The notes beneath the pieces were generated by a model, which did no database searches, had not been told where the DNA came from, and worked only from the letters and a program-made list of their open reading frames with translations. Positions 1 through 64,000 of a stretch of DNA of 64,000 nucleotides are shown here, piece by piece; within the stretch, counting starts at the first letter, position 1; the number at the start of each line of letters is the position of its first letter. A program made the translations under genes and the position numbers. Location: positions 64,001 through 128,000 of the forward strand of contig CAWEXO010000002.1 of assembly GCA_963813025.1 (NCBI GenBank). The letters are read 5' to 3'. Origin of the DNA: an uncultured Verrucomicrobiae bacterium. Its GTDB lineage: Bacteria > Verrucomicrobiota > Verrucomicrobiia > Chthoniobacterales > JAFAMB01.

Positions 1-115
1 CGCATTGTGCGACTCGCGTTCTGTCGGACTCGTTTAGCTGCTGACTTCGTATTTGCCATAATCCGGGAAAGAGAATTCGGAAAGTACCGCAAGACGGCAG
101 AGTGTCAACCCGCGG

Positions 116-580
116 CTATGAATCATGTCCGGACTGGGCGCTCTTAGCCGGGCGGTTCAGCAGCGCCTGGAAAACCCGTTTGGGCAAGCTCCGACCGTTC
201 TCCTCGTTCTGGACTTCCTCCACTGCACTGCGCTTCGCCTCTTCCCAAACCGCGGGAAAGCCAGGCGAACTCGTGACCATCCACCGTTCGGCCCGAGCAA
301 AGATCTCCAGTTCACGCTGGAGCCGGCGATCAGGCGCCTGATTCAAATTGGCGACTTTGACCCGGAGATTCTCGTTTTGCTGTCGAAGCTCTGACAGGTC
401 CTGCCGGAGCCGGCCGGTGGCCTCTGATTCGAGTTCAAGCTTTTCCGACAGATGACGTTTCAAGCGCCCGATCTCGCGGCTTGCTTCCCAGAGACGCAGC
501 AGAACAAAAACAATAATAATCAGACCCAGGATGCCGCCGAGTATCAGCCCCCAGGCAAATTGATGATGCGAAAAATCCAC
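116..580 (-). CDS. Hypothetical membrane-anchored coiled-coil protein
   Basis: 154-aa ORF with an N-terminal TM helix (WGLILGGILGLIIIVFVLL) followed by a coiled-coil-like segment. Confidence 0.7.
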   Translation of the reverse strand: MDFSHHQFAWGLILGGILGLIIIVFVLLRLWEASREIGRLKRHLSEKLELESEATGRLRQDLSELRQQNENLRVKVANLNQAPDRRLQRELEIFARAERWMVTSSPGFPAVWEEAKRSAVEEVQNEENGRSLPKRVFQALLNRPAKSAQSGHDS

Positions 581-630
581 AGAGAGACCTTACAACGAAG
601 GCCGCTCCGGGGAAAGGCGGAACAGCGCGT

Positions 631-794
631 CTTGGAATGCGTGCGACTTGTCGCCGCTTTGGAGATAGCGCGGAGCGCCCCTCGACCGAGCAGGGCACCA
701 CGATGTTGCCGAGTTCTCAGGCGCAAAAGACCGGTTTGCTGACCCTAGCGCTCCGCGCAGTCCGAAAGCGACGACAAGTCGCACGCACTCCAAA
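631..794. repeat. REP-like inverted pair
   Basis: ttggaatgcgtgcgacttgtcgccgcttt (632-660) is nearly the reverse complement of aaagcgacgacaagtcgcacgcactccaa (765-793). Confidence 0.75.
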
Positions 795-893
795 ATGTTC
801 CGTCTCGGGGACTTGCAAGCCAGGTCAAGTGTTCTACTATTTTCATCCTTCCTAGTGCACCGTCTCTCATATAATGATGCCATCGCCGCAGGT

Positions 894-1097
894 CAGTTGG
901 CTGTTTTCAAGGCGCGAGCGAAACACCCATATCTGAATCATACGGGTCGAGCGAGCAACGCCGAAAAACAGCCAACTGGCCGCGGCCCAAAGGGTTGCGT
1001 TGAAAATGGGCCGCCGGCTGCGTTGCTCGTCGGTTACGTATCGATTTAGATATGCGCCCTCCTCGTGCCTTTGCCGGCGGCCCATTTTGAACGCAAC
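894..1097. repeat. Two related hairpin elements in opposite orientation
   Basis: IR cagttggctgtttt (894-907)/aaaacagccaactg (965-978); IR 994-1018/1073-1097 (24 of 25 match); shared internal core gcgttgctcg...cgtat..att.agatatg...ctcg.gcctt. Confidence 0.7.
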
Positions 1098-1136
1098 GAT
1101 GACACCACTATGAGAGACGGTGCACTAGATCTTCAC

Positions 1137-1208
1137 GCCAGGGTAGCTCAGTGGTAGAGCAGGGGACTCATAAGCCCTTGGTCGGGAGTTCAACTCTCCC
1201 CCCTGGCA
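1137..1208 (+). tRNA. tRNA with CAT anticodon (elongator Met or Ile2; not initiator)
   Basis: GCCAGGG/CCCTGGC acceptor stem, D-arm AGCTCAGTGGTAGAGC, loop CTCATAA, T-arm GGGAGTTCAACTCTCC; paired G1-C72 argues against fMet. Confidence 0.93.
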
Positions 1209-1356
1209 CTCTGTAACGCGCCGTCGGGACGCCGAACGAAAATGCTCGCACGGAACAGCTCAACGCAGAGTAGGATTTCGCGATGGGGTTCCCTCGGCAA
1301 CACCGGAACGGCACGAGATCGTTGCACTGATCAAAAAATGCTCACCAGTTCGAAAT

Positions 1357-2574
1357 TTGGAATTTGAATTGAAAACCAAACGTACGGTTGCGCTCCTGCA
1401 TTACACCTCATGGCCTTCGATTGGCGGCGTCGAAACTATTCTGCGGCAACAATCGGAGTTGCTGGCGGCTGACGGGTTCACCGTCCAGTTGCTGGTCGGA
1501 GCGGGCGCAGCTTTTTCCAACTTAATCGAGATGTGCGCTATGGCCGAGTTGAACGGACCCGATCCCGCGGTGGCGGCCGCTCAGCAGGAGGCGTTAAAAG
1601 GCCGGCCAGGACCAGCTTTCCGGGCGGTGAGGGAACTGCTTCGCCGCCGATTGGAACCGATTTTTTCAGAGTGCTCCTCGATCATCGTTCATAATTATTT
1701 CACGATGCCTTTTAACCTGGCGGCGACGCACGTCCTGAGTGACTTCGCGCGCGAGGGTTTTCCGATTGTCGCCTGGACTCATGATCTCGCGGCGCTCAAT
1801 GCGGACTATGTCGTTCCACGCAACCCAGTCTGTGACCTTCTCCGGCAGAAGCTGCCTGGAGTTGTGTATGTCGCGATTTCGGAGCTGCGCGCGCGCGAGT
1901 TTGAAATCCTGACCGGCAAAGCGCCTGATCTGGTTATCCCCAACGGAGTTGACCTTGCCCGGCTTGCCGGTCTACCTCCCGAGCTGGAAAAGCGCTTGGA
2001 TGCGATCTGGGGTGAAACTCTGATCCTGTTCTATCCGACCCGCATCGTACCGCGCAAAAACATCGAACTGGCAATTAAAATCGTGGCGGACTTGATCAAA
2101 CAGGGACAATCAACCCGGCTGATTATCTCGGGAGCCGCTAACATCATCAGTCCGCCGAACCAGCCTTATCTCCGCGAACTCAAGTCCTTGGCGGACGAGT
2201 GCGGTTTGGCGAGACAAGTCATCTGGGCCAACGAATACTGCGTGGTGGACGACCAATGTCTCCGAGCGCTTTACCTCGCGTCCGACGCCCTGCTCTTCAC
2301 CAGCAGACAGGAAGGTTTTGGCTTGCCGCTGACTGAGGCCCCTTTTCTTCGGCTTCCGGTCTTTTGTTCAGACATTGAACCGCTGCGAACAATCGCTGGC
2401 GGCAGCGCGACTGTGTTTGACCTGAACGCTTCGCCCGAAAATATTGCAAAAATGATTCGCGGTACGCTGGACAGAGACGAGCTTTTTACCAAACGAAGAA
2501 AGCTCCTTCGGCAGTACTCAGCGAGACAACTCTATTCGGACCGCCTCAAACCTCTGCTTTACAGTAAACGATGA
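1357..2574 (+). CDS. Glycosyltransferase family 4 (GT-B)
   Basis: GGVE N-terminal motif, IPNGVD, RIVPRKNIE and SRQEGFGLPLTEA GT4 signature; overlaps the glgB start. Confidence 0.85.
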   Translation: MEFELKTKRTVALLHYTSWPSIGGVETILRQQSELLAADGFTVQLLVGAGAAFSNLIEMCAMAELNGPDPAVAAAQQEALKGRPGPAFRAVRELLRRRLEPIFSECSSIIVHNYFTMPFNLAATHVLSDFAREGFPIVAWTHDLAALNADYVVPRNPVCDLLRQKLPGVVYVAISELRAREFEILTGKAPDLVIPNGVDLARLAGLPPELEKRLDAIWGETLILFYPTRIVPRKNIELAIKIVADLIKQGQSTRLIISGAANIISPPNQPYLRELKSLADECGLARQVIWANEYCVVDDQCLRALYLASDALLFTSRQEGFGLPLTEAPFLRLPVFCSDIEPLRTIAGGSATVFDLNASPENIAKMIRGTLDRDELFTKRRKLLRQYSARQLYSDRLKPLLYSKR

Positions 2575-4771
2575 CTATCTACCCCCACGACCTCCACCGG
2601 CTCTTGCAAGCTGAACACGACGATCCTTTTGGCATTCTTGGAATGCATCAGGTCGATCAACACCTCGTCGTCCGCGTGTTCCGACCGGATGCCAAGGCGG
2701 TAACGGTACTGGATCGGCACGGTCCGGAACGCCGGTTTTCCGCCGATCGCGTAGCCGAAGAAGGATTTTTCGAGGCGCAGATCGGTAGCACGCAACGGTT
2801 CGATTACCTGCTGGAAGTAGTTACGTGGTCGGGCGAGACAACCCGGATCAGCGACCCCTATTCTTACGGTCCGATCCTCGGCGAATTGGACATGCACCTG
2901 TATTGTGAAGGCAACCACTTTGAAATTTACGAAAAACTCGGAGCACATCTCTGTGAGATCAACGGCCATCGCGGGGTCTCATTCGCCGTCTGGGCGCCCA
3001 ATGCGCAGCGGGTGAGCGTGGTCAGCGATTTCAATGGCTGGGACGGCCGCGTGCATCCGATGCGCAAACGGCGTCGAATCAGGCATCTGGGAGATCTTCG
3101 TTCCCGGCGTGCAAGAAGGCGCGCACTACAAATTCGAAGTCAGAAACGCCCAAGGCCACGTCGTTCTTAAGAGCGACCCGTTCGCTTTCTTTGGCCAGCA
3201 CGGTCTGGAGACAGCTTCCATGGTCTATGATCTGGAACGGTTCACATGGACGGACTATACCTGGATCGAGGCGCGCAAGCACAAAACCTGGTACAAGGAG
3301 CCGATCAGCATCTATGAGGTACACCTTGGGTCCTGGGCGCGCGTCCCAGAGGAGAACAACCGTTATCTCAGCTACCTCGAATTAGCGGATCGATTGATTC
3401 CCTACGTCAAATCTCTCGGGCTACACTCACATCGAGCTGATGCCGGTGGCCGAGCATCCGTTTGACGGCTCCTGGGGATACCAAGTCACCGGCTATTACG
3501 CTCCGACCAGCCGGTTCGGAAATCCCGGATGAGTTCCGGCATTTCGTGGATCGTTGCCACCAGAATGCGATCGGCGTCATCATGGATTGGGTGCCCGGAC
3601 ATTTCCCGAAAGACGCGCACGGATTGGCGGAATTCGACGGAACCCATCTTTACGAACACGCCGATCCGCGGAAGGGCGAACACCGGGATTGGGGCACCCT
3701 GATCTTCAATTACGGCCGGAACGAAGTGCGTAATTTCCTGATCGCAAACGGGCTGTTCTGGATCGACAAGTACCACATCGACGGGCTGCGCGTCGATGCG
3801 GTGGCATCAATGCTGTACTTCGGATTACTCGCGCCGGCCCGGGGAGTGGATTCCCAATGTGCATGGCGGCCGCGAAAACCTTGAGGCGATCTATTTCATG
3901 AAGCGCTTCAACGAGGTTTGCTACGAGCGTTTTCCGGGAATTATGACCATCGCGGAGGAATCAACCGCCTGGCCGGGCGTATCCCGACCGACCTACCTCG
4001 GCGGCCTCGGGTTCGGTTTCAAGTGGAACATGGGGTGGATGCACGACTTTTTGCGATACATGTCGCTGGACCCGGTTTTCCGCCGATATCATCAAGGTGA
4101 CATCACGTTCTCGCTGCTGTATGCCTTTCAGGAGCATTTTATCCTGGTTCTTAGCCACGACGAAGTTGTTCATGGGAAAGGGTCGTTGATGGGAAAAATG
4201 CCGGGCGACGGCTGGCAGAAGTTCGCGAATCTCCGGATGTTCTTTGGCTGGATGTATGCTCACCCCGGCAAGAAGCTGCTGTTTATGGGCGGCGAGTTTG
4301 GCCAGGGAAAAGAGTGGAACCACGATCAGAGTCTTGACTGGCATTTGCTGCAGGATCCGTTGCACGACGGTCTGCGGCGGCTCGTCCAGCATCTCAATCA
4401 TATTTATCGAAACGAACCCGCGTTTTCCGAACTGGATGACGGCTATGAGGGCTTTGAGTGGATCGATTTCCACGACTGCAGACAACAGCGTGGTCGCCTT
4501 CATGCGCAAGGCTCAGTCTGGACCACCGGTTGTGTTAGTGGTTAACGCGACGCCTGTTCCGCGAGGGGCGTATCGTGTCGGGGTTCCGGGCGAGGGCTGG
4601 TACGAAGAGATCCTCAATACTGACGCCCAGACCTACGGAGGCAGCAACGTCGGCAACTATGGCGGCGTACATGCCGATAGCATAGGGTGGCAAGGACAGA
4701 GCCACTCGATCTGCATCACCTTGCCGCCATTGGCCACTGTGGCGCTGAAGGGGCACGCGTATGATCGGTAG
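2571..4771 (+). CDS. glgB: 1,4-alpha-glucan branching enzyme, split by several single-base frameshifts
   Basis: Consecutive ORF pieces carry [56 protein letters not shown]; breaks near 3070, 3420, 3515, 3820 and 4480. Confidence 0.92.
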
Positions 4772-4790
4772 AAGGAAGGAAGATTAAAAA

Positions 4791-4873
4791 ACCACAGATT
4801 TCACGGATTAGCACGGATCAAAGTAAGCGCCGGAATGCCTGATGAGGTCGAATCGTTGTCTTCCAAAATCTGC
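4791..4873. repeat. Truncated copy of the REP-like element at 7380-7621
   Basis: accacagatttcacggattagca and ccggaatgcctgatgag..gaatcgttgtcttccaaaatctgcg both recur at 7380-7600. Confidence 0.85.
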
Positions 4874-4993
4874 GGTCAGAATCCGGACACCCACTGACAC
4901 TCGAATTGACCACTGATCGAAAGGAGGCCGCATAATGTCGTTCCACCGACTGGAGAAGCTATTCAACGATGTCGACTCTCTGGAAGGCGATAA

Positions 4994-5974
4994 ATGGCCG
5001 GGCTGGACCGCAAGCGGGTGGTCGTTCTCGACGGCGGCTACGAATCCTACGACAACGAGCAGCGGGTTCTCGCTCCGCTCGATGTCGATGTCATTGTCGA
5101 TCCGTGTCACGGGGATCCCGCCCGAGTCAAGGTAGCAACCGCCGAAGCAGACGCAGTTCTGGTACGCGAATCGCCGATTGACGCGGAGGCGATTGCCTGT
5201 ATGCGGCGCTGCCGGATAATCGCGCGCTACGGAATTGGGGTGGACAATGTCGATCTCGCCGCCGCGCAGGGGCGAGGCATTTTCGTATCCAATGTCCCCG
5301 ATTACGGCACGGAGGAAGTAAGCGACCACGCCCTCGCTCTACTGATCTCGGTGCTACGGCGGACCGTGACGCGAGACGCCGCGGTGCGCGCCGGTGCTTA
5401 GAACGTGTCTCCTGGCGAAAAGATGTACCGCATCGCCGGCCGTGCGCTGGGGCTCGTCGGTTACGGTCGTATCGCGCAGGCGTTGGAACGTAAAATGCGC
5501 GGATTAGGTGTTGCGCGGGTGCTCGTCTATGACCCGCTACTCGCACCCAGCGCTTTAGCTGGCGTCGAGAGTGTCGACCTCAACTCGCTTTGTCGGCGGA
5601 GTGATTTCATCTCATTGCACGCGCCGCTCACCCGAGACAGCTCGCACATCATTAATTCCACGCGCCTCGCGCTGATGAAGCCTACCGCGATTCTCGTCAA
5701 CACAGCACGCGGGGGGCTCATCGACGAGACGGCCTTAGTCGAGGCGCTGCGCAGCAGACGGATTTTCGGAGCGGGTATCGACGTGTTCGAACACGAGCCG
5801 CCAGGCCAAGATCACCCGTTGTTAGCGTTGGACAACGTGGTCCTGTCCGATCATACGGCGTGGTACTCGGAGGAATCAGCGGCCGAGTTGCAGACCAAGG
5901 CCGCCGAAGAAGTTGCGAGGGTTTTGCAGGGTGAACCGCCCAGGCACTGGGTTAACCGCTGGACCAGAGCCTAG
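4994..5974 (+). pseudogene. D-2-hydroxyacid dehydrogenase (SerA/CtBP-like) with in-frame TAG
   Basis: RYGIGVDNVD, NVPDYG, GLVGYGRIA, VNTARGGLID and DVFEHEP motifs; TAG at 5399-5401 where Trp is expected, and the frame continues in register. Confidence 0.75.
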
Positions 5975-6099
5975 CGCTCCAACCCGCTGCGGTTCGGTCG
6001 TTCGGTCATGCCCGCGAGAGTGTCAGATATCCAAGACTCATATTCAAACGCACCAAGGCTACACATTGAGTCGACTGTATCGAGCCCTGACACGATCAG

Positions 6100-7350
6100 T
6101 CAGGCTGCGGAAACAGTCTCCGCTTTCTTGTGCTCGATGTATCCGTAGACCTCGGGCAGGATGAAGTGTGCCGCAAGGAAACCAGCGAGCGAAAACAGAG
6201 AAACCAACGCCGTGGCCAGCGGAATACCAAGATGTTCGAACACCACCGGGAAGAGAAATATTGTGAGAAAGTTCGGCAGCTTGACGAATGTGTAGCCGAA
6301 TCCTGAGGCGGTTGCCTTGTACCGGGAGGGTGCGACCATCGAACAGAGGGTCATCCCGTTTGAGGCAGACCAGTAGTGGAACCACATGAGGGTCGCCGCG
6401 GCCACGGGTACCATGGGCTTCCAGCCCAGGTACAGGAACAATGCCGCGGCGAGCAGCGAAACGAAAGTACCTCCGAAGCCCCATTGGGAGATCCCGCGAT
6501 GGCCCAATCTGGGCGTGATGACCGGGCCGATGAACCCGCTGATCGTGGCGATGATATAGATGCCGGCGGTGAGGAAGTTGGTGCCGGCAATCCCGGTGAC
6601 ACCGGTGAGCAACAAGATGACCGGAAGGTAGAACCCGAACGCGGAGAACTCGACACCCTGCATCGCGTTGGAGATCCAGGCGAAGAGGCTGACCCTCTTG
6701 CGGATCGGATCCTTCCAGATGTCGGCCAGAAGTCGCGGGTGCGTGGCCGATTGATGCGGTAGTCCTCGTCGGGCAGCATGTCCAGCGAGTCGTTCGAACA
6801 TGTCCTTGGCGACCTTCTTGGCCTGCTTAAACTTGCCTGCCTGGATCAGCGAAAGGGCCGTGTCCGGGACATCGAGCCGCATGATCAGGAGAATCAGCGC
6901 GGGAATCGCACCCAAGGCAAGGCCGAGCGCCATAGCAGGCTGTGATCCATGCCGCTCAGGTACATGATCGTGACGGTTATGATGCACGCAACCTCGCCGA
7001 GGCCGAACATGCCCTGCCAGCGGTTGCCCATGACCTCGCGCTTGCCCTTGGGCATCGACTCCATGATGTAAGTGTAGCCAGTGGCGATGTCGCTCCCCAA
7101 TGGGATCCCAAGCAGAAAACGGATGATCACCAGGTCCCACATGTTCCTGGCGAATGCCTGCACGACCGCCAGCACCGCGAACGACGCCATGGTGGTGAGG
7201 AACACCTTGCGCCGTCCCAGGCGGTCGGCCGCCCAGCCGCCGATCATCGCACCGATTAGCGCCCCCAGCTGAACCGAAGCAGAGGTAAGGTCGAGCAATG
7301 CTGCATCGGGCTTGAACTCGTTTTTGACGAAAATCAGCAGGAAGGCCGGT
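6100..7350 (-). pseudogene. MFS sugar/organic-acid transporter, 5'-truncated and frameshifted
   Basis: Motif A GWAADRLGRRKV, IRFLLGIPLGSD and ESMPKGKR; frame breaks near 6930 and 6730-6790; no clear start before the repeat at 7380. Confidence 0.75.
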
Positions 7351-7379
7351 GAATGATGGCGGACGGTGGTTAACTCGCG

Positions 7380-7621
7380 ACCACAGATTTCACGGATTAG
7401 CAGAGATTAAAAGTGAGCCGAAATGGGTCTGTTGGACTTTGGGTAATCTGTAGCGCGCCATCCAGGGCCAAAGACGCGTTGGGACAAGTCTCTAACCTCG
7501 CTTTTGAACGATACCTCGATTGTGCGCGCTACAAATTACCCAATGTCCGACAGGCCCGGAATGCCTGATGAGCCGAATCGTTGTCTTCCAAAAATCTGCG
7601 CTAATCTGTGAAATCGGTGGT
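7380..7621. repeat. Composite REP-like element with terminal IR and nested hairpin
   Basis: Outer IR accacagatttcacggattagc / gctaatctgtgaaatcggtggt; inner imperfect IR 7425-7458 / 7524-7557. Confidence 0.8.
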
Positions 7622-7623
7622 TT

Positions 7624-8970
7624 TCATTCCTGCTGAATCTGCTTTGCCACCTCAGACTCAACCTTTCCATCCGCCAGTCGCGTGCGAATAAGTTGTCCCG
7701 GGCTCAACGCGGCGGCAGAGGTGATCACCTGATCTCTCTGATCGGTGGTGATGGAATAGCCGCGATCCAGGGTCTGCTGCGGCCCGAGCAATTGGACCAG
7801 CTGCTCGGCCCGTGCCGCTCTCGTCTTCAGCTGTGCCAGGGAGATGTTGGCCGCTTGCCGAAGGCGTGCAGCACAGACAAGAACTTCATGCCGCCGGTCC
7901 TGGACCAGCTTCGACGGCTTGTAGGCGGCCAGCACGGAACGCATTCGCGCCAGGTGCATCCGTACCTCTCCCAGCCTTGCCCCAAGTAGCGCGGCTAACC
8001 GCGTCTCACGTTGATCCACGCTTTGCTGTCGCTCTAAAAAAATCCGCTGCGGTTCGCGCAGAAATTCGTTGACCGTCAGCTGCCGCAAACGCAGCCGCTT
8101 CACCTCGAGGCCTTGTTGAACGCACCGAACCAGCCTCTCACGTCTGGCGGACAGGTGTTGCGCAAGCGCCCGATAGTCAGGGGCGATGAGTTCAGCGGCG
8201 GCACTGGGCGTCGGAGCGCGCAGGTCAGCAACGAAATCGGCGATGGCGAAATCAATCTCGTGACCTACCGCGGAGACAACGGGAATAGCCGAGCCCGCAA
8301 TCGCCCGGGCCAGAACTTCTTCGTTGAATTCCCACAGATCTTCGAGGCTGCCTCCGCCGCGCCCAACGATCATCACATCGATTTGCCGAGCGCGGGCTTG
8401 TTCGTTCACTCGTTGGATCATCAGAGCGATCTCCTGGGCTGCGCCGGCGCCCTGCACCCGCACTGGACAGATCAAGATGCGCAGCCAGGGACTCCGGCGC
8501 TGCAGGATATTCAACATGTCTTGCAGCGCCGCGCCGGAGGGCGAGGTAACGATGGCTATTTTTCGAGGGAATCGGGGCAGGGTTCGTTTCCGGGAGGCTT
8601 CAAAAAGGCCTTCGGCCTCCAGCTTCCGCTTCAACGCTTCAAATTTAGCCTGCAAGGCTCCTTGCCCGCGTTGTTGGACAAGTTGCACCGTCATTTGGTA
8701 TTGGCCGCGAGCCTCGTAGACTGTGATCGGTCCGAACACCTGGACGTGCATACCATCGGCCAACTGGACCTTGGACTGCGCCCCGTAGGATCGGGCAAAC
8801 ATCACACAGGACAATTGAGCGCGTTGATCTTTTAACGTGAAATATTGATGGCCAGAGGACTGCTTGCGGAAATTGGAGACTTCGCCTTCTACCCAGACCG
8901 ATCCAATCCTGGTTTCCAGTATTTCGCGCAAACGGCGAGTCAGTTCAGTGACAGTGAGGACAGAAGTCAC
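7624..8970 (-). CDS. xseA: Exodeoxyribonuclease VII large subunit
   Basis: VWVEGEVSNF, SGHQYFTLKD, GRGGGSLEDLWEFNEE, SAVGHEID, APTPSAAAE; GTG start at 8970 chosen by homology. Confidence 0.95.
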   Translation of the reverse strand: MTSVLTVTELTRRLREILETRIGSVWVEGEVSNFRKQSSGHQYFTLKDQRAQLSCVMFARSYGAQSKVQLADGMHVQVFGPITVYEARGQYQMTVQLVQQRGQGALQAKFEALKRKLEAEGLFEASRKRTLPRFPRKIAIVTSPSGAALQDMLNILQRRSPWLRILICPVRVQGAGAAQEIALMIQRVNEQARARQIDVMIVGRGGGSLEDLWEFNEEVLARAIAGSAIPVVSAVGHEIDFAIADFVADLRAPTPSAAAELIAPDYRALAQHLSARRERLVRCVQQGLEVKRLRLRQLTVNEFLREPQRIFLERQQSVDQRETRLAALLGARLGEVRMHLARMRSVLAAYKPSKLVQDRRHEVLVCAARLRQAANISLAQLKTRAARAEQLVQLLGPQQTLDRGYSITTDQRDQVITSAAALSPGQLIRTRLADGKVESEVAKQIQQE

Positions 8971-9155
8971 GCACTCATCGTAGCATGAAATGACCGATGA
9001 CCAACGACCGATAGCTTTGCAACCGGCGCGGGCGTGGGTCAGGCTATCGGTCATCGGCTATTGGTATTGACTATCGGTCACCGGCTGGCATTTGTCTGCC
9101 CCCTTGTGTAGATTTGTAGATTCCATTTCTCTAGCTAGCCAGGCCTCAAAAAATC

Positions 9156-9374
9156 ATGCAAAAACTAAGTAAGCTTGATTCCGCCGAACCGGTTGATGAG
9201 ATCCCGTTAGCTCATCCTGAAATCGTGCGCCTTTATCAGCGAGACGTTGATGTCACCCTGATCAAAGAAAATCTGAAGCTGACACCAGCGGAGCGCCTGC
9301 AGAAGCTCGAAGAGTTTGTTTCCTTTCTATCCGAACTCCGCGCAAACAGGAAACCCCCGGCGCCCAATGAATAA
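9156..9374 (+). CDS. Small protein, putative antitoxin-like partner of the downstream nucleotidyltransferase
   Basis: 72 aa with DVDVTLIKENLKLTPAERL; overlaps the next start by 8 nt. Confidence 0.65.
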   Translation: MQKLSKLDSAEPVDEIPLAHPEIVRLYQRDVDVTLIKENLKLTPAERLQKLEEFVSFLSELRANRKPPAPNE

Positions 9375-9864
9375 TCGGTTCTTCCGCCTCTTGTCGATTC
9401 TGGTAGCGGGAGAGGTTGAATTTGTCTTGGTGGGCGGCGTCGCCGCGAATCTTTTAGGCTCGGCCAAGGCTACCTTCGACATTGATATTGTATACGCGCG
9501 GAATCCCGATAATTTCCGGCGGCTCGCGGCTGCTCTAGCCAGCAGTCACCCTTACCTTCGCGGAGCGCCTCCAGGTCTGCCCTTTCGACTTGACGAGCAG
9601 ACGCTCCGAAACGGATTGAATTTCACTTTGACCACCGACTTAGGAGATCTCGATCTGCTAGGGTCAGTGCCAGGGATAGACGATTTTGAAGAGCTCCGTG
9701 CGGGATCGGATGCGATTCAATTAGGCGACATTGGATTTCGTTCGGCAAATGTCGAAAGCTTGATCGCTATGAAGAACGCTGCTGGGCGGCCTAAAGATCT
9801 CGAGGCGCTTGCTGAGCTAAAATCGATTCGTGAACAGCGCCATCGCGGCGATCGAGCGAAATGA
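9367..9864 (+). CDS. Pol-beta-superfamily nucleotidyltransferase
   Basis: FVLVGGVA...ATFDIDI (GG...DxD) plus C-terminal LIAMKNAAGRPKD. Confidence 0.8.
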   Translation: MNNRFFRLLSILVAGEVEFVLVGGVAANLLGSAKATFDIDIVYARNPDNFRRLAAALASSHPYLRGAPPGLPFRLDEQTLRNGLNFTLTTDLGDLDLLGSVPGIDDFEELRAGSDAIQLGDIGFRSANVESLIAMKNAAGRPKDLEALAELKSIREQRHRGDRAK

Positions 9865-10019
9865 CTGGTGCCAAATGGCGTTGCGGTGCCTGTGCCAGTG
9901 CCAGTTTACGGCCAACGTTAGTCATCGGCTATTGGCTATCGGTCATCGTCCGCACGTCCCGCATTTCGCACTACCATTCTCGTCCTTCCCTGGGCTAACT
10001 TCCGTGAGCCCTTTCACGT

Positions 10020-10661
10020 ATGAAACAGCTTTGCCGATCGCTTCTCCTCATATTGGGCCTGGCACACTGCCTGACAGCTCACGGACAATTTACAGATGAA
10101 CCAAAGCAGTACAGCTATCAAATGGTAACTAATTTCAAGGACGGCCGCTCCGGGACAATGAGGCTCTACGTCGATGGCGACAAGCGGCGGGTGGAGACAG
10201 AAGTAGGTGCTCGTCCGATGATCCTGATCTACCGCGGTGACCAGGGAAAATCGTACGTCATTCTACCGGAGCAGAAAAGCTATATGGAGACGCCTTTGAA
10301 TCCGCAGGTTCTCCAGCGGTTTAAAAATCCCCGGGAAAGGATCAAACAGCGCGGCGGGTCTTTTCAGAAAGCCGGCGTCGAAGAGGTCAATGGCCAGATT
10401 TGTGACAAGTACGCCTGGAACTATACTCGTCCGTCTTCGGGAGTTGGTCACGCCCCGGCTGTTCCGAAACTCCCCTCTCCCTCCGACGTTCGCACCGCCC
10501 CAATTTCGGGCACAACCTGGATCAGCCAGAGAACCCACCTTCCGGTGAAATCTGAAACAGATCGTTTTACGATGGAAACCAGAAACGTGAAGCTCGGTTC
10601 GCCGGATCCTTCGCTCTTCGAGCCGCCCGCTGACTACAAGAAAGTTGGTGCCCCCGATTGA
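10020..10661 (+). CDS. Secreted DUF4412-like protein
   Basis: Signal peptide; KSYVILPEQKSYME, GVEEVNGQICDKY and C-terminal PDPSLFEPPADY. Confidence 0.7.
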   Translation: MKQLCRSLLLILGLAHCLTAHGQFTDEPKQYSYQMVTNFKDGRSGTMRLYVDGDKRRVETEVGARPMILIYRGDQGKSYVILPEQKSYMETPLNPQVLQRFKNPRERIKQRGGSFQKAGVEEVNGQICDKYAWNYTRPSSGVGHAPAVPKLPSPSDVRTAPISGTTWISQRTHLPVKSETDRFTMETRNVKLGSPDPSLFEPPADYKKVGAPD

Positions 10662-10718
10662 GGCTCGGGCACTCCAGGACACGCAGTGAATCGGCTTAGT
10701 TTCCGTATCCGCCGAAGC

Positions 10719-10793
10719 TGGTGCGCGATGCAGGGTTCGAACCTGCGGCCCCTTGCGTGTGAAGCAAGTGCTCTACCACTGAGCTAATCGCGC
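10719..10793 (-). tRNA. tRNA-Val(CAC)
   Basis: Reverse complement GCGCGATTAGCTCAGTGGTAGAGCACTTGCTTCACACGCAAGGGGCCGCAGGTTCGAACCCTGCATCGCGCACCA with encoded CCA. Confidence 0.97.
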
Positions 10794-10858
10794 ATCTGCC
10801 GCAAGTAGACTACTGATAGGCAAAGTCGCTCGGTTCGCAATCGAAACGTCGGAGAGAA

Positions 10859-11491
10859 TTAAAAACCACCGGGAGAGCCGGAAAACTCTCTCAAGAGAAA
10901 CTCCGCGAGGGCCTGCTTGGTGGTAAAGACCTCTCTCAGCCCGTCCGCCCGGCAAAACCCAAAACCCTCGCCAAAAGCCCGGCCATTGATCACGCAAGCG
11001 TCCGTGCGGTTTTCGAGAATCTGGCGGCGCGCTTTTTCGGTTAACTGATGCCGGTCGCCGTCCAGCTCATACTTCCAGCCGACAAGAATTGCGGAGGGAA
11101 AGAGCGTCCGCAATCGCCCGATCAACTTCGGTTTTGGTCGAAGCTGCAAAACAATCTGGCCAGAGGCACTAGAGAGCTTTCCCCTTCTCTGCCCCGGCGC
11201 GACCCGCCTCACTTCAAAGTCGGCAAGAGCGGCCACATGGAACACCAAACCCACTTCTGGCCGCCCGGGCAAATCGGTCAGCAATCGTTCGAGGTCTTCG
11301 TTTGTCCGGAAAAATACCGCGGCCTCGGCACGGACGATCGCGCCGCTTCCCAGAAAAAGCTGGACCTGGTGTCCGGCCCCGCGAAAAACACGCGCAAGGA
11401 TTACCGCGAGCTCCCCGGTCGAATGATTCGTAATTATCCGAACCTCATCAATGGGTTCGCTGGCTGGACCACCCGTAATAACCACCTGCAT
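10859..11491 (-). CDS. coaB: Phosphopantothenate-cysteine ligase (CoaB-like, stand-alone)
   Basis: VITGGPASEPIDEVRIITNHSTG, HVAALADF, GKLSS, LVGWKYE. Confidence 0.8.
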   Translation of the reverse strand: MQVVITGGPASEPIDEVRIITNHSTGELAVILARVFRGAGHQVQLFLGSGAIVRAEAAVFFRTNEDLERLLTDLPGRPEVGLVFHVAALADFEVRRVAPGQRRGKLSSASGQIVLQLRPKPKLIGRLRTLFPSAILVGWKYELDGDRHQLTEKARRQILENRTDACVINGRAFGEGFGFCRADGLREVFTTKQALAEFLLREFSGSPGGF

Positions 11492-11781
11492 CTGCTAAAA
11501 TATGGCGAAGAGGGAAATCAGCAGCCTCCTTTTGAAACGGCGCCCAGGTTCCGCTAAACTAGGAAATGATCTCTGGCGCCGCGTCGCTTGTCCTTTCAAA
11601 CACTTTTTCCGAGAAGGCGGTAATCGCGGCGGCCGCCAGCCTGCGAGACCGGGATCGGCGGCAATGCCGCGCTGGGTTTTCTGTTCGCGACTGAAGAGTG
11701 GCTTCCGCAACTAGAAGATACTTTGGAATTGGTTCGTGGCCTGGCAAGCGCAACCGACGGTGAAGCCGTGCCCTTTCGAGA
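11459..11781. repeat. Degenerate duplicate of the coaB/FIST intergenic region and FIST 5' end
   Basis: 11459-11736 aligns to 17214-17491 and 11737-11781 to 17795-17839, with indels and an internal deletion of about 300 bp. Confidence 0.9.
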
Positions 11782-11787
11782 ATTCTC

Positions 11788-13179
11788 CTAAGAAACTAAA
11801 TCCGTGGCTGGGTCTAGAGGCGTGAGTTGGAGTCCGAATTCTTTGGCTCGTCGGCTGAGATTGTGAAGTAGGCGGTCTTTGTATTTTTTCTCGTAGTAGA
11901 GTTGCCCTTGCTCGACATAGGCAGCTCCGAACTTGAGCATGCGATAGAACAAGCGTGCCAGTTTATGAGCTCCGGCGTTGATGGCGGTGGGTGCCCCCAA
12001 TCGGGCTTTGATGCGGCGGATAAAAGCGCCGATGGCCGTCTTACTTTGCATGGCTCCTTGGGCCGCGAGCCGGAACATGGCCGCCGCGCGATTCTTGGTT
12101 TTTCTGGGGCTGGAACTGAGCAGTTTGCCGCCGCTGATGCGATTGTTCGGACAGAGTTTAAGCCAGGAGCAAAAGTGTTTTTCGCTTTTCCAACAGGTCA
12201 TGTCTAAACCCGTTTCCGAAATGATGACTTCCACCGCCAAGGTGCTCAAGCCAGGCAACTGACTCAGATCGACACCACAAACGCTGGCCAGATGCGCTCG
12301 GCGCTGCAGGGCTAGGCGAACTTGGGCCGACCGTGCTTGGGCCGCCCCGCTTTGCTCGAGGGCTTGCTCCAAATCTAGTTTAGTGTCGAATTGCTCAAGT
12401 TGTTGCTCAATCTTGCTTTCGCAGGCGGTGATCTTGAGCTGGTAGGTGTCATAGAGTTCCAGGGCCGTTTGCAAGGCGAAGAGATGCTCGGCTCGGTAAT
12501 CTCCCTGTAAGGCTTTGACGATCTGATCAGTGGATGCTTTCACTTGGGGGTGTTTCATCTGGGCAAGCTTGAGCGGATTGCGTTCTCCGGCCAAAATCGC
12601 CCGAATCATCGCCATGCCACTATAACCGGTGATGTCGCTCAACACGCGGTGCACTTGGATATTCATTTCGGTTAAGGCCTTCTGCATGCGTAACACATGG
12701 CTGCTGCAGTCCTTAACCAAGGTGTCGCGCAGGCGCAGGAAGCTGCGCAAGACGCAGACCTCGTCCTTGGGTCGGAACGAGCCGTTTAAAAGACCAAAGG
12801 TGTGGAGTTGTTGAAGCCATTGGCAGTCCGAGACGTCGCTTTTGCGTCCAGGCAGATTCTTGACATGAGCTGCGTTGACCAATTTTACCTCCAACCCTCT
12901 CTGCTCCAGAATCTGGAACACCGGTATCCAATAAACCCCCGTTGATTCCATCACTACGGTCTCAATGTGGTGTTCGCTCAGCCAGTCAGCCATCCGCTGC
13001 AGATCGCTCGTAAAAGGGCCAAACTTGCGCACCGTTTCTGAGCCGCGGTCTTCGGAAATGGCCACCAGGTGAAAATTCGCCCCGATATCGATTCCTGCGG
13101 CCTTGAGATTGATCCGTTCCAGAACACTCCGGTGAGTTTTTGATTTGTTCTTTCGCTTGGTCGTGGTTTTCTTTGCCAT
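11788..13179 (-). CDS. IS110-family transposase/recombinase (DEDD)
   Basis: GIDIG, VVMESTGVYW and KSDVSDC RuvC-like DEDD residues; C-terminal SWLKLCPNNRISGGK with the conserved Ser. Confidence 0.95.
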   Translation of the reverse strand: MAKKTTTKRKNKSKTHRSVLERINLKAAGIDIGANFHLVAISEDRGSETVRKFGPFTSDLQRMADWLSEHHIETVVMESTGVYWIPVFQILEQRGLEVKLVNAAHVKNLPGRKSDVSDCQWLQQLHTFGLLNGSFRPKDEVCVLRSFLRLRDTLVKDCSSHVLRMQKALTEMNIQVHRVLSDITGYSGMAMIRAILAGERNPLKLAQMKHPQVKASTDQIVKALQGDYRAEHLFALQTALELYDTYQLKITACESKIEQQLEQFDTKLDLEQALEQSGAAQARSAQVRLALQRRAHLASVCGVDLSQLPGLSTLAVEVIISETGLDMTCWKSEKHFCSWLKLCPNNRISGGKLLSSSPRKTKNRAAAMFRLAAQGAMQSKTAIGAFIRRIKARLGAPTAINAGAHKLARLFYRMLKFGAAYVEQGQLYYEKKYKDRLLHNLSRRAKEFGLQLTPLDPATDLVS

Positions 13180-13427
13180 ACCTCTCTTGGGTTAGATGTT
13201 GTTCTTGCTTTCACACTGCAGCGCATCGGCCCGAGTTGGTAGATAGAGAGAAATCTCCTAAACAGGATAGCTCCAGATCGGCAAACAACCCGATCTGGAG
13301 CTTCGCTAATGCAACAACCAAAACGCTCGGAACCAAACTAGCTATCGGGCATAAAGCTCCAATGCCACACCGGTCTTAACTGCCGACCCACTGCTGCCTA
13401 CTTTCTACGTCGAGATGCCCAAGGCAA
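13180..13427 (-). ncRNA. Candidate IS110 bridge RNA region
   Basis: Non-coding leader with a perfect 13-bp stem (13269-13281/13290-13302) and a 10-nt match to the inferred donor junction. Confidence 0.55.
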
Positions 13428-13530
13428 TCAATCCAGTGTTTCTTGCCGCAAAAAGAACGCGCAGAGTTCTGGGGAACTAGCTAGATTATCGAGGCGAAGG
13501 CAGCGCTCCTTTTTTTGCATTCCCAAAAGG

Positions 13531-13561
13531 AAAACCCGCCTCAGAGCCAACTGAGGCGGGT
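13531..13561 (-). terminator. Intrinsic terminator after the small lipoprotein gene
   Basis: acccgcctcag-agccaa-ctgaggcgggt stem with a U-tract on the minus strand; repeated near 15826-15854. Confidence 0.65.
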
Positions 13562-13584
13562 ACAATTCTCCTAGGGTCGAAACC

Positions 13585-13716
13585 TTATTTGGAGAGACTT
13601 TCTTTACCGGTCGGTGCGGGTGGGGGCGCCGGCGGCGGAGCCTTTTCACAACAGGCAGAGACCCCAAGTGTTGCGGCGGTGAAAGCCGCTAAAATGAAGT
13701 ATTTAACAAAGTTCAT
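13585..13716 (-). CDS. 43-aa proline-rich small lipoprotein, copy 1 (absent from the ORF track)
   Basis: MNFVKYFILAAFTAATLGVSA-CCEKAPPPAPPPAPTGKESLSK; lipobox VSAC; followed by a terminator. Confidence 0.75.
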   Translation of the reverse strand: MNFVKYFILAAFTAATLGVSACCEKAPPPAPPPAPTGKESLSK

Positions 13717-14139
13717 AGGGCTTAAAACCAGAAGTGGTCAGTGCCAAACTTGCTACTGACGTAAACTTCAAGCCATTTAGGCGTGGGGGACCAACAGGGT
13801 AATCCATCTCTCGTTTTTTCTTGGTTAAGGGATTAATGAAGGACAAGAGGTGGTTTAGCGGAGACGGAAGGAGCGTGTCCAGAATAAATTGCAAAATTTT
13901 TTTGAACATTTTCACTCCGCCGGGTCGCTTTTAAGTTGGGCAAAGTATTTTGCTACAGCGCGCAGGCGCTTTTGTATGTCAGGATGCACCGTGCATTCCG
14001 GCCAGTTCTTCGATCTTTCGTTTCGGGCCGGCCGCTTCTTCAATCTCCCCATTCTACCCAAGCGGAGCGCGAGCTGCGCGATCCTGTCTTTTGTTGCGCA
14101 ACTTGCTGCTCCCATCTAAACGCGCACTTTTGGCGGCCG

Positions 14140-14321
14140 TCCAAACCGTCACCATTACCGTCACGGTAAGAAGGTCGCGCCTGGTGCCCGTCTGGCATGG
14201 CTTCAACCGCGACCATGCCCGCGCCGCCGTCCGGCGCATCCGCGATCGCGAGGAGCAGTGCCAACTCGGGCGTCTCGACTGGGCCGAGTGGAAAGCGTAC
14301 CGCTATGAAGGTCGCCCGTGA
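14140..14321 (+). pseudogene. Phd/YefM-like antitoxin remnant
   Basis: TVTIT-(frameshift)-RHGKKVARLVP...HARAAVRRIRDR...DWAEWKAYRYEGRP*; the stop overlaps the GTG of a PIN toxin remnant. Confidence 0.55.
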
Positions 14322-14352
14322 GTCTTGTCCTTGATAGCTCGGGGCACTTGCC

Positions 14353-15522
14353 TAGTCACATGTCTCTTAAATAATAGTGACATTTATTTCTCCTCAAGAG
14401 CGGCCTGCCAAGCGCGCTGGATCTTGGCCAGAATCTCTTCTCCTTGAGCCCTCCAAACATAACGCTTCGGATGGAGATTATGTTGAGCCAGGTATTGCAT
14501 GATCGCCTCAACCAGTTGGCCGACACTGCCAAAGCTGCCGGGCAGGATCGTCTGCTGGCTCAGATCGCGGAAGAAGCGCTCGACCATATTCATCCAGGAG
14601 GAACTGGTTGGGGTAAAGTGCAGTTCGAAACGCGGATGGCGTTCCAACCAACGCCGGACGCTCGGATGTTTGTGAGTGGCGTAATTGTCCAGAATGATGT
14701 GGATGTGTTGGCTCACGGGGATCTCCCGGTCAATGCGCTTGAGGAATTCGAGCCATTGGCGGTGCGTGTGTTTGTGAGCGGTGTGGGCGATTACTTTTCC
14801 CTGCAGGTAGTCGAGCGCGGCAAAGAGGGTGACCGTGCCATTGCGATAGTAATCGTGGGTTTGGGTACGAATATGCCCTTTGCCCAGCGGCAGACCGGGT
14901 TGGCTGCGTTGCAGCGCTTGGATCTGGCTTTTCTCGTCACAGCAAAGCACCACCGCATTCTGGGGCGGATTGAGGTAGAGCCCGATCACGTCCCAAAACT
15001 TCGCTTCAAAGTCCGGATCGGTCGAAAGCTTAAAGACCCGTGTCAGATGCGGCTTGATTTCATTCTCGCTCCAAACCCGCTGCACGGTTGCCTTGGACAG
15101 TCCCAACTCCCGAGCCATTGCTCGACAAGTCCAGCGCGCTTGACCGTGCGGAGGCCGGGTGGCTTGATCGAGGATCTGCCGCAAGACAGCGGCTGCAATG
15201 CGGCCCTTACGGCCCGAGCGCGGCTGATCCTGCAAAGCGGCCAGCCCGCCTTCGCTGAAGCGCCTTCGCCACTTCCTGACTTGGTTATAGTGCATATCGA
15301 CCTCTCGGCCGATGCTCCGATCCCTTTTGCCTGCTGCCGCCAACTGGATCACTCGCGCCCGTTGGGCCAAGCCATGAGGAGTGCTTTGGGCGCGCAGCAA
15401 TTGCTGCAGTCGCTGCTCTTCAGCCGAACTCAATTCCACTTTTCGCCGCGCCCGCTTAGCCATGCAGCCAGCGAAGCATTTTTCTCTTAGAATGTCACTA
15501 TTATTTAAGAGACACTAGACTA
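14353..15522 (-). mobile_element. IS630-family insertion sequence
   Basis: Inverted ends tgtctcttaaataatagtgacatt (14361-14384) / aatgtcactattatttaagagaca (15491-15514); CTAG at both boundaries, consistent with TA duplication. Confidence 0.92.
14384..15463 (-). CDS. IS630 transposase
   Basis: N-terminal HTH, VLCCDEKSQIQAL, ILDNYATHK, FTPTSSSWMNMVERFF. Confidence 0.95.
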   Translation of the reverse strand: MAKRARRKVELSSAEEQRLQQLLRAQSTPHGLAQRARVIQLAAAGKRDRSIGREVDMHYNQVRKWRRRFSEGGLAALQDQPRSGRKGRIAAAVLRQILDQATRPPHGQARWTCRAMARELGLSKATVQRVWSENEIKPHLTRVFKLSTDPDFEAKFWDVIGLYLNPPQNAVVLCCDEKSQIQALQRSQPGLPLGKGHIRTQTHDYYRNGTVTLFAALDYLQGKVIAHTAHKHTHRQWLEFLKRIDREIPVSQHIHIILDNYATHKHPSVRRWLERHPRFELHFTPTSSSWMNMVERFFRDLSQQTILPGSFGSVGQLVEAIMQYLAQHNLHPKRYVWRAQGEEILAKIQRAWQAALEEK

Positions 15523-15775
15523 GATCTACAGCGACGAAACCATCGATGCGATTCGGCAGTTGTTCGATGCCAGCGCCGACCCGCGGTCGGACTGGCTGGC
15601 GGTCATGCCCGCAGAAGCCCAGCTTTTCGCGCCCGGGTCCGACCAGAAACCACACAAAGCATTCCTGGCGAAGCTGGGCGAGATTATCACGTCGGCAGTG
15701 AGGCCAGCCGCCTGATTCGCTCAAGAACGCGGGAGCGATCATGATAAGTTGACTACACGGCGGGAGGAACTCTAA

Positions 15776-16432
15776 ATTATCGAGGTTAAGGCAGCGCTCC
15801 TTTTTTTGCATTCCCAAAAAAGGAGAACCCGCCTCAGAGCCAACTGAGGCGGGTACAATTCTCCTAGGGTCGAAACCTTATTTGGAGAGACTTTCTTTAC
15901 CGGTCGGTGCGGGTGGCGGCGCCGGCGGTGGAGCCTTTTCACAACAGGCAGAGACCCCAAGTGTTGCGGCGGTGAAAGCCGCTAAAATGAAGTATTTAAC
16001 AAAGTTCATAGGGCTTAAAACCAGAAGTGGTCAGTAGCGCCAAACTTGCTACTGACGTAAACTTCAAGCCATTTAGGCGTGGGGGACCAACAGGGTAATC
16101 CATCTCTCGTTTTTTCTTGGTTAAGGGATTAATGAAGGACAACAGGTGGTTTAGCGGAGACGGAAGGAGCGTGTCCAGAATAAATTACAAATTTTTTTGA
16201 ACATTTTCATTCCGCCGTGTCGCTTTTAAGTTGGGCAAAGTATTTTGCTACAGCGCGCAGGCGCTCTTGTATGTCAGGATGCACCGTGCATTCCGGCCAG
16301 TTCTTCGATCTTTCGTTTCGGGCCGGCCGCTTCTTCAATCTCCCCCATTCTACCCAAGCGGAGCGCGAGCTGCGCGATCCTGTCTTTTGTTGCGCAACTT
16401 GCTGCTCCCATCCAAACGCGCACTTTTGGCGG
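15776..16432. repeat. About 650-bp direct repeat, copy 2
   Basis: Near-identical to 13485-14136. Confidence 0.95.
15878..16009 (-). CDS. 43-aa small lipoprotein, copy 2
   Basis: Same peptide as 13585-13716; the two nucleotide differences are synonymous Pro codons. Confidence 0.75.
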   Translation of the reverse strand: MNFVKYFILAAFTAATLGVSACCEKAPPPAPPPAPTGKESLSK

Positions 16433-16563
16433 TGCCTCCGCCTCTTCTAGGGAGACAATCTCTTGACGGCCGCTTTTTTCCTTGGAACGCCTACAAATCG
16501 CGACCACTTTATGGTTATCGAAGGCTGCCAATTTGTGATTCAATTTTAGTCGCGTATTAACCG

Positions 16564-17208
16564 ATGAACCTAATAATATTTCTTCTCCTGGCGCTCGCGA
16601 CTCCGGTATTTGGCCAGTTGAAGTGGGAGAATCCTGAACAGACCTTGACCGCAAACCCGCTGGATAAGGTCATCGTCGCCAAGTTTCGATTTACCAATGT
16701 CGGAACTACGTCTGTAAAAATTACCGACATGCAGCCATCGTGCGGGTGTACGACTGCGTTCTTGGAAAAGAAGGAGTACGCTCCCGGGGAAGCCGGGGAG
16801 ATTGAGGCGAGGTTTAAGCCTGGCGGCCGACGCGGCCGCCAGGAGAAGTGGATTGTCGTTAAAACGGACTGGGTTCCACCGCAACCGACAATTCTGCGTT
16901 TCACGATCAACATTCCCGAAGCGATTTCGATCCAGCCGGAGCTCGTTTTGTGGCGCATCGGTGATCAACCGAAACCCAAGACGGTTCGGATTACGATCCC
17001 AGACGGGATCCCGGCAAAGGTTGTTTCAGTGCAAGCAGACAATGCAGCGGTGAAGCTCGAACTTCGTGAGATCCGACCAGGCAAAGAGTTGGAGGTAAAG
17101 GTTACGCCGACGACCACCAGCCAGCCAGAAAGCGCCAACCTGCTGATCCGAACCGATTATCCTCCGGAGAACCCGGCGACCCACTATGCGTATGCGCGAG
17201 TGAAATGA
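16564..17208 (+). CDS. Secreted DUF1573-domain protein
   Basis: Signal peptide; FRFTNVG...PSCGCT...YAPGEAGEI motif. Confidence 0.85.
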   Translation: MNLIIFLLLALATPVFGQLKWENPEQTLTANPLDKVIVAKFRFTNVGTTSVKITDMQPSCGCTTAFLEKKEYAPGEAGEIEARFKPGGRRGRQEKWIVVKTDWVPPQPTILRFTINIPEAISIQPELVLWRIGDQPKPKTVRITIPDGIPAKVVSVQADNAAVKLELREIRPGKELEVKVTPTTTSQPESANLLIRTDYPPENPATHYAYARVK

Positions 17209-17321
17209 GGATTGCTGGCTGGGTCGCCCGTAATAACCACCTGCATCGTGCTAAAATATGGCGAAGAGGGAAATCAGCAGCCTTCTTTTGAAACGGCGCC
17301 CAGGTTCCGCTAAACTGGGAA

Positions 17322-18488
17322 ATGATCGCGCGTGCCGCGTCGCTAGTCCTTTCAAACACCTTTTCCGAAGAGGCGGTAATCTCGGCGGCCGCCAGCCTGC
17401 GCGACCGGATCGGCGGCAATGCCGCGCTGGGTTTTCTGTTCGCCACTGAAGAGTGGCTTCCGCAACTCGAAGATACTTTGGAATTGGTTCGCCTCCACGG
17501 GCATGTGCCACAACTGGTCGGCTGCTCTGGCTGGGGTGTCCTCGGCCGCCGAACCGAGCTGGAAAGAGAGCCCGGACTAAGTTTGCTTTTCCTCGCAATC
17601 CCGGAAAACAGCTTCGAGGTTTTCAGCCTCGACGAAGAACAGCTAACCAATTTCGCCGAGTCATTGGCTGGCTCAGCGGCTCGGGAAAAACCCGGTTTCA
17701 CCGGATGGCTCATCCTCGCCAGCCCTGGTTTCGGTGGCTTGGAAAAGTGGCTGAGAGAGTTCGACAAGGCTTGCCCCGACGTTCCTATTTTGGGTGGCCT
17801 GGCAAGCGCAACCGGCGGTGAAGCCGTGCTCTTTCGAGATGGCCATCCGATGTCCGGCCCGGTTCTGGCGATCGGTTGCAAGCGTCCCCTGCAACTCCAA
17901 TGGCTGATCAGCCAAGGTTGTCGCCCGATCGGCGATCCGCTCCCGATCACAAAGGCCGAAGGCAACCTGATCCTGGAGATCGGCAACATTCCAGCTTACC
18001 AGACGCTGGAATCGGCCTTTCTGAGCATACCAGCCGAGGAACGCGTCTCGGTGAAAAATAATCTCTTTGTCGGCTTGGCGGTGTCCGAATACATCGAGGA
18101 ATATCGGCGGGGGGATTTCCTCATTCGCAATATTCTCGGCGCGGATCCGCAAACGGGCGCCTTGGCCATCGGAGCATACCCGCGAGTCGGTCAGACTATC
18201 CAATTCCAGCTGCGCGACGCGCGGTCCGCTCATGAAGATCTAGTCGAAAACGCCTCCGATCTAGCCCAGCGCGCCTCGCATGTTCTCGGAGCCGTGCTGT
18301 TCTCATGTGCCGGACGCGGCCGCAATCTTTTTGGGACACCGAATCACGACGCCACCGTACTGGCCGAACGGCTTGGCGAGGTGCCTCTCGCCGGCTTCTT
18401 TTGTAACGGAGAAATCGGTCCGGTCGGCGGACGCACCTTCGTGCATGGTTACACCGCTTCCGCCGCGGTTCTCACGTTTCGAGAATAG
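17322..18488 (+). CDS. FIST-domain signal transduction protein
   Basis: GCSGWG, ILGGLAS, SQGCRPIG, FSCAGRG, GFFCNGEIGPVGG. Confidence 0.9.
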   Translation: MIARAASLVLSNTFSEEAVISAAASLRDRIGGNAALGFLFATEEWLPQLEDTLELVRLHGHVPQLVGCSGWGVLGRRTELEREPGLSLLFLAIPENSFEVFSLDEEQLTNFAESLAGSAAREKPGFTGWLILASPGFGGLEKWLREFDKACPDVPILGGLASATGGEAVLFRDGHPMSGPVLAIGCKRPLQLQWLISQGCRPIGDPLPITKAEGNLILEIGNIPAYQTLESAFLSIPAEERVSVKNNLFVGLAVSEYIEEYRRGDFLIRNILGADPQTGALAIGAYPRVGQTIQFQLRDARSAHEDLVENASDLAQRASHVLGAVLFSCAGRGRNLFGTPNHDATVLAERLGEVPLAGFFCNGEIGPVGGRTFVHGYTASAAVLTFRE

Positions 18489-18520
18489 TCGCGCACTGCA
18501 ACGTCTCCCCCGTTTACATC

Positions 18521-19078
18521 ATGGAAACACAGCTTGACGCACCGATTCAGACGATCCTTCGGGCATTCCGGTTTGCCGCTTTTAAACATCGGAACCAGAC
18601 TCTCGGAGACGGAGTCACGCCCTATTTTTCGCACGTCGTACGAGTCACCTGGATCCTCCGTGACCTCTTTGCGATCGACGATCAGGACATTATTGTAGCG
18701 ACTATTCTCCACGATTTAATCGAAGACACGGCAACCACGAACGAGGAGATCGCCACTCGTTTCGGACCAACAATCGCCGGATATGTGGACGCGCTCTCCA
18801 AACGCGAAGACCTGCCACGAAAGCCGCGGGATGAAGACTACGAAAACAAACTGCTGGCCGCGCCCGAAATTGTCCGCATCGCAAAGCTCGCGGATATGTT
18901 TGACAATCTTTCCGGACGAGTCGGAACGCCGAAGCAGGCCAGAACAGTGACGAACGCCAAGCGGCTGATGGCGATTTTTCGGGACGCAATCAAAACGTCA
19001 AAGGGGCGCAAGGCATTGGAGCACGTCGAGCAGCTTATACAAGAAATCGAAAATTTGCCGGCGCCAGCGGCATCCTGA
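18521..19078 (+). CDS. HD-domain protein, small alarmone hydrolase (Mesh1/SAH)-like
   Basis: AFRFAAFKHRNQ...PYFSH, ILHDLIEDT, AKLADMFDNL; no synthetase domain. Confidence 0.8.
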   Translation: METQLDAPIQTILRAFRFAAFKHRNQTLGDGVTPYFSHVVRVTWILRDLFAIDDQDIIVATILHDLIEDTATTNEEIATRFGPTIAGYVDALSKREDLPRKPRDEDYENKLLAAPEIVRIAKLADMFDNLSGRVGTPKQARTVTNAKRLMAIFRDAIKTSKGRKALEHVEQLIQEIENLPAPAAS

Positions 19079-19190
19079 ATACATCGCACTTCGCTCCCCT
19101 GCATTTTCAGCAGATTCCGGGTGTTCTGGCGGGGGACCGTATTGTCTGAACTTCGAGCCGTTCCTGAAAGCTGACAAAGACCGAAACGTC

Positions 19191-19206
19191 TTGACCTACT
19201 GGTCAA
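19191..19206. promoter_or_regulatory. Palindromic operator upstream of the RND operon
   Basis: TTGACC-TACT-GGTCAA, 90 nt before the start codon. Confidence 0.5.
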
Positions 19207-19296
19207 CTCGCGGTATCGCTCAATATTTTCTTTGCTGTGATCTACTCTACTCTCCAGTTGTGAGCACCCATCGCCCGAGTCTCCTAACCGCACCTT

Positions 19297-22200
19297 ATGT
19301 GGATCGTTAATCTCGCCCTCAGGCGCCCTTACACTTTTATCGTGCTGGCCATCTTCATCGCCATCGCCGGCATTCTGTCCATCATTCGCACCCCGAAGGA
19401 CATCTTTCCATCGATCAACATCCCGGTCATCTCGGTGATTTTTAATTACGCCGGGCTTTCCCCCGAAGACCTGGAGCAACATCTCACCTCGGGCTACGAA
19501 CGGGTGCTGACCACCACGGTCGATAACATCGAGCATATCGAGTCTCAATCCTTGTACGGCATCGCCGTGGTCAAAATCTTTCTGCAACCCAATGCGAGCG
19601 TTCCCACCGGAATTGCCCAGGTAACGTCGGTCTCCCAAGCGGTTCTCCGGCAGCTCCCGACCGGGACCACGCCGCCGCTGGTCTTGAGTTACAGCGCGTC
19701 GAACGTGCCCGTCGTGCGTGTTGGCTTAAGCGGCCAGAATATTTCGGAGCAGCAGCTCAACGATTTGGCACTCAATTTTGTGCGGACTCAATTGATCACT
19801 GTGCCCGGGGCGGCAATTCCGTATCCCTATGGAGGCAAACAGCGTTACGTCTCGGTCGATCTGAATTATCAGGCGTTGCAAGCTCGCGGCCTGACTCCTT
19901 TCGATGTGGTCAATGCGATCAATGCCCAGAATCTTACCTTACCGTCCGGTACGGCCAAAATCGGGCAATTTGAATACCAGGTCGGACTCAACTCCAGTCC
20001 TAAAACGATTGAAGCACTTAATAGCATTCCTGTTCGTTCGTTGCCCAACGGGACCACCATCTATGTCCGGGATGTTGCCAATATCCGGAACGGGAATATA
20101 CCGCAGACCAATATTGTTCGGTTCAATGGGACTCGCGCCGCCATGCTTGACGTGCAGAAAACGGGGAGCGCTTCCACCCTCGACATCGTCAACGGAATCA
20201 AGGCCAAGCTTCCCCAGCTCAAAGATACGCTTCCGGAAGGCTTGAATCTGCCATTGTTAACCGATCAATCCATCTTCGTGACCGGAGCGATCGAAGGAGT
20301 CGTGCGGGAAGCCATTATTGCCGGCTGCCTGACTGCCATCATGATTTTGCTGTTTCTGGGTGATTGGAAAAGCACGCTGATTATTGCCATCTCTATTCCC
20401 CTCTCCATCCTGGCTTCGCTCACCGCGTTGGCCGCGCTGGGGGAGACGATTAACATCATGACCCTGGGCGGCTTGGCCCTCGCCGTCGGTATTCTCGTCG
20501 ACGACGCGACGGTGACGATTGAGAATATCGATCGGCACTTGGCCGAAGGTCAGCCTGTTTTGGAAGCGATAAGAGACGGCGCGGCGCAGATCGCCGTTCC
20601 CGCCTTTGTCTCAACGCTTTGCATCTGCATCGTGTTCGTCCCGATTTTCTTTCTTTCCGGAGTTGCTAAATACCTTTTTGCCCCGCTCGCCCTGGCGGTG
20701 ATTTTCGCGATGATGGCCTCTTATATTCTCTCGCGCACCCTGGTTCCTACGCTCGCGATGTACTGGCTGAAGGAACATGCCGACAAGCATGAAGCGCGGA
20801 GGAACAAACGATTTTTTCTGGTTTCCTGGTTCTCAAATTTTCACCAAGGCTTTGAACGCGCGTTTGAACGATTCCGGGAAAGCTATCGTGATTTCTTGAG
20901 TCTGTGTTTGCGACATACCGTGATTCTTTTGGTCCTGGTCCTGGGCTTCACGCTTTTGTCATTCGGATTGTTCCCATTTCTCGGCCAGGATTTCTTCCCG
21001 ACGGTGGACGCTGGCCGGTTTGATATGCACGTCCGGATGAAAGTCGGGCACGCGAATCGAAGAGACTGCTCGCACCGTGGACCAGATCGAGCACTTGATC
21101 CGCCAGATCATTCCAGAGGAACAACTCCAGGGGATCATCGATAACCTGGGAATTCCCTATAGTGGAATTAACCTCACATACAATACCACGGGCACTATGA
21201 GTCCGGCCGACGGTGACATTCTCGTTTCTCTCAAAGCGAAACATGATCCGACCAACAAATTTATCCAAGCGATCCGGATCAGCATGCAACATCGTTTTCC
21301 CGATGTCGCGGTGTGGTACCCACCGGCTAATATCGTCGCGCAGATCCTGAACTTCGGGTTGCCTGCTCCGATCGATGTTCAAATCGTTGGTGCCGACAAA
21401 TCTGGCAACTTCAACTTCGCCAACAACCTGATCGCGCAAATCCGCCGCATTCCGGGCGCGGTTGATTTCCGCATTCAAGAACCTGACGACACGCCTCGGC
21501 TGGACATCGCCGTGGACCGGACCAAAGCGTCAATCCTGGGAATTCAGCAGCAAGCCGTGGCAAACAGTGTTCTCGGCGCACTGGCCGGTTCTCAACAAAC
21601 CGCGCCAAACTTCTGGGTCGATCCAAAAAACGGTGTTAGTTACCAGATCAACGCGCAGGCCCCGCAGTACGACATCAATTCACTCGACGCTCTCCTTAAC
21701 TTGCCAATCCTCGGTGCGTCCAACGGTCAAACGCAGATTTTGGGCAATGTAGCCAACATTTCGCGGAGCCAGACATCGCCGGTGATCGACCATTTCAATA
21801 TCCGTCCGGTCATCAATATCTACGGGAATGTTGACGGCAAGGACTTAGGCTTCGTCGCCGCCCAAACGCAGCATCTGATCGATATTGCGAAAAAGAATTT
21901 ACCAAAGGGCAGCACGATCACGCTCCGGGGTCAGGTGTCGACGATGAATGCGTCCTTTACTGGTCTTTACCTCGGCTTGGCCTTTTCATCGTATTGGTGT
22001 ACCTGCTGATGGTGGTGAATTTCCAATCCTGGACCGAGCCTTTCATTATCATAACCGCCCTGCCTTGCGCTCTGGCCGGGATCATTTGGATGCTGTTCGT
22101 CACCGGCACCACGGAGAGCGTACCCGCACTCATGGGGGCAATCATGTGTATGGGTGTGGCTACTGCCAATAGCGTGCTGGTTGTCACCTTCGCCAACGAA

Positions 22201-22491
22201 AGGCTGGAGGAGTACAAAGACTCCTACCGGGCGGCCCTGGAGGCCGGCTATGTGCGAATCCGTCCCGTCATCATGACCGCTTTGGCCATGATCATCGGTA
22301 TGGTGCCGATGGCGTTGGGTTTCGGCGAGGGTGGCGAACAGAACGCACCTCTTGGTCGCGCCGTCATCGGTGGTCTCCTTTTTGCCACTGGCGCTACCCT
22401 AATATTTGTGCCAGCCGTCTTTATGCTCGTGCGGCGCCGGACAGCTTTGAAACTGCGAGAGAAATCCTCATCAGAACCGGTGCAACTATGA
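19297..22491 (+). CDS. RND efflux permease (AcrB/CzcA-like), with two frameshifts
   Basis: LAVGILVDDATVTIENI, GVATANSVL, RIRPVIMTALA; frame breaks near 21045 and 21985. Confidence 0.9.
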
Positions 22492-23711
22492 CATCCGATT
22501 CGACAGAAAAAAGAACGAGCGCTGAAGGAGCAACGGAAGAACCAGAGATGGCCAGCCCGCCGCGAGCCAAGCAACCGCGCCGTCTGCTGCTTCTCTTGAT
22601 TGTGGCCGCCGTCGTGTTTGGGATTCTCGCCTTTTCCGGGATTATGTCCCGGTTAGCGGCGACGAAAGAACTTCAGAAAACGGCCGATGATGCTGCCCAA
22701 GCCACCGTAAACGTCACTCGGCCGGAACGCGCGCCCTCTTCCGTGACCCTTGCTTTACCAGGCCAGACCCAAGCCTATATCCAGGCGCCCATCTTCGCGC
22801 AAACGAACGGCTATTTAAAAACGTGGGAGACCGATATCGGCTCCAAGGTGAAAGCGGGCGATGTCCTTGGGGAAATTGATACGCCCGAGATCGATCAGCA
22901 ATTCGCGCAGGCCCGAGCGACGTTACAGCAAGCGCAAGCCGCTCTTTGGCTGTCCCAACAAACCTACTCGCGCGACGAAAACCTTCTGAAATCGAGGGTC
23001 ATTGCGCAGCAGGACTTTGACAATCAAGCAGGTGACCTCCGGGTCAAACAAGCCACCGCGAATGCTGATGAAGCGGACGTGCACCGCCTCGAAGCCTTGG
23101 AGGCGTTTAAGAAGTTACGCGCGCCTTTCGACGGGATTGTGACAATGCGAAATACGGATATCGGGGCACTGATCAACGCCGGTTCCGGCAACGCTCTTTT
23201 TACCGTGGCAAAAATTTCACCATTACGCGTTTACGTCAGCGTACCCGAGTCGATGGCGAGCTACGTCAAGGAGGGAACGAAGGCCGACCTCACTTTCGAC
23301 CCGTTTCCCGGAAAAAAATTTCCTGCTCAGGTCGTGCGCACGGCCGGCGCGATCGATCCGAGTCAGCATACCATGTTGACCGAGCTGCAGCTGCCGAATG
23401 AGACCGGCGAGCTTCTCCCCGGAGCCTACGCTCAAGTGCACCTGCGCACCGACGGCAATACGCAAGCTCTGCTCCTACCCTCGAACACGCTGCTTTTTCG
23501 CAGCGAAGGCACGGCAGTCGGTGTCGTGAATCCTGAGGGCAAAGTCCAAATCAGAAAGGTCAGGATTGGACGAGATTTAGGGACAAAACTGGAAGTTGTG
23601 GAGGGAGTTACACTGGCCGACCGGGTGATTCTCAATCCTTCGGACGGCTTGGCCGACGGTCAGGAAGTGCACGTGGTTGGGCCGGCTGGCAAGCCCATGG
23701 CGCGGAACTGA
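22488..23711 (+). CDS. RND periplasmic adaptor (membrane fusion protein)
   Basis: TM anchor, lipoyl half-motifs GSKVKAGDVL and LRAPFDGIV; overlaps the permease stop. Confidence 0.9.
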   Translation: MTSDSTEKRTSAEGATEEPEMASPPRAKQPRRLLLLLIVAAVVFGILAFSGIMSRLAATKELQKTADDAAQATVNVTRPERAPSSVTLALPGQTQAYIQAPIFAQTNGYLKTWETDIGSKVKAGDVLGEIDTPEIDQQFAQARATLQQAQAALWLSQQTYSRDENLLKSRVIAQQDFDNQAGDLRVKQATANADEADVHRLEALEAFKKLRAPFDGIVTMRNTDIGALINAGSGNALFTVAKISPLRVYVSVPESMASYVKEGTKADLTFDPFPGKKFPAQVVRTAGAIDPSQHTMLTELQLPNETGELLPGAYAQVHLRTDGNTQALLLPSNTLLFRSEGTAVGVVNPEGKVQIRKVRIGRDLGTKLEVVEGVTLADRVILNPSDGLADGQEVHVVGPAGKPMARN

Positions 23712-23763
23712 AAGGGAGTCTCGGAGGGTCAGATCCTAAGATCTGATCCTCCGACCCACCTTT

Positions 23764-24534
23764 TCACACCAGACTCGCTTCGGCCGAGCGCACGATCTGC
23801 GCGAAACCACGGGGATCAAGGCTGGCCGTGCCGACCAAGGCGCCGTCAATATCCTTTTGCCGCATGAGGATCTCGGCGTTGTCTGATTTGACACTGCCGC
23901 CGTACTGAATGCGAATCCGTTCGGCGACGTGATCGTCCGAGAGTTGGGCGAGCGTGGCCCGAATAAAGGCATGCGCCTCCTGAGCCTGGTCCGGTGTTGC
24001 CGTGATTCCGGTCCCAATCGCCCAAACCGGTTCATAGGCAACAACCGTCTCATGAAAATCTTTGGTCGAAATGTTCCCCAGCGCCTTGACGACCTGACGC
24101 CGCAAAACATCCTCCACGTGCCCGCTCTCTCGCTCGGACAGCGTCTCACCGACGCACAAGATCGGCCGCAGCCCCGTATCCAGAGCGGCTCGCATCTTGC
24201 GGTTGATTAAATCATCGTCCTCATTGAACTGCACCCGTCGCTCGCTGTGCCCGATGATCACATATTTGACATACAAAGCTCGCAGCATTTGCGCGCTGAT
24301 CTCGCCGGTGTAGGCACCGCTCTTCGCCCAATGCACATTCTGCGCGCCCAAGCGCAGGAACTGCATTCGCTCCAGCACTATGGCCAAAGCGGGAATCGCG
24401 GTGAATGGCGGTATGATGACGACTTCAACGTCATTGACCTCCCCGAGCTCGGAAAGAAAGGCTGCCAGAAAGGATTCGGCCTCCACGTGGGTGAAGTTCA
24501 TTTTCCAGTTGGCGGCCAGTATCTTCTTACGCAT
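23764..24534 (-). CDS. tpiA: Triosephosphate isomerase
   Basis: AANWKMN, GHSERR, AYEPVWAIGTG, YGGSVK. Confidence 0.97.
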   Translation of the reverse strand: MRKKILAANWKMNFTHVEAESFLAAFLSELGEVNDVEVVIIPPFTAIPALAIVLERMQFLRLGAQNVHWAKSGAYTGEISAQMLRALYVKYVIIGHSERRVQFNEDDDLINRKMRAALDTGLRPILCVGETLSERESGHVEDVLRRQVVKALGNISTKDFHETVVAYEPVWAIGTGITATPDQAQEAHAFIRATLAQLSDDHVAERIRIQYGGSVKSDNAEILMRQKDIDGALVGTASLDPRGFAQIVRSAEASLV

Positions 24535-24542
24535 GCGTCAAC

Positions 24543-25751
24543 TTATTGATCGGTGAGCGCAGCCACTCCGGGAAGCTCCTTCCCTTCCAGTAACTCCAGC
24601 GAAGCTCCGCCTCCGGTTGAGAGAAAAGTCATCTTATCAGCCAGACCAAACTGTTTGACTGCCGTCACCGAGTCGCCCCCCCCGATGATCGTTTTTGCCC
24701 CGCTCGAAGCTAATGCCTGGGAGATCGCTCGAGTGCCCGTCGCGAATTCCGGGATTTCAAAGACTCCCATCGGTCCGTTCCATAAGACGGTCTTGGCCTG
24801 CGCGATCTCCCGCGCATAAAGCGCATTTGTCTCAGGGCCGGTATCAAGACCTTCCCAACCATCGGTGATGCCGCGCTCCTCCGATAAGCGACCAGTCGCG
24901 CGATGTCGCGCGCCGGCTTTCATCTCATCGGCTTCGATGTTATCCACCGGCAACAGAAACTTAATCTTTCTCTGTTGCGCGAGCTGGAGCAGCTCCTGGG
25001 CAAGATGAACCTTGTCTTCCTCCACTCGGCTCTTCCCGGTGGGAATTCCGCGGGCCCGATAAAAGGTGTACGCCATTGCTCCGCCGATAAGGAAAGCATC
25101 GGCCTTCTCCATGAGCGCCTTAATCACGCCAATCTTATCCGAGACCTTGGCTCCTCCGAGAATGACCAGAAAAGGTCTTGCCGGGTCGGCGAGTTCGTCC
25201 CGCAAAAACTTCAACTCACGCTCCATCAGCAGGCCCATTGCCGCTTGCGCAACGTGCTTGGCGATACCGGCCGTGCTGGCGTGCGCACGATGCGCCGCCC
25301 CGAAGGCGTCGTTTACATATAAATCGCCCAAGCGCGCGAGCGCCTGGGCAAACTTGTCATCGTTTGCTTCTTCCTCCTTGTGGAACCGAACGTTTTCCAT
25401 GAGCACAACACCGCCGTCCGGAAGTGCCCTCGTCATGGTCTCCGCCGACGGACCGATCAATTCCGGGGAAAATTCTACCGGTGGATCGATTAACCCGGCC
25501 AAATATTCAGCCACCGGCCGGAGGGTGTACTTCGGATTGGGCTGACCCTTCGGTCTCCCGAAATGGGCCAGCAAGATCACCTTCGCCCCTTCACTGCGCA
25601 AAAGATCTATGGTGGGCAGGCTTTCCCGGATACGAGTGTCGTCTGTAATCCGAACCTTGCCGTCCGATTCTTCCGTCGGAACATTAAAGTCCACGCGAAC
25701 GATGACCCGGCGCCCTTGTACCCGCAGATCGCGGACAGACAGCTTGGCCAT
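24543..25751 (-). CDS. pgk: Phosphoglycerate kinase
   Basis: [39 protein letters not shown]; start at MAKLS. Confidence 0.97.
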
Positions 25752-25759
25752 TGCTTGCC

Positions 25760-26830
<1,071 letters not shown>

Positions 26831-26957
26831 TCAGGGCAATAAAGGCGAAGACCCACGAAGGTCAATCCGACAAATTTTGTCCGGCTTGCATCCATGGGAC
26901 ACATCGCACGGTAGGACCGATGGAAGTTGTAGGGGCGCAGCAGATCCGCTGCGCGAG

Positions 26958-28973
26958 CTAGGCCGGCGCTTCGGTTAGTCCGCCAAGACTCTCCTGCGGC
27001 CGCGCCTCTTCCGTGCGTTCTTCACTGGGAGATTGCGGCACGATCGGAGGAGGCGGATTGATCAACTGACCATAGTTGATAAGCTCACGGATCTGGCTGC
27101 CATCGAGCGTTTCGTACTCCAGCAACGCTTTGGCAATTGCGACCAAGGTTTCCTTGCGCTGAGTCAGCACCCGCAGCGCCTTCTGGTACGCATCATCGCA
27201 AAGCCGCTTGACCTCACGATCGATCTCCTGCGCAGTCGCCTCGCTGTAAGCCCGCGATCGAGCGATGTCGCGCCCAAGAAAAACATAGTCCTCGTGCTCC
27301 CCGTACTCGACCATCCCGAGGCGTTCGCTCATGCCCCACTCACAAACCATTTTTCGCGCCGTCCCGGTGGCCATACGGATATCGCCCGAAGCCCCACTGG
27401 TCACATCGCCAAAAGATCAGCTCCTCAGCCACTCGGCCACCCATGATGACGACCAAACGATCAAGCAACTCATTTTTCCGGCTGTTGTACTTATCTTCGG
27501 TGGGAAATACATCGTCGAGCCCAGCGAAGGTCCCCGCGGAATGATCGTCACTTTATGCAGGGGATCGGTATGCTCCAGCACTTCGCAAAGAAGAGCGTGT
27601 CCTGCTTCATGATACGCGGTATTCTCTTTCTCTTTCTCGCTGATAGCCAAGCTGCGGCGTTCCTTGCCCCACCGCACTTTGTCGCGAGCCTCTTCGAGTT
27701 CGGCCTGGGTGATCGCCTTGAGACCACGGCGGGCGGCGAGCAAAGCCGCTTCGTTAATCACGTTCGCCAGTTCAGCTCCAGAATAACCGGGTGTGCCGCG
27801 AGCCGCCACTGCCAAATCGACCCCTTCGGCCAGCTTTACCCGCTTGGCATGCACCCGCAGAATCTCTTCCCGACCTTTGACATCGGGGAGGTTAACAGTG
27901 ATCTGGCGGTCAAATCGTCCCGGACGCAGCAGCGCGGGATCGAGAACATCGGGGCGATTGGTCGCGGCGATGATAATGACGCCCTCCTGGGTATCAAATC
28001 CGTCCATTTCGACGAGCAGCGCGTTTAAGGTCTGCTCCCGCTCGTCATGGCCGCCGCCAAGTCCATGTCCGCGGTGCCGGCCGACCGCGTCGATCTCATC
28101 GATGAAAATAATGCAAGGCGCTGATTTCTTTCCCTGCTCAAACATATCGCGCACCCGGGACGCTCCGACGCCGACAAACATCTCAACAAAGTCCGAGCCG
28201 CTGATGCTAAAGAAAGGCACATCCGCCTCCCCAGCGATCGCTCGAGCCAGCAAGGTCTTGCCGGTTCCAGGAGGCCCAACCATCAGTACTCCCTTCGGAA
28301 TGCGTCCACCGAGTTTCTGAAACTTCTTGGGGTCTTTCAGGAAATCGACGATCTCCTGGACCTCTTCTTTGGCCTCTTCGATTCCGGCCACATCCTTAAA
28401 GGTGACCCGATTGCGATCGCGAGCCAGCATCCGCGCTTTACTCTTGCCAAAGCTCAACGCGCCTTTGCCGGCGTTTCGGATCTGCTGACGAAAGATGAAG
28501 TAAAGAACAATGAAGAAGATCGCGATCGGTGCGAACTGCACAAGAGCTGACGCCATGACGTCGGAGTCTGCCTTGATGTCAACCTGATAACCTTTGCTCT
28601 CCAGAAGGGACTCAAGGTTCTTGTTATAATCGATGAAAACCGTCGTTTTGAAATGATCGGGGGCGCCCGGAGCGGTTGATGGCCGCCGGGTTTTATCGAA
28701 GGCGCCACGCAGGATCTGCGTCGAACGCCCTTCAGTCACAATGAGCTGAAGCGGTTCCTCGCGACTAATTCGGCCCTCATCCAAATACTTCTGGAACTCG
28801 GTAAAGGAGATTTCCTCGACATTGCCGTAGTTGCTACTGCGCGAAAATAGAAAGCCCCCCAACAGAGCGATGGCGCAAACAAACAAGATAATGCCCCGCC
28901 AATTGAAGTTGTTGTCGTTGCCAAAATTCCGAGGATTTTTGTCCTTTGGAGACCTGGGATCTAATTGTGCCAT
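26958..28973 (-). CDS. ftsH: ATP-dependent zinc metalloprotease FtsH, with frameshifts near 27500 and 27413
   Basis: [32 protein letters not shown]-terminal TSGASGDI in another frame. Confidence 0.95.
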
Positions 28974-29066
28974 AGGGTGCTAACAATCCAACGGTAGCAC
29001 AACGCTACCGCAGCGCCAAACGAGCCGCCTTTCCGAAGTCCGCCTAGACTCCTTGAATCCGCGTCG

Positions 29067-29678
29067 CTAGGGAATGCATTTCTCCTGATTTGTCAATAGG
29101 GTCGATAAAATACATTGAGCGGCTTTTCCCACAAGTGGAGATCCATGCGCAAAAGTGACAATCTGGAAGTTCAGACCGTCCAATTGGACGAGCGACTTCC
29201 TTATAGTCTTCGGTTCCCGGCAATATTTTGGAGGTAAGAGCGCCAAACCAGTTTCCGGCAGATTGATCAGGATGTCACCCAACGAGAGAGCAGCCACGTC
29301 GGGACGGTAGACCGCGATCTCTCCTGGACCGGCGCCAGGAAGAGAGAAAGTTCGTACCCCGGGAAAGAGTCTCCTCAGTTCTTCGAGTCCACCATCCGGA
29401 GAGAGCCCGGTCTGCGAGTCTGCGAGTAACGGAATCCGGCACTCGACGCAAAACGATCGGCTGGCGCGTTCATGATTGCCATTGGTGAGCAGAACCGCCG
29501 CCGGCCTACCCTTCCCCAGCAAAAAGTCCCACTGTTCTGGTACCAACCTGATCGGGTCAATCAAGAGAATCTCGGATCCGAAAACGTGGCCACAAGAACA
29601 CACCTGCGTCCGGCATCCGGAATCATATGTCTCCCAAAAGGCGACTTCGGGGGTCAACCAATGGACGTAATCAGCCAT
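29067..29678 (-). CDS. Metallo-beta-lactamase-fold hypothetical protein
   Basis: LLIDP, LLTNGNHER, LGDILIN, FAHG. Confidence 0.6.
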   Translation of the reverse strand: MADYVHWLTPEVAFWETYDSGCRTQVCSCGHVFGSEILLIDPIRLVPEQWDFLLGKGRPAAVLLTNGNHERASRSFCVECRIPLLADSQTGLSPDGGLEELRRLFPGVRTFSLPGAGPGEIAVYRPDVAALSLGDILINLPETGLALLPPKYCREPKTIRKSLVQLDGLNFQIVTFAHGSPLVGKAAQCILSTLLTNQEKCIP

Positions 29679-29767
29679 TGGTCGTCGGGATGAACAGGCA
29701 CCTCGCACGATTGATCAGTCCCTGAGTCGGAGACGCGCGATGCGATCTTTGGCTTTTCCTCGCCCCG

Positions 29768-30382
29768 CTAGCGGCCTGCGTATTTTACACTGCAACCATA
29801 CGGCTGCGTAGTAGTGGTCTTCACTGGCTTTCCCGCCATAGCGCTTTCCAATGCCACGCGAACATAATTGGTGGCGGTTTTTACGTCCTCGATATCGGTG
29901 CTCCTTTTGTTGTCGATTGCCCCTTCGTACACGAGAACGCCTTTCGGATCGATAATGTACATGTCGGGAGTCGTCTTCGCGCCAAATTCGCGTCCGACCT
30001 TACCATCAGAATCAAGCAATAAAGCCGTTCGGGCGGCGCCAACCTTCTTAGAAATCTGGTTGAGCTGGTCCGCCTGATAGTTGCCTTGCATTCCGGGTGC
30101 CGACGAGTCGATCGTGAGCCACACAACCCCCTTGGAGGTAAACTCCTTCTGCAAGTTTTGCATATTCCCCGATCCATAATGCTTGCCGACGAACGGACAG
30201 TCCGGATTGTACCATTCCAGAACCACATATTTGCCTTTGAAGTCGGAAAGACGAACAGTCTTGCGGTAGGTGTCGGGCAGAGAGAAATCTGGCGCCTGAT
30301 TTCCGACCGGAACCGCGCAGAAGCCGCTACCAACAAGGGATACCAGCAGGCTAGCACAAAGGAACACGAGTTTAGGTTTCAT
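29768..30382 (-). CDS. Exported thioredoxin/AhpC-TSA-like redoxin
   Basis: Signal peptide, APDFSL, EWYNPDCPFV, TTPDMY, PYGCSVKY. Confidence 0.85.
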   Translation of the reverse strand: MKPKLVFLCASLLVSLVGSGFCAVPVGNQAPDFSLPDTYRKTVRLSDFKGKYVVLEWYNPDCPFVGKHYGSGNMQNLQKEFTSKGVVWLTIDSSAPGMQGNYQADQLNQISKKVGAARTALLLDSDGKVGREFGAKTTPDMYIIDPKGVLVYEGAIDNKRSTDIEDVKTATNYVRVALESAMAGKPVKTTTTQPYGCSVKYAGR

Positions 30383-30405
30383 ATTTATTTCGGGTTCGTT
30401 CCAAT

Positions 30406-32538
30406 TCATCCCCGGTCAGTTCCACCGCCACCCAGCGGGGACGACCTGAGGAATGAAATTGGTTTTTCGTTATCTATCTTCTCTAACGCTTTCAGGACAG
30501 TTTGGGATGTAATCAGCTCGGGCAGCACAACGGGCGCATTTTGATTCCCGCCTGGGTACACCAGGTACATTGGTACGCCCACTCTCCCGTGCTCTTTCAA
30601 AATGGCGGTGATCGCAGGATCGCCGTGGGTCCAATCCGCCCGAAGGGCCAGAACATTCTTCTCGGCGAAAGCAGCGCGCACCGGAGCGGTGTCGATGGCA
30701 AATCGTTCGTTCGATTTGCAGGTAAGACACCAGTCGGCCGTGAAGTCGACAAAAACAGGCCGCCCCGCCGCCAAAGCTTTTTCCAACTTTACCTGGTTAA
30801 ACGGCTGCCACACAACCTGATCCGGCTGGGTCAGGAAAGTGTAGCATCCGACAGCTCCGGCCACTACTAACACCATCGCAAGAGCAGCCGCTCGGCGGGA
30901 GCGAGTCGACGAAACCGGCGTCCAAAATGAACCCTTAATCCAGGCAAGGACGGCAATCACCAGGAGCAGTCCGCCGGCCTTGACGACAGCGTTAACCCCT
31001 TGGAGCTGGCCAAGCACCCAGAGCAGCCAAAGGAGTGTCGCCAACAAGAGAAAGCCGAGGGCCTGCTTCAACCGAATCATCCAGGCGCCGGGCTTCGGCA
31101 GAAAGCGCATCCAGCCTGGTTGAATAGCCAGCGCTACATAGGGAAGGCTCATACCCAGGCCGATGACCAGAAAAACGACGAACGTAATGATGGCCGGCTG
31201 TCCGAACGCAAAGGCAGACGCAGTCCCCAGAAAGGGGGCGGTACACGGCGTCGCCAGAATCGTCGCAAAAACCCCTTGGAAAAAGGCGGCACCCCATCCT
31301 GTTCCGCTCGCCAGCCGGGCCAACCCCTGCGTAGAGCGAGCCGAAACGGTCAATTCGTACACGCCAAACAGGTTCAGCGCGAAGGCGAAAACAAGCGCGC
31401 TAATTGCCAAAACAAAACGCGCATCCTGGAACTGGAAGCCCCAACCGACCCGGACCCCAGCGCTCCGCAGCGCGATCACCACAATCGCCAGCAAGGCAAA
31501 ACAGCTCAGGATTCCGGCCACAAACGCCAAAGCCAGCCGGATAACCTCGCGCCTTTCACCCTTCCCTTCGCTGACGAATCCAAAAATCTTCAGCGAGATC
31601 ACCGGCAGCACGCACGGCATCACATTCAGGATCAAACCTCCGATCAGGGCAAAGAGTAAACCCTGGAGAAGTCCGTTCAGGTTCGTTGGCGGTGAGAGTG
31701 CCACGGTGGGCTGGACCGGTCCGTTGATCCTGCCCTGAGTCGCATAACCACGTCGCTCAGCACCTGTGCCAGCGACAAGCACACCGTCCAATTGTTTCAG
31801 CGGCTGCGGTTCTGCCTCAACCGGCAAAACAACCTTGACCCCAACCGTTCGGGCATGTCCCAGAATAACGCCATCGGCTGGCAAGGGATAAAAATCGAGA
31901 GGCTCGTCTTTCGGCAATCCTGTAACGGAAAGGGCTATATCCTTACCTGCCCGACTGAAGCGTACGATCAAATCGCTGGGCAAACCGGCGGACGGAACCT
32001 GTTGGGCAAAGCGGTCAAAAACCTGGGTCGACGTAGCGGTCGCGGCCGCTCCGTTATTGAGCAAAAGCGAAAGGTCAGCCCTTCCCGGAACGCACAGTGT
32101 CTCACAGACCAGCCATTCAGATTTGGCTCGGAACTCCAGCGGCCCAGCCGGCAGTCGCGCAGGTGCTTGCACCTCGGCGAAAAGCAGGACCTCTCCGGGG
32201 TAAGTAAAAACCTCGAGATCGCCCGGTTCCTTATCCCGGATCGGCAACGGCCAGTTGAGCGGGCCGGCCTTGAAGCCCGGTGGAAGCTGCCACTCGACCT
32301 TCGGCGGCAATCCGGAGTCGCCGGGATATTTCCAGTAAATGTGCCAGCCCGGAGCCATCTGATAGAGGACGCCCAGACGAAATTTCTCACCCGCCCTGAC
32401 CTCCGAGCGATCGGCGATGAGGGAGGCATGCATCAGTTCTCGTCCATCCTTGATCTGCCCCCAGGTCGATGCCAGTGGGCCGAACAAACCGCAGACAAGT
32501 CCGAGGAGCAGCCTGAATTTATAAAATCTGTTTTTCAT
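30406..32538 (-). CDS. dsbD: Thiol:disulfide interchange protein DsbD-like
   Basis: GWHIYW N-domain with CETLC, TM NVMPCVLP and ATPCTAP, thioredoxin DFTADWCLTC. Confidence 0.85.
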   Translation of the reverse strand: MKNRFYKFRLLLGLVCGLFGPLASTWGQIKDGRELMHASLIADRSEVRAGEKFRLGVLYQMAPGWHIYWKYPGDSGLPPKVEWQLPPGFKAGPLNWPLPIRDKEPGDLEVFTYPGEVLLFAEVQAPARLPAGPLEFRAKSEWLVCETLCVPGRADLSLLLNNGAAATATSTQVFDRFAQQVPSAGLPSDLIVRFSRAGKDIALSVTGLPKDEPLDFYPLPADGVILGHARTVGVKVVLPVEAEPQPLKQLDGVLVAGTGAERRGYATQGRINGPVQPTVALSPPTNLNGLLQGLLFALIGGLILNVMPCVLPVISLKIFGFVSEGKGERREVIRLALAFVAGILSCFALLAIVVIALRSAGVRVGWGFQFQDARFVLAISALVFAFALNLFGVYELTVSARSTQGLARLASGTGWGAAFFQGVFATILATPCTAPFLGTASAFAFGQPAIITFVVFLVIGLGMSLPYVALAIQPGWMRFLPKPGAWMIRLKQALGFLLLATLLWLLWVLGQLQGVNAVVKAGGLLLVIAVLAWIKGSFWTPVSSTRSRRAAALAMVLVVAGAVGCYTFLTQPDQVVWQPFNQVKLEKALAAGRPVFVDFTADWCLTCKSNERFAIDTAPVRAAFAEKNVLALRADWTHGDPAITAILKEHGRVGVPMYLVYPGGNQNAPVVLPELITSQTVLKALEKIDNEKPISFLRSSPLGGGGTDRG

Positions 32539-32625
32539 GGCTCCCGAAAGGAGAGTAGCCAAGAGGCCAATCTCTTCCGTTAAAGCGTGCAAATCCCACA
32601 CCAACCATAAGCACGACCGACGAGA

Positions 32626-32771
32626 GTTGCGAGTCCCGAGTCGAAGCCGGTCATCGCCCTTACGCTGTCAAAGTGATTTCAGGTCTTCGCTGTATCGGCA
32701 CTTGGTGCAACGTGATCCGAGCGGATCGACCCAACCGCGCAATTCGGGACTCGCAACCCGGGACTCGGGAC
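32626..32771. repeat. GAGTCCC/GGGACTC heptamer inverted doublet
   Basis: gttgcgagtcccgagt ... tcgggactcgcaacccgggactcggga; same family at 45291-45522 and 46027-46180. Confidence 0.7.
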
Positions 32772-33182
32772 CCCTGGGACGGCGACGCGGTGGAGCGAGT
32801 CCGGCAGACGCCGGACTGGCCCGCGGTTTCCTGGTTGAAGGAGTTTTGAGAGGGTTTTGAGGCCGTCCTTTATCGACGAGTGTGGCCGCCCAGAGGTTAC
32901 CAAGCTCTGTCGATCGAGTCCCTGCAAACTGTCAGGCGCATCGTGCAACCTGCACCGGACATCGCGCGAGAATCTAGCGATCTTCTGGCTACGTGGCATA
33001 GCCCTGTGCCGGTACTCGGTTAGAAGCACGTTGCGAGACAACTCCAAATTTTGCCCTGCCGACGCACGGCAAATGCAATGTCGCTCGCCAATCTCTGAAA
33101 GGTTACCCACTCCTCCCGGCACGTAAACATCTTCGGAACCTGGCACGAAACTAGCCTTCAGAAAGAGAACCCGTCGCACTGA

Positions 33183-33266
33183 ATGTTATCCTGGTTTCTG
33201 ATCTTTCTCATCTTAGCCATTCTGATAACCGTGATCGGCTTCTCCGGGAGCAGCCGACACCCTTGA
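33183..33266 (+). CDS. 27-aa hydrophobic peptide resembling the DUF1328 N-terminus (possibly truncated)
   Basis: MLSWFLIFLILAILITVIGFSGSSRHP*. Confidence 0.4.
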   Translation: MLSWFLIFLILAILITVIGFSGSSRHP

Positions 33267-33319
33267 CAAGCTTGGGCCTGCCGCATCGCCCAGGTTTGAT
33301 AACCTACGGTTCACCCGCC

Positions 33320-33358
33320 AAAAAAAGGGGGAGCGATCACTCGATCGCTCCCCTTTTG
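33320..33358. terminator. Bidirectional intrinsic terminator downstream of mscL
   Basis: A-run, ggggagcgatc-actc-gatcgctcccc stem, T-run. Confidence 0.85.
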
Positions 33359-33379
33359 AACCGAAGGGACGGGACCTCT

Positions 33380-33802
33380 TCAGGCAGCGCGCTGTGTCTT
33401 TAGAATGTCGCGTATCTCGGCCAGCAACTTCTCTTCACCAGTCGCCTCCTGGGGAGCTGCCGGAGCCGGTCTCCGAAATCGATTGATCTGTTTGATGATC
33501 AGAAACAACACCAAAGCAACGATCAGGAACTCAATCACCGAATTCAGGAAAGCCCCGTAGGCGATCACCGGCAACCCGCGGTCTGTTGCTTCTTTCAGGG
33601 AGCTGGGGTGTTGCCCGGATAAGTTGATGAACAGGCTCGAAAAATCCACCTTGCCGAGCACGAGCCCGAAGGGCGGCATAATTATATTGTTAACCAGCGA
33701 ATTAACAATTTTACCGAAGGCAGCCCCAATCACCACGCCCACGGCGAGGTCGATCGCGCTCCCTTTCATCGCAAATTCACGAAACTCTTTCAGAATGGCC
33801 AT
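33380..33802 (-). CDS. mscL: Large-conductance mechanosensitive channel
   Basis: [30 protein letters not shown] and LLAEIRDIL. Confidence 0.96.
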
Positions 33803-33989
33803 GAGAAATCTCTTTGTTACGAAGTCCGCTGCAACGATCAAATCGTTCTCTCCACAAATTATCAAACCCGGATGGCCGAACGTTTTGCCGAGTCGATTTG
33901 CTTCCGGTAAGGTTCAACGGACTCAGTGAACGAACGAGCGCGACCGGGCGACTGCTTCGGCGGAGCATCGAGAGTGCAATTTTGCGACC

Positions 33990-34559
33990 ATGTCTGCTGA
34001 CGATCTGACGGAGCTGATCCAGCGCATCAGAAAATCCGATCAGACTGCGGCAGAAGAATTGGTCAACCGCACGTACCCCATCGTGATCCGAATCGTCCGG
34101 AATCATCTGCCCCGCCGCGAACTTGAGGAAGATCTCTCGCAAGAGATCTACCTCAAGATCTTCGCCAAGCTGAACCAGTTTCGTTCCGATGTGCCATTCG
34201 AACACTGGATCTCTCGCATCGCGGTGAACACTTGCATCGATCATTTACGCAAACAGAAGAACCGTCCGGAATATCGCTGGGCAGACTTTTCGGCCGAACA
34301 GCAAGCCGTTCTTGAAAACCTGCAAAATTCCGTGTCTTTGCCTCCAGAACGTTCCCCGGACGAAGTTCGTGACCTTTTACAGCGTTTGCTGCAAACTTTA
34401 AAACCGAATGAGCGCCTGGTGATTCAATGGATGTACCTTGAAGAAAAGTCCGTTGCCGAAATTTGTGACCTGACCAACTGGAAATCGTCTAAGGTAAAGG
34501 TTACTGCCTTCCGAGCACGACAGAAATTGATGTCAACGATCCGGCGTTTAGAGAAATGA
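33990..34559 (+). CDS. ECF RNA polymerase sigma factor
   Basis: EDLSQEIYLKIF, FEHWISRIAVNTCIDHLRK, region 4 SVAEIC...VKVTAFRARQKL. Confidence 0.92.
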   Translation: MSADDLTELIQRIRKSDQTAAEELVNRTYPIVIRIVRNHLPRRELEEDLSQEIYLKIFAKLNQFRSDVPFEHWISRIAVNTCIDHLRKQKNRPEYRWADFSAEQQAVLENLQNSVSLPPERSPDEVRDLLQRLLQTLKPNERLVIQWMYLEEKSVAEICDLTNWKSSKVKVTAFRARQKLMSTIRRLEK

Positions 34560-34846
34560 AAGAAACCGATCTGGAAAACCTGTGGCGGATCAGCAGGATT
34601 GACGGGGAAAAAGACTCGCTCGACCCGCCCGCTGGTTTTGCCCAGGATGTTTTTGCCAGATATTTGCGGGAGAAACGCCAGGGGCAGATCGTTCTGCGAA
34701 CCTCAATCGCTTCGATCGCTGCAGCCTGTTGTATTCTGGTCTCGATCGTTGGACTCAATTTCGATCAGCTCACCTCGCTTCCGGTCAATGATGTCGATCC
34801 GGTGGTAGAGATGGCTAACTCGGTATGGGACTCCGCTGGAAACTGA
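34556..34846 (+). CDS. Putative single-TM anti-sigma factor
   Basis: Translationally coupled to the sigma gene; PPAGFAQDV motif then one TM helix. Confidence 0.7.
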   Translation: MKETDLENLWRISRIDGEKDSLDPPAGFAQDVFARYLREKRQGQIVLRTSIASIAAACCILVSIVGLNFDQLTSLPVNDVDPVVEMANSVWDSAGN

Positions 34847-35223
34847 TTTCAGCATTCGCGGCCATCTTTCTGATTGGGGGCTTCTGCGGTTCCGCGCTCA
34901 CTCTGGCTATCGCCGGCATCAAGATACCTGGAGCTCCGCAGGTAAATCCGCATCGCTGGGAAGACGTCATCATGCGTAACCTCACGACCCGGCTTGGCCT
35001 TACGCCAGACCAGCAGAGGACGATTCGCCCGCAGATCGTCGCGGCGGTTCAGCAAATGCGCCTGGTACGCCGCCAGCTGATCCTGCAAACAGACGATCTG
35101 GTCGATGAAACCTTTCAGCGCCTGGAGGCCCAGCTCACGCCTGAACAGCAGCGGCACATGGAAATCTTCCGAACGAAAAGGAAAGAGCGCCTCCGCCGCC
35201 AGTTAGAGGGATTAAAACAGTAG
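34825..35223 (+). CDS. Periplasmic Spy/CpxP-like accessory protein
   Basis: N-terminal TM and two LTPxQ motifs (LGLTPDQQ, LTPEQQ). Confidence 0.7.
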   Translation: MGLRWKLISAFAAIFLIGGFCGSALTLAIAGIKIPGAPQVNPHRWEDVIMRNLTTRLGLTPDQQRTIRPQIVAAVQQMRLVRRQLILQTDDLVDETFQRLEAQLTPEQQRHMEIFRTKRKERLRRQLEGLKQ

Positions 35224-35241
35224 TTGCCCAATTTCGTCGAT

Positions 35242-35270
35242 TGTAACCAGGCCAGTGTGACCTGCGTCTA
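35242..35270 (+). promoter_or_regulatory. ECF-type promoter TGTAACC-N16-CGTCTA
   Basis: AAC(-35)/CGT(-10) ECF pattern with typical spacing, 19 nt after the ECF operon. Confidence 0.6.
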
Positions 35271-35275
35271 AAAGG

Positions 35276-35350
35276 TCTGTTACGTTTCGGAGAGGAACAC
35301 CTTAGTGGTTAAGGCGGGCAGGCCCGGCGAAAGCCGGGTCTGTTCGTTTA
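35276..35350 (+). ncRNA. Candidate ECF-dependent small RNA
   Basis: No evident ORF between the promoter and the GAAA-tetraloop hairpin at 35318-35343, which has a U-rich tail. Confidence 0.45.
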
Positions 35351-35450
35351 AGCCGACGGAGCTAGGAGCTAGAATCCAGGATCTGGCATTCGGCAGATGG
35401 GGACCTTGGTTCCATCATCCTGCTAACTCCTAAATCCTGGCTTTTTGCAC

Positions 35451-37277
35451 TTACGCTACCCCAGCTAGCTCGGTCACCTGCACGTTGAACTGTAGATCGT
35501 ATAGTTTCCGATAAAGAGTCGAACAGTCCAGCAACTCCAGATGAGTGCCGATATCGCGGATCTCGCCCTGGTGCATCACGACGATCTGGTCCGCTTTCAA
35601 GACCGTCGATAAACGGTGCGCAATCGCGATGACCGTTCGGCCTTGCGATAGCTGCTCCAAGGCCGCCTGAATTTCGCGCTCCGCTTCCGAGTCGAGGGCG
35701 GACATCGCTTCATCAAGCAGAAGGATAGGCGCGTCCTTCAGCAACGCGCGCGCGATCGAGATCCGCTGCTGCTGACCTCCCGAGAGCAGACATCCTTTAT
35801 CACCAATCACTGTGTCGTAGCCTTGCGGTTGCTGGAGGATAAAATCATGCGCAAACGCGCGGCGGGCGGCTTCCGCGACTTCATCCTGGGAAGCATTCAG
35901 CCGGCCGTAACGAATATTGTTGGCGATCGTATCGTGGAAAAGAAACGTTTCCTGACTCACTACGCCGATGTTCTCGCGCAGCGATTCCTGGCGAAGCTTT
36001 CGAATGTCGTGTCCGTCAACCCGAATCACCCCGCTTTCCGGATCATAGAACCGCAGCAAGAGCGAAAGCACCGTGCTTTTTCCCGCGCCGCTTGAACCAA
36101 CGAGGGCGAAATATCTCCCCGGCTTGATGTGCAAACTGAGTTCCCGGATCGCCGGGGAAAGGCCGGCGCGATACCGAAAGGTAACGTTTTCCAACCGGAG
36201 ATCGCCATGACAATCCTTGAGATCCTCCGCTCCCGCTTGATCCTGAATCGCCGGTTCCTTGGTCATGACCTCAAAGATTCCGGTCGTCGCCGTAAAACAC
36301 TTCTGCATCGTGAGATGGATCCGGCTCAGTTTCTTCACGGGATCGTACAACAGAAAAATACCCGCCAATAGCGCAAGGAACTTCGCCGCGGAGAGGTGGG
36401 TGGCCCAAACATAGAAAATCGCGAGACCAACGCCGAAAGCCGCCACGGCCTCAACCATCGGACCCACAATCTCAATGGCTTTGCGCACCCGGAAACTATT
36501 CCGAAATTGTTCAAGGCTCAGCTTGTTGAATTGCTGGATTTCTCGCTCTTCTCGGGCAAAAGCCTTGATGACCCGAATCCCGGCAAAGCTTTCCTGGAGC
36601 GCCACCATCATCGCGCCCATCCTTTGCTCCTCTGCCTTGCCCTGTTTGCGGACGCGGCGCCCAAAGACGACGATCGGCACGATTCCGAGGGGAAAAAGTA
36701 CCAGGCTGAGAACCGTAAACTTCCAGTCCAGATGGAGTAAGGCCAGGACCGCACCGATAATCGTCAGCGGCTGTTTGATGAGATCGCTGCTGATGCTGGT
36801 GAGGGCGCTTTGCGCTTGCGTCGTGTCGTTGGCCACTTTCGACATCAAGTTACCGGAACGCTCCCGATTAAAGAACTCCATGGATTGACGCAGAATCCGA
36901 CTGTAGAGCTTGCTGCGAATATCGGCTAAAACGCGGAGACTGACCCACGCCATGTAATAGGAGTTCAGGTAATCAAAGACACTTCGAATAACAAAGATCA
37001 CAGGGATCGCCGCGCAGATGACCAGAACTGAATTGATCCCCGGACCCCGGTCGAGCATGTCGAGGGTCGACAACTTGGGATGGCCTTGTGGGAATACGTG
37101 GCTATTCACCTCCCGAATCGCCAAAGGCAAGAGACCGCTCACCAGCCCATATAGAGCACCGAATAGCAACGCCAGAACGAAGCGCCCCCAGTACGGCTTA
37201 AGATAAGGAAAAAGATCGCGGTAAGGACCGACCAACAATGTCACGAACTTGCGCGGCGAGAGCTTACTTTTCGACAT
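35451..37277 (-). CDS. msbA: Lipid A export ABC transporter MsbA-like
   Basis: Fused TMD-NBD, GSSGAGKST, LSGGQQQR, LLLDEA; downstream of a GT9 gene. Confidence 0.75.
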   Translation of the reverse strand: MSKSKLSPRKFVTLLVGPYRDLFPYLKPYWGRFVLALLFGALYGLVSGLLPLAIREVNSHVFPQGHPKLSTLDMLDRGPGINSVLVICAAIPVIFVIRSVFDYLNSYYMAWVSLRVLADIRSKLYSRILRQSMEFFNRERSGNLMSKVANDTTQAQSALTSISSDLIKQPLTIIGAVLALLHLDWKFTVLSLVLFPLGIVPIVVFGRRVRKQGKAEEQRMGAMMVALQESFAGIRVIKAFAREEREIQQFNKLSLEQFRNSFRVRKAIEIVGPMVEAVAAFGVGLAIFYVWATHLSAAKFLALLAGIFLLYDPVKKLSRIHLTMQKCFTATTGIFEVMTKEPAIQDQAGAEDLKDCHGDLRLENVTFRYRAGLSPAIRELSLHIKPGRYFALVGSSGAGKSTVLSLLLRFYDPESGVIRVDGHDIRKLRQESLRENIGVVSQETFLFHDTIANNIRYGRLNASQDEVAEAARRAFAHDFILQQPQGYDTVIGDKGCLLSGGQQQRISIARALLKDAPILLLDEAMSALDSEAEREIQAALEQLSQGRTVIAIAHRLSTVLKADQIVVMHQGEIRDIGTHLELLDCSTLYRKLYDLQFNVQVTELAGVA

Positions 37278-37320
37278 TACTGTGGAGAATAGCTGACAGC
37301 TAATAATTGATAGCCCATGG

Positions 37321-38355
37321 TCAGTTCGCACCTGGACATGGGCTGTTGGCCATCTCAGCCAAGAGGATCTTCATAGCACACGTTACCGTTTCGGTCGACA
37401 GTTCGCTCATCGGATGGCCTTGTTCCCGTGGCCGGTCAGGTTGATAATTATGCCCAAAACCGGCTCGGACGCTCCTCGCCCAAGGATGCTGCGCATTCCA
37501 ATGAAACGGGTTCGTTGGCCCGAAAAGGACGACCTGCGGGCGCTCGAAGACCGCCGCAATATGCGCGCCCGCGGTGTCGACTCCCAGAAAAAACCCGGCG
37601 TCTTTGATCACCGCCGCCGAAAGCAAGAAATCAAGACGTCCGGTCAAATCGAATGATCTCACTCCGGGAGCAAGTTTTTCACGTATCTGGAGAACATGCT
37701 CTATTTCCAAGGTTTGTTTGCCGCCGGTGATTACCGCTGGCATTCCCAGCATCCGAGTTGCTTCACCGATGACGTTTGCCCAGCGCTCCGGCAGCCAGTA
37801 TTTTTCCGGGCGTGCCGCGCCGGGGTGAACCACAAAATACTTCTCGGGAATCGAGAGTTCCCGGCGGAGCGAATCCGCCGATCGGCTGACCGAAGCCGGG
37901 ATTGACAGGGAGGGGCGCTGATCCCCCTCGGCCGATCCGAGCGACCGAACCAGATCCAGGTAGTGATCGGTCGTATGCTTCTCCCGCACCCGCGATTGCA
38001 CGAGATCGGTGTAGGCCCATGATCGTAAGCGATGCCGGGCCAGAAAAGAAAAGCCAACCCGCTTGGGCGCTTTAGAGACAAAGGTCGCAAGAGCCGAGCG
38101 ATCATTTCCGGTAAAATCCAGACACAGACTCGGTGCGCTCTGGGCAATGCTGCGCCACACCCAAAACGGATCGTTCCGCTGGAAAACGCGCACATCGTCC
38201 ACCATCGTGATCGCCGGGCTCAGGTCGCGTGCATAGTCATCTATCAGCAGCGTAATTCTTGCTTCGGAGTAGAGCTGCCGCAGGGCTGACAGGGCGGGCG
38301 TCGTGAGGATGACATCGCCGAGCCGTTTCAGCTGGATAACAAGGATCGAGTTCAT
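37321..38355 (-). CDS. Glycosyltransferase family 9 (LPS heptosyltransferase-like)
   Basis: LKRLGDVILTTP, VHPGA, GVDTAGAHIAA, LFGPT. Confidence 0.88.
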   Translation of the reverse strand: MNSILVIQLKRLGDVILTTPALSALRQLYSEARITLLIDDYARDLSPAITMVDDVRVFQRNDPFWVWRSIAQSAPSLCLDFTGNDRSALATFVSKAPKRVGFSFLARHRLRSWAYTDLVQSRVREKHTTDHYLDLVRSLGSAEGDQRPSLSIPASVSRSADSLRRELSIPEKYFVVHPGAARPEKYWLPERWANVIGEATRMLGMPAVITGGKQTLEIEHVLQIREKLAPGVRSFDLTGRLDFLLSAAVIKDAGFFLGVDTAGAHIAAVFERPQVVLFGPTNPFHWNAQHPWARSVRAGFGHNYQPDRPREQGHPMSELSTETVTCAMKILLAEMANSPCPGAN

Positions 38356-38590
38356 CGCACCAATTGAGGGGGGCGCAGGCGCAGCGCAGACCGATACTCC
38401 TGGCGAGGCCGCATCCGGAAGTGATCCCATGTAAAATTTTCCATCACCCGCGCGCGGCCCGCCCTGTCCGTAGAGTCAGCATGATCAATCAGGGAAAGAG
38501 GATACGAGAGAAGATGGTGGACGCAAACAACCAGCGCCTTGCCTCCATTGGTCGGCGCCGTCTATTGGTTAGCGAGAAGCGTAAGAGCGA

Positions 38591-39685
38591 ATGAAGATCG
38601 GGCTGGTTCGACGCGGTTTCGCCCGCGCAGGCGGAGCAGAGAGTTATCTCAAAAGGCTGGGAAAGATCCTCGCTGAACATGGGCATACGACAACCTTGTA
38701 TACCAGTCAGGAGTGGCCGCTGGCTGAATGGCCTTACGGAAAATTGATTCGCCTGAAGGAGCGATCGCCCGAGCGCTTCGCGCGGGAGTTGCCGCGCCGG
38801 CGCGTTTCCGATGATCTGCTTTTCAGTCTCGAGCGGGTTCTGCAGTGCGATTGTTATCGGGCCGGCGACGGCGTGCACCGCTGCTGGCTGAGGCGCCGAG
38901 CAAAATACGAACCGGCATGGCGGGCCAAGTTCCGTGCGCTCCAGCGCAAACACATCGAAATGTTGGCATTGGAAGAGGAGATGTTTCAGCAGGCGGGCGC
39001 CCGCTTCGTTATCGCGAATTCCGAACTCGTAAAAAACGAGATCGTTTCCGAGTTCAATGTTCCGGAGGACCGGATCGGCGTGATCTACAACGGGTTGCCT
39101 GACAATCGATTCACCAAGAAACCGAGCAAGCGTTCTGAGATCCGGAGCAGTCTTGGCTTGGCGGACACCGATATTGCTCTGTTGTTTGCTGGGTCCGGAT
39201 GGGCGCGGAAAGGACTCCGGTTTGCCCTTGCCGCTTTGCGGCAAATAAAGGATCGCAGGTTTAAGCTGCTGGTCGCCGGAACCGATCGAAGACCGTTATT
39301 CGCCGCTTCGCATGTCCAGTACCTCGGCCCGATGGACAACCTGGAGTCGATCTATCGGGCGGCCGACCTCTTCATCCTGCCAACGATTTATGATCCTTTC
39401 TCAAACGCTTGTCTCGAAGCTGTCTCGTTTGGTTTGCCGGTCATTACGACCCGGGCCAACGGTTTCTCGGAGATCATGCAATCGGGCGTACACGGTTGCG
39501 TCATCCCTCAAGCCGATGACATTGCGGCACTTCGGCAAGCCATCGAAACCTGGAGCGACGCCGCGCTTCGGACGACGGCGCGTCCGGCCTGCCTGGAGCT
39601 TGCCGCCGGCTATACGATGCAGAGAAACATGGACAAAACGCTCGCGGTCCTGGAGAACCTCGCGAGGGTCAAGACGGGTCGGTAG
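38591..39685 (+). CDS. Glycosyltransferase family 4 (WaaG-like LPS core)
   Basis: GGAESY, YRAGDGVH, GSGWARKG, PTIYDPFSNACLEA. Confidence 0.88.
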   Translation: MKIGLVRRGFARAGGAESYLKRLGKILAEHGHTTTLYTSQEWPLAEWPYGKLIRLKERSPERFARELPRRRVSDDLLFSLERVLQCDCYRAGDGVHRCWLRRRAKYEPAWRAKFRALQRKHIEMLALEEEMFQQAGARFVIANSELVKNEIVSEFNVPEDRIGVIYNGLPDNRFTKKPSKRSEIRSSLGLADTDIALLFAGSGWARKGLRFALAALRQIKDRRFKLLVAGTDRRPLFAASHVQYLGPMDNLESIYRAADLFILPTIYDPFSNACLEAVSFGLPVITTRANGFSEIMQSGVHGCVIPQADDIAALRQAIETWSDAALRTTARPACLELAAGYTMQRNMDKTLAVLENLARVKTGR

Positions 39686-39826
39686 GAGTCACAGGAGTTG
39701 CAGGACTCATAGGATTCCTGGAGTCTTTAAACCCTTCCATTTGCCGCCATCGCAGATAGCCGTTATTTTCGCGCGAGTAGGCCCCCGTTTTTCCCACCTC
39801 TCTCCAGTCAACCCCGCAAAATCTTC

Positions 39827-40864
39827 ATGAGCTTTCAATATCCCAAACTTCATAATGCGATGTGGCCCGGCCTCGTTGGCAAAGGCCCCGGTTGCGAACC
39901 ATTCATCGACCTTGACACCATGCTCGATCTAACTGCACAAGCCGACGTCGACGGTGTCCGGTTTGATGGTGTCGACCTGTTTGTGTCCGATCCGCACGTC
40001 AGCATTGACTCGACCAAAGATGACTTGCGGCGGTTAGCAGATAAGATCTCCGCAAAAAATCTCGCCATAGGATCTCTGGTTGCCCCGGTCTGGCCTCCGA
40101 CCGGTGGTGGCTCAGCGATGGGATCAAAAGAAGAACGGACCCGTTTTCTGGAACAGGTGCGCAAGACCTGTCGGATCGGCGCTGCTCTCAAAGAACTCGG
40201 AATTCGAAAATCCGGGGTCGTCCGGATTGACTCAGCGACCGATCCGGCGACCTGGATAAAAGATCCGGAAGGGACCAAGAAGATCGCGGCCACCTTTCGC
40301 GAGAGTTGCGGCATTGCGGAAGATCATGGCGAGCGTCTGGCGGCGGAGGGGGAGATCTGTTGGGGTGGGATGCACAGCTGGCGCAAGATGCTCGATCTGC
40401 TGGAAATGGTTGATCGCCCGGACACTCTCGGCTTCCAAGCCGACATGGCGCACACCCTCCTTTACCTGCTCGGATATAATGCACCGGAAGACGCCATCCT
40501 GCCGGAGGGTTTCGATTGGCAGGACGACGAAAAACTGCGGCATGCTCTGGCTACGATGACCCATGAATTGCGTCCCTGGACGAACGATTTTCACGTGGCG
40601 CAAAATGACGGCACAGTCAAAGGCAGCGGTTCTCACGATAAAACCGGGCGGCACTGTTTGCCCGACGATCCTCATGGCAAGCTCCAGATCGCCCGCGATG
40701 CCGGCCACTGGTTGCGCGACGACAAAGGCAATCTGACAAAAGCCATTCAGCATATTTGCTGGGATGGTTGCATGTTCCCGAACGAGGTCATGCTCCAGCC
40801 GCAGGCCTGGAACTCGATTTTGTCGGCGATGATATCGGTGCGCGAAGCGAACGGTTGGAATTGA
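39827..40864 (+). CDS. Xylose-isomerase-like TIM-barrel sugar isomerase/epimerase
   Basis: [15 protein letters not shown] and DFHVAQND metal-binding pattern. Confidence 0.8.
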
Positions 40865-40953
40865 CTCCTTCCCGGGGTCCTGATCGGTCCGCGTGCGCCG
40901 GCGGGGTCATCTGTGCTACTATCCGGCTGCTCCCTCATTTCCCTCCTAAAAAA

Positions 40954-42087
40954 ATGAAAAACCTGAACATTGGTCTGGTTGGCTACGGCTTTATGGGCCG
41001 AGCCCATTCGAATGCCTACCTTTCGGTTAACCAGTTCTTTGAGCTTGAACACAAGCCGGTGCTGAAGGCCGTCGCCGCCCGGGACGAACAGAAGGTGCGA
41101 CGGTTCGCACACAAATGGGGTTATGAACGGGCCACCACAGATTGGCGAGAGCTGGTCAAGGCTCCGGACATCGATATCATTGATATCGCGAGCCCGAACG
41201 ATACCCATGCCGAGATCGCCATCGCGGCGGCGCAAGCGGGTAAAATTGTTCTTTGCGACAAGCCGCTGGCCAGAAACCTGGCCGAGGCGTCTCGAATGGT
41301 TGAGGCAATCAGCAAAGCCGGGGTGCCGAGCATGGTATGGTACAATTACCGGCGCATCCCGGCGGTGACGCTGGCAAAACAGATTATAGCCGCGAACAAA
41401 CTTGGCCGGATTTTTCATTATCGGGCCAAGTTTTTACAGGATTGGACGATCTCGGCGCAAGTTCCACAAGGGGGCGCAGCGTTATGGCGGCTCGATGCCG
41501 ATGTCGCCGGAAGTGGGGTGACCGGCGATCTGCTCGCCCACTGTATCGACACCGCCATCTGGTTAAACGGCGAGGTGGAGACGGTCTCGGCAATGACCGA
41601 GACGTTTGTGAAAGAGCGGATGCACAATATCACCGGTAAACCGGAAAAGGTCGGGATCGACGACGCCAGTGCCTTCCTTGCTCGATTCAAAAATGGTTCG
41701 TTGGCCACGTTTGAAGCCACCCGCTACGCGCGTGGACACAAGGCATTGTACACTTTCGAAATCAACGGCGAATCCGGATCACTTGCCTGGGATCTCCACG
41801 ACATGCACCGTTTAGCGTGGTTTGACCACAAAGATGAGGGAGCGATGCGCGGTTGGCGATCCATCCATGTGACGGAGGGAGAACATCCCTACATGAAACA
41901 CTGGTGGGTGCCGGGACTCGCCATCGGTTTCGAGCACTCTTTTACGCACCAGATAGCCGACTTTATCCAAAGCCTGGAAAAGAAAAAGCCGGCGGAACCG
42001 GATTTTGCCGAAGCCCTAAAGACTGAGTTTGTCGTCGCGGCGGTTTTGCGGTCGGCTAAATCCCGTCATTGGGAGCAGGTGGGGTGA
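40954..42087 (+). CDS. Gfo/Idh/MocA-family oxidoreductase
   Basis: [24 protein letters not shown]. Confidence 0.9.
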
Positions 42088-42214
42088 GGTGTCGGCCTAG
42101 TGTGTGTCCCCTGGGACCCGTGGGTCCCATAGGTCCCATGGCTCCGATAGTCCCGTAGGGGCTATAGCGCCCTCACACCCAATGCCGATAACGCCATACG
42201 CCGCCCAAACCGAC

Positions 42215-43465
42215 TCACGCCGCTCCTATCCCGGGCGCCGCGGGGTTCGCGTCCGGCCCGAAATAGCGGAGCACTACCAGATCTTCCACAGCGCTGGTGT
42301 TTTCGAATCTCACTCCGGCGCGCGCGGCCGGCTCAGTGCAGAAGACCTCGTCGTTGGTCATCTCAACGAACCGGATCAGCTTGGGACAATCCAGCAGGAG
42401 ATTGTTCATTTTCCCGTTACCCTGAACCACGATCAGGCCGTAGGCGCCGTTATCTTTGATCGTGCACTTCACGCCCGGCTCAATCGTCAATTCTTTTGCG
42501 GTAAATAACTGTTCGCCGTTGATCTTTCCATACACGATCCAGCGATCCAAGTAACCTTCCGAGGCGGTGTCCGCTACCGGGACAGGCTTCAGAAAATGGT
42601 TCTTTTTGAACTCCGGATCGACGTTTGCCTCCCAGTCAAGCTCGCTGACGATGAAATCCAGATCGAAGTGTCGCTCCTTCGGAATATCCTTCACCAAAAG
42701 TGAACGCGGCATTTCCCGCCCTTCGACCAGGGATTGAAACATGGCGAACACATCCGAGCCCCATTGCGGCTCGTAGGTGCAAAGTGAACCGGGGGCGTGA
42801 AGCAGGCCCGGACCGATCAACCACCCGGTCCCCGGCTCCAGACGATAAGCTTTTGAAAGATCGAGAATGCCGTTATCACCTTTGTTCCAGTTTTCCAGGC
42901 ATCGTTTGACGTCTTCCCGGACGGTCCCGGGTTCGAGACCCATAAAGGTATAAGGAAAATTGTTGCCCACTGTGTTGTGCTGCGGCGGGAAATAATAGCT
43001 CTCCGGCTTACCCTCTTGTCCGACCAGCCGAGCGTGTTCCTGCGATTGATGCATGTGGTGCGGAATCGGACCCATGTTGTCGAAGAACTTCGAGTAAACC
43101 GGCCATCGATGGTAGCGGTCCCAGATCGTTTTTCCGATTAGTTCCGAGCCGAGCTCCTCAACGGCGGCAGCCACGGTAAATCTCCGATCATCAACGACGC
43201 AGTAGCTCAATCCTTCGTCCGGGGTGCGCCCTTCATTCGCGGCCGGCGTGGTCGAGGCAAACCAACGCTCGTCAATACCGCCGCGATCCAGGCCAAAGGC
43301 GTAAAGGTCGTATGGATGAAGTTTTAAACGGCGACCCGGCTGCAGAAAAGATCGCGGCACCCAGCACGGAGCCAATCGCAACAGTCCGCCGCTCTGATCG
43401 AGGGCGTCTTGAACAACTTGGCGAAGGTTTGTATCGACGGTCTTGAGCGCGGTAACTGTTTTCAT
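42215..43465 (-). CDS. Cupin-fold protein, type I phosphomannose-isomerase-like
   Basis: ERW, KFFD...PHHMHQ, GKPESYY, GLLHAPG...EPQ..SD resemble PMI zinc-site motifs. Confidence 0.65.
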   Translation of the reverse strand: MKTVTALKTVDTNLRQVVQDALDQSGGLLRLAPCWVPRSFLQPGRRLKLHPYDLYAFGLDRGGIDERWFASTTPAANEGRTPDEGLSYCVVDDRRFTVAAAVEELGSELIGKTIWDRYHRWPVYSKFFDNMGPIPHHMHQSQEHARLVGQEGKPESYYFPPQHNTVGNNFPYTFMGLEPGTVREDVKRCLENWNKGDNGILDLSKAYRLEPGTGWLIGPGLLHAPGSLCTYEPQWGSDVFAMFQSLVEGREMPRSLLVKDIPKERHFDLDFIVSELDWEANVDPEFKKNHFLKPVPVADTASEGYLDRWIVYGKINGEQLFTAKELTIEPGVKCTIKDNGAYGLIVVQGNGKMNNLLLDCPKLIRFVEMTNDEVFCTEPAARAGVRFENTSAVEDLVVLRYFGPDANPAAPGIGAA

Positions 43466-43502
43466 TTTGGAGAATGAGACATGGAAACAGCTGAACCGTT
43501 AA

Positions 43503-43674
43503 CAGTCAATCGAGCGGAGGAAGCGGCGGGAGCGACCTCAGCTGCGGGAGGTAGGTTGCCAATTGAGAAAGCAAAGAGCGCAACTTCCTTCCCCATAGCT
43601 CGTACCTCCGACCGTTCTTGCGCTACATTCCTCCGCTGAAGCCGCTCCCGCCGCTTCCTCCGCTCGATTGACTG
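43503..43674. repeat. 172-bp element with a perfect 32-bp terminal inverted repeat
   Basis: cagtcaatcgagcggaggaagcggcgggagcg (43503-43534) and its exact reverse complement (43643-43674). Confidence 0.9.
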
Positions 43675-43693
43675 ACTCCTGCGACTCTCCCCT

Positions 43694-45232
43694 CTAAAAC
43701 CCTCCCCAAGCCCGGCCGTCCCGCCGGAGCAACTCCTCTCCTTCTTCCGGTCCCCAACTGCCGGCGGGATAGAAACACAACGGTGGTTGCTCCCCGTCGT
43801 TATGCCAGGCTTCCTCGATGCTATCAACAAATCGCCAGGCTTCCTCGACTTCGTCGCGTCGGGCAAAAAGCGTGGCATCACCTGCCATCGCATCGAGCAG
43901 TAGCCGTTCGTAAGCCTCCGGACTCGCCTTGCCAAAAGATGTCCCATATTGAAAGTCCATTTTCACCGGTTGAATCCGGACGCTGGCACCCGGAGCTTTG
44001 GATTGCATTCGAAGCGACACTCCTTCGTCCGGTTGAATTCGGATCAGCAAAACGTTCTGCGACTTCACGCTCTGCCCGGTCGGCTCCGACCGATTAAAAA
44101 GCACGCCGGGCGGATTTTTGAAATGAATGCCGATCTCCGTGGCTGTTTTCGGCAATCGTTTACCGACCCGGACGTAGAACGGCACATCGGCCCACCGCCA
44201 GTTATCGATCAAAAGCCGCAGTGCGACATAAGTCTCGGTCGCCGATCCCGGCCGCACATTTTTTTCGTCGCGATAGCCCAGGACAGGCTTGCCGTTGATC
44301 GAACCGGCCGAGTACTGACCGCGCACGACGTCCCGGCCAACCGCCGACCCCCGGAGGCGGCGCAGCGAACGCAGCACCTTGACCTTTTCGTCTCGAATAG
44401 AGTCGGCGCTGAGATCAGTGGGCGGTTCCATCGCCACCAGACAGAGCAATTGCAGCAGGTGATTCTGGACCATATCCCGCAAAGCACCCGCCCCTTCGTA
44501 GTAACCAGCCCGACTCTCGACCCCCAGTTGTTCGCTCGCCGTAATCTCAACATGGTCGATATAACGTTGGTTCCAGAGGTGCTCAAAAATGGAGTTGGCG
44601 AAGCGCAACACCATGATGTTCTGGGCCGTTTCCTTGCCGAGATAGTGGTCGATCCGGAAAGTAGATGCTTCACTGAAGACGTCGTGCAGCACGGCATTCA
44701 GATGCTGCGCGGTCGGCAGATCGATACCGAAGGGTTTCTCGACGATGATTCGCGACCAGGCACCCTCCCGGCGGCGATTCAATCCGGATTCCTTAATGTG
44801 ATACAGAATCGGCTCGAACTGGTCCGGACCCGCGGATAGGTAGAAAAGACGGTTACCTCGCGTCGTCCCCTCGGCATCAAGCGTTTCGAGCCGGTCCGCG
44901 AGGCGACGATACCCATCTTGATCAGAGAACTCGCTTCGGTGATAATAAATACTCTTGCCGAACTCCCGCCACAGATCGTCATTGATCTCTTGCCGGGAGA
45001 ATCGACCGGCAGCCTCCTGCAGTTCTTGACGAAACACGCTATCATCCTTGTCCCGCCGGGCAAATCCCACCACGGATAAACCTGATGGCAAATCGCCATC
45101 AGCGCGCAGATTGTAGAGTGCCGGAATCAGTTTTCGATGAGTCAAGTCCCCGGTCGCGCCAAAGATAACGATCGAACACGGTTCCGGGATCGCCCGAGGC
45201 GCAAAACTTTCCTGTACGATTTTTTCGGTCAT
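43694..45232 (-). CDS. zwf: Glucose-6-phosphate 1-dehydrogenase
   Basis: IFGATGDL, VEKPFG, RIDHYLGKE, RDMVQNH. Confidence 0.97.
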   Translation of the reverse strand: MTEKIVQESFAPRAIPEPCSIVIFGATGDLTHRKLIPALYNLRADGDLPSGLSVVGFARRDKDDSVFRQELQEAAGRFSRQEINDDLWREFGKSIYYHRSEFSDQDGYRRLADRLETLDAEGTTRGNRLFYLSAGPDQFEPILYHIKESGLNRRREGAWSRIIVEKPFGIDLPTAQHLNAVLHDVFSEASTFRIDHYLGKETAQNIMVLRFANSIFEHLWNQRYIDHVEITASEQLGVESRAGYYEGAGALRDMVQNHLLQLLCLVAMEPPTDLSADSIRDEKVKVLRSLRRLRGSAVGRDVVRGQYSAGSINGKPVLGYRDEKNVRPGSATETYVALRLLIDNWRWADVPFYVRVGKRLPKTATEIGIHFKNPPGVLFNRSEPTGQSVKSQNVLLIRIQPDEGVSLRMQSKAPGASVRIQPVKMDFQYGTSFGKASPEAYERLLLDAMAGDATLFARRDEVEEAWRFVDSIEEAWHNDGEQPPLCFYPAGSWGPEEGEELLRRDGRAWGGF

Positions 45233-45290
45233 AGTATCCCTGTTTGAGCAGTCACTCGGCTATTGCACGACGGCGCCCGTAAGACAAGTA

Positions 45291-45522
45291 GCGAGTCCCG
45301 AGCAGTGAGTCCCAAGTCCCGAGTCCCGGGTTGCGGGATCCCGAGTTGGGAGTGGCGAGTAGCCGGCACGAGACAGGACCCATCCGAGGAGCCCAAGTTC
45401 GCGGCGGTACCGCTGAGAAGTGAGATCGATATCTCTCTGATGGAATGAGTGCTGAGAGCCAACTCGGAATCTATCCGCTCGAAACTCGGGACCCGCAACC
45501 CGGGACTCGCTACTCGGGACTC
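45291..45522. repeat. GAGTCCC/GGGACTC heptamer inverted doublet
   Basis: Tandem gagtccc units at 45293-45345 and gggactc units at 45484-45522. Confidence 0.75.
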
Positions 45523-45997
45523 ACTTTACGTAAATCGCGTAAAAGCCGTGGAATATCCCAATTTTTCCATTTCCCGGGTTATCAACCACATAAACCCCTT
45601 CCGGTGTGGCCAGCGCCCGGGTTCTGACGTCAAAGATCAACAGTAATTGCGTCGAAACATCATTACCGGTCATTGCGTGAGGATCGCTTCCATAGACAGA
45701 AGTGGCTTGGGCGGTCCCCTTTGTCAGGCGATTGAGCACCACCGGCACGTCAGCCACGCTCACTTCCCTCGCTTTTACCGCCACAAATGGAGTCTGGTCC
45801 AGGAGTGTACGAGTAGCCGGACGTAACCGGCTGAGAAAGGCCTGGAACCGCGTTGTCGCCATGGCGACCTCCCACGGCTGAGGATCGCCGAGGGCAATCG
45901 AATAGTCGATGTACCCGGCGCGGACCGCCGGTGTCGTGCCTAAGATCAGGATAAAAACGGCTAGCAGAAACGATGGGGCATTCGTTGGTCGTCGCAT
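45521..45997 (-). CDS. Secreted hypothetical protein, paralog of 46187-46717
   Basis: Signal peptide ending AVRA; shares IFD...AT.EG..V...P..GKIG.F.G..A.Y with the neighbour. Confidence 0.7.
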   Translation of the reverse strand: MRRPTNAPSFLLAVFILILGTTPAVRAGYIDYSIALGDPQPWEVAMATTRFQAFLSRLRPATRTLLDQTPFVAVKAREVSVADVPVVLNRLTKGTAQATSVYGSDPHAMTGNDVSTQLLLIFDVRTRALATPEGVYVVDNPGNGKIGIFHGFYAIYVK

Positions 45998-46186
45998 TGA
46001 GGAAGATGCATTAATTAGCGCGACGCGTCCCGAGTTGCTAGTCCCTAGTCCCGAGTGGCGAGATAAGCCCATGTGCAAGTATTACGTTCGTTGAGCAGTG
46101 AAATCACTCTGATTGCAAAAGTCGATGTTCAGCTCCGACCCGCAACCTGATTTGCCGCTCGCCACTCGGGACTCGCCACTAACTTC

Positions 46187-46717
46187 TCACCCTCGGCCGA
46201 TATATACCGCCGAATAACCACCAAACATCCCAATCTTGCCTTTCAGCGGGGTGGACATTACGACGAAGCCTTCATTTGTGGCTGGACGGCCAGTGGCAGC
46301 GTCAAAAATCATGACAAATTTCACGATCATCGCCGTGCGGTTAGTAACATCGCTCGTGTTTACGGTAATCAGGGTCCTCGTATTGGCCATCCCCATTCGT
46401 TGCACGAGTCCTGGCACTTCGTTGGCCGGCAATTCCGTTGATTCGACCGCCAGGTACTGGGCAGGCAAAGCCCCGCCCGCGCGGCGATGTTTGGCCAGGA
46501 AACGGTCCACGCGTGCCTGCGCATTAGCGGCTTCCGCCGGATACGGCTGGCCAACCGCAACGGCGTACTCGGTATAGTCCGCTGTTCGGTTTGCGGCGCA
46601 GCCAACGACAAGAATAAGCAAGGGGAAGCCGAAGAGCAGTCGGCGGATCGGGAGAGGAAAGAAAAAAGCGAACGTATTCAAGGGCGGTTGGTTTCCAGTG
46701 TTAGTGCCAGTTCTCAT
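46187..46717 (-). CDS. Hypothetical lipoprotein, paralog of 45521-45997
   Basis: Lipobox-like LVVGC; same C-terminal motif as the neighbour; true start uncertain. Confidence 0.7.
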   Translation of the reverse strand: MRTGTNTGNQPPLNTFAFFFPLPIRRLLFGFPLLILVVGCAANRTADYTEYAVAVGQPYPAEAANAQARVDRFLAKHRRAGGALPAQYLAVESTELPANEVPGLVQRMGMANTRTLITVNTSDVTNRTAMIVKFVMIFDAATGRPATNEGFVVMSTPLKGKIGMFGGYSAVYIGRG

Positions 46718-46744
46718 CCCTCGGCCACAAGATCAAAAGAAAAA

Positions 46745-46915
46745 TCTGCGCTGCCGGGAGAGCTTCGTGTGTGGGCCACGCCATGGCATAAGGAACGGGC
46801 TCTCCCTGCCCAGTGTGCGCTGCTTGAGCTCCCGTTTGAGCGCGTGATCGTCTCCCACAGCACGCCAGAGCACGATAGAGTCGCCTACGAACGGCGCTTG
46901 AGCTTCCGCCCTGGA
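46745..46915 (+). pseudogene. Gene fragment, possible MBL-fold C-terminus
   Basis: GELRVWATPWH...LLELPFERVIVSH reads protein-like but has no start. Confidence 0.3.
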
Positions 46916-46927
46916 TGCCCGAAGAAG

Positions 46928-46974
46928 TAGGGTCGCGCCTAAACGTTCATTCAAAGTTTAGGCGGCGACCCTAC
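46928..46974. repeat. GTAG-type REP-like hairpin
   Basis: gtagggtcgcgcctaaac ... gtttaggcggcgaccctac. Confidence 0.65.
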
Positions 46975-46979
46975 GACGG

Positions 46980-49043
46980 ATGAGAACTGTCTTTTACTTG
47001 GTGCCCGCCGGTCGATCGGCCGGCCTAACGACGGTCGCGCTCGGGTTGGTGCAGGCACTCGATCGGCGCGGCATTCGCGTCGGATTTTACAAACCGATCA
47101 ATGAAAACCCGGAACTGCCGGAGCGTTCGGTTCATTTTCTGCGTTCGACAACTCATCTTTCACCCGAGGACCCGGTACCTCTCACCGATGCTTCCCGGCT
47201 GCTCGCGCAGGGCCGGCTCGACGAACTGTTGGGTCGGGTTCTCGAAGGATTTAATCGTTCGACCCCTGATCGAGGTCTCGTGATCACCGAGGGATTAACG
47301 GCTTCAGCAGATGATTCCTTTCGCGGATTGCTCAATCAGGAACTTATCAGAGCCCTCGACGGGCAAGTGATTCTGGTGGCGAGCGTGGAGGGCCGAACCA
47401 GTGGCGACCTTGAGGACCAAATCGAGTCAGCCCGAAAGCTCTATGGAGAAAGCCGCGTCAGCGGTATCATCTTCAATCGAGCTGCGCCGCAAGGTGCGGA
47501 GCCGGGCATTCCGCCAAAGTTGACGAGCTTCCTCACCAAGACGCGGATCAAAGTTATCGGAGTAATTCCGGCGAACCGCAATCTCACCTATTGCCGCGCG
47601 CTTGATGTCCAGCGTCATCTCCGGGCGGATATTCTCCACGCCGGTGAAATGGAGCTACGCCGGGTAAAATCCACCTGGTTGCTAGCCCGTACGGTGCCCA
47701 ACATGCTGCACACCTTCGTCGGAGGCGCTTTGTTGATAACCCCCGCCGATCGGAGTGACGTGATTGTGGCGGTCTCCATGGCGGCGCTCAGCAGGGTACC
47801 CTTAGCCGGTCTGGTTTTGACGGGCGATACGAAGCCGGAGCAACGAATTCTGGATTTCTGTTCCGCCGGTTTTGAGACAGGTCTGCCGGTCTTTCGCGTT
47901 AGCAGCGACAGCTATGACAGCGCGAAGGCGCTATACCAGCTCAGCCCTGAGGTGCCTCTGGATGATCTTGAGCGCATCCGGGCTGGCATGGACCACGTTG
48001 CGCAGAAGGTCGACGTCGATTGGCTAATCGCGCATTCGCAAACAGTAACCGCCATCCGGCTTTCTCCGGCAGCTTTTCTCTATCAATTGACCGAACGGGC
48101 CCGGGCTGCCAAAAAGACGATCGTGCTTCCGGAGGGCAGCGAGCCTCGGACCATCAAAGCGGCATCAATCTGCGCGGAACGCAAGATCGCGCGCTGCATT
48201 CTCTTGGGTGAACGCAAGGAGATCGAGCAAGCGGCTCGCAGTCAGGATGTAACGTTGGGCGATCAAGTGGAAATTATCGATCCGGCGTCCGTCAGGGCGA
48301 ACTATGTTTCCACCCTTTATGAGCTCAGGAAAAGCAAAGGGCTTTCGCCGGAGATGGCTGCGAGCCAGCTCGAAGATAATGTCATGCTGGGCACCGTGAT
48401 GCTCGCTCGCGACGAGGTCGACGGCTTGGTCTCTGGGGCAATTCATTCAACAGCGAATACGATTCGGCCAGCGCTGCAAATCATCAGGACCCGCCCGCAG
48501 GCGCGCGTCGTTTCCTCAGTGTTTTTCATGTGCCTGCCCGAACAAATTCTGGTCTATGGGGATTGCGCCGTCATACCGGATCCTAGCGCCGAGACGCTGG
48601 CGGACATCGGGATCCAAAGTGCTGATTCCGCCGTTGCCTTCGGCATCGAACCCCGCGTGGCTTTTATCAGTTATTCAACCGGAGAGTCGGGGTCTGGAGT
48701 TGACGTCGACAAGGTCAGGAAGGCAACCCAGATCACGCGAGAAAAGCGCCCTGATCTCTTGGTCGATGGCCCGTTGCAATACGATGCCGCTTTCATGCCG
48801 GAGATCGCCCGCGCGAAGGCTCCCGACAGCGCGGTTGCCGGCCGCGCCACCGTGTACGTTTTCCCCGATCTGAACACCGGCAATACTACGTACAAAGCCG
48901 TCCAACGAAGCGCCAACGTCATCAGTATCGGGCCGATGTTGCAGGGGTTGAAAAAGCCGGTCAACGATCTCTCGCGGGGTGCCTTGGTGGAGGACATTGT
49001 CTACACCATCGCGCTGACCGCAGTGCAGGCGACGCAAGGATAG
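46980..49043 (+). CDS. pta: Phosphate acetyltransferase (long form with AAA/DRTGG domains)
   Basis: GFYKPI, TPADRSD, IVLPEG, DGPLQYDAA, FPDLNTGNTTYKAVQR, PVNDLSRG. Confidence 0.95.
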   Translation: MRTVFYLVPAGRSAGLTTVALGLVQALDRRGIRVGFYKPINENPELPERSVHFLRSTTHLSPEDPVPLTDASRLLAQGRLDELLGRVLEGFNRSTPDRGLVITEGLTASADDSFRGLLNQELIRALDGQVILVASVEGRTSGDLEDQIESARKLYGESRVSGIIFNRAAPQGAEPGIPPKLTSFLTKTRIKVIGVIPANRNLTYCRALDVQRHLRADILHAGEMELRRVKSTWLLARTVPNMLHTFVGGALLITPADRSDVIVAVSMAALSRVPLAGLVLTGDTKPEQRILDFCSAGFETGLPVFRVSSDSYDSAKALYQLSPEVPLDDLERIRAGMDHVAQKVDVDWLIAHSQTVTAIRLSPAAFLYQLTERARAAKKTIVLPEGSEPRTIKAASICAERKIARCILLGERKEIEQAARSQDVTLGDQVEIIDPASVRANYVSTLYELRKSKGLSPEMAASQLEDNVMLGTVMLARDEVDGLVSGAIHSTANTIRPALQIIRTRPQARVVSSVFFMCLPEQILVYGDCAVIPDPSAETLADIGIQSADSAVAFGIEPRVAFISYSTGESGSGVDVDKVRKATQITREKRPDLLVDGPLQYDAAFMPEIARAKAPDSAVAGRATVYVFPDLNTGNTTYKAVQRSANVISIGPMLQGLKKPVNDLSRGALVEDIVYTIALTAVQATQG

Positions 49044-49125
49044 AAAGGGGTCGCGGACCAGAGGGATGTGTCGAGACAAGCTCTGAATACTCGCCGGAAC
49101 GCGATCGGCGGCAATTTCATCTGGG

Positions 49126-49386
49126 TTACTCCCCGGTCTGCAAAGCGGCGACGCGATGACCGGCATCAAGCGCTTTGCAATAACGGACGATCATCCAGAG
49201 AAGGCCGCCCAGGATGGACGCGACCATCGCCAGCATAAAAAGCACGCTCAGAGAGAACCCGGCCGAGATGCCACCGACTCCGGAAGCGCCATTGACACTG
49301 GAGGGCTCTTTGCAACCCTCGCAAGCGATCACAGACGAAGCCGATGTGAGAAAATACAAGACCGTGAATGGCAATAGACGGCCCAT
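49126..49386 (-). CDS. Small membrane protein with a CxxC motif, oxidase-cluster associated
   Basis: Signal-like N-terminus, ACEGCK, then one TM helix; last gene of the cluster. Confidence 0.6.
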   Translation of the reverse strand: MGRLLPFTVLYFLTSASSVIACEGCKEPSSVNGASGVGGISAGFSLSVLFMLAMVASILGGLLWMIVRYCKALDAGHRVAALQTGE

Positions 49387-49402
49387 TAGAAAAACTAATT
49401 AC

Positions 49403-50023
49403 CTACTTTTGTCCGCCACGCAAGAGGCTTCCCAGCTCAGTCAGCAGTTGCGCAACCACCTCGTCTCCGCGCCCATCGTAATTGCCGCGGACCCGGCCCT
49501 TCCCGTCAATCAGAACGAAACGCGTGAGTGCGCCGGGCGAGGAGCCAGATCGGTCATTTACCGGGTTCGCGGATAGATCGGTGATCAGCGCATCGACGCC
49601 GGCCTTCTCTCCCGTCACGAAAAGCCAGCGTGGCGAGGCTTCGAAACTTGCCCGGTATTGTCTCAGCCTGTCCAGCGCCACGCCGTTGGAATCAGACACG
49701 ATCGAAACCAGCCGCAATCGAGCGCTTTTTTTGAAATTGCTGTCGAGCTCAGCAAAGCGGCCCATGAGCAGAGCCGAGCCGGCTCGATTCTCCCACGAAA
49801 CAACATTTACGACCCAGATTTTGCCGCGCATCGTACCCAGGGTTAAGCGATGGGAGTCCTGGTCAATCAGCGAGAAATCCCTCAATGGCTTGATAACTGG
49901 CAGGGAAATAGCACCGCTCTGCTCCGAAGATTTCCAGGATCGATAAGTAAAAAACGCGGCAAGAGCGAACAAGGCCGCGCCCAGCAACAGCAGTTGCTGA
50001 CTTCGCTGACGCGTCGGGCTCAC
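49403..50023 (-). CDS. SCO/SenC-like protein lacking the CxxxC motif
   Basis: DFSLIDQD, GKIWVV, WLFVTGE, RFVLIDGKGRVRGNYDG; no Cys in the protein. Confidence 0.7.
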   Translation of the reverse strand: MSPTRQRSQQLLLLGAALFALAAFFTYRSWKSSEQSGAISLPVIKPLRDFSLIDQDSHRLTLGTMRGKIWVVNVVSWENRAGSALLMGRFAELDSNFKKSARLRLVSIVSDSNGVALDRLRQYRASFEASPRWLFVTGEKAGVDALITDLSANPVNDRSGSSPGALTRFVLIDGKGRVRGNYDGRGDEVVAQLLTELGSLLRGGQK

Positions 50024-50044
50024 GAGAGAGGCTTGAAAAGGCGC

Positions 50045-50255
50045 GTGGGCGAGACGGCGAAAAAGCGAGAGGGCGAGAGGGCCAATCGGCGAAATGGCGA
50101 ATCGGCGAATGAGCGAATGGGCGAATCGGCAACTAGAGTTGGGCTTGGCATCGCCTCCAAGCTGTCTGGGTGTGCAGTTCGGATTATGTCGAGCACTCGA
50201 CTAGCGTCCTTTTTATCGCCCTTTCCCCGTTCGCCCTTTGGCCCGTTCGCTCCAT
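50045..50255. repeat. GGCGAA-core octamer tandem repeats with an inverted partner
   Basis: ggcgaga/ggcgaaa/ggcgaat units at 50047-50131 and tcgccc units at 50216-50250. Confidence 0.65.
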
Positions 50256-50256
50256 C

Positions 50257-50868
50257 CTACAGAATATAAAGAATGGTAAAGAGGAATACCCAGACGATAT
50301 CGACAAAGTGCCAGTAAAGTCCGGTGCATTCCAAAAAAGAGTGTCGCTCGGGGGTGATGCCGCCGGTGAAGCTCTTGAAGAGCGACGTAAGGAGGAGAAT
50401 CACCCCGATGAAAACGTGCATTCCATGAAAGCCCGTCAGCACGAAGAAGCTGGAACCCATGATCCCGGCAGTATTAAACCAGAAACCTTCGTGATGCAGA
50501 TTGATCCACTCGGTCGCCTGGTTCAGCAAGAAAAGGCTTCCAAGAACGATCGTAAAAAAAAGCAGACGTTTTCCACCTTTGCGCCCTTTGATGAGTCGGC
50601 TTTCACTGAAATGCAGGGTGAAACTGCTGCTGAGCAAAAGGCAGGTCGCAATGAAAGTCTTGATCATCGTCGGCCCGGACTTCAAAGCATCAGGCATCTG
50701 CCAACCCGTCCCGGCACCGGAGCGCAGCACGATATAGCCGCCGATCAGGCCCGCGAAAAGCATCGCTTCGGATGCGAGAAAGGTCAGCATGCCGAAGCGC
50801 ACAATATTCGGGCGCGCTCCAGGTAGAGGTTGCGCTAGTTCTTCAGCAGTGAGAGCGGGTGCGTGCAT
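50257..50868 (-). CDS. ctaE: Cytochrome c oxidase subunit III
   Basis: FLASEAMLF, LTGFHGMHV, LYWHFVDIVW. Confidence 0.92.
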   Translation of the reverse strand: MHAPALTAEELAQPLPGARPNIVRFGMLTFLASEAMLFAGLIGGYIVLRSGAGTGWQMPDALKSGPTMIKTFIATCLLLSSSFTLHFSESRLIKGRKGGKRLLFFTIVLGSLFLLNQATEWINLHHEGFWFNTAGIMGSSFFVLTGFHGMHVFIGVILLLTSLFKSFTGGITPERHSFLECTGLYWHFVDIVWVFLFTILYIL

Positions 50869-50870
50869 AG

Positions 50871-50987
50871 TCAGGGATTATGATAGATCGAAAGTTTCCA
50901 GAGAATCACCGCGAGGGCGAGACTCACCGCAAAAACGACAATGGCGATCAGCATGCGTTGGTTCTTCTTTCGGAGTCGTTCATCCAT
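50871..50987 (-). CDS. 38-aa single-TM protein between ctaB and ctaE
   Basis: MDERLRKKNQRMLIAIVVFAVSLALAVILWKLSIYHNP; start overlaps the ctaB stop and the stop is 2 nt before ctaE. Confidence 0.6.
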   Translation of the reverse strand: MDERLRKKNQRMLIAIVVFAVSLALAVILWKLSIYHNP

Positions 50988-51898
50988 TAGAGTCGCGTAA
51001 AAACCATTCCGGCCAAGGTGATCGGCAGATAAATAATTGAGGCCAGGAACAGGCGGCGCGCTGTGCGCTCGGTTCCGGTCCGCGCAAATCGAAAAGCCGT
51101 CCACAGAAAATAGCCTCCGGTAACCAGCGCGATTGGCAAATAAGCGACCGTAGTGAGTCGCAGGGTGACGGGGAGCAGACTGATGCAAAACAGCGCCATC
51201 GTATAGAGTAATGCCTGTCGTCCGGTGACAGAGCAATCCCCGTCCGCTCCACTCAACATGACGAATCCAGCATTCTTGTAATCTTCCCGACAAATCCACG
51301 AAATCGCGAGGAAATGTGGCATTTGCCAGAAAAACAGGATCGCGAACAATACCCAGCTCTCGAAGTTTGCTTCTCCGCGCGCGGAGGCCCAGCCAATCAC
51401 CGGTGGCAACGCGCCGGGCACAGCTCCCACGATCGTGTTGAGCGTTGTTACCCGCTTCAGAGGGGTGTACGCAAAGACGTAAGTGACTACCGTAATGGCC
51501 GTCAGCATGCCGGTTAAAAGGTTTGTCGCGACGGTGAGATAGACAATACCGCAAGCCGAGAGTCCAATTCCGATGGCCAGCCCCTCATCAACGCTCATCC
51601 GCTGCGCAGGTAACGGCCGATCGCGGGTGCGGCGCATTCGGGCATCGAGATCGACCTCAAATACTTCGTTGAGGGCAGCCGCGCCGGCCGCGGCCAGAGC
51701 GGTTCCAAACAAGGTATGAAAGAGGTACAACCAATTCATCGGCCCGTGCCAGCCGAAAAGAAAGCCGAGCAGCGTCGTAATCAAAACGAGCAAGGTTAGT
51801 CGAGCCTTGACCAGCTCTCCAAAGTCGGACAGGAGGTGCCGATGTTGGGAGGGGGGAGCCACTAAAGCAGCCGGTGTTTTATCAGAGAGGATGTTCAT
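50987..51898 (-). CDS. ctaB: Heme O synthase (protoheme IX farnesyltransferase)
   Basis: DARMRRTRDRPLP, YTPLKR, GALPPVIGW, FFWQMPHF. Confidence 0.95.
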   Translation of the reverse strand: MNILSDKTPAALVAPPSQHRHLLSDFGELVKARLTLLVLITTLLGFLFGWHGPMNWLYLFHTLFGTALAAAGAAALNEVFEVDLDARMRRTRDRPLPAQRMSVDEGLAIGIGLSACGIVYLTVATNLLTGMLTAITVVTYVFAYTPLKRVTTLNTIVGAVPGALPPVIGWASARGEANFESWVLFAILFFWQMPHFLAISWICREDYKNAGFVMLSGADGDCSVTGRQALLYTMALFCISLLPVTLRLTTVAYLPIALVTGGYFLWTAFRFARTGTERTARRLFLASIIYLPITLAGMVFTRL

Positions 51899-52941
51899 AC
51901 CCGGGCCGCCTCCTTCACGCCGAACAATCCCGGGCTCGGCCCGGCAATGCGCCTCCGTTCGACCGCGGCCGCGAGGCAGATGCTGAGTAAAACGCCGCAA
52001 ACGAGAATCAAGGAGCCGATGAAGACATGTGCAGTCGCGATATCGGCCGCCTTGTTACTGAGGATAGTCCATGCTCCCAGCACAGCCTGCACCACGACCA
52101 ATGCCGGCCAGACCAGGGCAAGTCTTCGCACGCTCACCGTCAGCCAGCTCTGGCGAAAGATGAAGGAAGCAACAACGGTAACTGCCAGGAAGATGAGCAG
52201 GGCCCAGCCCCGGTGCAGATACTGCAAATGAATCAGCCCGATGCTTGTCAGCGGCTCCGGCGGAACAGCAGCGGACCGAGCTTCATTGATCCGGGCCAGT
52301 ACCCCTTGATCAGCCGGCGGAAACCATTGGCCGTATGCGGTCGGGAAATCGTGAATGGAAAGTCCGGCATGCGAATGACGCATGGCCGCTCCGAGGATGA
52401 GCTGCAGGAAAATCATCCCAGTGGTGACGATCGTCCAGAACCGGAGCCGCGACGGACCTGACCCGACGGGCGCCGCCGGTAGGCGCTCCCAGCGCGATGA
52501 AGTGACCAACGCAATGCTCCACACCAGACAAAGATAAGCCTGCGCCAGACAACCGTGGAACAGCCCTAGAACAGCGCTGTGTTCGGTGACGCGCAATCCG
52601 CCTAGCACTCCCTGAACAATGACCAAGACAAGAGCCAGCCAACAAAGAGTTTTAACCCAGCGGCGCTGTTCGAAAATGAGCGCAACGACGCAGAGCAGGA
52701 TGGTCAGAACGCCGACCAGACTGGCGATCAGCCGGTGCGTGTGTTCGAACAACACGCCTCCCACCCAACGAGAGACCGGAAACAGAAACATGTTGTAGCC
52801 GAAGCTGTTGGGCCAATCGGGGACAGACATTCCAGCCTCATGACTCGTGACCAAGCCTCCGCTACAGATCAGAACCAGGATGCTGCCGGCGACCAGCACA
52901 GCAATACTGTTCACGATCCGTCTAGGGAAATTGGCGGGCAT
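51895..52941 (-). CDS. ctaA: Heme A synthase
   Basis: GGLVTSHEAGMSVPDWP, EHTHR, HGCLAQ, HR, ATAHV. Confidence 0.9.
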   Translation of the reverse strand: MPANFPRRIVNSIAVLVAGSILVLICSGGLVTSHEAGMSVPDWPNSFGYNMFLFPVSRWVGGVLFEHTHRLIASLVGVLTILLCVVALIFEQRRWVKTLCWLALVLVIVQGVLGGLRVTEHSAVLGLFHGCLAQAYLCLVWSIALVTSSRWERLPAAPVGSGPSRLRFWTIVTTGMIFLQLILGAAMRHSHAGLSIHDFPTAYGQWFPPADQGVLARINEARSAAVPPEPLTSIGLIHLQYLHRGWALLIFLAVTVVASFIFRQSWLTVSVRRLALVWPALVVVQAVLGAWTILSNKAADIATAHVFIGSLILVCGVLLSICLAAAVERRRIAGPSPGLFGVKEAARV

Positions 52942-52959
52942 CCTCGCGGCTAGCCTACA

Positions 52960-54729
52960 CTAGTGGACGGCGATCCTGGCTGTCTCAGGAGCCGGCTGAT
53001 TTTGCGGTAAATAATCCTGATCCATCCCGGGAACGCTGTACTCGTAAGGCCCATTGTAGACGGTGGGTGTCTTCGCAAAATTTCCGTGGGGTGGCGGCGA
53101 TGGAACAGTCCACTCCAAAGTGGTCGACTCCCAGGGGTTATTAGGCGCCTTCTCACCTCGGAAGATGCTGTAGACGAAATTGATAAAGAACGGGATCATG
53201 GACAGGCCGAGTCCAAAAGCGCTGAGCGAGATGAAGATGTTGACCGGTTGCTGGCTGCGCAGATGGTCGTACAAGGTCGGGTCGGCGATCCGTCTCATCA
53301 TTCCGTTCAGACCCAGGTTATGCATCGGGAAAAACGTGAAGTTGAAAAAGATGAACGCGAGAAAGAAGTGCACCTTGCCCCAAAACTCGTTCATCATGCG
53401 ACCAAACATCTTTGGATACCAAAAGTAGATCGCGCCAAAGATGCCAAAGAGACTGCCACCAAAGAGCACGTAGTGGATATGGGCGACGATAAAATAGGTG
53501 TGATGGATGAAAAGATCGACCGGCGTGGCGGCCATGTAGATTCCGCTTAAGCCGCCGATCACAAACATCGAGACAAACGCCAGCGCGAAACACATCGGCG
53601 TCTTAAAACGGATTGAGCCGCCCCAGACTGTCCCCATCCAATTGAAAGTCTTGATAGCGGAAGGAACCGCAATGAGCATCGTCGAAAACGAAAAGGTGGC
53701 CGAGAGCACCAGGTTCATTCCGCTCACAAACATGTGGTGTCCCCATACGATGAATCCCAGCACACCGATCGCGACCAACGCCCCAACCATTGCTTTGTAA
53801 CCAAAGATCGGTTTGCGCGAGAAGACCGCCAGCACCTCCGACACCAAGCCCATAGCCGGGAGGATCATGATGTAGACCTCCGGGTGTCCAAAGAACCAGA
53901 AAAGATGCTGCCAGAGAAGCGGCTGGCCATAATTGGAGGCGGAGAAAAAGTTAGTGCCGAAATTCAGGTCAAAAAATAACATCGCGGCGGCGGCCGATAA
54001 CACTGGAACCGCTAGAAGCAGGAGAAACGCAGTCACGAGCAGCGACCAGACCGGGAGCGGCAAGCGAAACATTTTCATCCCCGGTGCGCGCATATTGATC
54101 ACTGTGGTGATAAAGTTGGCGGCGCCCGCAATCGACGCCAATCCATTGATAAAAAGGCCAACACACCAGCAACTCTGGCCAATCTGGGTTCCGTTGTAGG
54201 CGGCATTAGCCGAGAGCGGAGCGTACGAGGTCCATCCAGAAGCCGGAAATCCGGTCGGAGCAAAAAAGCTCCCAAGGAGCACGATTCCCGAGAGGAAAAA
54301 CAGCCAAACCGAAAGCGCGTTGAAAAACGGAAATGCCATATCGGGCGCCCCGATTTGCAGGGGAATCAAGAAATTGCCAAACACCCCGATCAAGAGCGGC
54401 ATCACGACCAGGAACACCATCACGGTCGCGTGCATGGTGAAGAGAGCATTGTAACCACCCGGAGAAAAAGCGCCCGTGTCCGTCACCAACCATTTGGGCA
54501 GAAACTGACCGATCAGCGGGACCGGAGTACCGGGAAAAGCCAGTTGAAAGCGAACCCCCATCGCCAACAAGCCGCCCACCGCCATGAAAAACAAGCTAAA
54601 ACACAGGTACTGGATGGCGATGGTTTTATGGTCCAACGACCAGATATATTTTTGAAAAAAACTGAGCTCGTGGTGAGGGTGTTCGTGTTCCTGAATCTCG
54701 CCGACTGGATGAGCGATTGTCTGCGCCAT
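52960..54729 (-). CDS. ctaD: Cytochrome c oxidase subunit I, A1 type
   Basis: TMHA, WFFGHPEVY, WGHHMF, AHIHYV: all six His ligands present. Confidence 0.97.
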   Translation of the reverse strand: MAQTIAHPVGEIQEHEHPHHELSFFQKYIWSLDHKTIAIQYLCFSLFFMAVGGLLAMGVRFQLAFPGTPVPLIGQFLPKWLVTDTGAFSPGGYNALFTMHATVMVFLVVMPLLIGVFGNFLIPLQIGAPDMAFPFFNALSVWLFFLSGIVLLGSFFAPTGFPASGWTSYAPLSANAAYNGTQIGQSCWCVGLFINGLASIAGAANFITTVINMRAPGMKMFRLPLPVWSLLVTAFLLLLAVPVLSAAAAMLFFDLNFGTNFFSASNYGQPLLWQHLFWFFGHPEVYIMILPAMGLVSEVLAVFSRKPIFGYKAMVGALVAIGVLGFIVWGHHMFVSGMNLVLSATFSFSTMLIAVPSAIKTFNWMGTVWGGSIRFKTPMCFALAFVSMFVIGGLSGIYMAATPVDLFIHHTYFIVAHIHYVLFGGSLFGIFGAIYFWYPKMFGRMMNEFWGKVHFFLAFIFFNFTFFPMHNLGLNGMMRRIADPTLYDHLRSQQPVNIFISLSAFGLGLSMIPFFINFVYSIFRGEKAPNNPWESTTLEWTVPSPPPHGNFAKTPTVYNGPYEYSVPGMDQDYLPQNQPAPETARIAVH

Positions 54730-54737
54730 AAAAGTTG

Positions 54738-55610
54738 TTACTCGTTCTTGGCTAAAGCCTTTTCGGGAGTTTTTTGCGGAACTGCAGCGTCCGCCTTTTC
54801 CTTGTACCACTTGTCGAAATCGGCCTGGGAAACAACCTCGATTTGCGCCTTCATATTGTAGTGCCCCTGGCCGCAAAGCTGACTGCAGGCCAACTGGAAA
54901 GAGCCCACTTGGGTAGGGATGAACCAGACCCAATCAATTGTTCGCCCTGGGACAGCGTCCTGGTAAATCCGGAATTGCGGTATGTAAAAACCGTGAATCA
55001 CATCTTTCGAATTGAGCCGGACTCGCACCGGTTTATTGACAGGCAACTCAAGGACGCCGGATTCAAAGTTATCTTTGGTGGCGGGATCATTTCTATCATT
55101 GCCGAAAGGATTATCGTTCGAAATCAGGTTTACATCGGAACGCCCGAGATGGCCGTCGCGCCCCGGGTACTGCATGCTAAAACCGAACTGGTAGGAGGTA
55201 ACGGCCACCTCCATCGAATCGCTTGGTGGAGTCGCATGGATGACATTCCACCACATATGATTGCTGTAGCCCCAGAGACCGATAAAGATCGCGGTTGGAA
55301 TCGCCGTCCAGACGATCTCCAGAAGGTTGTTGCCGTGGCTGTACTTGGCGCGAACGCCTTTCCGCGAGCGGTACTTGATCAGAAAATAGACGTAAACAAC
55401 CTGAGTCAGGACAAAAACCGCGCCCGTCAGGTAGAAAATGATCCAGATCAGGAAATCAATTTCCCGACCGCCCTTGCTCGCCACATCCGGCATCCACCAG
55501 AGACCAGAAGTGCGCGGTTCCGCCGACGCCGCAGCCGCGGTTGCCAGCAAGACGAAAAACGGAAAGAAGCGTCGTACAATTCGTGGTCGCAGAAAAATCA
55601 TACCGGTCAA
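54738..55610 (-). CDS. ctaC: Cytochrome c oxidase subunit II (CuA, no fused cytochrome c)
   Basis: LEIVWTAIP, DVIHGF, CSQLCGQGHYNM. Confidence 0.93.
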   Translation of the reverse strand: MTGMIFLRPRIVRRFFPFFVLLATAAAASAEPRTSGLWWMPDVASKGGREIDFLIWIIFYLTGAVFVLTQVVYVYFLIKYRSRKGVRAKYSHGNNLLEIVWTAIPTAIFIGLWGYSNHMWWNVIHATPPSDSMEVAVTSYQFGFSMQYPGRDGHLGRSDVNLISNDNPFGNDRNDPATKDNFESGVLELPVNKPVRVRLNSKDVIHGFYIPQFRIYQDAVPGRTIDWVWFIPTQVGSFQLACSQLCGQGHYNMKAQIEVVSQADFDKWYKEKADAAVPQKTPEKALAKNE

Positions 55611-55640
55611 CTTCTCAATTTACATGCAGCGGCCCCTTTG

Positions 55641-56456
55641 TCATGAGTGCCCCGGGGTGGCCGCGGCAGGCGGCGCAGAGGTCGCTGGAGGATTTCCAGG
55701 CGTTGGCGCCGGCGGCTTGCCGCCGTTGGCCGAGGGAGCGGACGCCGGTTGGCCGGGTGGCGGCGGTTTCGCGGCAGTTTTGGTCAGATCCATCGGCGGA
55801 AGCTTCATCAATTCCGGGTAGGTCCATTGTTCCTTACGATCCTTCAGCTGATCCCGCATGTGCTTGACCATGTCTGCCGTGATCGGGGGCGCGTTGTTGC
55901 CCCATTCCGAGCGGACGTAAGTAAGAATCGATGCTAACTGCTGATCCGTGTACTGACCTTCCCAAGCCTGCATTGCGTTATTGAAGGTTTGGCCTTTGAC
56001 CTGTACCGATCCCTGTAACCCCTTCAGCACGATCCCGATCAGCCGGTTGCTGGCTTCGCCGTTGACGAATTCTGAACCGGCTAACGGTGGATATTGCCCG
56101 GGAATTCCTAATCCAGTGGCTTGATGGCAGGTGATACAGTTCGCGGAAAAAAGGGCTTTCCCGACTGCTCGCGGATCCGCCGGGGCGGCCGCCCCTCCCG
56201 CTTGAGCGCCAAACTTCGGCTGATAATCAAATACGTCGGCCGCAAATCCTCCGCTGAAGGAAAACAGATAAGCGCCTGCCCAGAAGAGTCCGAGCAGCAG
56301 CAGGCCGAGCAGCCACTTTGGGACCGGAGCGTCCGCCACGGCCGGCATTGAAAACTCGGTCTCAAGCGCGTTTTGCTCTTGCTGCGCCGAGTCCGACTCA
56401 GGCCCGGCTGATCCGGCGGCGGACGGTTGTTCTGGATCGGTAAAAGATGCACTCAT
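55641..56456 (-). CDS. Membrane-anchored monoheme cytochrome c
   Basis: TM helix, CITCH, YPPLAGSE, axial Met region NAMQAW. Confidence 0.9.
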   Translation of the reverse strand: MSASFTDPEQPSAAGSAGPESDSAQQEQNALETEFSMPAVADAPVPKWLLGLLLLGLFWAGAYLFSFSGGFAADVFDYQPKFGAQAGGAAAPADPRAVGKALFSANCITCHQATGLGIPGQYPPLAGSEFVNGEASNRLIGIVLKGLQGSVQVKGQTFNNAMQAWEGQYTDQQLASILTYVRSEWGNNAPPITADMVKHMRDQLKDRKEQWTYPELMKLPPMDLTKTAAKPPPPGQPASAPSANGGKPPAPTPGNPPATSAPPAAATPGHS

Positions 56457-57076
56457 TCTTTCGGTTCAGGGGCCTCCGGCAACGGGTAGTCGCGCTTCAG
56501 CGATAGCAGATAGCCCACTAATTCGCGGGCTTGCCGGGTTGGAACGATCTCGTAGCCGGGCGGAGGCGCGTCCGATCCCTGCAGGTGCAGCGCATCCGCC
56601 GAAACCTGGCCAACGATCTTCCGCTCAGCGAAGAGCCAGGGATAAGCCGGCATGTTCGCTTCGGGGTTCATCTGCCTGGGATCAAACAACAAACGGTAAA
56701 ACCATTGGGCATCGGTCTGACGCACGCCGACGTTGGTCAGATCCGGTCCTTGTCGCGAATCACCAAGAAAAACTTGCCCGTCAAAAAGGTAATCGCGCGC
56801 GACTGTCCGCCGGTTACCCCATTTGCGTTCGATGTCGCTGCCTTCATTCTTGTCGCGAACAAATTGGGTGTGGCAATTCACACAGCCATTTCCGGCGTAC
56901 ACGTGGTAGCCTTGAGCGGCCGTTCCGGGAATGCCCGGCGGAGCGATTGCCCCGGTGTTCTCGTCTTTGTGCGGCTGCAATGCCGCAAAGGTCAGGTAAG
57001 GATAAGCGACAAGGCCTAGCCAGGAGGCCCCAAACACCCCGAAAACGCCCAGGAAAAATGTACTGAATCGGTTCAC
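56453..57076 (-). CDS. CcoO/FixO-like monoheme cytochrome c
   Basis: TM helix, GCVNCHTQFVR, RQGPDL, NMPAYPWL. Confidence 0.88.
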   Translation of the reverse strand: MNRFSTFFLGVFGVFGASWLGLVAYPYLTFAALQPHKDENTGAIAPPGIPGTAAQGYHVYAGNGCVNCHTQFVRDKNEGSDIERKWGNRRTVARDYLFDGQVFLGDSRQGPDLTNVGVRQTDAQWFYRLLFDPRQMNPEANMPAYPWLFAERKIVGQVSADALHLQGSDAPPPGYEIVPTRQARELVGYLLSLKRDYPLPEAPEPKE

Positions 57077-58569
57077 GCGACGCCAACCTCCTGAGAGAGC
57101 GGTTCCGGTGCAGGCTCGCTTGGCTCCGCCTCGGCCGACACCGGTTCAACCAGAGGAATCGCCGGACCAAGCAGGATAATCAGGAATGACCAGATCGCGA
57201 TCGCATTGGCCGCTAAGAGCACAAGCACGGCGACAAAGCGGAAAAGATAGAATGGGCCGGCCAGATCCGTTATCGCGTTGAATTCTATTTTTGCGTCGTT
57301 AAGGCCGAAGCCCTGGATTACGCCTCCCATAAAAGTGCTGACCGCTAAAAGCCCAAGTCCAACGACAGTTAACCAGAAGTGAAACTGAATAGCGGCGCGG
57401 GAAAGCCACTTTCGCAGAAGTAGTCGCGGAACGATATAATAGATTGCTCCAAAGAGCGTCAGTCCGACAAAGCCAAAGATCGTTAGCAGCATCGGCAGCG
57501 ATCCCGCCATCGTGAACTCCGTTACGCGATTGATCGTGCGGAACGCGGTGATCGCCTCCCACACCCCGGTCGCCGTATAAATCATTGTTCCAATGACAAT
57601 AAATCGAAGAACCAGGTTCCAGCTGAGTGCCTCGAAGTGATCGCCCAAAGTGCTGTGAAAATTCGCGGCGACGGCGGCGATCGGCAACACCATCAGCACC
57701 GTTGACACAATGCCGGAGGTCATCATCCAGGCCGGAAGCGGACCGGCCAGAATGTTCGTCATGCCGGTCCAACCACCCAAGATTGCCAAACCCCAGAAGC
57801 TGTTCAGCGCTAGTCGATAGCTGTGCAGCGGACGCCCAACCAGCTTCGGCAGAAAGTAAAACGCGATTCCGAGAGCGACCGGAGTCAGCCACAGATCTCG
57901 CACCACATTGACGTACCACCAGTGAATAGCGGGCTGGGCAACTCCCGATGCCTGGGATACGTTCAGCAGCAGATTGCCGGTGAGATACGCCCAGGAAAAC
58001 CAGAAGAACGCCGCCACGAGGTACCAATGCGCGATGTACGTATTCCTCCGCCGCCAGTAAAGTCGCAGGACCCAGAGACTCATGATCGCCAGCGCAAGAA
58101 AAATGCTGAACCCGGCATAAGGATTAATATCGAGCAGCAGCCGACCCCTTCCGCCACCCGACAACAGGCTGATCAAGCCGCAAAACAAACCCAGATTCCA
58201 AATCAATCCGGCATAGATCGGCAGCGGACCGGCAGGTTCCACTGAAGTACTGAGACGTCCAAGAATCCAGACGGCGGCGCCGATCCCGGCCATGGAGCAC
58301 CAGCCGTAAACCAGCAGGTTGAGGGCGGCCGGATATGCACGACCGAAGGTAAGCCAAGGGACCTGGCTACCTGTCCACCAGGCATGGGGCGCGAATTGCT
58401 GCGCACTAGCGACTAAAAGAAGAAGGGAAGCGAGGAGCAACCAACCTAGCGCAGACCCGAAAAAGATCAGAACAGGCGTGCGCACCGGCCGGTCAAAGTC
58501 AGACGTCCGTGGCGGCAGTGTGGTATCGCGGTTTAAAGGCTCGGCATTCAGGATGGCGGGGCTGCTCAT
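57073..58569 (-). CDS. CcoN/FixN-like polytopic membrane protein lacking the metal-ligand histidines
   Basis: WLTFGR, WY, WWY, YFLPK..GRPLHSY.L...FW, AIYYIVPRL and HFWL scaffold motifs of CcoN are present; His ligand positions are substituted. Confidence 0.8.
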   Translation of the reverse strand: MSSPAILNAEPLNRDTTLPPRTSDFDRPVRTPVLIFFGSALGWLLLASLLLLVASAQQFAPHAWWTGSQVPWLTFGRAYPAALNLLVYGWCSMAGIGAAVWILGRLSTSVEPAGPLPIYAGLIWNLGLFCGLISLLSGGGRGRLLLDINPYAGFSIFLALAIMSLWVLRLYWRRRNTYIAHWYLVAAFFWFSWAYLTGNLLLNVSQASGVAQPAIHWWYVNVVRDLWLTPVALGIAFYFLPKLVGRPLHSYRLALNSFWGLAILGGWTGMTNILAGPLPAWMMTSGIVSTVLMVLPIAAVAANFHSTLGDHFEALSWNLVLRFIVIGTMIYTATGVWEAITAFRTINRVTEFTMAGSLPMLLTIFGFVGLTLFGAIYYIVPRLLLRKWLSRAAIQFHFWLTVVGLGLLAVSTFMGGVIQGFGLNDAKIEFNAITDLAGPFYLFRFVAVLVLLAANAIAIWSFLIILLGPAIPLVEPVSAEAEPSEPAPEPLSQEVGVA

Positions 58570-58583
58570 GATATTGGCAACTT

Positions 58584-59012
58584 TCAGGAGTGATTCGGGG
58601 ATGAGCCACCCGCAGGCGCGGGTGAGCCACCGACTGCCGCCGCGGGTGCTGGGCTCTTTGCCGGACTACTGGCCGGCGATGGACTTGGCGCCGGCGCGGT
58701 GACTGGACCGGCCGAATGCGGGTGATTGCTCTGCAAATCGGTGAGTTCCAGTCCCATGGCCCGATCAATCGGGATTCCCACGACTCCGTTCTTGCGATCG
58801 ATCCAATGATAGCTCGTGAAAATTTTCTGATTTTCGGCGTTCAGGTCTGCCAGATTTTTCAAGCGCTGTTCCGTGCGCAATTCGTCGTAGCTCTTGATTC
58901 CGCCCCGCCGCGAGACGATCACAAAGAGCAAGCCGCCAATAAGACACACCAGGATAAGGCTCCCGACAACGCTGAGAAACGTTGGACGTCCGTTTTGTGA
59001 ATTTCCGTTCAT
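58584..59012 (-). CDS. Single-TM hypothetical protein after actF (ActG-like position)
   Basis: TM helix, SYHWIDRKNGVVGIPIDRAM, Pro/Ala-rich tail. Confidence 0.6.
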   Translation of the reverse strand: MNGNSQNGRPTFLSVVGSLILVCLIGGLLFVIVSRRGGIKSYDELRTEQRLKNLADLNAENQKIFTSYHWIDRKNGVVGIPIDRAMGLELTDLQSNHPHSAGPVTAPAPSPSPASSPAKSPAPAAAVGGSPAPAGGSSPNHS

Positions 59013-59019
59013 TAGTGCA

Positions 59020-60264
59020 CTAACCAGTACCCTCGTTCGATAGCCGAACACTCTCGAGCAGACGCGGATCTCTGGCCGGAAACAGGTTCACTGAGCCAAG
59101 GGACCGCAAAAACAGGAACGCAAGCAGGCAGCCAATCGCCAGCAGGCTGAGTAGATCGAGAATGCTGAACTGAAAGCCGGCCGGATGCAGGAAAGGCGAG
59201 ACACTGACGTATGTGTCGATCATGTGCATTCCCAGTATCCAGTAGCACATAAGGCTGAGCAGGTGCGGGTTGCGCTTGGTGAACTCGAAAAGCAAGTACA
59301 GGAACGGGATAAAGAATCGCCCCACCACCATGATCGTACTCAGAACGTGCCACGACTCGATATTGCGACGCAGGAACCATTCCGTCTCTTCCGGAATATT
59401 CCCGTACCAGATCAGCATGTATTGAGCAAAACCGATGTAGGCCCAGAAAATCGTGAAAGTCAAAAGCAGCTTACCCATGATCTGGTAATGCTCTGCGTTG
59501 ACCCCAGCCAGGTAACCCGCGTTCTTCAGCCCGTAAACTACCAGGACGATTAAGGCCATCCCCGCTCCCGCTGATCCCGCAAAGATGTAGACACCCCACA
59601 TCGTGGAAGCCCAGCGATAGTCAGGGGAAGAAACCCAGTCAAACGCGGCCAGGGTTGTGAAAACCGCGAACAGGACAATACAAACGAACGACACTCCACG
59701 CATTTGAATTGACCAGTGCGGATCGCCATCGGAATCCTGGCGAACGGAGGTTCGCCGAAAATAAACGGCCACGCCTCCGAAAAACAGGAAATAGAGGACT
59801 GCCCGAATCCAGAAGAAGGGCACAGTCAAACCATCGAAATGCAGCACGAAGTAGCCGAGCTTGGCCTTCAGAGGCGGATCGATCGGAACATGGTGGCTTG
59901 CCGCAATCCAATTCCAGATGTCCTGACGAGCCAGGAAAAGCGGTATGAAGAACAAGATCATCCAGCGAAGCAACGCCGCCAGGTTTTCCATTTGCCGCCG
60001 TACCAGGATTCCCCAACCCGAATCAGTGGAATGATGAACAATGATCCAAAAGAAGCATCCGATCAGAATCGTGAAAAAGTAGACGAATGCGAAAAGCCAT
60101 GAAAACGCGAACTGACGCCGAGTTTCGCTGCCGGCCGGCGCAAGAAAGCCAGTCAGCAATGTCACTGTCGCGCAGAAAATGCCGGCCCCAAGCAGGACCA
60201 ACAGAAGCCGGCTGAGATTGGTGCCACGGAAGGTTTCGGCCGTTGGAACTAAATTATGGTTCAT
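59020..60264 (-). CDS. actF: Alternative complex III subunit F
   Basis: Polytopic; FDWVSS..YRWASTMWG, FWAYIGFAQYMLIWYGNIPEET. Confidence 0.88.
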   Translation of the reverse strand: MNHNLVPTAETFRGTNLSRLLLVLLGAGIFCATVTLLTGFLAPAGSETRRQFAFSWLFAFVYFFTILIGCFFWIIVHHSTDSGWGILVRRQMENLAALLRWMILFFIPLFLARQDIWNWIAASHHVPIDPPLKAKLGYFVLHFDGLTVPFFWIRAVLYFLFFGGVAVYFRRTSVRQDSDGDPHWSIQMRGVSFVCIVLFAVFTTLAAFDWVSSPDYRWASTMWGVYIFAGSAGAGMALIVLVVYGLKNAGYLAGVNAEHYQIMGKLLLTFTIFWAYIGFAQYMLIWYGNIPEETEWFLRRNIESWHVLSTIMVVGRFFIPFLYLLFEFTKRNPHLLSLMCYWILGMHMIDTYVSVSPFLHPAGFQFSILDLLSLLAIGCLLAFLFLRSLGSVNLFPARDPRLLESVRLSNEGTG

Positions 60265-60947
60265 TTCTGGTTCTCGAGCGCCGGACGCAGGTTTGGTGGC
60301 ACATCCGCAATCCTGGCGTACTGGCTTCGTTGCAGCGCTCGGATGTATGCGACGATCGCCCATCGATCCTTCACCGTGACCTTGTCGCCATACGGCATCA
60401 TCGTGTTATAACCGTGCGTGATCGTATTGAAAATCTGTCCGTCCGCCATTTGCCGGTATTTGTCCTGATGATAATTGGCGATGCCGTTCAGGCCATATTT
60501 GGAGGTAATGCCGTTTCCTTGCCCGGTAGCACCGTGACAGACCGCGCAGTTGATCGTGAATACCTCCTGACCTCGCTGCAACAATGCCGCCGTAATGGGT
60601 AGCGGCAGACCCGTACCCCAGTTGTTACCCATTTTTCCAGTGTTATAGTAGTCAGTACCAGCCGTGAATTCGCCGATGGGTGACATGATATCATTGGGCG
60701 GATTGGAGTTTTGGGTCGGGTGGTCGGGAATGTCGTAACCAAGCGGAATCGTACCATCAACGGGAGGGCGAGCGGCCCGCCCGTCTGCGAAAAAAAGACT
60801 CGGCTTTTGGTACTTGATCTTGGACTGGCGTTTCATGTCACCGAAGAACTCGATCGGGGGCGTCGGGCGATGTTGTCCCTGAAAACCGAGCAGCGCCACG
60901 GACACCGCGCAAAGCAGCAGGAAACCGATCAAAAAATTCTTAATCAT
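60261..60947 (-). CDS. actE: Alternative complex III monoheme cytochrome c subunit E
   Basis: DMKRQ, FFADGRAARPPVDGT, CAVCH, MMPY, DRWAIVAYIRALQ. Confidence 0.88.
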   Translation of the reverse strand: MIKNFLIGFLLLCAVSVALLGFQGQHRPTPPIEFFGDMKRQSKIKYQKPSLFFADGRAARPPVDGTIPLGYDIPDHPTQNSNPPNDIMSPIGEFTAGTDYYNTGKMGNNWGTGLPLPITAALLQRGQEVFTINCAVCHGATGQGNGITSKYGLNGIANYHQDKYRQMADGQIFNTITHGYNTMMPYGDKVTVKDRWAIVAYIRALQRSQYARIADVPPNLRPALENQK

Positions 60948-61500
60948 TTTCGTGGAGCACCGTCACCTCTTTGCCGCCGATGCCCGCCAGGAACTCGCCG
61001 GTTTCGCTCTCGCGAAACTTTGGATCGATCGCATCGATCACGAGGAAGAAACCATCATCGGTCACGCGTTTGAAAGGTGCGTGATCAAAGAGCGGATGAT
61101 GCAAACGAGGCAAGCGATTCATCACGAAGACACCGAAAAAAGCGGTGAAAGCAGAAAACAGAATCGTCAATTCGAACATGATCGGAAAAAACGCCGGCAC
61201 GGTGAAAAAGTTTACCGGCTTTCCATGCACGATCAGCGGATTTAGGAAGGACGAAGGGATGAATTCGAGGAGGGCCGCAGTCAGAAAACCGGTTAAGCCG
61301 CCAACAAAGATAATATAGCCCAAGGGTGATCTTTTAAGCCCCATCGCCTTGCTCATTCCGTGGATTGGAAAGGGAGAATGAACGTCCCAGTATTTGTATC
61401 CACTGTCGCGCACCTGCTCGGCCGCACGATAGATCTCGGCCGCGGAGGCAAATTCCGCGACCAGGCCAAAGACTAGGGGTCGGGTAGCTATCGGGCTCAT
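60940..61500 (-). CDS. actD: Alternative complex III subunit D (DUF3341)
   Basis: [29 protein letters not shown]. Confidence 0.88.
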
Positions 61501-62928
61501 GCTTCGGCTTGCTGGATCGTCTCGGGAACTCCGGTCGACGGAGGATGATAGTGCGGGTTGGCGACCGGCAGGACACTTTTTACCTCGGACATCGCGACCA
61601 TCGGGAGAAAACGAATGAACAGGAGGAAAAGACTGATAAAAATGCCGTGGGTACCAACGAAAGTAAAAACGTCCACCCAGGTCGGGTAATACATCCCCCA
61701 ACTGGAGGGCAGGAAATCGCGGGTCAATGAGACCGCTATGATCACGAATCGCTCAAACCACATTCCGGCGTTCACGCACATGCACACAAAGTAGACTGTC
61801 CAAACATTTCGCCGGAAAGCCCTTACCCAGAACAATTGGGGGATGATCACGTTGCAGGTGAACATTGACCACCCAGCCCACCAGTAAGGCCCGAAGTAGC
61901 GATTTAAAAAGATGAATCGCTCAAAGGGATTGGCGCCGTAATAGGCGACAAAAAACTCCATGCAATACGAGTACCCGACGATCGAGCCGGTCAGCAGGAT
62001 GATCTTGCACATCACGTCGATGTGATTCCAGGTAAAGACGTCCTGCAGGCCGTAGAGGTACCGCGCCGGGATCATCAGGGTCAGGACCATGGCGAATCCA
62101 CCGAAGATCGCGCCCGCCACGAAGTAGGGCGGGAAGATCGTCGTATGCCAGCCCGGGATCAGCGAGGTCGCAAAATCAAAGGACACGGTTGAGTGCACGG
62201 AAAGGACCAGCGGAGTGGAGATCCCGGCCAGAACGAGATACGCCATCTCGTAATGCCGCCACTGCCGATTTCCTCCGCGCCATCCGAGCGCCAGAACGCC
62301 GTAGACGAATTTGTTAAACCGGCTGCGAGCGCGATCGCGCATCGTGCCCAGATCCGGAACCAAGCCCAGAAACCAGAACAATACCGACACCGTAAAGTAA
62401 GTCGAGACCGCGAAAACGTCCCAGAGCAGCGGGCTCCGGAAGTTAGGCCAGATCCAGTTCGGCACCGGCACTGGCGCCATGAACCAAACCATCCAGATGC
62501 GGCCAACGTGAATCGCCGGAAAGATTCCGGCGCAGATCACGGCAAACAAGCGTCATCGCTTCGGAGGATCGGTTGATCGAAGTCCGCCATTTCTGGCGTG
62601 TGAGAAAAAGGATCGCCGAGATCAGCGTACCGGCGTGGCCGATACCGATCCAGAAAACGAAGTTAGTGATATCCCACGCCCAACCAATCGGGATGTTGTT
62701 ACCCCAGACACCTACACCGGTCCAAAGCAGGTAAATGATACAGAAAACACCGAAGCCGGCGAAGGATCCGGTGACCGCTATAGCAATCCACCACCAAAGA
62801 GGCGTTTTCCGTTCAACCCCTCCGGCGATCAGATTGGTCACCCAATGCATCGAGCGATTGTTCTCCACCAGCGGCGGTCGAGGCATCCGCTCGATGAACG
62901 GCGTCATTGTGGCATTGGATTCAGCCAT
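61497..62928 (-). CDS. actC: Alternative complex III subunit C (NrfD/PsrC-like), frameshift near 62550
   Basis: [48 protein letters not shown]. Confidence 0.92.
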
Positions 62929-64000
62929 CAGGCGTTACCTCCGACGGGCTTGTTTTCGGCCTGCGATACTGGGGCCGGGACCTCGCTGACTTCAGGTTTG
63001 GTGTTTATTCGGCCAACCTTTGCGGCGCCAGGCATTTTCGGGTTTGGGTTTCGCAGCCGAGCCAGGTAGGTCGTCCGGGTGTTCAGGTTCAGGTACTTCA
63101 GCAGCTGGTAATTCTGAGGGAGGGCGCGCAGATGCGAAACGTGACTCGCCGGATCCTTAATATCGCCAAAGACGATCGCCTCGTTCGGACAGACCTGTTG
63201 GCAAGCCGTCCTGATCGAGTCCGTGGGAAGCGACAAATCTTTTTCCACGCCCGCTTTGATCCGTTGGGAGATTTTTGCCGTCTCAATCCGCTGCACACAG
63301 TAGGTGCATTTTTCCATGACCCCGCGCATGCGAACCGTCACGTTCGGATTTTTCTGCAGCTTGGAAATTTCGTCCATTCCCCAATGGGCCAGCGGTCCGA
63401 GGTAAAGCTGTTGCTTTCCCTGGAAACCGGGTGCGCCGTGCTCGATCCGGTCAAGCACAGGGCGATCGTTGTAATTGAAGAAATTGAATCGGCGAACCTT
63501 AAACGGGCAATTGTTTGAGCAATAGCGAGTTCCGATACATCGGTTATAGACCATCACGTTCAAGCCTTCCTCGCTATGAACCGTGGCGTTCACCGGACAG
63601 ACCGTTTCACAGGGAGCATTCTCGCAGTGCTGGCACATCAAGGGCTCCATCACCATAGCGGGATCAGCCGCCAGATCCGGGCTTTTCCGGTCTCCCTCCG
63701 CAGTGGCAAAATAGCGGTCAACTCGGATCCATTGCATTTCCCGGAACGAATCGACCTGATCTTTGCCGACCACCGGCACATTGTTCTCGGCCTGGCAGGC
63801 GATCACGCAGGCTGAACAACCGGTGCACGTGTTCAAATCAACCACCATTGCCCATTGATTAGGCGCGTTCAGCGGCGGATGCGAGTAGAGCGAGACATTC
63901 GGCGGGATTTCTGCATCCATGCCCATCGTTTGGGCGAAGGCCGGATTTTTCGCGTAATCTTCCACCGTGCCTTCGCGCACCAGGTTGCGGCCCTCCATGC
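62928..64000 (-). CDS. actB: Alternative complex III subunit B, C-terminal Fe-S part (5' end outside the window)
   Basis: [45 protein letters not shown]. Confidence 0.92.

Follow-up and report, generated by a model that had tools for sequence, protein, structure and literature searches.

A CcoN-like subunit without heme or copper ligands, encoded next to ACIII in Verrucomicrobiia, is probably retained as a scaffold for a c-type cytochrome

What is a heme-copper oxidase subunit that has lost its metal ligands doing between the genes of ACIII and those of an intact aa3 oxidase? The question is raised by a 64,000-nucleotide stretch of DNA from an uncultured Verrucomicrobiae bacterium (the window), in which the genes considered here all lie on the minus strand. 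The subunit, N (57073..58569), is a C-family (CcoN-fold) subunit I of 498 amino acids with a 12-helix fold and no internal stop. It is followed by O (56453..57076), a CcoO/FixO-like monoheme membrane cytochrome c that qualifies as a CcoO partner for N (PF02433 above cut-off, CVNCH and the axial Met in NMP), and by P (55641..56456), a membrane-anchored monoheme cytochrome with a weakly FixP_N-like anchor and a heme domain of the c552/NirK-fused type (CITCH, Met162), which is the proposed electron carrier. The N/O and O/P junctions are both 4-base overlaps; the coordinates, motifs and intact frames of all three genes are as the initial annotation had given them.

On one side of N-O-P lie ActG (58584..59051; a family profile matches Chloroflexus ActG, 8k9e_G, at E 1.3e-5, and the likely start is the ATG near 59012), ActF (59020..60264; profile match to 6f0k_F, E 3e-117), the monoheme cytochrome c ActE (60261..60947; assigned by position and Pfam), ActD (60940..61500; PF11821), ActC (61497..62928) and the 3' part of ActB (62928..64000; 1074 aa at full length), with the pentaheme ActA directly past the end of the window. 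ActC is in two frames, split by one extra base near 62548-62551; this is likely an assembly error, because a 99%-alike short-read contig lacks that base. On the other side are a CtaC (CuA subunit II; 54738..55610) with a CuA-type motif but no CxxCH and, as originally described, no fused cytochrome c, and an intact A1-type CtaD (52960..54729) with the motif GHPEVY and, again as described, six His. Beyond these, within 49403..52941, come ctaA (51895-52941), ctaB (50987-51898), ctaE (50257-50868), a small ORF (49863-50132) and a Sco-like gene (49403-50023) that scores under the Pfam cut-off.

That every metal-ligand position of N is substituted had been judged by eye; alignment to Pseudomonas stutzeri CcoN (3mk7_A), the check proposed at the time, bears this out. 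The six His columns read H60>A82, H207>N221, H257>T271, H258>N272, H345>P359 and H347>L361, and the cross-link Tyr251 has become G265; the columns were located by motif, and numbering and ligand roles are those of P. stutzeri CcoN. An HMM of 55 intact orthologs returns the same substitutions at full posterior probability. The low-spin heme b pair is thereby replaced by A82 and L361, the heme b3 ligand by P359 and the CuB ligands by N221, T271 and N272; the canonical Glu column holds W337. N has seven His (62, 181, 216, 249, 305, 311 and 397), all of them outside the ligand columns. It scores 123.8 bits against TIGR00780, below the cut-off of 583.15, and matches PF00115 (E 1.7e-39); the predicted structure, built on an alignment that included intact members, retains the CcoN fold (pLDDT 86.7; TM 0.83 and rmsd 2.0 A to 3mk7_A). 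Nor does N carry the site of a nitric oxide reductase (a high-spin heme plus metal with conserved His/acidic ligands), having no His in any of the six columns. This evidence supports the view that N is catalytically dead. The loss is not a chance event of one genome, since all 15 of the other family-f1 loci fetched are decayed (15/15), as is a same-genus relative.

Could a cofactor nevertheless be bound through other ligands, so that N would be a novel member of the heme-copper family, with a catalytic or an electron-carrying role? Non-His low-spin ligands are described for nNOR and eNOR in PMC11214002, and one family of the survey (f3) evolves slowly and retains both low-spin heme histidines (HNQRYH) at 6 of its 7 loci. 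Against this, the ligand columns of N itself hold Ala, Asn, Thr, Asn, Pro and Leu, the propionate-side Arg column is Tyr79, and family f1 has no newly conserved His, Met or Cys besides H305 and H397, both of which are shared with intact copies. We regard such rebinding as most improbable.

The prediction that N is kept under selection, with dN/dS below 1 among orthologs, held up. The frame is intact and omega against the nearest relative (G443) is 0.113, so that neither mark of a pseudogene (a broken frame or dN/dS near 1) is present; over the decayed pairs with estimable dS (16 of 17) omega ranges from 0.07 to 0.36 with a median of 0.154, and the median is 0.108 for 12 of 14 intact pairs. N is thus under purifying selection despite the loss of its ligands. 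N could also be a slowly decaying vestige that persists through its overlapping, translationally coupled genes and the harm done by a misfolded membrane protein, as the 4-base overlaps, a split extra copy in one genome (G355:C1) and an approximate doubling of the rate of N relative to ActC/F after loss (median ratio 2.2 vs 1.2) would allow. The low omega of every estimable decayed pair speaks against this, as do frames that stay full-length between lineages only 21-22% identical, the invariance of W43, G76, G89, W218, P277, P279 and W281, and the fact that a clean deletion would remove the cost; we consider it highly unlikely.

Across Verrucomicrobiia the order actABCDEFG-N-O-P is conserved, with N directly behind actF/actG and inside an ACIII-linked clade (support 100). 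A full site is kept at 55 of 120 cassette loci, 63 have two His or fewer and 2 are short of a single His; the expectation of consistent His loss in orthologs therefore fails for the cassette at large, but decay is not strain-specific, being family-wide for the locus at hand and of repeated origin. The ActCDEF tree contains 18 decayed clades (16 without two single-His cases), two N trees imply 7 and 3 origins of decay, and a single decayed clade is rejected (p-AU 0.0003); these phylogenies show a site that was lost several times from an intact ancestor. Also in need of revision is the placement between ACIII and aa3: ACIII is the fixed context, but decay neither requires a neighbouring aa3 operon nor follows from one: 29 of the 63 decayed loci lack ctaC/ctaD next to them within the stretch that was fetched, and 13 of the 55 intact loci adjoin these genes. 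At the level of genomes, A-type CtaD is found in 30/30 with decayed N vs 33/41 with intact N (the 8 without it represent only four genera), and a strong COX1 match occurs in 5/5 further decayed genomes.

To judge by their diversity, the ligand columns of decayed copies drift freely: 118 patterns occur among 121 full-coverage representatives at 50% identity (of 150), only 4 of them intact. Gly, Pro, Trp, Phe or Tyr make up 29 of the 39 columns retained in decayed N. The polar R77, R105, N125, N303, R382, H397 and Q419 are also kept, in 87-100% of decayed copies, and the empty cofactor cavities of N are lined with polar N221, R224, D225, T271 and N272, so that one may ask whether the 12-helix barrel has acquired or preserved a second activity, such as the binding or transport of an ion, a lipid, a quinone or heme. 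Canonical CcoN shares most of the retained polar residues, however; the cavity residues differ even inside family f1; and T229, S254 and Y265 mark columns, presumably of the proton path, whose residues are lost. A second activity of this kind is decidedly unlikely.

The two cytochromes have fared differently from N and from each other. Among non-intact loci with a complete P, its CxxCH is retained in 64/64 and its Met in 63/64. In O, the Tyr of CxYCH falls from 100% in intact loci to 43% with site loss, the Thr of TMRTG from 98% to 17% and a His from 100% to 29%; at the studied locus all three of these oxidase-facing residues of the intact orthologs are replaced. An N-terminal motif of P, defined afterwards from the intact set, is present in 52 of 53 intact loci and 1 of 62 decayed ones. 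As the alignments show, the oxidase-facing residues of O and the motif of P decay together with the site in N. In 9 of 63 decayed loci O has also exchanged its axial Met for Cys, His or Lys, which counts against O as an obligate relay. Of the c-type heme wire through CcoO and a further cytochrome c that had been proposed, P (c552-like, its ligands kept) thus stands as the constrained carrier, and CcoO less so.

In the predicted N+O+P complex a helix of P packs against the N helix at residues 276-306. P on N scores 0.82, against 0.01 for the best of 3 controls, one of them with N replaced; the mark applied is reached by 116 of 157 solved pairs and 2 of 215 mismatched pairs. The runs have at least 94% of contacts in common, with partner pLDDT of at least 82. 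The pass may reflect likeness to solved cbb3 N-O-P complexes. Within decayed copies the predicted P interface does not seem clearly better conserved than the remainder of N (mean retention 0.62 v 0.55, p 0.13; its 42 N residues include 7 of the 39 retained columns, p 0.057), and the N-terminal motif that P loses in decayed loci lies in or beside the predicted contact with N.

The reading that we think probably correct is that N, a dead oxidase, has been retained as a membrane scaffold free of cofactors, which would hold O and the c552-type P beside ACIII, with P feeding an A-type oxidase. Points that weigh against it are the faster evolution of N after ligand loss, the weak conservation of the predicted interface, the loss of the P motif there, the uneven link to adjacent aa3 genes, the changed axial Met of some O copies and the persistence of ACIII in a genome that has no N-O-P. 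In the ancestor electrons would have run from menaquinol through ACIII, P, O and heme b to b3/CuB; where P could deliver its electrons to an A-type oxidase, the active site of N would have become dispensable, and N would still have been required to hold O and P in the membrane and keep them stable. The role of P would then match that of the monoheme domain tethered in Flavobacterium ActA, and the heme of O would be a relay or merely structural, depending on lineage. Of the roles that had been suggested for N, a scaffold is thus the best reading, and transport and assembly gained no support. An assembly role does share with it the purifying selection on N and the fixed linkage to act genes: N might be supercomplex glue or a stability factor for ACIII or ACIII-oxidase, with O and P riding along and ActE or ActA donating directly or via a soluble c552. 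Drifting heme ligation in O fits that arrangement, as does the proposal, set out in PMC8552683, of ActE as direct donor in R. marinus. What makes it rather unlikely is the nearly invariant His/Met ligation of P, the CtaC here without a fused heme c, because of which a carrier is needed, and one genome (G039) in which ActF is present and N, FixO and any full-length P match are all absent, so that the N-O-P module can be lost as a unit and ACIII persists without it.

More broadly, and with slightly more doubt than confidence, we suggest that in Verrucomicrobiia a heme-copper oxidase has been turned, on at least ten independent occasions, into an ACIII adaptor without cofactors that offers a c552-type cytochrome to the terminal acceptor present in the cell (aa3, caa3, ba3, perhaps NosZ). 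If so, the superfamily would have its first pseudoenzyme lineage devoid of all ligands, family f3, which has just the low-spin heme ligands, would be a frozen intermediate, and Methylacidiphilum would lack a cbb3 oxidase altogether; no earlier description of a ligand-less CcoN-like subunit was found in the literature searched. At most one of the six ligands is present in proteins named cbb3 subunit I from Methylacidiphilum fumariolicum (CCG92522.1), M. kamchatkense (QDQ41613.1), M. caldifontis (TFE71122.1), Opitutus terrae (ACB77202.1), Horticoccus luteus, Oleiharenicola lentus, Opitutus sp. GAS368 and Phragmitibacter flavus, and no further CcoN was found in three Methylacidiphilum-type genomes. 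The Methylacidiphilum gene is counted as a cbb3 oxidase in passages of PMC6688271, PMC8498564, PMC10205796 and bioRxiv 10.1101/2024.01.15.574570, two of which call it high-affinity. The "high-affinity cbb3 oxidase" credited to such bacteria is likely not an enzyme, judging by its ligand columns; that would correct a published physiological claim, and wherever microaerobic respiration in Verrucomicrobia is called from genomes, the ligands need to be checked. The series intact, heme-b-only and empty, available in cultured strains, is a natural one for asking how ACIII passes electrons to an oxidase and how an enzyme becomes a scaffold.

The assembly resembles cbb3 CcoNOP (P. stutzeri 3mk7, R. 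capsulatus 6xkw) in the fold of N (TM 0.83), a FixO-family O, the gene order N-O-P and the predicted packing. It differs in an N without heme b, b3 and CuB ligands or the Tyr (124 of 583 bits for TIGR00780), in a monoheme P with a c552-like domain instead of a diheme CcoP, and in its linkage to ACIII. Also related are the intact ACIII-linked C-family oxidases of Verrucomicrobiia (Nibricoccus aquaticus ATC62872.1, Actomonas aquatica WP_221030848.1, Coraliomargarita algicola WPJ95726.1), direct orthologs of N in the same cassette at 30-39% identity; unlike N, these keep six His and the Tyr, although their counterpart of the canonical FEGP motif lacks Glu, and their motifs suggest that they are active as oxidases, for which no biochemistry was found in the literature. 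In the Flavobacterium johnsoniae ACIII-aa3 and Rhodothermus marinus ACIII-caa3 supercomplexes an A-type oxidase is fed through one extra heme c, which is a tethered domain of ActA or is fused to the oxidase, as PMC8552683 describes; here, in contrast, ActA is pentaheme and CtaC carries no heme c, and P on its dead oxidase scaffold would supply the extra one. Finally, PMC11214002 traces eNOR, bNOR, sNOR, nNOR, gNOR and NOD to O2 reductases that lost the active-site Tyr (in gNOR one His is also replaced), yet all of them keep a conserved metal site, whereas here none is left and the ligand columns drift freely.

The 498-residue CcoN-like ORF N (57073-58569, minus strand), the CcoO-like cytochrome O (56453-57076, minus strand) and a third cytochrome c, P (55641-56456, minus strand), lie where the initial annotation placed them, with 4-base overlaps at N/O and at O/P. 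N matches the Pfam profile PF00115 and scores 124 bits against TIGR00780, for which the cut-off is 583. Alignment to Pseudomonas stutzeri CcoN and to an HMM of 55 intact orthologs, those with all six metal-ligand histidines and the cross-linked tyrosine, places A82, N221, T271, N272, P359 and L361 in the six histidine columns and G265 in the tyrosine column; both comparisons uphold the contention that every metal-ligand position is substituted. None of the seven histidines of N falls in any ligand column of the HMM, and that N carries a hidden cofactor is scarcely credible. Membership of N in a catalytic heme-copper family is rejected. The AlphaFold2 model of N (pLDDT 86.7) finds its best structural match in 3mk7_A (TM 0.83, rmsd 2.0 Å), a fold that is partly inherited from intact members, because these were included in the model's alignment. 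The window corresponds to G000:C2:64001-128000; close homologs bear names of Chthoniobacterales or Verrucomicrobia proteins.

The module N-O-P sits in an operon of order actA-B-C-D-E-F-G-N-O-P-ctaC-D-A-B-E-sco, in which the act genes encode alternative complex III (ACIII), actA (5 hemes) lies beyond the window, and the 155-residue ORF preceding N is ActG (profile match 8k9e_G, E 1.3e-5). In line with the initial annotation, CtaC carries no heme c and CtaD is intact; the latter belongs to the A1 type. The CuA motif of CtaC (54738-55610; CSQLCGQGHYNM) has Gln at a position where Glu is usual. One extra base at 62548-62551 puts actC in two frames, probably an assembly error, since a 99%-alike short-read contig (run X1) lacks it and from there on is offset from the window by a single base. 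Elsewhere the genome has another A-type subunit I and a third copy whose frame is broken (G000:C13:550031-551584 and C14:373945-375501). Two small ORFs in tandem at 45521-46717, of 185 and 176 residues with similar C-terminal ends, resemble secreted proteins or lipoproteins.

Among 301 genomes of the phylum, 93 have N-family matches (canonical CcoN counted in), as do 139/151 genomes of the order. In 140 stretches of at most 20 kb fetched for locus comparison, the order act genes-N-O-P is constant wherever covered; the genes after P vary. Counts refer to the 120 loci that have ActE, ActF, O and N, and leave out loci truncated at contig ends or lacking ActE, ActF or O, an ORF of G347 spoiled in trimming, a split extra copy (G355x) and outgroup oxidases. 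Six histidines and the tyrosine are present in 55 of these loci, which does not bear out the expectation of consistent histidine loss; 63 are decayed, retaining no histidine (28 loci), one (26) or two (9), and 2 are missing a single histidine. The other loci of the window's family are decayed without exception (15/15), as is a same-genus relative. Among 150 representatives at 50% identity, the 121 that cover all seven ligand and tyrosine columns include 4 intact ones and display 118 column patterns; thus the ligand columns drift freely after site loss.

The intact state is ancestral, because the outgroups are intact. A tree of ActC, D, E and F, built independently of the trait, splits the decayed copies into 18 clades (16 if the two single-His cases are set aside). 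Trees of N without ligand columns, in which long branches draw decayed copies together, give 7 decayed clades, and 3 required changes for a 39-locus subset. A single origin of decay is rejected (p-AU 0.0003). Taken together, these results establish that the site has been lost at least three times, and probably ten or more. The ligand-less N is real, conserved and convergent. In family f3 (L052:9188-10675, L053, L181-L184), N evolves slowly and in 6/7 loci keeps only the two low-spin heme histidines (HNQRYH), while O has a long Pro/Ala insertion ahead of its Met; this family is possibly a one-heme electron-wire intermediate.

The anticipated dN/dS below 1 is found: 0.113 for N against its counterpart in G443 (dN 0.074, dS 0.66; Nei-Gojobori), with medians of 0.154 for decayed pairs (16 of 17 with estimable dS) and 0.108 for intact pairs (12 of 14). 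The rate of N relative to ActC/F rises about twofold after loss. Selection on N is relaxed, not neutral, and that N is a slow vestige is highly unlikely. Fifty-five columns of N that are fixed in intact copies drop below 50% in decayed ones, including all ligands, the tyrosine, the Arg preceding the first His and a Glu of the periplasmic loop; of the 39 columns retained, 29 are Gly, Pro or aromatic. O keeps CxxCH everywhere and loses, in decayed loci, residues fixed in intact ones. Its axial Met is present in 55/55 intact and 54/63 decayed loci, the window's family included; the other nine have Cys (6: L187, L190, L192-L194, L100), His (2: L105, L106) or Lys (1: L064), so that every replacement is itself a possible heme ligand; these changes span at least four lineages, and N is decayed in each of them. 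P retains CxxCH and Met almost without exception. An N-terminal motif of P, chosen post hoc among kin that are not independent, occurs in 52/53 intact and 1/62 decayed loci, and occupies the position of the proton-entry Glu of CcoP. The P heme domain is nearest the c domain of three-domain copper nitrite reductases (E 4e-22) and cytochrome c552 (2e-17); its match to CcoP is far weaker (3e-5). We read these sequence patterns as suggesting that catalytic, proton and O-to-heme-b functions were dropped together, the fold and the P heme being kept.

An A-type CtaD accompanies N in 30/30 decayed as against 33/41 intact genomes (one of 72 unscored), a difference whose Fisher p of 0.017 is overstated because the eight exceptions represent four genera; COX1 is also strongly matched in each of five further decayed genomes. 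Adjoining ctaC/ctaD are seen at 34/63 decayed and 13/55 intact loci, contig ends hiding some. At G039:C1:237998-239128, a Methylacidiphilum relative has ACIII without the N-O-P module: ActF is present, and a search of this genome found no N, FixO or full-length P; thus loss of the module takes all three genes at once, and ACIII can persist in its absence. Intact orthologs of N linked to ACIII (e.g., L051:9280-10776) group in a separate C-family clade that lacks the FEGP-motif Glu, the literature search found no biochemistry of intact ACIII-linked N, and eight genomes that have it yielded no A-type oxidase alongside. Some f10 genomes (L038, L039, L040) have a third C-family-like subunit I (546-618 residues, six His and Tyr, motif GYYMHQGVG) accompanied by a diheme O; in family f40, of another class (L035, L036, L037), an intact C-family-like subunit I follows a seven-heme cytochrome gene. 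At L034, several kb with extra small CxxCH ORFs separate actF from actG-N, and Methylacidiphilum caldifontis is described in part of a preprint (bioRxiv 10.1101/2024.01.15.574570) as having a nos cluster inside its ACIII genes.

By exact look-up, decayed N is annotated as cbb3 subunit I in Methylacidiphilum fumariolicum, M. kamchatkense, M. caldifontis, Opitutus terrae, Oleiharenicola lentus, Horticoccus luteus, Opitutus sp. GAS368 and Phragmitibacter flavus; Nibricoccus aquaticus, Actomonas aquatica and Coraliomargarita algicola have intact N. No CcoN above cut-off is found in three Methylacidiphilum-type genomes, two of which consist of one contig; an O. terrae-type genome has one such CcoN, at another site. 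In the portions consulted, PMC6688271 attributes high O2 affinity to the ACIII-linked cbb3, the above preprint calls it high-affinity, and PMC8498564 counts it among three oxidases, crediting the linkage to Refojo 2010; PMC10205796 says the same. The same part of the preprint reports that M. caldifontis cbb3 transcripts, unlike those of the Methylocella cbb3, do not differ significantly when oxic and anoxic N2O growth are compared; the M. caldifontis result fits a constitutive module. The sections seen of PMC11214002 describe heme-copper families that have lost the Tyr or one His and none without any metal site; those of PMC12341988, PMC13608581 and PMC8361435 add nothing on this point. No description of a ligand-less CcoN was found in the literature searched (open-access main texts), and N is apparently undescribed so far.

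In the N+O+P model P scores 0.82, against 0.01 for the best control, an N-replaced control included, on a scale whose mark is reached by 116/157 solved and 2/215 mismatched pairs; because cbb3 complexes are solved, this measures likeness more than binding. At least 94% of contacts are common to the runs, partner pLDDT is at least 82, and a P helix is predicted to lie on N residues 276-306, beside the invariant P277, P279 and W281. P-interface columns of N are not retained significantly more than other columns. That N is glue or an assembly factor with no role in a wire is unlikely, and a second function in binding or transport somewhat more so. The dead-scaffold reading of the initial annotation is favored, with P as the proposed carrier: N is probably a cofactor-free scaffold that would anchor O and P at ACIII, and would serve, we infer, much as a structural subunit does, at the point where electrons leave ACIII and from which P would deliver them to CuA of an A-type oxidase. 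This hand-over resembles that proposed for Flavobacterium, in which, according to the part of PMC8552683 consulted, a tethered sixth heme of ActA passes electrons to CuA.
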